This document shows, one piece after another, positions 1 to 64,000 of a stretch of DNA of 64,000 bases. The position numbers were made by a program, and so were the translations under genes. Source of the DNA: Macrostomum lignano (lineage: Eukaryota); NCBI GenBank assembly GCA_002269645.1, contig NIVC01000644.1, forward strand, positions 62,001-126,000, read 5' to 3'. The notes under the pieces were generated by a model, which worked only from the letters and a program-made list of their open reading frames with translations, searched no databases and had not been told where the DNA came from. Numbering within the stretch: the first letter of the stretch is position 1; each line of letters begins with the position of its first letter.

Positions 1-1925
1 CCGGGTGTGTTTGGAGCGATTCTCACGGTGTGTTCGGGGCGATTCTCAGGGTGTGTTTAGGGCGATTGTCAGGGTGTGTTTAGGGCGATTGTCAGGGTGT
101 GTTTAGGACGATTCTCACGGTGTGTTAGGACGATTCTCAGGGTGTGTTTAGGGCGATTCTCACGGTGTGTTGGGGGCGATTCTCCGGGTGTGTTTGGGGC
201 GATTCTCACGGTGTGTTAGGACGATTCTCAGGGTGTGTTTAGGGCGATTCTCACGGTGTGTTGGGGGCGATTCTCCGGGTGTGTTTGGGGCGATTCTCAC
301 GGTGTGTTCGGGGCGATTCTCACGGTGTGTTCGGGGCGATTCTCAGGGTGTGTTTAGGGCGATTGTCAGGGTGTGTTTAGGGCGATTGTCAGGGTGTGTT
401 TAGGACGATTCTCACGGTGTGTTCGGGGCGATTCTCACGGTGTGTTCGGGGCGATTCTCACGGTGTGTTCGGGGCGATTCTCAGGGTGTGTTTAGGGCGA
501 TTGTCAGGGTGTGTTTAGGGCGATTGTCAGGGTGTGTTTAGGGCGATTGTCAGGGTGTGTTTAGGACGATTCTCACGGTGTGTTCGGGGCGATTCTCACG
601 GTGTGTTCGGGGCGATTCTCACGGTGTGTTCGGGGCGATTGTCAGGGTGTGTTTAGGGCGATTGTCAGGGTGTGTTTAGGGCGATTGTCAGGGTGTGTTT
701 AGGACGATTCTCACGGTGTGTTTGGGCCGATTCTCAGGGTGTGTTTGGGCCGATTCTCACGGTGTGTTTGGGCCGATTCTCACGGTGTGTTCGGGGCGAT
801 TCTCACGGTGTGTTTGGGGCGATTCTCACGGTGTGTTCGGGGCGATTGTCAGGGTGTGTTTAGGGTGATTGTCAGGGTGTGTTTAGGGCGATTGTCAGGG
901 TGTGTTTAGGACGATTCTCACGGTGTGTTTGGGCCGATTCTCAGGGTGTGTTTGGGCCGATTCTCACGGTGTGTTTGGGGCGATTCTCAGGGTGTGTTTA
1001 GGGCGATTGTCAGGGTGTGTTTAGGGCGATTGTCAGGGTGTGTTTAGGGCGATTGTCAGGGTGTGTTTAGGACGATTCTCACGGTGTGTTCGGGGCGATT
1101 CTCACGGTGTGTTCGGGGCGATTCTCACGGTGTGTTCGGGGCGATTCTCAGGGTGTGTTTAGGGCGATTGTCAGGGTGTGTTTAGGGCGATTGTCAGGGT
1201 GTGTTTAGGGCGATTGTCAGGGGTGTTTAGGACGATTCTCACGGTGTGTTCGGGGCGATTCTCACGGTGTGTTCGGGGCGATTCTCACGGTGTGTTCGGG
1301 GCGATTGTCAGGGTGTGTTTAGGGCGATTGTCAGGGTGTGTTTAGGGCGATTGTCAGGGTGTGTTTAGGACGATTCTCACGGTGTGTTTGGGCCGATTCT
1401 CAGGGTGTGTTTGGGCCGATTCTCACGGTGTGTTTGGGCCGATTCTCACGGTGTGTTCGGGGCGATTCTCACGGTGTGTTCGGGGCGATTGTCAGGGTGT
1501 GTTTAGGGCGATTGTCAGGGTGTGTTTAGGGCGATTGTCAGGGTGTGTTTAGGACGATTCTCACGGTGTGTTTGGGCCGATTCTCAGGGTGTGTTTGGGC
1601 CGATTCTCACGGTGTGTTTGGGCCGATTCTCACGGTGTGTTCGGGGCGATTCTCACGGTGTGTTCGGGGCGATTCTCAGGGTGTGTTTAGGGCGATTGTC
1701 AGGGTGTGTTTAGGGCGATTGTCAGGGTGTGTTTAGGACGATTCTCACGGTGTGTTCGGGGCGATTCTCACGGTGTGTTCGGGGCGATTCTCATGGTGTG
1801 TTCGGGGCAATTCTCAGGGTGTGTTTAGGGCGATTGTCAGGGTGTGTTTAGGGCGATTGTCAGGGTGTGTTTAGGACGATTCTCAGGGTGTGTTTAGGAC
1901 GATTCTCAGGGTGTTCGGGGCGATT
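1..1925. repeat. 23-bp minisatellite (gggtgtgtttagggcgattgtca / cggtgtgttcggggcgattctca variants), truncated at window start
   Basis: About 80 tandem units directly visible; ORFs 167-1736 are translations of the unit. Confidence 0.97.
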
Positions 1926-2505
1926 TTGTTGGCCGTTAGCGGTTCCAACCAACCAACCAATCATCAAAATGTTGAATTTGGCAGAATATCAAAGTTTAAT
2001 TAAACAACCTGCAGTCCCACTCGCACCGGGCTACTAGCAGTAGCCTGTGCAGGAAAGAATGAAAACAAGAAAATCTTGTTGGTGAGTGATTTTTAGGCAC
2101 ACATAAATATAAAACCTCAGTCGTAACAATTTTCTGCAGAAGCCTTTATATTTCAAGCATAAATGAATAAATAGATGTTAATATGTTATAAGAAAAATTT
2201 GAGCAGAAATGTCTGCCATTTAAAGTCTACTCTGAGCAGCACGGAGTCTGCAAAATATGCTCAATGTGAAAGCGAAAAAGAAATAAAAAATAAGTAAGCA
2301 ATAAGCAGCCTCTCCATGCAGGGAAGGCGGGTTGAACACGAGTTAGTAAACAGGTGAGAGCGAGAACTGCCTACAAGTCAGGCTATTTATACAAAACAAC
2401 AAAAAAAACTGAACTAAAAATCTGCTTCTCAAAAGAACAAAAACTCGAAATCTTCTTCATTAGCTGCGTGCAAAGCAAGCGGTAGAAGTTGCTGCTGACA
2501 AGGGG

Positions 2506-3145
2506 AGTTGTGGGGCTGGCGGGAGCGTAGGTGTACATTGGGGTGGGTGGGGGCTGGTGGGGAGCGCAGGTGTACATTGGGGTGGGTGGGGGCTGGTGGG
2601 GAGCGCAGGTGTACATTGGGGTGGGTGGGGGCTGGGGGAGCGCAGGTGTACATTGGGGTGGGTGGGGCTGGCGGGGAGCGCAGGTGTACATTGGGGTGGG
2701 TGGGGGCTGGGGGAGCGCAGGTGTACATTGGGGTGGGTGGGGCTGGCGGGGAGCGCAGGCGTACATTGGGGTGGGTGGGGGCTGGCGGGGAGCGCAGGCG
2801 TACATTGGGGTGGGTGGGGCTGGGGGGAGCGCAGGTGTACATTGGGGTGGGTGGGGCTGGCGGGGAGCGCAGGCGTACATTGGGGTGGGTGGGGCTGGGG
2901 GGAGCGCAGGTGTACATTGGGATGGGTGGGGCTGGTGGGGAGCGCAGGCGTACATTGGGGTGGGTGGGGCTGGTGGGGAGCGCAGGTGTACATTGGGGTG
3001 GGTGGGGCTGGCGATGAGCGCAGGTGTACATTGGGGTGGGTGGGGGCTGGCGGTGAGCGCAGGTGTACATTGGGGTGGGTGGGGGCTGGCGATGAGCGCA
3101 GGTGTACATTGGGGTGGGTGGGGGTGGCGGGGAGCGCAGGTGTAC
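2506..3145. repeat. G-rich 36-39 bp minisatellite (gggagcgcaggtgtacattggggtgggtgggggctg), G-quadruplex-prone on + strand
   Basis: Tandem units visible, each with several G3-G5 runs. Confidence 0.96.
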
Positions 3146-3664
3146 ACAGGTAGGCACCAATTACTGTGGATGAGCTGATTAAGCAAATACTGAGCCATAA
3201 TACGCATTCATGCAGCTGGTTGATGCCGCATATTCATTTACACAAAAAGCTGTGGACGCTCCAGTTTCAGACGAAGAAGCAACGGGAATAAGCGGATTGT
3301 AATAAAAGCAAGCACAGATCTCTAAGTGGTCATGCAGAGCCCGTGGGTTTGCACGGGCCGACAAGGCAGTTAATGCAACAATTTAATAGAAATCATGCCG
3401 GCTCACGGGGAATAAAAAGGACTCAAAATAACACATTTTTGGACAGGAATAAATAGCAAATTTAGCATAAAAATGCGCAAATGTGCACACTATCTAAATC
3501 AGCCTACTAACAGTAGAACAAAACTGGAGTAGAAAGAATAACTAACTATGCAAACAAAATAAAGGCAATTCAAGCTTTAAAAACAATCGGATTGGTGAGT
3601 TGAGGAGCCAGCCAAGCGTGAGTGAAAGAGTTCAGCTTTCACAGTTCATTCCGTGATTAGAATT

Positions 3665-3975
3665 GGAGATACATATTGGCAATGTGAAAATTCCAAGCAA
3701 TTTACTAGTTTTTAAATGGTGGATTTTAAAATTACTATCGATACATATCGGCAATGTAAAAACACGTGCAATAAGTGAACTTAGAACTGGTCATTACTTT
3801 GCTATCTATACATATCGGCAACACCCAGATTAATAATAATAATCATGCTTTTAGTAAGTTTTTGGTTTATTTAAAAACTACTTTCGATACATATCGGCAA
3901 TGTATAAAACACACCCGCATATGACTCACTTATATATTGTCATTCTATTACTTTCGATACATATCGGCAAAAGAG
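3665..3975. repeat. Degenerate repeat with core cgatacatatcggcaa; same family as 13365-13945
   Basis: Five spaced copies of the core, same orientation as the copies at 13.4-13.9 kb. Confidence 0.75.
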
Positions 3976-4103
3976 ACATTTGTGCTTTATGACTCCGAGG
4001 TGCATATTCCAATCTCAACCAAATGTAGTCACGAAAGGAATAAAAGACAAACTGAAAGCATTGAGAAACTCGGATTGAAAGCCTTCGACTCAGAACTCAG
4101 AGC

Positions 4104-7100
4104 TCAGAACTCCTCCACGTAGGAGCCCGGGAAGATGCCCCGCTTGCCCGTTGAGTCCTCGCCCAGCCACCAGCCGTCGGCGCTCTTCTCCAGCACGCTG
4201 AGCACGTCGCCTTCGCGCACCGTCAGCTCGTCCGGCTGCCGAGAGTCGTAGTTGTAAAGAACCCGCGCCCAGCCGCACACCCGCAGGCTGCTGCGGTTCT
4301 GCGGTGCCTGCGGCTGCTGCTGGTGCTGGGGCGTCGCCGGCGCCTGCAGCGGCAAATTGAAGAAGCGAATGGGTCAGTTATTGAATGCGAGTGAGTCAGT
4401 AGGTCAGCGATTGGGATAAGAGTGGGTCAGTGAGTGAGTGGGTCAGTGAGTGAGTCAGTGAGTGAGTCAGTGAGTGAGTCAGTGAGTGAGTCAGTGAGTG
4501 GGTGAGTGGGCCAGTGAGTCAGTGAGTGGGTCAGTGAGTGAGTGAGTGGGCCAGTGAGTCAGTGAGTGGGTCAGTGAGTGAGTCGGTGAGTGAGTCAGTG
4601 AGTGGGTCAGTGAGTGAGTCAGTGAGTGAGTCAGTGAGTGAGTCAGTGAGTGGGTCAGTGAGTGGGTCAGTGAGTGAGTCAGTGAGTGAGTCAGTGAGTG
4701 GGTCAGTGAGTGTGTCAGTGAGTGAGTGAGTGGGTCAGTGAGTGAGTGAGTGTGTCAGTGAGTGAGTGAGTGGGTCAGTGAGTGAGTGAGTGGGTCAGTG
4801 AGTGAGTGAGTGAGTGGGTCAGTGAGTGAGTGAGTGGGCCAGTGAGTCAGTGAGTGGGTCAGTGAGTGAGTGAGTGGGTCAGTGAGTGAGTGAGTGGGTC
4901 AGTGAGTGAGTGAGTGGGCCAGTGAGTCAGTGAGTGGGTCAGTGAGTGAGTGAGTGGGTCAGTGAGTGAGTGAGTGGGTCAGTGAGTGAGTGAGTGGGTC
5001 AGTGAGTGAGTGAGTGGGTCAGTGAGTGAGTGAGTGGGTCAGTGAGTGAGTGAGTGGGTCAGTGAGTCAGTGAGTGGGTCAGTGAGTGAGTCGGTGAGTT
5101 AGTGAGTGGGTCAGTGAGTCAGTGAGTGGGTCAGTGAGTCAGTGAGTGGGTCAGTGAGTGGTTCAGTGAGTGGGTCGGTGAGTCAGTGAGTGGGTCAGTG
5201 AGTCAGTGAGTGGGTCAGTGAGTGGTTCAGTGAGTGGGTCGGTGAGTCAGTGAGTGGGTCAGTGAGTCAGTGAGTGGGTCAGTGAGTGGTTCAGTGAGTG
5301 GGTCGGTGAGCTACCCACCATTGCAGACTTTCTCCGCACGGAGGCCAAGGCGGCGCCGTCGGTCTCAGCCAAGGTGTCGATCCTGGCGTAGGTGCCATCG
5401 TCAAACATGTCGTCATAGCTGAAGGCGGCAGCGGCGCCGCCGCCGTTTCCCGGCGCGGCGATTGTAGCGCCTCGATTGAGCGGCGGGTGCCGCCTGCCGG
5501 CTGCTGCGCCGGAAGGGGATGGGGACGGCTGGCCGCCGCCGGAAGCGGAAGCAACAGACTGGGCCCGGCGCAGGGCGGGCGGCGCCAGGCGAAGAATGGT
5601 CTGCGGCATGCCCTGTGGTAGACGAAGCCAGTTTTTTATTTGACGGACGGGAAGGCGAGCGCATTGCGTGCCTTAAGTAGCGAACATTTTGGCGCCCCTA
5701 GCAACCAATTTCGAGCTCTAACAACTTAGTTGGCGTTCTTAGCATCCAAGTGTGTGGGTATCAACAGAGCGCCTCTAGCAACTAGGTTTGCGTCCCTAGT
5801 AACCAAGTTAGCGTCCATGGCAACCAATTTAGCGACCCTAGTAACCAGGTTAGCGCCCATAGCAACCAATTTAGCGACCCTAGTAACCAGGTTAGCGCCC
5901 ATAGCAACCAATTTAGCGTCCCTATCAACCATTGTGTGACGTCAGCAAAAAGTTGACACCCATAGCAACCGATAGCAACCGCGCTCCTAGCAACAGAGTT
6001 GGCTTTCATCCGGACAAACCTGCCGGTCTTTGCTCCGTTCCAGACAACTCGCCAGGCGGTACACCGGCTTGTCGCCGCCGGTGAGCGCGTGCAGCGCCAA
6101 GTCCAGTTTGTACTGGTTGGCCTCAAGGAACTGCACCACGGCCAGGATGTGCGTCAGTTTCTCAGAGGCCTCCCGCTGAGAGGTTACATCGGAGAAACCG
6201 CCGGGGCCGCTTGCGTAAACTCCCAGCAGCTTCTCGACGCCCTCTTTGCCTTTCAGCTCGCGCTCCAAATCGGCGTACACGAAGCCCGCGTAGGTGCGAA
6301 GAGCGAACTCGCGACGTCCCTTGTCCATCGGGTTGTTCAAATCCTCGGCGTAGCTCTCGAATAGAACCTAAATGCAGTGGGTATTCTCCTATGTACATTG
6401 TGGATTCTCTAATGTACATCAACTGGATTCTCCTACGTACATTGACTGGATTCTCTAATGTACATCAACTGGATTCTCTTATGTACATCAACTGGATTCT
6501 CCTATGTACATCAACTGGATTATCCTATGTACATTGACTGGATTCTCTAATGTACATCAACTGGATTATCCTATGTACATTGACTGGATTCTCTAATGTA
6601 CATCAACTGGATTATCCTATGTACATTGACTGGATTCTCCTATGTACATTGACTGGATTCTCCTATATACATTGACTGGATTCTTCTATGTACACTGACT
6701 GGATTCTCCTATGTACACTGACTGGATTCTCCTATGTACATTGACTGAATTCTCCTATGTACACTGACTGGATTCTTCTATGTACATTGACTGAATTCTC
6801 CTATGTACACTGAATGGATTCTTCTATGTACATTGACTGGATTATCCTAAGTTGGCCCTCACCTGCTCGCTGGTCTGCAGCAATGCGCCCCGCTGCTCAA
6901 TAACCATGCCGATGTCGGCCTCCGTGTCCACCTGCCGTAGGCTCTGTCCAAGTCGGTCAGTCAGCTGGGCAAAAGCGGGCGCCAGCAGAGACAGCTGGTG
7001 CTGTAGCTTTTTCTGCATCTCGTGCGACTGTCTCAAACGGTCGGTTTCGAGCACCTGCAGCTGCTCGGAGCCCTGCGGGATGAAGCGGAAGGAATTTTGA

Positions 7101-10100
7101 ACTGAAATGGACCAGGTTTAATTAATTAATAATATTAACGAATTAAAAGCCATGGAAAATTAATCATGACGATTTTATTAACGACTGTAAAATTAGGGCT
7201 TCATTAACGCATATCGATAATTGACTATCATAAATCATGACTATCAAAGGTAATTTAACGATTATCGATAATTAACTATCAGGGATTTTTTAACGGTCAT
7301 AAATAATTAACGATCAGAGCCTTATTAACGATTATCGATAATTAAGTATCATGGCTTCGTTAATGATTATCGATAGTTAACTACCAGGCTCCTTTAACGA
7401 CTATGAATAATTAATTATCGGGGCTTTGATAACGATTATTGATAATCAACTATCAATGCCTTGTTAAATATTATCGATAATTAACTATCAGGGATTCGTT
7501 AAACGATTATCGTCACTTAACTACCAGGCTCCGTTAACAACTATGAATAAGTAACTATCGGGGCTTTGTTAACGATTATAAATCATTAACTATTAGTTTT
7601 TGCTAACGATTATCGATAATTAACTACCAGAGATTATTGCTAAAGCTTGCGAATTCGTAATAGACCGCGGCAGCTAAAACATTTCCAACTCATTCGCTAA
7701 TCGAGTCACGCCAAAACTGTTTGCAAAGCATTCGAATTGCGCCTGCAGGGCCCTGCTATGCTAAGTTAATGCGCAATACTCAGGCAACAGCTGCTGTAGC
7801 AATAGTTAACAAGAAACAAGACTGTTAGAGCCAGCTAATTGTACTTGTAGCTAACAGCTCACGAGACAGTCACGTGACGTGCGATATTCGTGCCGGCAGC
7901 AGTTCAACAAATAAGGCATCAACCAAAACGAACACTGCACAGGACAGTGCAGTATGAAAATATCACGAAACTTACATCGAAAACGGCTCACTAGCCTTAG
8001 CAACCGTGAATGTTTACATCGACAACGGCTCACTAGCCTTAGCAACAGTGAATGTTTACATTGACAACGGCTCACTAGCCTTAGCAATCGTGAATGTTTA
8101 CATTGACAACGGCTCACTAGCCTCAGCAACCGTGAATGCTTACATTGACAACGGCTCACTGACCTTAGCAACCATGAATGTTTGCATTGACAGCGGATGC
8201 TCAAACCATATTAAACATAAATTTGTTTACCTTGACAACGGTTGCCTCCCATTCGAGCCGGGCCAGTTCAGCTCGGAAGCAGGCGTCATAATAATCCCTG
8301 TCGTATTTCAGCTGGGCCGTCTGCGAGCTGCGGCACTTCTTCTCCTGCTGCAGGGACAAAGGAATGAATAAAAAAGTTAACATGCATAAATAAAAGCTCT
8401 TTCCTTGTGTGATAATTTAATAATAAGAGGAATAGTGAAGAAATATACCAATTACGTCATGTGTCCTTACTACAGGTATGTGAGTGATGTACATTGGAGT
8501 GGGACTGGGTGTGAGTGATGTACATTGGAGTGGGACTGGGTGTGAGTGATGTACATTGGAGTGGGACTGGGTGTGAATGATGTACATTGGAGTGGGACTG
8601 GGTGTGAGTGATGTACATTGGAGTGTGGGACTGGGTGTGAATGATGTACATTGGAGTGGGACTGGGTGTGAATGATGTACATTGGAGTGGGACTGGGTGT
8701 GAATGATGTAAATTGGAGTGGGACTGGGTGTGAATGATGTAAATTGGAGTGGGACTGGGTGTGAATGATGTACATTGGAGTGGGACTGGGTGTGAATGAT
8801 GTACATTGGAGTGGGACTGGGTGTGAATGATGTACATTGGAGTGGGACTGGGTGTGAGTGATGTACATTGGAGTGGGACTGGGTGTGAGTGATGTACATT
8901 GGAGTGGGACTGGGTGTGAATGATGTACATTGGAGTGGGACTGGGTGTGAGTGATGTACATTGGAGTGTGGGACTGGGTGTGAATGATGTACATTGGAGT
9001 GGGACTGGGTGTGAATGATGTACATTGGAGTGGGACTGGGTGTGTGATGTACATTGGAGTGGGACTGGGTGTGAATGATGTACATTGGAGTGGGACTGGG
9101 TGTGAGTGATGTACATTGGAGTGGGACTGGGTGTGAATGATGTACATTGGAGTGGGACTGGGTGTGAATGATGTACATTGGAGTGGGACTGGGTGTGTGA
9201 TGTACATTGGAGTGGGACTGGGTGTGAATGATGTACATTGGAGTGGGACTGGGTGTGAATGATGTACATTGGAGTGGGACTGGGTGTGAATGATGTACAT
9301 TGGAGTGGGACTGGGTGTGAATGATGTACATTGGAGTGGGACTGGGTGTGAGTGATGTACATTGGAGTGGGACTGGGTGTGAGTGATGTACATTGGAGTG
9401 GGACTGGGTGTGAATGATGTACATTGGAGTGGGACTGGGTGTGAGTGATGTACATTGGAGTGGGACTGGGTGTGAATGATGTACATTGGAGTGGGACTGG
9501 GTGTGAGTGATGTACATTGGAGTGGGACTGGGTGTGTGATGTACATTGGAGTGGGACTGGGTGTGAATGATGTACATTGGAGTGGGACTGGGTGTGAATG
9601 ATGTAAATTGGAGTGGGACTGGGTGTGAATGATGTACATTGGAGTGGGACTGGGTGTGAATGATGTACATTGGAGTGGGACTGGGTGTGAATGATGTACA
9701 TCGGAGTGGGACTGGGTGTGAGTGATGTACATTGGAGTGGGACTGGGTGTGAGTGATGTACATTGGAGTGGGACTGGGTGTGAATGATGTACATTGGAGT
9801 GGGACTGGGTGTGAATGATGTACATTGGAGTGGGACTGGGTGTGAGTGATGTACATTGGAGTGTGGGACTGGGTGTGAATGATGTACATTGGAGTGGGAC
9901 TGGGTGTGAATGATGTACATTGGAGTGGGACTGGGTGTGTGATGTACATTGGAGTGGGACTGGGTGTGAATGATGTACATTGGAGTGGGACTGGGTGTGA
10001 GTGATGTACATTGGAGTGGGACTGGGTGTGAATGATGTACATTGGAGTGGGACTGGGTGTGAATGATGTACACTGGAGCTCCACCATTGCCAAACCGCCA

Positions 10101-13100
10101 ACAAAATTTCCCAAAAACAAAGGCGTGTCACAGTGACGATGAAACTCAGGCCAAGTAGTTTCTTACTTTCTGCTCAAGTTTGCTTCGGCCAAGCAGACTG
10201 GAGCAGTTGGCGCTCAACTGGTCCCAGAGCAGGTCGGCTTGCTGGGAGTGATGGGATTTGGGATTTCAGCTCTCGCATGCAGCTCATGATGAGTGGGCAG
10301 AAAGTATCCGTTGATGCAGCCAACAAAAGCTGCGAAAGGGAAAATGATCCCCAAACAGGCTGAGCAGGGAAAATGATCCCAAAACAGGCTGAGCAGGGAA
10401 AATGATCTCAAAACAGGCTGAACAGGAAAATTATCTCAAAACAGGCTGAGCAGGGAAAATTATCTCAAAACAGGCTGAGCAGGGAAAATTATCTCAAAAC
10501 AGGCTGAGCAGGGAAAATTATCCTAAAACAGGCTGAGCAGGGAAAATTATCTCAAAACAGGCTGAACAGGGAAAATTATCCTAAAACAGGCTGAGCAGGG
10601 AAAATTATCCCCAAACAGGCTGAGCAGGGAAAATTATCCCAAAACAGGCTGAGCAGGGAAAATTATCCCAAAACAGGCTGAGCAGGGAAAATTATCCCCA
10701 AACAGGCTGAGCAGGGAAAATTATCCCAAAACAGGATGAGCAGGGAAAATTATCCCAAAACAGGCTGAGCAGGGAAAATTATCCCAAAACAGGCTGAGCA
10801 GGGAAAATTATCCCAAAACAGGCTGAGCAGGGAAAATGATCCACAAACAGGCTGAGCAGGGAAAATTATCCCAAAACAGGCTGAGCAGGGAAAATGATCC
10901 ACAAACAGGCTGAGCAGGGAAAATTATCCACAAACAGGCTGAGCAGGGAAAATGATCCACAAACAGGCTGAGCAGGGAAAATTATCCCAAAACAGGCTGA
11001 GCAGGGAAAATTATCCCAAAATAGGCTGAGCAGGGAAAATGATCCACAAACAGGCTGAGCAGGGAAAATTATCCCAAAACAGGCTGAGCAGGGAAAATGA
11101 TCCACAAACAGGCTGAGCAGGGAAAATTATCCCAAAACAGGCTGAGCAGGGAAAATTATCCCAAAACAGGCTGAACAGGGAAAATTATCCTAAAACAGGC
11201 TGAGCAGGGAAAATTATTCCAAAACAGGCTGAGCAGGGAAAATTTACCTTATTGGACTCCTTATCCGCTTTGGAGTCTCCACTGCCGCCGCTGCCGCCGC
11301 CCTTGCTTCCAATCCGGGCATCGGACAGAGAGTCCCAGGCCTTCTCGGTGTCCTTGGCGGCTGTGTGGGCCTTCTTCTTGGCGGCCGCCTCGTCAGACCG
11401 CTTGTCTAACAGGGTGCGGCCGGCCTTGTCCACCTGCGCCTCGATCTGCTCCGCGTCCGGGTGGGGTGGGGGCGAGAGTTATTGAGCACACCGAAACCAT
11501 AAATCCATTCACACAAAACCGCAAATCCATTCACACAAAACCGCAAATCCATATTCACACAAAACCGCAAATCCATTCACACAGAAACCACAAATCCATA
11601 TTCACACAGAAACCACAAATCCATTCACACAAACCCACAAATCTATTTACACAAAACCACAAATCCATTCACACAAACCCACAAATCTATTTACACAAAA
11701 CCACAAATCCATTCACACAAACCCACAAATCTATTTACACAAAACCACAAATCCATTCACACAAACCCACAAATCTATTTACACAAAACCACAAATCCAT
11801 TCACACAAACCCACAAATCTATTTACACAAATCCACAAATCCATTCACACAAAACCGCAAATCCATTCACACAAAACCACAAATCCAGTCACACAAAACC
11901 GCAAATCCATTCACACAAAACCGCAAATCCATTCACACAGAAACCACAAATCCATTCACACAGAAACCACAAATCCATTCACACAGAAACCACAAATCCA
12001 TTCACACAAAACCGCAAATCCATATTCACACAAAACCGCAAATCCATTCACACAAAACCGCAAATCCATATTCACACAAAACCGCAAATCCATTCACACA
12101 GAAACCACAAATCCAGTCACACAAAACTACAAATGCAGTCACACAAAACCACAAATCCAGTCACACAAAACCACAAATCCAGTCACACAGAAACCACAAA
12201 TCCATTCACACAAACCCACAAATCTATTTACACAAAACCACAAATCCATTCACACAGAAACCACAAATCCATTCACACAGAAACCACAAATACAGTCACA
12301 CAAAACCACAAATCCAGTCACACAAAACCACAAATCCAGCCACACAAAACCACGAATCCATTCACACAAAACCACAAATCCAGCCACACAAAACCACAAA
12401 TCCAGTCACACAAAACCACAAATCCAGCCACACAAAACCACAAATCCAGCCACACAAAACCACAAATCCATTCACACAAAAGCACAAATCCAGCCACACA
12501 AAACCACATATCCAGCCACACAAAATCACAAATCCATTCACACAAAACCACAAATCCATTCACACAAAACCACAAATCCAGCCACACAAAACCACAAATC
12601 CAGCCACACAAAACCACAAATCTATTCACACAAAACCACAAATCCAGCCACACAAAACCACAAATCCAGCCACACAAAACCACAAATCCAGCCACAAAAA
12701 ACCACAAATCTATTCACACAAAACCACAAATCCAGCCACACAAAACCACAAATCCAGCCACACAAAACCACAAATCTATTCACACAAAAACCACAAATCC
12801 AGCCACACAAAACCACAAATCCAGCCACACAAAACCACAAATCCAGCCACACAAAACCACAAATCCAGCCACACAAAACCACAAATCCATTCACACAAAA
12901 CCACAAATCCAGCCACACAAAACCACGCCAGCCCAGCCCCGCACCGGTTTCCGAGCCTTATGAAATGACTCGCTAAGATTCTTCATCGGCTTGGCCACCT
13001 CATCGGCCATGTTGGACGCGAACTCCTGCCTGACCTCCGCCTCCCGCTTCATGGCCTCGGCCACCGAGCCCCAGGAGTTTGCCACAGTGCTGCGGGCGAT

Positions 13101-15478
13101 GGAGACCCAGATTGGGGAGCATCATTTAGCAGAATTCCGGGAAAATTCATCAGGGGAGACAAAGAAATTGTCTCATAAAACTCACCCAGCGCAGGTAGAG
13201 GCCACTTTGCTCATCTTCTGGCTGATTTTGCTCAAACTGCGAGCATAATTCTGCTCAAGTTCGCATCGCTCGTTCAGAACAGCGGCCAGATCCTTGCACA
13301 GGTCGTTGCCCTGCTTGATGTAGCGTTTGAGCTCCTCAAAACCGTTGGTGCCCTGGAAGTCATATGTTTTTTCGATACATATCGGCATTCTGTTGCACCC
13401 AATATATATAACCATTAAAATTGTTGGTTTTCGATACGATACATATCGGCAAAGTGTTGCACCCAATATCTAATAATAAAAATTTGTAGGTTTTCGATAC
13501 ATAGCGGAATACTGTCGATATGTCTATTGCCTATTCATTTTTGCACCCAGTGAATAACCATGAAATTGTTGGTTTTCGATACATATCGGCATACTGTTGT
13601 ATACTACACCTAACCGAACAAAAAGTCCTATCGGTACATATCGGCAAAATGTTGCACCCAATATCTAATTATACAAATTTGTAGGTTTTCGATACATATC
13701 GGCATACTTTTGCACCCAATAAATAAATAACCATGAAAATTGTTGGTTTTCGAAACATATCGGCACACTGTTGTATACTACACCTAACCAAAGTCATCGA
13801 TACATATCGACATACTGCTACATGAATACTATGCATAGCAAATAAAATCATAGCCTTATCCATACATATCGCCATAATTTTGTACCACAGTACAACTACA
13901 ACATTGTACTGTTTTTAAAGAAATATTTCGATGCATATCGGGGGACTTCTATAAGCTCCCGAAAAAAGTAGCAAAGAGGCCATAAACTGCGAATACACCA
14001 AGTGCAGGATTCAACCACAAGTTGAAACACAACTTGACCAGCTATGGGTGAAGCAGATTATTAACAGTCAGAACAGAAATGCACAAACCGAGACACGGCA
14101 CTGACTGCGCGATACTGTGAATAATATTATAACAGATTAAATAGTAATAAGAGTAAACTAAATTATTATTATAGTAGTTATTCAATCAGTCCACAGATAA
14201 GAAATCGATATTTTTGGACCAATTTTTCAACCGAAAGTTGAATTCTATCAAAACTCGAATTGGTAGTTATTTATGCGTTAGCGAAATTACGCGGGTGTAT
14301 TAGAGAGAAAAGCACAACGTGATAAAACTATTTGAACTGGTTAGCCAAGTTCAATGCGCTGGCAACATAGCAGAATGCAAGCAGGAGATTTGTCTGCCGC
14401 GAGCAGCTCGCGTGGTCCAGGTGCTGCAGTGAAGACTGTCGCGCATCTGTGAATTCCACAAGCAAATTTTGACTGCTAGAGACACGAAATCGGCTCTGCT
14501 TCTGAATTGGTGTCAGTAGTGTCTGAATTGGTGTCAGTAGTGTCTGAATTGGTGTCAGGACTGTCTGAATTGGTGTCAGTAGTGTCTGAATTGGTGTCAG
14601 TAGTGTCTGAATTGGTGTCAGTAGTGTCTGAATTGGTGTCAGGACTGTCTGAATTGGTGTCAGTAGTGTCTGAATTGGTGTCAGTAGTGTCTGAATTGGT
14701 GTCAGTAGTGTCTGAATTGGTGTCAGTAGTGTCTGAATTGGTGTCAGTAGTGTCTGAATTGGTGTCAGTAGTGTCTGAATTGGTGTCAGGACTGTCTGAA
14801 TTGGTGTCAGGACTGTCTGAATTGGTGTCAGTAGTGTCTGAATTGGTGTCAGGACTGTCTGAATTGGTGTCAGGGCTGTCTGAATTGGTGTCAGGGCTGT
14901 CTGAATTGGTGTCAGGACTGTCTGAATTGGTGTCAGGACTGTCTGAATTGGTGTCAGGGCTGTCTGAATTGGTGTCAGGGCTGTCTGAATTGGTGTCAGG
15001 ACTGTCTGAATTGGTGTCAGGGCTGTCTGAATTGGTGTCAGGGCTGTCTGAATTGGTGTCAGGACTGTCTGAATTGGTGTCAGGGCTGTCTGAATTGGTG
15101 TCAGGGCTGTCTGAATTGGTGTCAGGACTGTCTGAATTGGTGTCAGTTTATATTGGCGTCATCTATTTATTAATTTTAATTAATTATTAATTCAGCTATA
15201 TAACTTTAACCGGCGCATGGGGAGTCAGACATGTCAATGATACCCACATTACTATACTGACCGTACTTGAAAATGTCAATCAATGCAAAGCATCAATATA
15301 CATAAATTCATAACCGGACACTCACCTTGCGCATGTAGAACAGGTTCTCGTCCACACTGGGCAGTCCTGGGGACATTTTCAGAAACCCGAGAGGATTTCG
15401 CAGCCTGCTGGGTTGCGGCGAGGACCTGGCTGAGGAGGAATTGAAACTCAGAGAGCGTCGCTTGAGTGCAGCCTGCAT
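4104..15478 (-). CDS. NOSTRIN: NOSTRIN-like F-BAR + HR1-like coil + SH3 protein, about 623 aa; exons 15478-15326, 13352-13186, 13089-12945, 11445-11248, 8347-8231, 7072-6863, 6367-6020, 5612-5319, 4343-4104
   Basis: Nine exons join in frame with GT-AG sites. F-BAR start GFEELKRYIKQGNDLCKDLAAVLNERCELEQNYARSL; YYDACFRAELARLEWE; EDLNNPMDKGRR..GKEGVEKLLGVY..FSD..FLEANQYKL resembles recalled NOSTRIN; C-terminal SH3 [50 protein letters not shown]. In-frame stop upstream of ATG 15478. Confidence 0.88.
4390..5308. repeat. (tgag)-based micro/minisatellite (gtgagtgggtca) in last NOSTRIN intron
   Basis: Tandem repeat visible between exons 4343 and 5319. Confidence 0.95.
5720..5995. repeat. Degenerate 42-bp minisatellite rich in (c)catagcaac / ctagtaac
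   Basis: Two to three near-complete units plus decayed flanks in intron 5613-6019. Confidence 0.8.
6385..6848. repeat. 23-bp minisatellite ggattctcctatgtacattgact (NOSTRIN intron)
   Basis: About 20 tandem units. Confidence 0.95.
7135..7630. repeat. Degenerate AT-rich tandem repeat (ttaacgattatcgataattaactatc), palindromic core
   Basis: Recurrent attatcgataat core at roughly regular spacing. Confidence 0.75.
7975..8200. repeat. 42-bp minisatellite cattgacaacggctcactagccttagcaaccgtgaatgttta next to the exon-5 donor
   Basis: Five tandem units. Confidence 0.93.
8475..10075. repeat. 31-bp minisatellite gatgtacattggagtgggactgggtgtgaat
   Basis: About 50 highly homogeneous units; the 538-567 aa ORFs are artefacts. 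Confidence 0.97.
10340..11245. repeat. 29-bp minisatellite caaaacaggctgagcagggaaaattatcc, running up to the exon-4 donor
   Basis: About 31 tandem units. Confidence 0.97.
11495..12925. repeat. 22-bp A/C-rich minisatellite cacacaaaaccacaaatccatt
   Basis: About 65 units in intron 11446-12944. Confidence 0.96.
13365..13945. repeat. Degenerate repeat with core tttcgatacatatcggca in NOSTRIN intron 1
   Basis: Roughly eight spaced copies with shared ttgcacccaat linkers. Confidence 0.8.
14503..15146. repeat. 21-bp minisatellite tctgaattggtgtcagtagtg / tctgaattggtgtcaggactg
   Basis: About 30 units with a polar variant gradient; ORF 14507-15190 is an artefact. Confidence 0.97.
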
Positions 15479-17893
15479 AGGGGCCCTCCTAGAGCAGCGC
15501 TACTCAATTCTTCTATGGTCTCAGGAGGTGATGCGGCACCATGTACAGAACTCCTAGCCCAGCAAGTGGCATGGCTTGTCAAAGCATGCTAGCTGCAGTG
15601 TATGAAGTAGAATGTGAAGTGAGTTTCTTCAATTTGAATGACACAGTTTTCGAATCGAATGGGCACCCTGCCACAATGCCTTTAGTGACATTGTGTCCCA
15701 CAACTAGTGCTAAGGCAATTCTGCCTATTTTGCCAATTTTTGAGCATATACAAGCCAATAAATATTGTATACAGACATATACTCATACACAAGGTATATA
15801 CCAGCCTTTATTTTCTCATTGTCAATCATATAAACTCTGTGCTTTGGCCCTCATGGTTGAATTAGCTGAGAATTAATATGGTTATACATATTGACTACTG
15901 ACTATTAGCAATAAAATCATACTAAAGGTTATGGCTTAATAGTCTAATATATTTAACACTAAGCTGCTATGCCTTTTAATAGGACCATAAGTAAGTTTAA
16001 TAACCTTATATGCTTTGATTTAAGGTTATATCAATTGTTTAGGGTTGAATGGGATTCCACCTTATCCCTACTCAGACTTTAACAAAATTTAGTAGGTTAT
16101 ATAAATAAAAAATAACAGTTAAAGCATATAAATCAAACAACCAATGAAAGAGTTGAAATCTTTAATAAACAACTATAATATTTTATATACTTAAGCCTAG
16201 AAGAGTTAATTATTTAGAATGCAAATATATATATGCATATACTATAGTCTAGATCATGATAGACATATGCTAGAGTAAAAATTTAGTTTATTAATTCTAT
16301 ACCAATATAAATAAAAAACAAAGCCAAAAGTATTGTTGTTGGTAACAATCCACTTTGGTAACAAAACATGACCACTTTAGTAACAGCCAATTCAGTAACT
16401 AGTACAAATAACAGTATGTAATAATTGATATGTTCCAAAACAAACTTTAAAAAAACAACAAAACACATGCATAGCGTATGTATATTTGCTTAACTTGTTT
16501 ATCTAAGTGTTTAAACTGATCTATTTAATTTCCATATAAGTCAAATGCATGCATTGAGACATCCTGTAATTGACCAAATATTGTGTACATTTGAATCTCT
16601 GAGTAAGCAAATAGTGACTTAAAATTACAAAATCTACCTTTTTTATTAATTATTTTAAATATTTAATTTTAATATATACTTTGCAAGCTCAGGGACTTTG
16701 CTTAATTTTCTTTGCCTTCAAATTTATCACAAAGTCAATGCGCAAGTTTAAACTAATTATAATATAGTTTACTAAAACACTTAGCTATATATAGAAATAC
16801 AATATTTGAGATGTTAATTAATAAACTAAATTTTACTAAATTTAATTACTATAGAAATAGTTTTAATAGTCATAAATCTACGTTGTTACCAAAGTGGCTA
16901 ATACCAAAGCAGCTTGTATTCCAGTTGTTTACATACTAACTTTTTATAATTATATTCGTTTAGAAACAAGGGAGTTTTATATTATTGTTAGATGAGTTGG
17001 TAGCAAACAATTTGGTAGTAGACAAAGTGACTAGAACCTTGACATTATAATAATAAATAGAAAAAATTGGATTAATCATAAGGCTAAAATATATTTATTA
17101 TTCCTGATTGTTTATTAGGCAAAGGAATAATTAACTCTCTTATTTATATATAATGCCATAAAGGGATAATAGGCAAAAATTATGAATAATAAAATTATAT
17201 ATACTTTATATAATATTATAGTATATAAATATTCATAATAATAATATATAATACAGTTTCTTTTATTTATAACCAAATTCAATTTAATACTAACAATAGT
17301 AACTAATCAAAAGGGCAACAAATCAAAAGGGCAACAGTTAAAATGGTGATAGTCAAGAGTGATAGTCAAAAAGGTGACAGTCATAACAATTATAAGTCTA
17401 CATGTACATGTATAATAGACATAATGAGTTTTCATTTTTAGCACAAAGTTGTTATTGCTTTTAGTCTAGACTCAATGAGTCAATGCTAATTTTTTTATTT
17501 GTTCTGCCTTTCTTATAGGTCTATTGGTGTAGGACCAAGACCACCACACACCAAGACTGCCACACTTGGGGGAGAGGGAGCTAGGGGGGAGGAATTTGGC
17601 TCGCTATGTTATTGGATAGTGCTGAGGAAGGTGAGATGGGGAGAGCCAGCAAGACAAGGCCACAAGAGAGGAACTAGTAAGTGGGCCAGGTGGGTGAGTG
17701 AGCCAGGCTCCTCATTTTTCATTCAATTTGAATTGTTAAAATTGCCCTGGTTGACTTGCAATCATTTTAGGCCACTTATTCATCTTATTAATGACCAATC
17801 TTGGGACACTTCCTCCTCATCTAACTCTACAACCCATCATAACCAATAGCAATGCTGGAAGATTGGTAGCTCCTCCTTGATTCCAGTAGCCAA

Positions 17894-18289
17894 TAGAGGT
17901 CGGATGGGATTGAAATCTTTGGGCAAGATCGGGATTGAGAATAATTTTTTTCTTGGGATCAGGATTCGGGAATTGGGATCAGGTCTTTTAGTATATTGTA
18001 GCTTGTAGGTCCATATAAAGTTAAACAAAATTGAGCTAAAATGTCAAGATCAAAAAGTAGAATACAATAAAATTTATGCAAAGTTTTGTAACCAACAAAT
18101 TAATAATGTAATTAGTACAAGGTAAAACAAAATACATTCAAGTAATCACTAATTTGATAAATTTTTAATCAAAAGACCTGTTCCCATTTCTTGTGTTTTT
18201 TAGGGTTGGGATTCTAGTCTCGCAAGAATCCAATTTTCCTTGGGATCCCGAGATTTTGGGATCAGGATCAGGATCCCGTCCAACCTCTA
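17894..18289. mobile_element. hAT-type MITE, about 396 bp
   Basis: 17-bp TIR tagaggtcggatgggat / atcccgtccaacctcta (2 mismatches); 8-bp TSD gtagccaa / atagccaa; internal gggatc subterminal repeats. Confidence 0.8.
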
Positions 18290-18678
18290 ATAGCCAATTA
18301 AGAGCTGTGGTAGTCTTGGTATATGGCAGTCTAAGTCTTGGTTATAGCGCCGGTCTATTGATATTCATAAAGCTTATCAATAGTCAGCTAAGAATCATAA
18401 AATAGATTGCAAATTCATATTACTGCTACTTGTAAATTTTAACAAAGTTAACAAATCACACACATAAGTCTGAAGTCTAGGCCTAATTTTAACTATTTGT
18501 ACATTTTAACAAATATATTTTAAACACATAGAAGTCTAAGGTGAACTTGTAATTGTAATTTATATATTATAATTTTTGTCCTTCTGACTGTGTTTGTGGC
18601 CCTTTTGACTGTCACCCTTTTGACCTATAGCCCATCCCAATAATTAGTTATACCAAAAAGGCATGTTTGGGCCCTTGG

Positions 18679-18852
18679 GCACAACCTTGGGATTCACTCG
18701 GCTATTTCTATTGGTAACACACACACACACACACACATGTAAGTCACTATTGGATAGAATAGTAGTCACATTATTGCTCTCAGCCAATAGCGACTTATAT
18801 CTACATGTATGTGTTGCCAATAGAAATGGCTGGGTAATTCCCAAGGTTGCGC
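18679..18852. mobile_element. Foldback MITE, about 175 bp, with (ca)n core
   Basis: About 42-bp imperfect TIR (gcacaaccttgggattcactcggctatttctattggtaacac vs gtgttgccaatagaaatggctgggtaattcccaaggttgcgc) plus inner taagtcactattgg / ccaatagcgactta; no clear TSD. Confidence 0.7.
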
Positions 18853-20494
18853 ATATATACAAAAAGGGCTTTTTAAGCTAAGCAATCATGAATCAATAAC
18901 TAATAGACATAAAAACCTTTAAACATAAAAAATGAATTATTGTATTTGTAAGTTAGCTACTTATAATTATGCATTGAATTTGATTTAGATTTATGAATAA
19001 GAAATTTTAGACCTAGAATAGTCTAAAACTAAAGCATGACTATTTTCACTGGAAAAGCATATACATGTATTTTTACTTTAGATTTAACTTTGCACTTGTA
19101 GTTGTACTCAATAATATATCAATGACTAACGTCTAACTATCCTAAATTGATACTACTAACTATGCATGACACTGACAGTACAGTGGTCATTTTAATGTGA
19201 TTGAGATGTGATGATAATGTTTAATATCTAATATCTAAAGTTGATTTGTTAATACTCTTTCAAATAATATTTAAAAAGAACTGGTTCAGTCACCATCCAC
19301 GCCGTTTTGGATTTCAGGCTTGCTTTTTAGGCCTGTTAGTGTTAAGCTTCTTCGGACTTAAGTATTCGTTTTACTCCAACTGCCCCTTAAAATCAAATGC
19401 AATGAATCCGCAAATGCACGATATGTGCGCATTAAATTGTGAATAAATACATATAAATTACGAAGTACCAAGCTAATGATTTTAAAATTAGCACTGTGAC
19501 TGTGACTATCCATAAATCCATAATCTATCCATGGATTCCATGCCATCCAATCTAACGGACCTAACTGCTTCACTTAATTTCTAGTAAAATACACATTTCG
19601 TACACATTAAAAACATGATAAATTTTTAGGTGCAGTAAAACACAGTATACAACCACTGTATTTTTACGCTTAATTATTTGTATTCTAAATAAACTTATTC
19701 ACTATTTGCGTAAACCAAACATTACGAGCATCTAAATACGCTTTTGCGCTGAAATTTAGGATTTTATGTAGAGACTTGCACGTAACATGTAGCCTACTAC
19801 AACAGCTTCTACCACTCCCCTTGCGACTCCATACAACTAGTAGTTCGTTTCAAACGCACAGCACGCTTTGTTTCTAGAAATAATCCCAACAAAAGCAGAC
19901 GAAAACGCGAACTTTTTTGATTAGTTTTATACCTCAAGAGAGAAAATAGCGGAGCGATTGAATCAAATATATATGATTTATTTAGTTAGCTAAGTCGAGT
20001 AAACCAGCGCGATGGTTAATAGCATAGGGCAGAAGGAAACAAATAAGTTAGAAATTAGCGGATGTGGGAACGCGAAAAAATAGAACAAACAAACATTAAA
20101 TAATTAAACAGACAAAATGTTGTTAGACAAAAAATTTCAAGCCTTTTCTAGCTTTTTAGAGTGAAAAAAGTATAAAATATGATTTCATTATTTAAATTCA
20201 AATTGAAACAAAACGAACAAAGTATGCTAGGATTTGCTGTTTGGCAGCGAAGCGGCAAAACACCGCCAGAATAATGGGCATCTGGCTACAAAAAAATAAG
20301 TATAAATAACCAAATACGAAATTACGCTAGGAGTGAAACTAGGCAGCCGAAGCAGTTTTCATGAGCAAGAAGCTGCGTGTAGTTAATTAGTTCGATTCAA
20401 TACGATTATAGGGTAAGCACATTAGAATAGCGAAACAGCTTTTAGGAGTAAAAACCTAGGCTGTAAGTGATATGCTTGGCGGGATTAATAATAG

Positions 20495-22045
20495 GGACAT
20501 CATATTCCCGATTGGGATAATTATTAATTAGCTATGGGATCTCAATATTCCCGATTGGGATAATTATTAATTAGCTATGGGATCTCAATATTCCCGATTG
20601 GGATAATTATTAATTAGCTATGGGATCTCAAATTCCCGATTGGGATAATTATTAATTAGCTATGGGATCTCAAATACCCGATTGGGATAATTATTAATTA
20701 GCTATGGGATCTCAAGATTCCCGATTGGGAGAATTATTAATTAGCTATGGGATCTCAAATTCCCGATTGGGAGAATTATTAATTAGCTATGGGATCTCAA
20801 TATTCCCGATTGGGAGAATTATTAATTAGCTATGGGATCTCAAGATTCCCGATTGGGAGAATTATTAATTAGCTATGGGATCTCAAATTCCCGATTGGGA
20901 TAATTATTAATTAGCTATGGGATCTCAAATTCCCGATTGGGATAATTATTAATTAGCTATGGGATCTCAAGATTCCCGATTGGGAGAATTATTAATTAGC
21001 TATGGGATCTCAAATTCCCGATTGGGAGAATTATTAATTAGCTATGGGATCTCAAATTCCCGATTGGGAGAATTATTAATTAGCTATGGGATCTCAAATT
21101 CCCGATTGGGAGAATTATTAATTAGCTATGGGATCTCAATATTCCCGATTGGGAGAATTATTAATTAGCTATGGGATCTCAATATTCCCGATTGGGATAA
21201 TTATTAATTAGCTATGGGATCTCAATATTCCCGATTGGGAGAATTATTAATTAGCTATGGGATCTCAATATTCCCGATTGGGATAATTATTAATTAGCTA
21301 TGGGATCTCAAATTCCCGATTGGGATAATTATTAAATAGCTATGGGATCTCAAATTCCCGATTGGGATAATTATTAATTAGCTATGGGATCTCAAGATTC
21401 CCGATTGGGAGAATTATTAATTAGCTATGGGATCTCAAATTCCCGATTGGGATAATTATTAATTAGCTATGGGATCTCAAATTCCCGATTGGGAGAATTA
21501 TTAATTAGCTATGGGATCTCAATATTCCCGATTGGGAGAATTATTAATTAGCTATGGGATCTCAATATTCCCGATTGGGAGAATTATTAATTAGCTATGG
21601 GATCTCAATATTCCCGATTGGGAGAATTATTAATTAGCTATGGGATCTCAAGATTCCCGATTGGGAGAATTATTAATTAGCTATGGGATCTCAATATTCC
21701 CGATTGGGAGAATTATTAATTAGCTATGGGATCTCAAGATTCCCGATTGGGAGAATTATTAATTAGCTATGGGATCTCAAATTCCCGATTGGGAGAATTA
21801 TTAATTAGCTATGGGATCTCAATATTCCCGATTGGGAGAATTATTAATTAGCTATGGGATCTCAAATTCCCGATTGGGATAATTATTAAATAGCTATGGG
21901 ATCTCAAATTCCCGATTGGGAGAATTATTAATTAGCTATGGGATCTCAATATTCCCGATTGGGAGAATTATTAATTAGCTATGGGATCTCAAATTCCCGA
22001 TTGGGAGAATTATTAATTAGCTATGGGATCTCAGTACCCGATGGG
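20495..22045. repeat. 42-43 bp minisatellite gggatctcaaattcccgattgggagaattattaattagctat
   Basis: About 36 units. Confidence 0.97.
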
Positions 22046-22726
22046 GATAGTAGTCAAGTAAAATCGAGCACATTAGCAATGGAAAACAAATAACACGAGC
22101 AGCCGAAGCAAAGGCCGAACACAGAACAAAGAGTTGTTAGCAACAGGCGATGGTGAAAATACAGGGTAGCATTGAGGGCATTTCAGATACCCATCCAGCT
22201 TGAAGCTTACGCGCGAGCCAAGGAAGATTAGGATGGGAAAAAATCAGTCACAATGTCTGCGATGCGTCCCTGATTTCTGAATTAGCTTTGGTTAATGTCA
22301 TTAGTACTAATAGCATACATTATTAGATGCAGGCCGCTTCAAAGGAACTCACTTTAATGACACTTTGAAAGCGAGGTGAAACTCGAGAGCAGCTCATATT
22401 TACAAAAAAGTGAATTTGTCAGGACAAAACACGACTCACTGCAGGTGCGGTTGATATGACGGTGTTGCCATGATTTGTGTCTTCTGTTAGAAATAACTGA
22501 AGCTTGGTAATGAGAGGCTTGGAGCACGCGGCCAAATAAACAAGGAAAAAATAAACAGAATCAACAAGTGGGAACATACAGAATAGAAGATAGCAGAATA
22601 AGCAATAATTTTATAAATTCAAGCCATATTCTTTGTCCAAAACTGCGACAAAGGCATGCCGGGCGAGTCGCAGCGAGTGAGCGTTTAAATTTTTTCCTCA
22701 GGTCTTTGAACATCGGCATCAGGCAA

Positions 22727-23572
22727 TAAACAGCCCTCAGAATCAGGCAATAAACAGCCCTCAGAATCAGGCAATAAACAGCCCTCAGAATCAGGCAATA
22801 AACAGCCCTCAGAATCAGGCAATAAACAGCCCTCAGAATCAGGCAATAAACAGCCCTCAGAATCAGGCAATAAACAGCCCTCAGAATCAGGCAATAAACA
22901 GCCCTCAGAATCAGGCAATAAACAGCCCTCAGAATCAGGCAATAAACAGCCCTCAGAATCAGGCAATAAACAGTCCCCAGAATCAGCTCTAAACAGTCCT
23001 CAGAATCAGCTCTAAACAGTCCTCAGAATCAGCTCTAAACAGTCCTCAGAATCAACTCTAAACAGTCCTCAGAATCAGCTCTAAACAGGCCTCAGAATCA
23101 GGCAATAAACAGCCCTCAGAATCAGGCAATAAACAGCCCTCAGAATCAGGCAATAAACAGCCCTCAGAATCAGGCAATAAACAGCCCTCAGAATCAGGCA
23201 ATAAACAGTCCCCAGAATCAGCTCTAAACAGTCCTCAGAATCAGCTCTAAACAGTCCTCAGAATCAGCTCTAAACAGTCCTCAGAATCAACTCTAAACAG
23301 TCCTCAGAATCAGCTCTAAACAGGCCTCAGAATCAGCTCTAAACAGTCCTCAGAATCAGCTCTAAACAGTCCTCAGAATCAACTCTAAACAGTCCTCAGA
23401 ATCAGCTCTAAACAGTCCTCAGAATCAACTCTAAACAGTCCTCAGAATCAACTCTAAACAGTCCTCAGAATCAACTCTAAACAGTCCTCAGAATCAGCTC
23501 TAAACAGGCCTCAGAATCAGCTCTAAACAGTCCTCAGAATCAGCTCTAAACAGTCCTCAGAATCAGCTCTAA
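22727..23572. repeat. Two-variant 24/23-bp minisatellite (caggcaataaacagccctcagaat; cagctctaaacagtcctcagaat) in blocks A-B-A-B
   Basis: Tandem units with a higher-order block duplication. Confidence 0.96.
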
Positions 23573-24304
23573 AGTGATCTCACTAGCGAGCTCAACCTCG
23601 GCAAGTCCCTGATACGGAAATCAGCACGAGAAGTAAAAAAAAACAAGAGCATGCAAAATATAACAAAAAAACGATTTGTTTTACAGACAATCGAAGGAAT
23701 TCAAGCTACTTAATAAAACGGGAAGTAGTATAGTGCGCAAACGTGTACAAAAAATCAGAGCGGCAAAGTACAAATTAAAAATGTAGAACTCTGCTCAAGA
23801 GCAGCAGACAAGCGATCCCTGATAGTCTGCCAGACCACATCGCGGTTAAAGCACAAAATAAGTCCCTCTGTGGCAAAAAATGTGTGAAAATAAATAAAAA
23901 ACACAATAATAGGCCTGATTAGACCTGCCGCTTATTGTTGTGTTGAGCACAATAGCGAACAGGAATCTTAATGCACAATAGGCATACCTGATCAATGTTG
24001 TACATTGGAGCATTAGCAAAATAGTGGGTAACACAAACAATGATAATAATGATGATGATAGTGATTATTCATGTCGAACCTGCGCACCTATGAAGGAATC
24101 TAAACGGATTATTGGGCGCTTAAATTTATGATTACAGCAAAATAGAATCGATCGCTCTAGTGACTACTGACGCTCAGCGGCGGTATAAGTAGTATCATTG
24201 GCAATGGAGTAATGAATTATGAAACGCGGCACTGCTATGGGGTTTCTGAAACACGAGTTAAGCAAACACAGCTGGGTTAGCCATAATGAGACCGTGTTCT
24301 ACTG

Positions 24305-24590
24305 GATGACTAAGCCTATGACTAAGCCCGCATTCAAATGACTAAGCTCATGAGTAAGCCCGCATTCAATGAATAAGCCTATGACTAAGCCCGCATTCAA
24401 ATGACTAAGCTCATGAGTAAGCCCGCATTCAATGAATAAGCCTATGACTAAGCCCGCATTCAAATGACTAAGCTCATGAGTAAGCCCGCATTCAAATGAC
24501 TAAGCTCATGAGTAAGCCCGCATTCAAATGACTAAGCTCATGAGTAAGCCCGCATTCAAATGACTAAGCCCAGTTGCATAAGCCCGTGTT
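24305..24590. repeat. About 32-bp minisatellite atgactaagctcatgagtaagcccgcattcaa
   Basis: About 8 units. Confidence 0.9.
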
Positions 24591-25072
24591 TAAAAAACTT
24601 TCGCCAGGGGCAAAACAAACAAAAGCAGGCAGTAAAACATCAGGGAGTTCCGTGAAAAGACGGCGCCCATCAGAGGCGCAGACAGTTAAACAATTCTAAA
24701 TGATTTTTGGCAACTCAGACACTGAAAGATGTGCGCTGGGCATAATTAGGAAAACACGTATGCTCAGTCAGCAATAGCAGGTCCCAGCCGAAATCCAAGC
24801 TCAAATTCGTCAAAGTATTTATGATGATAATGTCAGAGCGCCCTGAGTCTCGCGCATTCACAAAATTAAACAACTATTCGGTAAAAGCGAAAAAGCAATT
24901 CAGCATTATAAATAATAAATTAACTATTAATGATGGCTTCAATTTTACACACTCGAAGATACTACTGCTATCAACAGAGTAGTGTCATGCGCCAAAATGG
25001 AGCAAAGCCGGAAAAAAAAATTTACCAAAACAGAGCGAATTTTTGTAGCAATAAGAAATGACTTCGTCTGCT

Positions 25073-25080
25073 TGAGGTAG
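25073..25080 (-). promoter_or_regulatory. let-7 8mer target site in the lin-41 3' UTR
   Basis: + strand tgaggtagtcggt equals let-7 nt 1-9 and 11-13; 335 nt downstream of the stop. Confidence 0.75.
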
Positions 25081-25414
25081 TCGGTAAGCCGAAGCAGGAA
25101 CAAGAAGATGACGGCTTCTATCTGGCTCAGCTAGCTGAGAACTACCAGCACGAACTCAATCCCGGCTGCACCACTGAACGGAAACCAAACTCAGCTCTGA
25201 GGTCATTTGAGGTCAACTTTGAAGCTTTTGTAATAACAAAACTATTACTGATACTAACCAATGCCAACTCTGCTTAACTTTGGGTTCGGGTTTGGTGCAG
25301 CAAGGAGAGAGAGAGAGCAAATCAAAGCTCAAGTGAACCCAAAATCAAGCTTGACAGCAGCAGCAATAAAAAATCCCTGAAGTTGAGCAGCGAATGCTGG
25401 AAAAGACAGGCAGC

Positions 25415-28400
25415 TCAGAGCAGCAGGACTCGGTGATTCTCCGAGTCCACAACGGCCAGCTGGCCGGTGCTCAGCACGCACACGCAAGCTGGCCGGTTCA
25501 GCTGGCCGATTTTGCTGCCATTGGAGCCGAAGGCGCGGACGAAGGCGCCGCGCGAATTCAAAATCTGCAGCCGATGGTTGCGCGCCTCGCAGATGATGAT
25601 GTTGCCCTCGAGGTCCACGGCGATGCCCTGGGGGATTTGGGGATTTTTTTGAAACTAGAGATTTAGGGATCTCATAAGAAAAGAAATTGTGGATTTTTAT
25701 GAAACTTGGGACATCGTTAGGATTTTTGATAAATGGGGATTTGGGGATTTTTGATAAATCTAAATTTGTTTTTTTTTGGATTTTTGATAAATGATAGGGG
25801 GTGGGGATTTGGGATTTTTTTATAACTGTGGATTAGGGATTTTTTAGAATCGAGGGATTTGGGGATTTTTTACGCTATGAATTCGGGGGATTTTTTAGAA
25901 TCTGGGATTTAGGGATTTTAATTATAACTAGTGGATTTGGGATCTTTTAAAATCAGCGATGAATTTAGGGATTTTTGGAATCTGGAGATTAGGATTTTTT
26001 ATAACCATGGATTTATGGATTTTTTAGAATCTGGGGATCTGGGGATTTTAATTATAACTATGGATTTGGGATATTTTAGAATCAGGGAATTTTAAGATTT
26101 CTAAAAATAAAACTGGGGATTTGGGGATTTTAATGGAATATTTGAATAAAAAAATAATGAAACGGCAAGCACTGACCTGAGGACGGCAGAACTGGCCCGG
26201 CCCCTGGCCTTCGACGCCCATGAACCTGACCTGCGAGAAGTCGGACTCAATCACCAGGAAGCGATGCAGATTGAAGTCGGTGCACAGCAGCTGGCCAGAG
26301 GAGGTGAACACGATGCCCCTCGGGCAGTCAAAGCTTTTGATTCCGGCAAAGCCGGGGCTGCGGGCGATGGAGAACTCGGTGACGTAATCGCCATCCTCCG
26401 AGAACAGCTGGATGCGGTGGTTGCGAGAGTCTGCCACGGCCAGACGGCCGGCCTTGCCCACAGCCAGATCCCAGGGATAGTTGAACTCGCCCGGGCCCTT
26501 GCCCTGCTTGCCGAACACGCGGATGAACTGCCCGGTCCACGTGAACACCTGCGGTGAGGCCGGCGAGGGAACTCAAGCTTGAAGGGTGCGGAAAGGGTTG
26601 GGCCTGAAGGTTCAGGTGGAAATATTGGCCTGAAGGTTCAGGTGGAAATATTGGCCTGAAGGTTCAGGTGGAAATATTGGCCTGAAGGTTCAGGTGGAAA
26701 TATTGGCCTGAAGGTTCAGGTGGAAATATTGGCCTGAAGGTTCAGGTGGAAATATTGGCCTGAAGGTTCAGGTGACAATATTGACCTGAAGGTTCAGGTG
26801 GAAATATTGGCCTGAAGGTTCAGGTGGAAACATTGGCCTGAAGGTTCAGGTGGAAACATTGGCCTGAAGGTTCAGGTGGAAATATTGGCCTGAAGGTTCA
26901 GGAGAAGCATGGTGTCCTGAAGGTTCAGGAGAAGCATGGTGTCCTGAAGGTTCAGGAGAAGCATGGTGTCCTGAAGGTTCAGGAGAAGCATGGTGTCCTG
27001 AAGGTTCAGGAGAAGCATGGTGTCCTGAAGGTTCAGGAGAAGCATGGTGTCCTGAAGGTTCAGGAGAAGCATGGTGTCCTGAAGGTTCAAGAGAAGCATG
27101 GTGTCCTGAAGGTTCAGGAGAAGCATGGTGTCCTGAAGGTTCAGGAGAAGCATGGTGTCCTGAAAGTTCAGGAGAAGCATGGTGTCCTGAAGGTTCAGGA
27201 GAAGCATGGTGTCCTGAAAGTTCAGGAGAAGCATGGTGTCCTGAAGGTTCAGGAGAAGCATGGTGTCCTGAAATTTCAGGAGAAGCATGGTGTCCTGAAG
27301 GTTCAGGAGAAGCATGGTGTCCTGAAAGTTCAGGAGAAGCATGGTGTCCTGAAGGTTCAGGAGAAGCATGGTGTCCTGAAAGTTCAGGAGAAGCATGGTG
27401 TCCTGAAGGTTCAGGAGAAGCATGGTGTCCTGAAGGTTCAGGAGAAGCATGGTTCAGGAGAAGCATAGTGAAGGATCAAAATTTAATGTCCGGGAGAGCT
27501 TCAGTCCTGTATGTTCAGACGCCAAAGGCCGGGCGCACCTGAACCCGGTGGTTATCCTTGTCGGCAACGTAGATTCTTTTGTCGGAGCTCAGACAGACGC
27601 CTGCGGGCCGGTTGAACTCGCCAGGCCCCTCGCCACGCTGGCCGAACTTTCGCAGGAAGCTGCCGGAGCTGTGCACAATCTTGATCTGGTTGTTGGACCG
27701 GTCTGCAATCACCAGGTTGTCCGCATTGTCGGCGCAGATGCCCCAAGGCCGGTTGAATTCCAGATCGCCGTCGCCTTGACGACCGATGACGCGAACGTCC
27801 GAGCCCAGCTGGGCGTAGTCGCGGGCCTCCAGGGCCGGCAGGACGAAGGGCGAGCCGGGCACGTGGCGGCCGCGGAGCCGCAGGTTGACGGTGATCCGGC
27901 CGGGCCGCTCCGGCACCAGCGTCACCTGCAGACGGGGAGTAATTTTGGGGAGTTTGAAGTGGGATTTATAGATTTTCTTTGGGATTTCCAGTGATTAGCG
28001 ACTGGGTTTTCAGGCAACCTATGGGATTTCTTGGAAAATTATGGGATTTCCTAATGAATTATGGGATTTCCTGGCGAATTATGGGAATTTCCGGTTAATT
28101 ATGGGAATTCCTGCTGAATTATGGGATTTTCTGGTGAACTATGAGATTTCCTGGTGAATTATGGGATTTCCTGGTGAATTATGGGATTTCCTAATGAATT
28201 ATGGGATTTCCTGGCGAATTATGGGAATTCCCGGTTAATTATGGGAATTCCTGCTGAATTATGGGATTTCCTGGTGAACTATGAGATTTCCTGGTGAATT
28301 ATGGGATTTCCTGGTGAATTATGGGATTTCCTGGTGAACTATAGGATTTCCTGGTGAATTATGGGATTTCCTAATGAATTGTGGGATTTCCTCGTGAATT

Positions 28401-30962
28401 ATGGGATTTTCTGGAGAATTATAGGATTTCATTGTTAATAGGTTAATTAGGAAGCGGCCGCACCTGGTACTGTCCCGGAAAGCTCAGCGGCTGCACCTGG
28501 CCGTAGGGATTGAGAGCGGCTGCATCGGCGCAGTCCAATCTCAGGTGCAAATCAATTTCATTGGCCGACACGGTGCAGGGCTGGCGCAGGTGGTCGAACA
28601 CCAGCAGGCGGAAGGCGAACGGCTTGCCAACGAAGGCCTTGTCGCCGTTGGCCAGGGCCAGGCGGCAGAACTGGGCGCAGGCGCTGCTGTACACTGCGCA
28701 GCTGGTGCGCACCAGCCGGGCCAAGTCCAGCGGCGGCTGCACCGAGAACAGGCGCTCGTCCTCCCACGGCTGAGGTGGGTCAGGAGGAATCAGATTGACT
28801 GCTTAAGGTCATGGAAATCAGACTGACAGATTTGAGGTTCGGGGGAGGGGTCATTGGGGCCAGATAATAGATAGACAGTTCAGGGGAGGTCAGACTTGAG
28901 GATAGGGGGTCAAGGGGGTCATGTACTAGATGGACAGTTCAGGGGAGGGCAGACTTGAGGATAGGGGGTCAAGGGGGTCATGTACTAGATGGACAGTTCA
29001 GGGGAGGTCAGACTTGAGGATAGGGGGATAAAGGGGGTCAGGTACTAGATGGACAGTTCAGGGGAGGTCAGACTTGAGGATAGGGGGGTCAAGGGGGTCA
29101 GGTACTAGATAGACAGTTCAGGGGAGGTCAAACTTGAGGATAGGGGGGTCAAGGGGGTCATGTACTAGATGGACAGTTCAATGGAGGTCAGACTTGAGGA
29201 TAGGGGGGTCACGGGGTCAGGTATTGAATGGACAGTTCTTAGGAAGATCAAAGAAGGCACAAAAGCAGCCATCCAGCCAGCCGCACCTGCAGCAGGTAGG
29301 TGAGATCGGCTCCGGCCCCAGCCTCGATGAGAGCGGCCCGCTGCTCCTGAAGGGTGGCCAGTTTCAGGGTCTTGACCTGCAGCAGGGCGGACGCGAGCTG
29401 ACTCTCCCGCTCGGCAACCAGGTCGCGCAGCTGCCTGAAGTGCGCCCGCACCCGCTGGGCGACCTCGTCGTACTGGGCGGCGACGCTGTTCTCCTTCTGC
29501 TCCAGCCGCTCGATGGCGCCCGATACAGCCGGCTGGCCCGCGCCGCCGACCTGCCGGCTCCACGGCGGCAGCAGCGGCCGCTTGCTGGCGCCGGCACTCG
29601 GGCTACCCGGACCGGCGGCCGACGGCGGGGTCGGAGAGGACGCCGCCGCCGCAGCCGCAGCCGCTGCAAGCGGTACGAGGCGACTGGAGGTGGCGCCAAC
29701 CGGCCCAGAGCAGAGGGAGGAGTGGCGGCCGCTGCCGACACAGTCAGGACAGACGCGCTGGCGACAAGACGGGCAGACCGACTGCGGGATGGGAAAGGCG
29801 TTTTCTAGAGGTCACACGAGGTCAAATATCAGCCTGGATCTTAGCAATTGAGCTCGTAAGAATAAATTTCAGAAAAAAGTTTATAGATGTCAAACAAGGT
29901 CAACAGATGTCAAACAAGGTCAACAGATGTTAAACAAGGTCAACAGATGTCAAACAAGGTCAACAGATGTCAAAAAAGGTTAACGGATGTCAAACAAGGT
30001 CACAGATGTCAAAAAAGGTTAACGGATGTCAAACAAGGTCACAGATGTCAAAAAAGGTTAACGGATGTCAAACAAGGTCACAGATGTCAAACAAGGTCAC
30101 ACATCTCAAACAAAGTCAACATATGTCTAACAAAGTCAGAAGATGTCAAACAAGGTCAACATATGTCTAACAAAGTCAACAGATGTCAAACAAGGTCAAC
30201 ATATGTCTAACAAAGTCAACAGATGTCAAACAAGGTCACAGATGTCAAACAAGGTTACACATCTCAAACAAGGTCAACATATGTCTAACAAAGTCAAAAG
30301 ATTTCAAACAAGGTCACAGATGTCAAACAAGGTCGCAGATGTCAAACAAGGTCACAGATGTCAAACAAGGTCGCAGATGTCAGTCAGATCACAGAGGTGC
30401 AAAGATTGTAAATCAGTACCTGAGTACTGCAAGAGGCTTGGCAGTGACAGCAGCTTGAGTAGCCTCCGCCTCCCCCGAATCCAGCGACACTGGAAGGCGA
30501 CCGGAGCCCGCCGACAGCGCCGTTAGTCAGCGGCTGACGAGTTGGCGAAGCAGCGTCAGACCAGAAAGGCGACGCAGCCGGCGGCAGCAGGAAGTCGGCG
30601 CCGTTGCTGGAGCCGGCAGGCGAGGCCGAGTTGTGGTTGTCGTGAAGCTGAAGGCCCAAGGACAGAAACCGGCTGCTGCCGATGGCTTGAGCAGATGGTT
30701 GAGCACTGCTAGACGATGAAGGCATCTGCGGCTGCTGCTGAGCGAAGGACTTCTCAGAGACCAGACTCAGGCCGGACAGCCCGGTGTCCAGAAACAGCTG
30801 CTGCTGCTGAGTCAAGAAGTCTTCGCCACCGCCGCGACCATCGTCAACAAGAGGAAACAGCTGGGCCGCCGCTGCGCTGCCACCGCAGCTGCTGACGATG
30901 CCGAAGGCGCCGCCGCTGTACAGGTCCTCGCCGACTCCGCGCGAGTTATTAATATCGGACAT
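25415..30962 (-). CDS. TRIM71: TRIM-NHL protein LIN-41/TRIM71 orthologue, about 771 aa (B-box-like, coiled coil, filamin, 6 NHL; no RING); exons 30962-30420, 29781-29287, 28769-28464, 27925-27539, 26548-26177, 25627-25415
   Basis: Six phase-0 GT-AG exons. NHL repeats closely match recalled TRIM71 (RPWGI..IADRSNNQI, FNRPAGV..VADKDNHRVQVF, FNYPWDLAV..DSRNHRIQLF, FDCPRGI..TDFNLHR, FCRPQGIAVD). Filamin end GRHVPGSPF. B-box-like CCHC..CPSCRQRVCPDC..H spans the exon 1/2 junction. Confidence 0.92.
25630..26140. repeat. Degenerate ggatttggggatttttt repeat (TRIM71 intron 5)
   Basis: Recurrent motif, diverged units. Confidence 0.8.
26600..27465. repeat. Two adjacent 26- and 27-bp minisatellites sharing the palindromic core cctgaaggttcagg (TRIM71 intron 4)
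   Basis: About 11 units of ggcctgaaggttcaggtggaaatatt, then about 21 of gtcctgaaggttcaggagaagcatggt. Confidence 0.96.
27950..28435. repeat. 20-bp minisatellite gaattatgggatttcctggt (TRIM71 intron 3)
   Basis: About 20 units. Confidence 0.93.
28860..29240. repeat. About 60-bp G-rich minisatellite (TRIM71 intron 2)
   Basis: Six units of gatggacagttcaggggaggtcagacttgaggatagggggtcaagggggtcatgtacta. Confidence 0.93.
29885..30382. repeat. 19-20 bp minisatellite cagatgtcaaacaaggtcaa (TRIM71 intron 1)
   Basis: About 25 units with variants. Confidence 0.93.
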
Positions 30963-31127
30963 GGGCGCTTGCGTGATTGATAATTAAACAGTTAATTAGT
31001 GACTCGGATAAGACTCGAGACAGCTGATCTCAATTCAAATTTGGCCAAGTCGGGGGCCGGTCGGGCGCAGCACAAAGAGGCGCGCCAGCAATTGCAGATC
31101 GTTCTGATGCAGGTAAGTTGATGGCTG

Positions 31128-31365
31128 GACACTGGGCGCCTAATCTGCTAATTGCGAATTAGTCTAAATTAGACACTGGGCGCCTAATCTGCTAATTGTG
31201 AATTAGTCTAAATTAGACACTGGGCGCCTAATCTGCTAATTGTGAATTAGTCTAAATTAGACACTGGGCGCCTAATCTGCTAATTGTGAATTAGTCTAAA
31301 TTAGACACTGGGCACCTAATTTGCTAATTAGTCTAAATCAGACACTGGGCGCCCAATCCGCTAAT
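31128..31365. repeat. 44-bp minisatellite gacactgggcgcctaatctgctaattgtgaattagtctaaatta upstream of TRIM71
   Basis: About 5 units. Confidence 0.92.
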
Positions 31366-32213
31366 TAAAATCGCCAAAATATTCTAACGCAGGCTTGTAA
31401 ACTTCTATTTCAAGCCGAAAATTTCAAATTTGTTAGAAAACGCCAATAATCCTACTAAAAGTAGCAATATAAGTAAAATGACAGAAAAATAATTAGCAAA
31501 AGCAGAATTTCAATTGGTAGTAAGATAATATATTTAGCTAAATGATTCGCAGACAGACAAACAGATGGGAAGTCAACAGACACGATTACCATAGCAACAA
31601 ACAGATACGAGCGCTTTGTCGACTACCAGATTTCACTTGTTACAAAGAATACAATACCCTGAATTATTTTAAAAAAACGTTAAGAATCAAATGGAAAATG
31701 CCAGGCGTCACCCCGCGTGTCATCAGCCTTTTTAACTTTTAATTTGTATGTAAAAACTACACAAATGAAATAAGAGTTAAAGTTGACGCAGAACACACAA
31801 CACTTACAGAATGAGTAAGAGAATTTAGAAAAAAATTAACAAAAATAATTAATTATAAATAAATAAAACGAGACGAACTGATCATTGCGCACAGCTGATG
31901 CAACAATTTATACATATTTTATGCAGTTTGCTGCCAAGTTTACGCGCGCACTTACTACTACACTACTGCTAGTAATATATAATAGGTAGTATACTGTATA
32001 CAGAGTTTGCTCACATTATTCAGCAAAACTTATAATTGTTAATAAGAGTGAATTAATGTATTCATTAGCGGCAAACAGTTAATAAAGCTGACCGGGACCT
32101 CACATTGAGTTGCAGAATTGCAAATGTACGACCGAATTCAGCGTATGGCCTACATCAGCTGGAATTGGAGAAGTACGGCTTGGAGTTGCATTGCTGCAGC
32201 ACAAATCTGCCAT

Positions 32214-35200
32214 CTAAGCAAAGCTTTCATAATTCAAAGCAGACTGACAGGCAGTCCTCACCTCTTTAATAGCGTCCTTGATGAATGGCTTGCGATCCGA
32301 GATGTCTATTGGCTCGAATTTGGCGTACACCTGGGTGGTCATTGGTTTCAGGTGTGTTTATATACAGGGGTTAATGGTATGTTTATATACAGGGGTTAAT
32401 GGTGTGTTTATATGCCTTTATGGTGTGTTTATATACAGGGGTTAATGGTCTGTTTATATACAGGGTTAATGGTGTGTCTATATGCCTTTATGGTGTGTTT
32501 ATATACAGGGTTAATGGTGTGTTTATATGCCTTTATGGTGTGTTTATATACAGGGGTTAATGGTGTGTTTATACACAGGGTTAATGGTGTGTTTATACAC
32601 GGGTAAATGGTGTGTTTATATACAGGGTTAATGGTGCTTACATGGCTTTATAGTGTTTATACATTGGCTAATGGTGTGTTTATACAGCGGTTAATTGTGT
32701 ATTTATACAGTGGCTAATGGTGTGTTTATACAGCGGTTAATGGTGTGTTTATACAGTGGTTATTGGTGTATTTATACAGCGGTTAATGGTGTGTTTATAC
32801 AGTGGTTATTGGTGTATTTATACAGCGGTTAATAATGCGTTTATAGAGTGGTTATTGGTGTGTTTATTATCGGTTTATGGTCTGTCTATACAGTGGTTAA
32901 TGGTGTGTTTACAAAGGCTTATGGTGTTTTTATCAGCGGCTAGTGTTTATGATGTATTTATACAGTGGTTAAAGATGTTTATCATCGGTTTATGGTGTGT
33001 TTATATGGTTTTCTGTAGTTTATAGGGGTTCCTTGTTGTGTTTAGAGTATGTTTGGTTGTGCTCAGAGTCAGCCCAAATAAAGATAGCGAATTCGAAGAC
33101 AAACTGCACAGCTGGCTGCTAGTGAAGGCAGACTCACCTGCTTAATAGCCTGGCTGAGCATGAGATTGTCCAAGTCCGCCTTGGCCAGCACATCCGCCAC
33201 CGCCTGCTTGATCTCTTCATCAGTTGGCGGCTTCTTTGGCGACTCCTGTTCTTCCGGCGCAGTCTTCAGCTTCTTCAGCGGCATGTCGTCTTCGTCTGAC
33301 GAGTCGGCTGCCGCCCCGCCGTCAGAGTCCGACGACACCGACGCCTTGCGCTTGCGGCTGGCGCCACCGGCCGGCTGCCTCTTGGCTGGCGAAGCCGCCT
33401 TCTTTGCTGGCGTCTTCTTTTTCGTCTTTTGCAGCTTTTTCTTTTTTTTCTTGGCGTCGGAATCGTCGGAGTCGGAGGCGTCGGACCCGCTGCTGCTGCT
33501 GCTGCTCACCTGGTCGTCTTCTTCTTCCTCCCCTTCGCTGCCGCTGCTGGCGGCCGCTTTCTTAGCCGGCTTCTTCTTTTTGCCAGCCGATTTGCTGCTA
33601 GAAGCAGCAGACTTGGATTTCGAAGACTTGGAGGATTTCTTCTTGCCGCCGCGGCCCTCCTGCATTAGCTGGAATGACAGCTTCTTCGGCGGCTTCTTGC
33701 CGTTGTCGAACGGCTTAACAAGAAACTCGCACAGTCGCTGCGCCATGTCGCGGGTTCCGCCGCCGCTACCCTGCGAGCGCTCCAGGTCCAGCGCGAACAG
33801 GCTCTTCTTCAGCTCCTTCACCTTGCGCGACGCCGCCCGGTCAACCAGGCGTTCGAATTCTTTCGAATCTTTGCTAAACTCGAAGCCGTTGAATTCAAGC
33901 AGGTTCTTTCGAATTTCGTTGGCCACGCCGGAGCGGTTGAAGATGAGGCTGTGCAGCAGCTTCAGGTCGTCCGGCTTGCTCTGGTACATGAAGTACAGCA
34001 CCCGGGGGCAGTCCCGCAGCTTCGTGCCCCGGCCCTGGGGCAGCACAACCCGGCTGTCCACGTGCTGCTGGTACTGCTTGTCAATCACCTCCGATAGGCG
34101 CTCCACCTGCGCAAGGTCAGAGTTTAATTGGGTTTGTTAGCGTCCCTAGCAACGAGATAAAACCTTAATTAGCGTCTTTGGAAAGAGTAAATCAAGTTAG
34201 CGTCCCTAGAAAATAGGTGTTGCTAATCCTTGCTCAAATAATCATAGCAACAAGGTAGCTCGAGCACCTGTCCTCATAGCAACAAGGCAGTTCGAGCATC
34301 TGTCCCCATAGCAACACGGTAATTCGAGCATTTGTCACCATAGCAACAAGGCAACTCGAGCATTTTTACCATAGCGACAAGGCAATTCGAGCATCTGTCC
34401 CCATAGCAACAAGGCAATTGGAGACCCTGTCTCATAGCAACAAGGCAACTCGAGCATTTGTCCCCTTAGAAACAAGTAAATTAGAGCATCTGTCCCCATA
34501 CCAACAAGGCAATTGGAGACCTTGTCTCATAGCAACAAGGCAACTCGAGCATTTGTCCCCTTAGCTCGTAGAAACGATTAAATTAGAGCATCTGTCCCCA
34601 TAGAAACAAGGCGACTCTAGCATTTGTATCCATAGCAACAAGGCAGTTCGAATCTGTCCCATAGCAACAAGCGACTCAAGGGTTTGTAACCTTCGAGCTT
34701 CGAGAATCTGTCCCCATATAGCATCAAGACAACTTAAGCATATGGCCTCTGCACCAAGGCAACTCGAGCATTTGTCCCATAGCAACAAGGTAGTTCAAGC
34801 CTGTCTCCATAGCAACAAGGTGATTAGAGTCTGTCCCCATAGCAACAAGGACAATAAATTTATAAGAACGCACGCATATTTGGGAATTCCAGTTCTTAAA
34901 GAGTGCAGTTTTTTTACCTTCTTTCTATCCCGCCGCATCCCCTCGCGACTTGGCGTTGGTGGAGCCGGCGACTCGGCTGGTCGACGACTTTTCTGCGTTG
35001 GCGAAGCCTTCGGCTTTGGCTTGGCCGCCTGCTTTTTCTCATTGGCTTCCTTAGAAGCTCCAGCAGGCTCACTGTTCTCCATCTTCTCCTCGGCAGACTT
35101 AGCTGGAGAATCGGCGCCATTGGAAGCCACCGGGCTGGCTTTCAAGTTGTCTGCGGCGGCGGCGGCGGAGTCTCCGCTGGGTGCAGCTGGGGCCGACTGG

Positions 35201-35220
35201 TCGCCAGTTTCAGTTGCCAT
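32214..35220 (-). CDS. DEK: DEK chromatin protein; exons 35220-34918, 34106-33138, 32330-32262(32214). C-terminus uncertain: read-through to TAG 32214, or a short intron and last exon ending near 32150
   Basis: GRGTKLRDCPRVLYFMYQSKPDDLKLLHSLIFNRSGVANEIRKNLLEFNGFEF matches the recalled DEK N-terminal/SAP region; PPTDEEIKQAVADVLAKADLDNLMLSQAIKQ|VYAKFEPIDISDRKPFIKDAIKE is DEK-C; phase-0 GT-AG joins. Confidence 0.92.
32360..33010. repeat. Degenerate about 25-bp minisatellite tggtgtgtttatatacaggggttaa (DEK intron 2)
   Basis: Tandem units decaying toward the right. Confidence 0.9.
34130..34850. repeat. About 32-bp minisatellite cgagcatctgtccccatagcaacaaggcaatt (DEK intron 1); units contain X-box-like motifs
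   Basis: About 18 diverged units. Confidence 0.88.
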
Positions 35221-35838
35221 GGGCCTGATTGCGATGCAGCATGCATGGTATTGCCAGTAATTATAATTGTTTTTGAGCATAATAAATGATGCTCTACAAC
35301 TAATAATGAGCATTTCTATTTGTATGCATCAGTAAAACCTAGAGTGATCGGAGCCCAAATGTACTTTTAATGGACAAAAACCATTGCAAACAATTCCTAC
35401 ATAGGACAAGCATACTGTATATGCTGCACCAGCAACACATTACTAAAAGTAGCTTTATGGACGAGACTGCGAAGATCAAATTTCTCAGTTGCCAAGCCAT
35501 GAGCAATAGAAGATGATCTACAGAAATGCTCAACTAAAGAGTCATGACTACAGCGAGGAGATATCAGCAAGGTTTCTAAGAAAAAGAATATGCTCAAATA
35601 TTCTTAGTAAGCCACTAAATGAAGTTAATAAAGGTCAGATTAAAGATCTGGCTAACACTATTATATATTATCTACCAAATACAATAATTGACATTATTAT
35701 CAACACTGCTGACTAGCATATATAAACTACTATTTTACAAATCTGAGTAGACATGCATGCCAAGATTAAAGCTGCTATAAATGGTCAAGCTATAAATTTT
35801 GGGCAGAATACCTAGTTTTCTAATGATATAACTATAAC

Positions 35839-37492
35839 CAGTGTTGGGCACCATTAATGAAAATCTTAACTTCCATTAATAGCAAAAGTGTTAGCGTTAA
35901 AACAAAAAAATCTTAACTTTTTAACTCCTAATTTTGTTAAGTTAACTGAAAGTTAACTGATAATTGTTAATAAGCGTTAATCCGTTAAAGTTAATACAGA
36001 AAATACGGAAATCTTGCACGTTTTTTCCAAAACAGACTTCATATTGCACGTCTTTGCTATTCCATCTTTTTAGCGAAACACAGAGGTCATCTAAGCGATT
36101 TGAAAGCTAAAAAAGTAATAAATAATCATTTTAAAAACTTGCATGCATAATACTACTAAAAGTAAAGCATATGGTAAAAAAGTAACTTATTTTATTTGAA
36201 ACTTAAAAGCTAATAATGAGAAATTCATAATTAAATATGCATAGGAAGGTTGTTTCAATACCATTAGCAGGCGCAGCAGAAAGTTGCGAAAGATTGGGAC
36301 AGAAGTGAATCAAAGCAATTGATGCTTACGCACAAGAAATAAAGTTTCACAATATTTTAATTCATTATTTTAAAGTTTATTTGTAAGAAGTTGTTAATTA
36401 CATGTACGTCTGTATGATCATCGGGCTCATTCCATATAAGATGGACATATTTGGAAAATAGAAAAAAGTCAATATTTTTGCTTGCCATTGCCTAATTAGC
36501 CTATTTTTTTACCAAATGTTTATATTGTGCAATATATACAATCTAAGAATAAAGGAATGGTAAAATGTTGGATTAGTATGTTATCAATTGGCAAAAAGTC
36601 ATTTTTGTAAAAATTTGGACATTTTTCGAAGCAAAAGACATTATTAAGATTTTGTACCTTTTAAAAACAAATAGAAAGCTTTTGAAGGTTGAAACAAACT
36701 ATAGATAAAAGTATAGTACTTGCATCATCAGATAAAAGCATTAGTGACCAAATAATCTATTATATTTTTAATGTATTAGTACCTCAAAGTTACTGAATTG
36801 ACAGAAAAAAATATGTTACGACCATAAGGCTGCCTTTTCTTTTGTATCTTTGTTGCCTTTTGAGTTTATATATTCTAATAAAAGAGTATGATTTCTAAAG
36901 ATGTTCTTAGTCAAATTTTAAAAATGTATTGCAAAATATCAAAAATGAAAAATGTTATAAGACTTTTACCTTTTAGTTTCTATATGTCAAAAATCCTGTC
37001 GTTACAACCATAAGTGTCATTTAAGGTTTAATAGCATCTACGCTCGTATACTAATGATGATATCTATATGAAACTCTATAAATATATTCTAGACAAAATA
37101 ATCTTTCATTTAAAATATTGGTTTAGTATATTCTATTATTAGATTTCATTTTATAAGTAAAAATAACCTGTCATGTTACGACCATGCTTATATGGAATGA
37201 GCCATCGTCATAAATAAAGAGATTATGTTTAGGCATATAGGTAAGCTCAAATACATTCGTAATGTTTAAACTTCTTGTAAGACATCTATTTTTGTTCCTT
37301 CTTTGCATCTTTGTTCATTGACATAGACACTACCGTTAACGATGAATTTATCGTTAATTCACAATTTTTTTAACGCAAATTCATTAATCCGTTAGTTCAA
37401 AAAAATCTTAACGACAGTCTGTTAATGTTAATGAAAAATCTTAATGCTTATTAACGCTTGAACGCTTATTAACGGACTGGTGCCCAACACTG
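35839..37492. mobile_element. Non-autonomous hAT element (about 870 bp when empty) carrying a nested MITE
   Basis: 15-bp TIR cagtgttgggcacca / tggtgcccaacactg; perfect 8-bp TSD actataac (35831-35838, 37493-37500); ttaac subterminal repeats. Confidence 0.9.
36424..37203. mobile_element. MITE family X copy 1 (780 bp), nested in the hAT element
   Basis: 17-bp TIR ggctcattccatataag / cttatatggaatgagcc; 4-bp TSD atcg; near-identical inverted copy at 47699-48491. Confidence 0.92.
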
Positions 37493-38138
37493 ACTATAAC
37501 TTTAGAAGGGCCAAGTAGAGATAAAGTTTATAGCCCTAAGACTTCTAGCTCCTAGAAAGTAGAAAACATGATTCTTAGTCCTCATGCAAGCTATAAAATA
37601 TATTAAATCTTGGCAAGCATTTGCTTGTCTAGGCTGTCCTGCTTCTAGATGGTAGTTGTATTAGCTGTGATAATAATCACAAAATCTCCAAAGTTTCATA
37701 AAATCATGGACCAATTTACTTTAAGTAGATGACATTCTAGAATATACATGCACAACTACTAGCCAACCTGGCCAATCTGGGCACTATAAATTGTTGTAAA
37801 CCAAGGGGAAGTTGCAAAAATGCCTACCCAAAAATATAGACATAGTACTAATTAGATGACGAGACATTTAGCCTTAATAAGACACTCGTAGTTACTCTTG
37901 CCATTTCTCCAAAATTGCTTAAATAGTTTTTGCTTTAGGGTCTTTTATAGGTAAGTCATATTTTTGGTCAAAAATAAAGTTGCATAGCCAGTGTAAATCA
38001 GAAGGTTGCACATGTATATTCTGGAATCTGGAAGATGTTATTCATACTAAAATTTTCTAGTATATTTAGTTTAAATAAAAAATTAGGCATTAATTAGGAT
38101 ACATTTAAGCAATGCAATTAATATAATAATATAATGAC

Positions 38139-39110
38139 TAGGGATGCCAATTCCATAGAATTTTAAAACCCCAGGGAGATGGGGAATTTTCAGCTTTTCC
38201 CTGGGGTCCCTGGGGATAGTTTAAATGGAGTGCTTAAAAGATTAAAACTGCAAATGTGGTAAAAAATGTACTTTTACTAAGTTTTTTGGATTTCTACATA
38301 TCATACATTCATACCTTTATCTATATATAGACTAAATAATGTCTGATATACTAAAATACTAGTTCATTTTGTTTAAAGTATACTTTTTCATTGCAGATTT
38401 ATGTTGTAACACATTAAATGTGATTGTGATTTTGGTTGTCTATGATTTGCAACTATAGGCATGAAACTGATTAAATATTCAAAAATTTGAGAATGTAGAA
38501 AGTTCAAATACAAAATGAAGATATAAATTATAAACTTATAAAGTTATAATTATACACATAAATAAGAGAAATATAAACATAGAAACAGAAATAGAATTGG
38601 GTTTGGACTTTGTACTTAAATGGATGAATTGAAAATCAGATTCCATAAAAAAATATGTTAAAAATTCAAATAAAATAATTAACTGTTGGCCTGTCTAATA
38701 AATGGCATTCAAACATTCACAATATATGCCTTATAGGCCAATCAAAACATGTTTGATGGTCTTAGATCATGTTCTATCAAGCATATAAGGCTCCTTATAT
38801 ATAATCAGTTGGCAATCACTGTGCAACCAATACTTTTGTACTTTTTTCTTTATTGTAGACTTAGTCAATAATAATTTGTCTATAAATGAAGGAAAACAAA
38901 TGAGCAATCATTTAAGTGCTTAAAAACAGATCTACTATATTTTTTTCATTTAAACAAATCAACAACAATTCAAAACATTTAAAAACAATTTATAACAATT
39001 CAAAAGAATAAAAAAATTTTATCTGGGGATCCCTGGGCAAAACCCTGGGGACAAAACCCTGGACCTTCATCGGGGTCCCTAGGGAGTTGTCCCTGCGGTT
39101 GGTATCCCTA
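38139..39110. mobile_element. Non-autonomous hAT element, 972 bp
   Basis: TIR tagggatgccaa / ttggtatcccta; 8-bp TSD ataatgac / ataataac; ccctgggg subterminal repeats at both ends. Confidence 0.8.
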
Positions 39111-39589
39111 ATAATAACATGATATATTGTATATACCCCTAATTAAAAAAACTTTGTTATAGTTATAATGAAAATCAAAGCAATTCAATTTATAAAAATT
39201 TAAAACAATGCTTTGCTAGGGGCCTTATTGCTTTATAAAGTAATGATTCATTTGCAAAGAAACTTTTAATCTAGACTTCATATTACTAAAGTACCTATGT
39301 CATTTATATGGCCACAAGCTGTTGAAACCTGCGGATTTTGAACCCAGGGAACTCCAATCCCTAGAACTATTTTTGCATGTATTCTAAAATCTAAAGTCAT
39401 ACTTAAACAAAAACTTTTTAATAGTTAGGAATTTAGGATAGAGTTAAACATAAAACAGAGTAATTCGTGTAAAATTAGTATTTGAAGCAAACATTAATAT
39501 TGTTGGTTGGGGTGCTACACAGAATGTCAGGCAAACTCATGGCCTCTGCCTCTCCTTGTGTCCCTTGGAAGTTGGATCCTTAGAAACTT

Positions 39590-40950
39590 CTATCTCTACC
39601 TTCTCTTCTGTTTTCTCTCTTCTCTCTAGCCTGTGGTCTCTTCTCTCTCTCCTCTATCCCCTCTTCCCTCGTCTATTCCCTCCTTTCCTCTCTTATCTCT
39701 GCTCTCTTATCTCTCCCTTTCTCCTGTTTTATCTCTTCCCATTTATCCCTGCTCTCTATTCTATCTTCTCTCTGCTCTCTACTCTCTCTTCTCTCTGCTC
39801 TCTACTCTTTCTTCTCTCTGCTCTCTACTCTCTACTCTATATTGTCTCTGCTATCTACTCTATCTTTCCTCAGCTCTCTACTCTATCTTCTCTCTGCTCT
39901 CTACTCTCTCTTCCCTCTCCCCTCTTCTCACTCCTTACTCTACCCTTCTCCTCTCTCCTTTCTCCTCTCCTCCCTCCTCTGTATTCTGTACTCTCTCATC
40001 TCTCTCCCCTCCTCTCTTCTCTCTTCTATTGTCTCTTCCCTCACCTCTCCTTTCTCTTCTTTGCTCTCTTATCTATCTCTCCTTTCTTTTCTTTTATCTT
40101 TTCTCTCTTATCTCTTCTCATTTCTTTCTGCATGCTCTCTACCTCTATCTCTCCCTCTCTCCTCTCCCATCTCTCGTCTCTCTCTCATCTTTTCCCCTGT
40201 TTCCCCTGTCCTCTCGATTCTCTCCCCTCCCCTCTTCTCTCCTTACTCACTTCTCTCTCTCCCTTTGTCTCACCTTTCATCTCTCATCTCTTATTTCTTA
40301 TCTATCCTCTTTTCTCTCTACTCTCCCATCTCTCGTGTGTTCACTCTTGTCTTTGCTCTCTCAGTCTCATCTTCCCTCTCTCATCTATCATCTTTACTCT
40401 CATATACTCGTATGTTCTCATCTCTTTCCTCTGTACTCTTCTATTTCCCCTCATCTGACTCCTCTTTCCGCTCTCTTCTCTCCACTCAGATATTGTGTTC
40501 ACTCTCATCCCATCTTTTCTGTCATCTGTATTCTCCAATCTTCAGTGTACTCTTCTCTTTACCCTCTTCTGATTCCTTTCTTCCCTTATTCCTCTTCTTT
40601 TCTCTCTTCTATACTCTCTCCCCTCTATTCTCTTTTCTCACCTTTCTGCACTCTGCTCTCTCCTCCTTCATCTCTCATCTCTACTTTCTTCTTACTCTCC
40701 TCTGTCATTGATCTTGTCTTATCTCTCCCATCTTCTCTCTCTCTCTCTCTCTCTCTTCTCACTTCTACTCTTTCCTCTCCCTTCTCTCTCCCCTCCTCTC
40801 ACTTCTAACTCCAATATTATCTGCTCACTCCTTATCCTTACCCCATCGTCTCTCTTCTTGTCTTCTACTATCTTTTCTCTTATTCTCTTCTTGCTTTTCC
40901 TCTCTTCTTATAGTCTATTCCTTCTCCTTTTCACTCTCATCTCATCAGCC
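39590..40950. repeat. 1.35-kb imperfect (CT)-rich polypyrimidine tract
   Basis: Very high C+T content on the + strand; ORFs 39556-41076 are composition artefacts. Confidence 0.93.
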
Positions 40951-41187
40951 ATGAGCTTGATTCTTTATTTGGCATTTGAGGTTAAAGTCTGCCAATCGCC
41001 GCTTCGAAAGCATTTGTGGGAAATAATACTCTCATGGTTGTTATGCTTTAATCACATCATATTTCTGGCTAATTAGCAGCCCTGAGAGGAATTTGTGTAT
41101 CTCCCCCTAGCCCAGCTCCACCACCATAGTCTGCAGCAGTCTAACAACCAAGGAAATACATATTTCTTAGGAGCCATTCAAATTTAA

Positions 41188-43546
41188 CCCCGCCAACACT
41201 GATGGCACGCCAGGCGTGCCATGGGTCTCATTTAACCATACACTGAGAATACGTGTCTATGGCCCAGATGGTTTAGCATAAATGACTTTTCCATATCCCC
41301 ATAAGTCACGGATGGCATGCTGTGCGTACCATGTTATTGTTTCACAATTTTTTAACTATATTTGACTGCAAGTACAAGATAGATAACAAAAACTTTAAAA
41401 GCGGACAACAAAAGAACAAAAAACAATTAGGTAAACAATATTTAAAACATCAATGAGGCATTTAGGAGGAGCGTTTTGAATTTCGTATTCTGAACATAAT
41501 TAAGTTTTGCACCATACTACCAGTGCAACTACTGTGCTGCTGCAGTGTGCGAATTCTGAAAGCATGGGACAGCACACAGCTCGGGCTCTCCTGGGCAACC
41601 AGCGCATACGAACACCGTTCTTTTGGCCACATCGCTTTGTTGGCCTCGCATTGGCATCTGTCGGCGGCAGCTTCGATGGCGCGTGCTGTGAGATGGCCTT
41701 GTGCTTCAATGTATTCAGGCGTTTGCCCCGGCCTGTCTGCTCCATGAGAGTACAGATCACAGCTTCCAAAAATTCAACGAATTTGATATCGCTTCCTCCT
41801 TGGCAATTGCAGATCCAGGCATTGCGGACCAACTGCAGCAAAATGTGGAACCCGAGCTTCTGGTGCCATCTGTATGTTCTTCTCCCCGCACTGTAAGGCT
41901 GCAGTGCTGCATCAAGGCGATCAACGCCTCCCATGTACTTATTGTACTATAGCACCGAATTCGGTTTTAAAACTGACTTCTCCGCTCCGCCTCGGATCAC
42001 TCGCCTCACTTCCGTGCTTTCAGCAACACCGTGCGTGTCCAACAAGTACACAGTTTTGCGACCGCTTGCCTTCCTATCTACCAGCTTGACTGCGAGAACA
42101 TCGCCGCGGCACATCTGGGAGTGACTGACGGGTTGCAAGGGCAGCACTTTCAGCTCATTCGGCACACCTCGATTGGGCCTCACTGTCCCAGTCAGTAAAG
42201 TACTGCGTTCTAGCAGAAACTGTGCCAGATGGAGCCATGTGAACTAGCTGTCACAGAAGACCTTGTACCCTAGGTCCAGCAAATTTTTACTCAATTCAAC
42301 AACGATCTTCTCGCTCATCGATAAATTACCGCAGTTTAATCCATCTCCAAACTTGTCGTTATCCTGCTTAGCAGCATGTACATGAAAGTTCCACAGAAAA
42401 CCTGTCAAAGCTTCCGTCAAGCAGTAGACCTTGATGCCGAATCTGGCACGCTTGTTGGGCATGAACTGCTGGAAAATGAGCCTGCCCTTGTACATGACCA
42501 GTTCTTTATCAACAGACACCTCTTGATGTGGGCTGTAATTTGCTTGGCAAATATTGTGGACAATGTTAAGAAAAGGTCGAATCTTTTTCAAGGAGTCCTG
42601 TTGGTTGTCAGTGGTGCAGTTGTAAAATCAAAGGAATGATAGTATCTGCACAAACCGATCCCTTCCAAGGCAATGTTCTTTCTGGAAGTATTTGCCGCTG
42701 TAGAAGTCTCCCGTGGACCAGTACATGTGCATTTCGGGCTTCTTCACAAGACCCATGTACAGGATGATTGCTAGTGACTTCTTCACCTCATTGTCGGTAC
42801 ACGGTCTCCAAGTTGATAGCAAATTGGGAAGAGCTCCGTCCTGATCTTCAGCTGTCAAATGTTGAAGCTCCATGTCAGCTTGGGCGTTGGTCCAGATGCA
42901 AATGGCAGACACCAGATCAGTGGTGAGAAAGTGCTGCAGATAGAATTGCACCTGGGCCATTTTACCTTCAGGAGCTTGTGCTTGGATGTCTGGGTTCAGG
43001 CCAGGCACAGTGAGGAATTCGGGCAGATCGCTGAGACGCGAATCTTCACCATCTTGAGCAGTTGTCCATTCATTCTTGTTGGCGAACTCGACTCCATGCT
43101 CAGCTACTTCACCATTACTCTCACCATCTTCCTCGTCCAGCAACTCTTCATCGACACTCATATATTCGCTGTTGCTGCCGTCACTGGTGAAAACAGAACC
43201 TTCCATAATTGCAATTGCAGCATCATCAATGTTGTTAGCCATGATTTTGAGTCTCGCGTAAGTTTAATTAATTATACAGTAAAGTTGGACAAGTTTGTGG
43301 TATCAGTAAAAATTTACTGCATGATTCTGGACTGTTTTACCATAGATAGTTTTAAAATAAACTGTAGTATCAGTCAAGTGCAAATTTTAGGACAGTTGGA
43401 ACTCAATAGTTAAGTAAGCCAGTCAGTAGTCTATGGGAATTTCTTGAGCCGTAAATTGACACAGTGCTCTATGGCAGTGGGAAAGAGATTGAAGCCCCAT
43501 GGTACGCATGGCATGCCATCCGTCAATAGTGACTGTGCGCTACTGG
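41188..43546 (-). mobile_element. Decayed piggyBac DNA transposon, about 2.3 kb
   Basis: TTAA at 41184-41187 (alternative 41232-41235) and 43547-43550; subterminal inverted repeats gatggcatgccatgcgtaccatg; internal transposase relic. Confidence 0.88.
41529..43242 (-). pseudogene. piggyBac (PGBD4-like) transposase pseudogene
   Basis: One frame with stops at 42628-30 (TGA), 42244-46 (TAG) and 41947-49 (TAG). Motifs SVDKELVMYKGR, KRARFGIK, VFCDS*FT, GTVRPNRG, YNKYMGGVDRLD. Frameshift in the C-terminal Cys-rich domain (CAGCPGEPELCAVPCF). Confidence 0.92.
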
Positions 43547-43899
43547 TTAAAAGTACCTTATGCGAATCTTAATATTAAAATTTTCATGGTGTAACTAATT
43601 TAGTAGGATTGCATGATAAACACTACTAATCAGTTATTCATTAATTTTTTGCTATTTTTACAAACCATCTTACATTGTCTTGATTTGCTATCCACTGTAA
43701 AACTGCTGCAGACTTGTCTATATAGGTACAGAGGACACTGGTTTGAATCTCTCACTAAACTGTCATGGCTAAATGTAGCCTCTCCACATGCGAGGTGCAG
43801 AGAAGGCTATAAAAAAGTTATTCCAAAACACTATACATTCACTATGTCAATTGATCCCTATTGCCTGACCCTCTGTCTGAGCTAGGAGAATGAGTGAGT

Positions 43900-44535
43900 G
43901 AGTGGTACAAATGACAGAAAAAGCAAACAAACTTCACATGCTTACAGTTTCCATCCTGATTGAGATACAGAGTTGAGACTTTACATGTAAGTAGAGTATG
44001 AGTCAATAAAGAATTGTGTCAAATTTGAAATCAATCGCTTCACGTAGAGCAAAACTATGGCAACCAAAAGTTAGGCATTTTAAAACCTATTCACACCTTT
44101 TGCCCAGATTGGGAAAGAGAGGCAGGCGGGCGGAGGTTAGGGTGGCTACCTTGCTGAAAAAAATAGCCTAACTTTAAAAGTGCATACTGTGCATAGCACC
44201 TTTTAGGATTAACTTGAAAACTTTAAATTTTACACAATTGTGTCAAAATAGTTGAAGGTTGATTGTGTCAAATTTGAAGAGGATTGGTAGAAGTGGAGCG
44301 GCTCTATGGGGGATTTAGTAAAAAATGCGCATTTTAAGCAATTTTTTGCACTTTTAGGTAGGCCTAGAAAGACTCAAATTTAGAAAATTTTAAGGTAGCC
44401 TATGACACTTTCTGTAGTGAATTTAGAGTGGGTGCAAAATTTGGTAGGATTTGGTTAAGCAATTTGGGAGTCTATAGCAAAGTAATTTGTACATACACAG
44501 ACAGAGTTTTGACTTTTATAGGTATTAGGTAGAGA
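43900..44535. mobile_element. Possible non-autonomous Helitron/Helentron-associated (Lep1/DINE-1-like) element
   Basis: Three spaced tgtgtcaaatttgaa / gtgcaaaatttgg motifs and a 3' end acatacacagacagagttttgacttttataggtattag resembling the recalled Lep1-type tail; left boundary unclear. Confidence 0.35.
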
Positions 44536-45429
44536 TATCAGATAGGCCCAATAATCAAAATCATCAGATAAGTCATTAAATAAGTCAAGGTCTATTAAAT
44601 GCAAAATCTATAACCTAAGACTAAGACCTAAGACCTAAACCTAGGTGGCAATCTGCTGCACTATATAATTTTTTTTTCATATAGAGATAATACTTAATAG
44701 GAAAAGGCAAAATAAGCCTACAAGTAGTAGGCTATGTGGGCATATTATTGTAAGTATTAGATAAGTTAATAATATAATATAAATAGGCCCTAATAGTAAT
44801 AGTAAGCTACTTAGTATAACAAGAATTTTTAAGACCTTTTTTAGAAATAGGTGGCTTTATGGATATTCATTAAAGTATTTATTCATTGACATTTGACATT
44901 GACATCTCATTGGCCATTACCCATTAATAGGCTAGCAAACTCAATAGGTTGACATCACTCATCAGTATTAATGAGCTTGGCAATTGGCCTTAGGTTGACT
45001 TCAAGAACAATTATAATTGTAGTTGCCACTGCTTGGCACTCACATTAGGCCTTTTAGCCATTGCAGAGGGTGCACAGTCATTTTGTCCACCACCTTTTTA
45101 TCTGCCAGCAGAGGAAACAACTTTTTAAAAAGAAAACTGAAAGTATAGCTACATAGCTTGTAAAGCTAATTTTGAAGTTTAAGCCAAAGTCATTAATAAA
45201 TATTTTGCTAGAGGATATAAATTATCTACATCGTCTGTTGGACTGTTTCATGCAGAGTCAGATTATTTCATTTTCATCTTTGAGCAATGTAGGTCTGAAC
45301 TAAAATCACTAAAAGTACTGCATCTGATACACATATCTCATTCATTGTGCATGGTATGATTAGGCCTAGTTACACTCGGACTCGGTATGTTCCTAAGTCG
45401 ATCATCGGCATATCTCTATTTAACTAATC

Positions 45430-45950
45430 AATATACTAAAACTGACGTCCATATACTAAAACTGGTCTGTCGGTAGATATGTGATCGATTGTAGCAAAAA
45501 TGGCTCAACCAATTTTCTTCGTCATTATACTGCCACTGCGTCTAGCCAGGAGAAGCGAGAGCTCGAGAGCGCGCTTTCCTGCCGGTTAGCCCGATGATTT
45601 TGTAAGCTTTTGGCCCGGCTAGCCGGTTGTCGTCGGGTGGCCGCTGGGTTAGAAAAGCATGGCGTGACCCATGTAAGTTCATTGACTTATGTCGTTACTC
45701 CGATATATACCGTGAATTTAAGTATTACTTAGTAAAACAAATTACGAAACTCTTGTTTTAGAAAATAGACGCGGTTAAATAGCCGAAAGTAAATTTGTAT
45801 TTTTAGTTAAAACTGACGTTATTATGATTTTAGTTAAAAAATTCATTTAAAGTCTCACAAAAACTCTGTTCTAATTGCTAGAATATTTAGCTATTAATTT
45901 ATACTGAATAGATTGCAAAGAACAACTTTAAAAATGGCTGGCGGACAACC
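45430..45950. promoter_or_regulatory. CpG-rich island, candidate promoter / non-coding first exon (+ strand donor at/gtaagt at 45673)
   Basis: CpG-dense patch in otherwise AT-rich DNA; duplicated atatactaaaactg, tgacgt motifs, aaaatggc motifs. Could instead be a transposon end. Confidence 0.35.
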
Positions 45951-46062
45951 TTCTTCTGCCCCAACATGTAGATTGTGCCACCTCAAGAGTTTCGCCCAGC
46001 CCTTGAACTAACAAATATGGACACTTCTAAACACTTCTTAAATGTTGGCATAATTAAAGTAT

Positions 46063-46660
46063 GGCAGTGCTTATCCCCACGGTACCGTAGAAATAATTTC
46101 TGTCTTATTCCAACGGTACCGTGCGAATAATTTTCTGCTTATCCGCACGGCACACTGAGGAGATAGCTGCCCTATCTTCTACATATGCCGTGCGAATAAT
46201 TTTCTGCTTATCCGCACGGCACACTGACGAGATAGCTGCCCTATCTTCTACATATGCCGTGTGGGAAGTTTAGTACATACGATTTGAGTGCAGTATAACA
46301 ACTTTGTTGAATTATTGTTGAATAAGTATACAGAAGGGTATCAGTAAAGCAGAATAACACGCATTTACACATGCATATACTAGTCTAGAACTGATTCGAG
46401 TTTATACATCATCAAGATCAACAGCTTCTTAGTATCCTCAGTTCAAATTCCCTTTCAATAAGCTATAAACTATTCACGCACAGCATATGTAGCAGATAAA
46501 AACCGATAGGGCAGCTAGTAAAGCAGAGGGAATAAAACAGAGGACGTGTAGGGCAGCTATCTCGTCAGTGTGCCGTGCGGATAAGCAGAAAATTATTCGC
46601 ACGGTACCGTTGGAATAAGACAGAAATTATTCCTACGGTACCGTGCGGATAAGCACTGCC
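46063..46660. mobile_element. Mutator/MULE-type MITE, 598 bp
   Basis: About 125-bp near-perfect TIRs starting ggcagtgcttatc; perfect 9-bp TSD ttaaagtat (46054-62, 46661-69); internal tandem duplication of about 65 bp in the left arm. Confidence 0.92.
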
Positions 46661-47023
46661 TTAAAGTATTCATTTTTGGAAAGTTTCATGTCAATAGCTA
46701 AAAAATGTGCATACAGTGAACTTAATGAACGATTTTGCAGGATAGCCTAGTCATCTTTTGTGCTTATAATTTATATGGTATAAATATAAATAGTTATCAA
46801 TAAACATTGACTTGAAGTTTTGAATTATTTCTTAAAAGCCATTGGAATTAGCCATAGCCTAAAAAATTTACCTCATCATAGTGTTAAATTTAATTAATAT
46901 TTGATTTCTTATTTTAATATCCTCTGTGAGTATGATATATGCAAGAAAGAAATATAATAGGCTTAGCTTAAAAGTAATACTTTTTTCTCATTATTTTAAT
47001 ATTAGACTATTTATTAGGGGGCC

Positions 47024-47346
47024 TACACCTTTTTACGTTCAATTTTGATCAAATTCAAAGTCCAGTTCTAAAAAACTAAAGGAAATTTAATTTAGACAAT
47101 TCAGACTAGGCAATGCTTACTAGTAGCCTACTAGGGCAATGCTTACAAAAAATCAATAAAAAACAAAACCTCAATAAAAAACAAAACCTCAGTTCAAAAC
47201 ATTCTGCCATCTATTCTAAGCAAGGTTTAGCCATAGACAAAATTGTCCCTAGTCTAAATTGTCTAAATTGAATTTTGTTTAGTTTTTCTTAGAATTGGAT
47301 TCTGATCAAAAGACAAAATGAATATGAAAAGGTGTGAAAAGGTGTA
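47024..47346. mobile_element. Diverged foldback MITE, possibly Tc1/mariner-type (TA|cacc...ggtg|TA)
   Basis: About 100-bp imperfect inverted arms (aaactaaaggaaatttaatttagacaattcagactagg vs cctagtctaaattgtctaaattgaattttgtttagtttt). Confidence 0.6.
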
Positions 47347-47698
47347 GTGAAATATATAGATATTGCAAGTATAATTAGGCAGCTCATGAGACATTATATA
47401 GGCCTAGTATATCCTTGCTAGGGCAATTTTTTATTCAATACCATTTTGCAGATAGTGGGGTATAGGGGGCCTACGCCGGAAAATTCTGGCGTACACTTGA
47501 TTTCCGTGGCGTATACCAACGTATATTTCTTGGCTATGTACAGTGTGGTGTATGGCGACTGGTGTAGAAATTAATATAAAGAATTTTTTCATGTTTTTCT
47601 ATGTTAAGTTATTTCAAAAACCATTTTTTCTGCTACTATTTTCTCATTTACCAATTATTTTAATTACTGGAATTGTCACAACAATTGTCATGTCAGTA

Positions 47699-48491
47699 GG
47701 CTCATTCCATATAAGCATGGTCGTAACATGACAGGTTATTTTTACTTATAAAATGAAATCTAATAATAGAATATACTAAACCAATATTTTAAATGAAAGA
47801 TTATTTTGTCTAGAATATATTTATAGAGTTTCATATAAATATCATCATTAGTATAGATGCTATTAAACCTTAAATTACACTTATGGTCGTAACGACAGGA
47901 TTTTTGACATATAGAAACTAAAAGGTAAAAGTCTTATAACATTTTTCATTTTTGATATTTTGCAATACATTTTTAAAATTTGACTAAGAACATCTTTAGA
48001 AATCATACTCTTTTATAAGTTTATTAGAATATATAAACTCAAAAGGCAACAAAGATACAAAAGAAAAGGCAGCCTTATGGTCGTAACATTATGGTCGTAA
48101 CATATTTTTTTCTGTCAATTTAGTAACTTTGAGGTACTAATACATTAAAAATATAATAGATTATTTGGTCACCAATGCTTTTATCTGATGATGCAAGTAC
48201 TATACTTTTATCTATAGTTTGTTTCAACCTTCAAAAGCTTTCTATTTGTTTTTAAAAGGTACAAAATCTTAATGATGTCTTTTGCTTCGAAAAATGTCCA
48301 AATTTTTACAAAAATGACTTTTTGCCAATTGATAACATACTAATCCAACATTTTACCATTCCTTTATTCTTAGATTGTATATATTGCACAATATAAACAT
48401 TTGGTAAAAAATAGGCTAATTAGGCAATGGCAAGCAAAAATATTGACTTTTTTCTATTTTCCAAATATGTCTATCTTATATGGAATGAGCC
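47699..48491. mobile_element. MITE family X copy 2 (793 bp), inverted relative to copy 1
   Basis: Same 17-bp TIR; 4-bp TSD agta. Confidence 0.92.
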
Positions 48492-48769
48492 AGTATCATT
48501 TTTTGTAGTTAAAATTTAAATTTAAATATTCCTTGATTTTTTACCATTTCTTAAGTTGGCATACATTTAAAATCTGTTGACATACAATTAAAAATTCAAT
48601 AAAAATGTGTCTGGCATACACAGAAAACCTTCCGCAATATGGATTCAATAGCATTCTTGACATTTGCCACTTGCTTTTTTCTAATATGCCAGATAAAACT
48701 CTTTAGATAGAAATACTTTGATAGAGCCATGCTTGCTTTACATAAGGCATAGGGGGCCTATAGTAATAT

Positions 48770-49406
48770 GTAATGTAACCTAAAATATATAAATTAAAAT
48801 TTAGAAATAAGGTTAATTGCAATTTTTGAAATATAGAAACTAAAAGGTAAAAGTCATAACATTTTTCATTTTTGATATTTTGCAATAATTTCTTTTTAAT
48901 TTGACTAAGAACATCTTTAGAAGTCATACTCTTTTATTAGAATATATAAACTCAAAAAGGCAACAAAGATACAAAAGAAAAGGCAGCCTTATGGTTATAA
49001 CATTATGGTCATAACATATTTTTTTCTGTCAATTCAGTAACTTTGAAGTACAAATATATTAAAAATATAATAGATTATATGGTTGCTAATGTTTTTATCT
49101 GATGATGCAAGTACTATAATTTTACATATAGTTTGTTTTATCTTTCTAAAGCTTTCTATTTGTTTTAAAAAGGTACATAAACTTAATGATGTCTTTTGCT
49201 TAGAAAATGTCCAATTTTTTACAAAAATAACTTTCTGCCAATTGATAACATACTAATCCAACATTTTATCATTCATTTATTCTTAGATTGTATACATTAC
49301 ATACAAAAAATATTTGGTAAATAAAATTGGCTAATAAGGCAATGACAAACAAAAATATTGACTTTTTTCTATTTTCCAAATATGTCAATCTTATATGGAA
49401 TGGGCC
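48770..49406. mobile_element. MITE family X copy 3, truncated and more diverged
   Basis: Collinear with copy 2 from gaaactaaaaggtaaaagtc to the terminal cttatatggaatgggcc; other end missing. Confidence 0.85.
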
Positions 49407-51609
49407 AGTGGATAAAACATAGAATGCAGAACAGAAATAAAAGGTAAAACGCAGATGGCAGAAATGGATGTGGATTCAGAATGGATATACTAATTAAAAT
49501 GCAGATGAACAACAGACTGCGGAAACAGAAACATTCAACAGGGGGGTCCAGAGAATAAGCGCCAACTTTTTAGCATCTATAGTTAATTTGGCCTTTATTG
49601 CTATTCTAGCTCTACTTCTACATGTATCCTCTGAATGCTGATCTCCATCTATATAAGCATTCAGGCTGCCATTTGGCCACTCCTATGAGCGTACTGCATG
49701 CATGCTAGCCCCAGCTAGCTAAGTATGTAGCAAGTGGCTAAGGTCCTCATGCTAGGAGGGATAGCAGGTGACCAGCAAGCAGAATCAAATTGGGTAATAT
49801 AGCTGAGCAGGAATGCGCGCCAGCAAATGCTGTACCAAGTCATGCAAACTTGCTTACGTAACCATGAGAACTGTCAAAATAGGCCTTCACACTGAATGGG
49901 CCTAGGAACCCACCTAGAGCTCAAAGTCTTAGCTGTCTCCTTCCTTATTCCAGTAGCCGATTTAAAGTACTCTCATAGCAACTACGATGGTTGTAGCAAA
50001 GGTAGGATCAGGACTAACATATTACGCGCAGGCAGGCTCAGCAGGAGAATAGATGTACCAATGTGCTCAATAGATTATTAGTTTTCAATAGGGTACATAA
50101 AGAAATAACTTTTATCCTAGCTGCCAAACTATGTGGCAGCACTTATCAAGAAATAATATCATCGTTGCGAAGCTGTTATAATTGTTGCAGTAATGTTTCA
50201 AGTGTCAACAAATACAATTAATACATGTACAATTACAATTACAATACAATTAATACCTAGTGTTTTACTTTAGGTGGCACAACTTGCAGCTTTGCTAAGT
50301 ATCAAACTTTTCAATTGGTTTCAATTGGAAAATATGCTCGTAATTAATTTTTTAATATTATATTTTGTAGAAGATTGGCTAGCTATAGTTGCCACCTGAA
50401 CCCAATTTTCCAAGAAATTTTGAAAATCCCAAGTGACAGGCGATTTTAGTGGCAGTTGTGGTCATATATTTGCTGCCATTGCTAATCATATAACAAACTC
50501 ACCCCCTTCAATGGCCAGAGAAAAGAATGAAGATGCATGCTACAAAGAATTCTAGCAGATTTACAAACAAAAGGCTACTTTTAGTATGCCTCTAACAAAC
50601 AACCAAAGAAAAATAAGTCACTGCGACAAAAGCATCAAGTTTTTTATTAACTTGAACCGATGTATTTAAAACTGTAATAAGTTTTATGATACATTTTTTG
50701 GATCAAACATAACCATTATAAAATTATGAAAATGAGTGTGCTTCACACATTATAAGTGTCTAAAATAATAATGTTAAGATATTTAGTGGCAATTTTCAGA
50801 CCTCACCAAAGATGGAAGTTAGGTGAGTTGTGCATGCAGTCATGATGAAAAGAAAGAATAGCTAAAACTTTCTATTGCAAAAACTCACAAAGTAAAAAAT
50901 CAAGAAAAAAAACACCACAAAATGGTCAAATAATTAATACCCTGATACATTTCCTATGTTGTCTACATCTGTAACTGAATTGCATACTACTACTACCTAC
51001 TTTTAACATTCAGGAAGCATAAACCAGATATGATTATTCATAGTTTAGATAGTCTATATTCGTTCTGCTGATTTAAGTCTTAAAATTAATTACCCTTTAT
51101 CCATCATTTCAAGTTTGAGTATAAATGCGTATTTGCATAACTTTAAATGTACGTAAATGCAAATGCCAAATACTGATGCAAAATTGAGCTACTAAAAATA
51201 ATTTACTACCAAACTTCACCGCAACAACTTGTTTCCCATTTTACTCCTCAATAAGATATTATTACATCGCTATATCTTCTAAGTATCAAGATATTTATCA
51301 AAGGTTTTGCTAGGCCACATCGTAGTAAATGCGTTAATGTTAATGGAAAAAACCCAATGTAGCAGAATCTTTGATAGCATGACACTTAAGACTATTTACT
51401 ATTCCTTTTAAAGGCTCACAGAAAAAACCTAACCTTTTCCTTGAATATTTTGTACCCACTTAGCTCTTGTCTGCCCTTTAGTACATGTAGTTCTACTATA
51501 CTGTTAGAAAAGGAAATTAGGCCAATAAAGATGCAAAAGCATAGTAATTCTTAGGCACAATGCTTACAATAAAAGAGCCTGCACCTCTATGCTCATTTGA
51601 AGGCATTAT

Positions 51610-52170
51610 GATTCATACCTAAGCAAGTAGCATAAAACCATTCGCCACATGCATTGCAAAATATTGATTTTTAGTTTGGATAGTAAGGTGTATAGCAAAT
51701 GCAGTAGATATCAACTGAGAATTGCCAATGCCTTCAAACTACTACTTTGCGTGATGACCTGACAATAGCTTCAGTTTGCACATGTCAGTAGCTTCTAAGC
51801 ACTGGATTAAATGGCAAGGCATCTTAAGTCCATCAAACTGGCAATTTGCTAGATCCGTTTAACAAGCCAGTGTGACCGCGTATGTGATGCAGTAAAGGCC
51901 ACAGCTATAGGCACCCTCCTGAGTAGCAATGTTCGAATAATAAAAGCTTGTGCTTTTTTAGCAGATCGCAGAAATGCTGTCATGTTGATCAATAAATCTT
52001 CACAAATGATCTTCTGTTTCGGCGGCTATGGATCATAAATCACAAGTTTGCTGCTCTAGTTCAAAAGTACACACTAATGTCCTCTAACACTGTTGTGAAA
52101 AAATTGCACAAAGCAAGCGGTTCCTATTGTGAAGGTAGTGAGGAGCATATGGCAATAAATGTATGACATT
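51610..52170 (-). pseudogene. Fossil Ulp1-like (C48) cysteine protease plus PHD finger, probably transposon-derived
   Basis: Translates as FVQFFHNSVRGH*CVLL..VIYDP ... TQEGAYSCGLYCITYAVTLAC*TDLANCQFDGLKMPCHLIQCLE ... VDIYCICYTPY..IFCNACGEWFYATCLG, with stops and frameshifts. Confidence 0.75.
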
Positions 52171-54044
52171 CTAAAAACCAAAAATTATTTTATATTATTA
52201 TTTTATAATAAATTTAAATGAGAACAATTTATCTGAAAATAAGGCCTAAACAGAAACAAAAATAAAGCAGAATATATATCCATATTATAATAAAACTAAA
52301 TCTAGAGATTTTCTTAATCTGTTATTTTATATCTCCATTGATTCCACAAATAGTAATCCATATCCATATCTACATCTTAGTAAACAACATATTCAGTATC
52401 CATATCTGTTTTTGTAGTTTAGTTCATACCTATTATAATATAACTAAAAATAAATGATTTATATAAAAATAAAGTTAAAGAAACATTTACTATGAATCAT
52501 ATCATTATTGCAATATAAATTAGATTGTCTCTTTTATTATTTATGTTATGATTGTGTGCCACAAATGCATGCAAATTGTATAGTATACCAACATGGCACA
52601 TGCATGCCAATCTAAACTATCAAAATTTGTGACTATGCCAGATTAGTCTGGCACATAGACACCCTTTTTTCTGGACAATGGCTTAATACTTGCATAAAAT
52701 AAGGCCTCAAATAAAGAAATGGTGCTTTTTAGTAACAAAACTTAAATTTATAAAGCTTTTTACAATTTATATTTAAGTTCTGAAGAATCTTTGTTACTAT
52801 TACCAATCATTTACAGAATTATATTTGTTTGAGAGAGATCTAGTTTTAAAAAGTAATAGTAATACTATTGCATTTGCATGCATACCTCTTTTTGTATTTA
52901 TTCTATTTGTTATAATGTTGCTTACTATTATTTGTGTGACATTTTACTAGCTTTGTGTTTAATCTTTAATGTATTTAATTGCTATGCATTGTAATAAACT
53001 TTTTAAAGTATATTATTTTCTATATATAACAACAACAACAAAGTATGCTGTCAGATGGAAAAAAGTAGCATCACAGGGCATGCAGCATACTTCAGAGCCT
53101 AGGCGCAAACAAAGGCCACACCACTGTTCTATATATAATACAATATTAAATTAATAGTGCAAGTGTTTGTGCTGCTTCAGCATGTTGGTTCCTGAGTCTT
53201 GATTAGCTACAATTCAAACGGCAGCCTTCAACATTATTTCATTACAAAACTTGAGAGCTCAATCAGGTCCAGAGAGTGGCAGCTTAAACATTTAAATTTT
53301 ATAGGAAATAGTACATTATAACAATAGAAGATACTATGAACTACTTTAAATAAAATTAATCAGTAACTATAGATACCTTATGTTAGATATAAAATAGTCT
53401 AAAGATACATATGTAATTTCAGGTAAATTTCAGGTAATTGTTTAGGAGTTTAATTTTTTAGCCATTACCAATTCTGGGTTATTCATTTCCGCTGCTCTTC
53501 ATCCACATTTTAACCAGTATATCTGTTCTACATCCACATCCGTTTCTGCCATCTGCATTTTACCTTCTATTTCTGTATTCCGCATTTTACCTTTGATTTC
53601 CATATTCCGCGTTTCATCTGCTGCATCCGGTCCATATCTACATCCATATCCACTTTTTATCTGGTACCTAAAAGTGTTTCATTTGCCAGTTGATAGAAAA
53701 CCCTAAAATTTAATTTAGTACTTATAGGCATGTCTACTATATGCATAATGTTAAGCACACATGTATGTTGCTTTAAATTTTTATAATAAGGAGACTGTTA
53801 TCATCACCAATGTCAAAAAGATTCTATACTAAAGACACAGCCATCTTCTATGTCTAAGTATAAACCCATTCAATATTAAATGACATAGCTGCTAGAACTA
53901 TGTAGGCTTTATTGACATGGCCACCATGTTTGTGTTAAAGCATTATTATACGCTCGTATTATTTACCCTATTGGAATAAATGTTAAAAACCCGCAGACGC
54001 GCTTTAGAATAGAGTCAAATTATTTTCCCACGCTTTAGGATTAT

Positions 54045-54375
54045 TAGAGATGTCCCGAAAGAGCAGTTTCCTCGAAATCAAAATTCGTTAACTTTCCAAA
54101 CTCAAAATTGAAATTTTCCGAAATCAAAACGCAGAAAAACAAAGTTTAGTATGACCAATACTCACTTTTTACATTCGATTTACTGCTTATGCAAAATGAA
54201 ATACACGTATATGTAGCAGAAATTACTGCTTTTTAAGCGATTTTTTTTGCGATATATTTAGCGATTTTTTAGACACTTCCAAATTTTAACTTCTAATTTT
54301 ATTCGAAATTGAAATTTGCTCTTAATAAAAATTCTAATTTTGGAAAATTCAAATTGAAATTTCGGAACATCTCTA
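54045..54375. mobile_element. hAT-type MITE, 331 bp
   Basis: 15-bp TIR tagagatgtcccgaa / ttcggaacatctcta; degenerate 8-bp TSD aggattat / agctttat; gaaatc/gaaatt subterminal repeats. Confidence 0.7.
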
Positions 54376-55059
54376 AGCTTTATAAATTATAAGTGTATAG
54401 GCCCCTTCCACAGAGGTATTAGATGACTCCTTTCCATGCATATGTATTTGCTAGAGCAGCAGCCAGCAAGAAAAGGCGGCGCGTGCACGCCGCGCAGGCG
54501 CTGTGTGCGCGCCGTGCTTTAGAAAAATTTCAAAAGTGCGCCGGACGCCGTCCGCGGATTTACAACTTTTTCCTATAGGGATTATTTATATTGTAAAGAC
54601 ATTGCAGCCTAGTGTGCATAATATTTTTTAAGCTTTGAATATGCAAACTTAAATGCAGCCAGAAATTCAAATTAAACTGCCTTATCTCATTCGTATCAAA
54701 TAACCAATGACTACCCAAATTTTGTCAACCCCCTGCCATCTCATTACTATTGTATCAACTTATTAAAGTGCATTCTTTTTAAAAACTTAACACTAACAGC
54801 TTTTTTATTATTTGCACTGCAAGTTAGTTATTTAATTTATATCTGCTTTGGAATATAAAATAATGCACAAGCAGTTTGAACTTGAAGATTTTAAAAACCT
54901 TTTTGCTTACATGAGTTGGTCTCCTGGCTCAGGGATCTCACTTATATAGTGCTAGGAACTGTTGCTTACGGAATGCAGCAATGACCACAATACTAAGAAT
55001 AATGCCGTCTTTATGCCCCAGTTGGTAGTTGGTTGTCCATTGTTAGCAGTCCATAGTTG

Positions 55060-55960
55060 GTAGCTAAGGTATTTGACAGTTGAGGTCTTTGTCAAGAATG
55101 ATTCCAAGTGAAGAGACCTTAGTAGGTATTTGATAGTTGAGGTCATTGTCAAGAATGATTCCAAGAGAAGAGACCAAGCTAAGGTATTTGACAGTTAAGG
55201 TCTTTGTCAAGAATGATTCCAAGAAGAGACCAAGCTAAGGTATTTGACAGTTAAGGTCTTTGTCAAGAATGATTCCAAGAGAAGAGACCAAGCTAAGGTA
55301 TTTGACAGTTAAGGTTTTTTGTCAAGAATGATTCCAAGAAGAGACCAAGCTAAAGTATTTGACAGTTAAGGTCTTTGTCAAGAATGATTCCAAGTGAAGA
55401 GACCTTAGTAGGTATTTGATAGTTGAGGTCATTGTCAAGAATGATTCCAAGAGAAGAGACCAAGCTAAGGTATTTGACAGTTGAGGTCTTTGTCAAGAAT
55501 GATTGCAAGAGAAGAGACCAAGCTAAGGTATTTGACAGTTGAGGTCTTTGTCAAGAATGATTCCAAGAGAAGAGACCAAGCTAAGGTATTTGACAGTTAA
55601 GGTCTTTGTCAAGAATGATTCCAAGAGAAGAGACCAAGCTAAGGTATTTGACAGTTAAGGTCTTTGTCAAGAATGATTGCAAGAGAAGAGACCAAGCTAA
55701 GGTATTTGACAGTTAAGGTCTTTGTCAAGAATGATTCCAAGAGAAGAGACCAAGCTAAGGTATTTGACAGTTGAGGTCTTTGTCAAGAATGATTCCAAGA
55801 GAAGAGACCAAGCTAAGGTATTTGACAGTTGAGGTCTTTGTCAAGAATGATTGCAAGAGAAGAGACCAAGCTAAGGTATTTGACAGTTGAGGTCTTTGTC
55901 AAGAATGATTGCAAGAGAAGAGACCAAGTTTAAGGTATTTGAAGTTGAGGTCTTTGTTAA
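55060..55960. repeat. 58-bp minisatellite gaccaagctaaggtatttgacagttgaggtctttgtcaagaatgattccaagagaaga
   Basis: About 15 contiguous units, internal ttgaca/tgtcaa palindrome, no unique spacers. Confidence 0.96.
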
Positions 55961-56263
55961 GATTGAGTCAGAAAAAAGCCTAAATCAATATATTTGATTC
56001 TTCCTTTCATCAAAGTCTAAGAATAGTCGTCTTTAGAACAGTGACATGGTTACCTTTTGGCTTAATAAAGGGCACAGCCTTGCTTTTTGGATTTGTTAAT
56101 CATAATTCAACATTTTAAAGTATTTTTATAGATGACAATGAAGCTTTTGAACCAGAAAATAGCCGATCACTGTAAAGTTATATGGCCAATCAGAGTGGAG
56201 GATCAGAACGAAGTAAAAGGCAATTTCTCACTGAATAAAACTCATGGATTTCCAGCGCAATTG

Positions 56264-64000
<7,737 letters not shown>

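Follow-up and report, generated by a model that had tools for sequence, protein, structure and literature searches.

The window analysed here, a stretch of 64,000 nucleotides of the Macrostomum lignano genome, carries on its minus strand (30962..25415) a LIN-41-like gene, and the sequence that follows the stop codon of this gene contains a match to the microRNA let-7, together with two matches to miR-125/lin-4 (Table 1). From the three-frame translation of the minus strand, six coding blocks were assembled, each bordered by GT/AG and each in phase 0, which together would encode a filamin-NHL protein of 771 aa.

Table 1. Features of the LIN-41-like gene and of its 3' flank, in positions of the window.
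Feature	Positions	Strand	Description
Coding exon 1	30420..30962	-	Low-complexity N-terminus, from MSDINN; putative start codon
Coding exon 2	29287..29781	-	Cys-rich remnant, Ala/Pro-rich linker, likely coiled coil; no Pfam domain
Coding exon 3	28464..28769	-	Filamin/Ig-like domain
Coding exon 4	27539..27925	-	End of filamin domain, first NHL repeats
Coding exon 5	26177..26548	-	NHL repeats
Coding exon 6	25415..25627	-	Last NHL repeats and stop; AG acceptor, phase 0
TGA stop	25415..25417	-	Zebrafish TRIM71 alignment; A0A1I8FMU9 has the same end
Minimal candidate 3' UTR	24573..25414	-	Unique sequence from the stop to the first downstream minisatellite, 842 nt
miR-125/lin-4 7mer-A1, UCAGGGA	25374..25380	-	35 nt after the stop; predicted accessibility 0.01
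Local stem, CUGCU(U)/(A)AGCAG	25068..25097	-	Predicted fold; CUACCUCA unpaired inside
ACCGA	25081..25085	-	Pentamer on the 5' side of the seed match; U9 is paired with A, A10 is mismatched with G, nt 13-11 are paired with ACC
let-7 8mer, CUACCUCA	25073..25080	-	Seed match to nt 2-8, with A opposite nt 1
miR-125/lin-4 7mer-m8, CUCAGGG	24841..24847	-	568 nt after the stop

In the predicted protein, Pfam recognises a C-terminal NHL domain (E=4e-49, with 5 scored repeats) and, directly before it, a Filamin domain (E=6.6e-07; 30.5 bits, the cut-off being 26.9). The closest solved structure is 6fpt, the zebrafish TRIM71/LIN-41, with which this filamin-NHL half can be aligned over its whole length (E=6e-96, 325 bits), including the NHL domain, a six-bladed propeller in this subclade. 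The subfamilies were ranked by their scores against solved structures only, and among these TRIM71 (325 bits) is followed by Thin (210), TRIM2 (141), TRIM3 (135), Brat (106), and Mei-P26 (78). Given that the alignment with 6fpt ends within one residue of both C-termini, i.e., that it extends to the last residues of the two proteins, the stop codon is taken to mark the true C-terminus.

In the N-terminal part of the product, neither a RING nor a B-box was found by Pfam, the first 375 aa returned no domain even at E<=10, and no Cys-rich ORF lies between the LIN-41-like gene and the DEK-like gene upstream. A Cys/His-rich stretch, CCHCQASCSTQSVCPSCRQRVCPDCVGSGRHSSLC, does run across the junction of exons 1 and 2, where it resembles by eye a degenerate B-box and is followed by a heptad-like region. 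An earlier note on this DNA had labelled the gene lin-41/TRIM71, a label that is supported by the filamin and NHL domains and by the top score of TRIM71 among the structures, but that is to be qualified, as the RING and the B-box were undetected by Pfam. Judged by its predicted protein, the gene is of the LIN-41/TRIM71 filamin-NHL type; the basis for a putative one-to-one orthology with lin-41 is the filamin-NHL half only, and other TRIM-NHL genes may be present in M. lignano.

An exhaustive HMMER search for relatives of the protein yielded three relevant proteins, all of which are UniRef entries from M. lignano, and these agree with the splice junctions of the model. Codon usage and the Ala/Gln runs had pointed to a dipteran gene (wech/dappled), a reading that was abandoned in view of these entries. 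The entry A0A1I8FMU9 (507 aa), which is named "E3 ubiquitin-protein ligase TRIM71", corresponds to model residues 259-771 with 99% identity, while A0A1I8I3L1 (196 aa) is 100% identical to residues 71-266 and backs the junction of exons 1 and 2. The third, A0A1I8FAC9 (393 aa), has 73% identity, with its best stretch at residues 478-771, and is a frameshifted model that starts at exon 3 sequence. The few residues in which A0A1I8FMU9 differs from the model are consistent with either a second gene copy or assembly differences; the M. lignano genome is known to be partly duplicated (PMC5730564).

Downstream of the stop, the plus strand reads gcTTGAGGTAGTCGGTaagc at positions 25070-25089, which is accgaCTACCTCAag in the mRNA sense, i.e., on the minus strand, where the context of the let-7 match is ...cuuaccgaCUACCUCAagc... 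A pattern scan of both strands of the window found a single copy of CTACCTCA, which lies at 25080..25073 of the minus strand. Within it, CUACCUC (25080..25074) is the reverse complement of the let-7 motif GAGGUAG and pairs with nt 8-2, and the A at 25073 faces nt 1, which places the match, by its seed, in the canonical 8mer class. This 8mer begins at nt 335 after the TGA (25417..25415) on the sense strand, outside any repeat within the window, and no other 8mer, 7mer, or 6mer seed match to let-7 is found over the 5.4 kb that follow the stop. The earlier note had described a let-7 8mer in the mRNA sense 335 nt after the stop, which pairs with nt 2-9 as well as nt 11-13, has an A facing nt 1, and is the only site of the kind after the stop; its position and strand were reproduced, direct reading gave the same pairing, and its singularity holds over these 5.4 kb.

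When let-7 was folded against the site using RNAduplex, a value of -19.6 kcal/mol was obtained. No other let-7 duplex ranks as high in the 1.8 kb that follow the stop, and those next in rank, at -15.8 kcal/mol or weaker, include no seed match. A scan for seeds that tolerates G:U pairs, combined with a duplex scan, returned a weak G:U-seed match accompanied by a 3' match, ACUAUA, at 23734-23722, which is 1.69 kb past the stop and on the far side of a minisatellite; considered as a second let-7 site, it was set aside as being probably due to chance.

Pairing beyond the seed was read against the canonical let-7, UGAGGUAGUAGGUUGUAUAGU. Supplementary pairing is usually credited to miRNA nt 13-16, and a productive 3'-supplementary site would be expected to have an unbroken run of 3-4 pairs or more around this region, whereas the contiguous Watson-Crick pairs are confined here to nt 11-13, and nt 14-16 are unpaired in register. 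The pairs at nt 9 and nt 11-13 are weak evidence, given that they are few, lie outside nt 13-16, and presuppose a canonical 3' half of let-7. The "extended pairing" of the earlier note is present, then, yet it is marginal and adds little to the seed match. In flatworms, let-7 and mir-125 keep perfect seeds, and the let-7 paralogs are reported to diverge outside the seed, including in the 3' half (PMC3384580).

The main rival explanation is that of a chance 8mer which happens to lie in a 3' flank and has a nil or negligible regulatory effect in vivo. This reading has some observations in its favour, given that there is a single site only, that pairs such as those at nt 9 and at nt 11-13 can arise from a few random bases, and that the whole-window count, over both strands, is one 8mer observed against 1.59 expected, i.e., there is no enrichment. 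The count over the window says little, on the other hand, about where the 8mer is placed. In dinucleotide-preserving shuffles (n=5000) of the sequence after the stop, a let-7 8mer arose with P=0.005 in the stretch of 842 nt, 0.011 in 1.4 kb, and 0.026 in 3.4 kb, so a sense-strand position this close behind the stop of a lin-41 homolog is unlikely by chance, and the sole copy in 128 kb (the two strands of the window) is found exactly where prior biology predicts it.

The predicted structure of the transcript bears on the same question from both sides. The seed match has an RNAplfold 8-nt unpaired probability of 0.73, which is the 99.5th percentile of the UTR and speaks against an inert site, whereas the local fold at the site, in which the seed match is flanked by a short stem (Table 1), is not stabler than those of the shuffles (z=-0.62) and is in keeping with chance. 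Given this value, the stem is a description of the site and not a sign of selection. Moreover, 8mers tend to repress measurably even if they are unconserved, as long as miRNA and target are expressed together, which counts against this rival. When the miR-125 matches that co-occur with the 8mer are added to these points, a chance 8mer is considered unlikely, even though it keeps an appreciable part of the probability.

The two miR-125/lin-4 matches fall on either side of the let-7 site. At least two miR-125 7mers were found in 0.4% of the shuffles of the 842 nt (P=0.004), and an estimate made from the 7mer frequencies of the whole window gave a P of ~0.003-0.02 for the same outcome; both of the matches have a poor predicted accessibility. 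Across the Bilateria, Lin41 has a pattern of let-7 plus lin-4/miR-125 sites (PMC4382986), which the candidate miR-125 pair beside the let-7 8mer matches. Seed matches to miR-100 are absent from the 3' flank, an observation that agrees with the reported absence of mir-100 from flatworms (PMC3384580).

A second rival explanation places the site outside the mature mRNA, either through a non-canonical cleavage and polyadenylation event before nt 335 or within an intron of the 3' UTR, which is possible in the LIN-41-like gene. The canonical signals AATAAA and ATTAAA are absent from the minus strand downstream of 25414 until 22358, where the first ATTAAA lies 3.06 kb past the stop; the first AATAAA follows at 19982. 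Given their absence for 3 kb, either a non-canonical signal would be used or the UTR would be long and contain minisatellite sequence, and the 3' end is unpredictable from the sequence, which leaves room for an early end. Against such an early end, the 334 nt that separate the stop from the let-7 site are free of all 13 poly(A) hexamers that were searched for, the first variants being CATAAA at 24823-24818 (592 nt after the stop) and TTTAAA at 24594-24589 (821 nt), and the miR-125 match at 568 nt would be sensible only if the UTR passed the let-7 site. A site lost from the mature transcript is thus judged improbable, and the mature 3' UTR is presumed to cover the let-7 site. No statement on the usage of poly(A) hexamers was found in the M. 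lignano papers searched; 3'-end data (CEL-seq with T-fill) have been published for this species (PMC5173321, PMC5730564).

The weakest of the rivals, by which TGAGGTAGTCGGT on the plus strand would belong to the 5' portion of a miRNA gene antisense to the UTR, a divergent member of the let-7 family, could appeal to the match of this strand to let-7 nt 1-9 and 11-13 and to the divergence of the flatworm paralogs outside the seed (PMC3384580), yet it is hardly credible and was rejected, given that an Rfam search of 24500-25500 at E<=10 returned two chance-level matches and no let-7 or other miRNA family, that the 141-nt fold of the plus strand is not above its shuffles (z=-1.15), with the 21-mer in no long hairpin arm, and that no extended inverted repeat partner was found within 400 nt.

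With these alternatives weighed, CUACCUCA at 25080..25073, in the 3' flank of a LIN-41-type gene, is held with moderate confidence to be a canonical let-7 8mer target site. The site is probably real, and it would be an expected new example of a known miRNA-target pair.

The literature speaks for the presence of the miRNA itself in this species. Reads 100% identical to the miRBase let-7/let-7a have been obtained from M. lignano (Zhou et al. 2015, PMC4604429 Suppl. Table 2), with let-7 and let-7a at 22-26 rpm in whole animals and at 55-70 rpm on day 3 of regeneration, in a library in which the vertebrate-only miRNAs are at zero (PMC4604429). These counts are to be read with a caveat, since some of the libraries in that table have an evident vertebrate contamination. 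In the library from irradiated worms, let-7 is much higher and is accompanied by reads of miR-122, miR-103/107, and let-7c-i (PMC4604429), and these vertebrate-only miRNAs point to vertebrate contamination, which makes the let-7 values of this library unusable. Given this, a rise of let-7 in irradiated, stem-cell-depleted worms was dropped as support for the target site. No let-7 locus was found in the window, the Rfam scan of its whole length at gathering thresholds having returned no match of any kind.

The arrangement seen in M. lignano can be compared with those of the known lin-41 systems. The known orthologs of lin-41 usually have two or more let-7 sites. The C. elegans LCSs, for example, form a close pair in which the seeds are imperfect (one with a bulge, one with a G:U) and the 3' compensatory pairing is extensive, whereas M. 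lignano has one perfect 8mer with marginal 3' pairing, and an LCS pair of this type is not found. Vertebrate TRIM71 has two conserved let-7 sites, and its protein has a RING, two B-boxes, and a coiled coil; in M. lignano, by contrast, there is one let-7 site, and RING and B-box are undetected. The Wech protein of Drosophila is also without a RING finger.

Each of these systems also has features in common with that of M. lignano. As a repressor, let-7 is established for LIN-41 in C. elegans, for TRIM71 in vertebrates, and for Dappled/Wech in Drosophila (PMC3592402, PMC5908797). The LCS1 and LCS2 of C. elegans lin-41 share with the M. lignano site the miRNA, the filamin-NHL family of the target, and a position after the stop (PMC4382986, PMC5908797), and the lin-41 UTR of C. 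elegans has a lin-4/miR-125-family seed match too, as does the flank analysed here (PMC4382986). Similarly, the 3' UTR of vertebrate TRIM71 has canonical seed-type let-7 sites as well as miR-125 sites (PMC4382986, PMC3592402). In Drosophila, the 3' UTR of dappled/wech confers let-7 regulation, according to O'Farrell et al. 2008 as cited in PMC3592402, and this gene is an invertebrate target of let-7 in the LIN-41 subclade, which is what is proposed for M. lignano. The support in Drosophila, a member of the Ecdysozoa, is cell-based and experimental, whereas the site of M. lignano (Spiralia/Platyhelminthes) is a predicted one.

If the site functions as a canonical let-7 target, let-7 would accumulate in differentiating cells, where the let-7-loaded Argonaute would bind the exposed seed match in the LIN-41-like mRNA, and the recruitment of GW182 and the deadenylation machinery would lower both the translation and the stability of this mRNA, with a possible additional contribution to the repression from the two miR-125/lin-4 seed matches. 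The course proposed is the classic one, by which let-7 acts on lin-41 of C. elegans, dappled/wech of Drosophila, and TRIM71 of vertebrates. Such a sequence of events presumes that let-7 and the LIN-41-like mRNA would be found in the same cells, with repression as the outcome. The earlier note had gone on to propose that the let-7/lin-41 switch is retained in this lineage, and for the flatworm this is partly supported by the family of the gene, the strand and position of the site, the odds of its arising by chance, the miR-125 matches, and the let-7 reads.

A broader proposal can be formulated from the same elements, i.e., that a let-7/lin-4(miR-125)-lin-41 timing module is active in the flatworm on a LIN-41 homolog that has lost the RING and any recognisable B-box, and that the repression of this RNA-binding filamin-NHL protein would help to move the progeny of the neoblasts from self-renewal to differentiation during both homeostasis and regeneration. 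This proposal is speculative and rather doubtful at present. If it were true, the let-7/lin-4-lin-41 module would be pan-bilaterian and independent of E3-ligase activity. As the target is apparently without a RING, the case would also be relevant to the question of whether LIN-41 has been conserved for RNA binding rather than for ubiquitin ligation.

The pair formed by let-7 and lin-41 is one of the oldest of a miRNA and its target that are known, with experimental support from nematodes, flies, and vertebrates, and a functional site in M. lignano would extend it to the third great branch of the bilaterians, the Spiralia. The prediction is one that a specialist would expect, and its basis is one predicted site. 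In the searchable open literature, the coverage of which is partial, no report was found of a let-7 site in the lin-41 homolog of a flatworm or of any other spiralian, and TRIM71 receives one mention for M. lignano, in a gene list only. The species has abundant adult stem cells and is capable of whole-body regeneration, and a method of transgenesis has been established for it (PMC5730564), which makes it feasible to compare a reporter with the wild-type 3' UTR to one in which the seed match is mutated.

Finally, minisatellites make up 35% of the window, and there is one array in each intron of the LIN-41-like gene. Simple and tandem repeats account for 15% of the published M. lignano assembly (PMC5730564), and the heavy minisatellite load of the window fits this species, given how rich in repeats that assembly is.

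The 3′ flank of the TRIM71-like gene, which encodes a filamin-NHL protein of LIN-41/TRIM71 type, carries two seed matches for miR-125/lin-4 together with the let-7 site, and no miR-100 site was found in this same flank. A further candidate for let-7 pairing, ACUAUACUACUUC, lies more distally and combines the seed match CUACUUC, with one G:U wobble, and a direct match to the 3′ end of let-7 (ACUAUA), although this is probably a chance match, given that its duplex reaches only -14.9 kcal/mol. On the sense (minus) strand, neither AATAAA nor ATTAAA occurs within the 3 kb past the stop (22358-25414), and many copies of these motifs are present on the + strand of the same interval.

Coordinates of the repeat arrays, seed matches and neighboring genes in the window
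Feature	Position	Strand	Remark
Intronic minisatellite arrays, TRIM71-like gene	25720-26100, 26603-27475, 28020-28430, 28847-29238, 29885-30382		
Minisatellite arrays flanking the TRIM71-like gene	24306-24572, 22727-23573, 20500-22049		
miR-125/lin-4 seed match, 7mer-A1	25374-25380	minus	35 nt past TRIM71-like stop
miR-125/lin-4 seed match, 7mer-m8	24841-24847	minus	568 nt past TRIM71-like stop
ACUAUACUACUUC	23722-23734	minus	1.69 kb past TRIM71-like stop, minisatellite in between
DEK-like gene	~32216-35313	minus	directly upstream of TRIM71-like gene, same orientation
PiggyBac-type transposase remnant ORFs	41500-43242	minus	
Coding-looking blocks	~58320-62914	+	broken up by minisatellites

Expression contrasts drawn from one published table of M. 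lignano small RNAs should be treated with caution. The “conserved miRNAs” of this table, Supplementary Table 2 in Zhou et al. 2015 (PMC4604429), include the vertebrate-only miR-122, miR-103/107, miR-101, miR-106, and let-7c to let-7i, which come mostly from the libraries of irradiated worms and dividing cells, and their concentration in these two library types suggests cross-contamination.

Minisatellite arrays make up 35% of the window (1-64000), with periods of 14-236 nt and units that are nearly all different, and all five introns of the TRIM71-like gene contain one. Many of these arrays give rise to long spurious ORFs in ORF listings.

Among the other genes of the window, the DEK-like gene has a main ORF (33069-34106) with a partial DEK_C match and a likely last exon that ends near 32217. 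An ATTAAA on the minus strand at 31743 is a possible poly(A) signal for this gene, whose stop lies only ~1.2 kb from the start codon of the TRIM71-like gene. In the PiggyBac-type remnant, the minus-strand ORF at 42628-43242 matches the Pfam domain DDE_Tnp_1_7 (E=9e-11), and a second ORF (41500-41934), which has no Pfam match, looks like the C-terminal part of the transposase. The coding-looking blocks resemble the VWA and Cache segments of a putative calcium-channel alpha2delta-like protein, and the fragments of these blocks that were tried gave no Pfam match.

Neither a RING nor a B-box is detectable in the N-terminal 375 aa of the TRIM71-like protein (29287-30962, minus strand), where all that is present is a Cys/His-rich remnant, CCHCQASCSTQSVCPSCRQRVCPDCVGSGRH, which crosses the junction of exons 1 and 2. 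This arrangement is reminiscent of Wech, a RING-less protein of Drosophila.

Finally, a 507-aa M. lignano protein (P0003, UniRef A0A1I8FMU9) is 99% identical to exons 2-6 of the gene in the window, and the few differences, in which I is replaced by M, EFNRPAGVCLSS by ASVCLGS and NGSK by NAAK, suggest that there is a second gene copy or haplotype.
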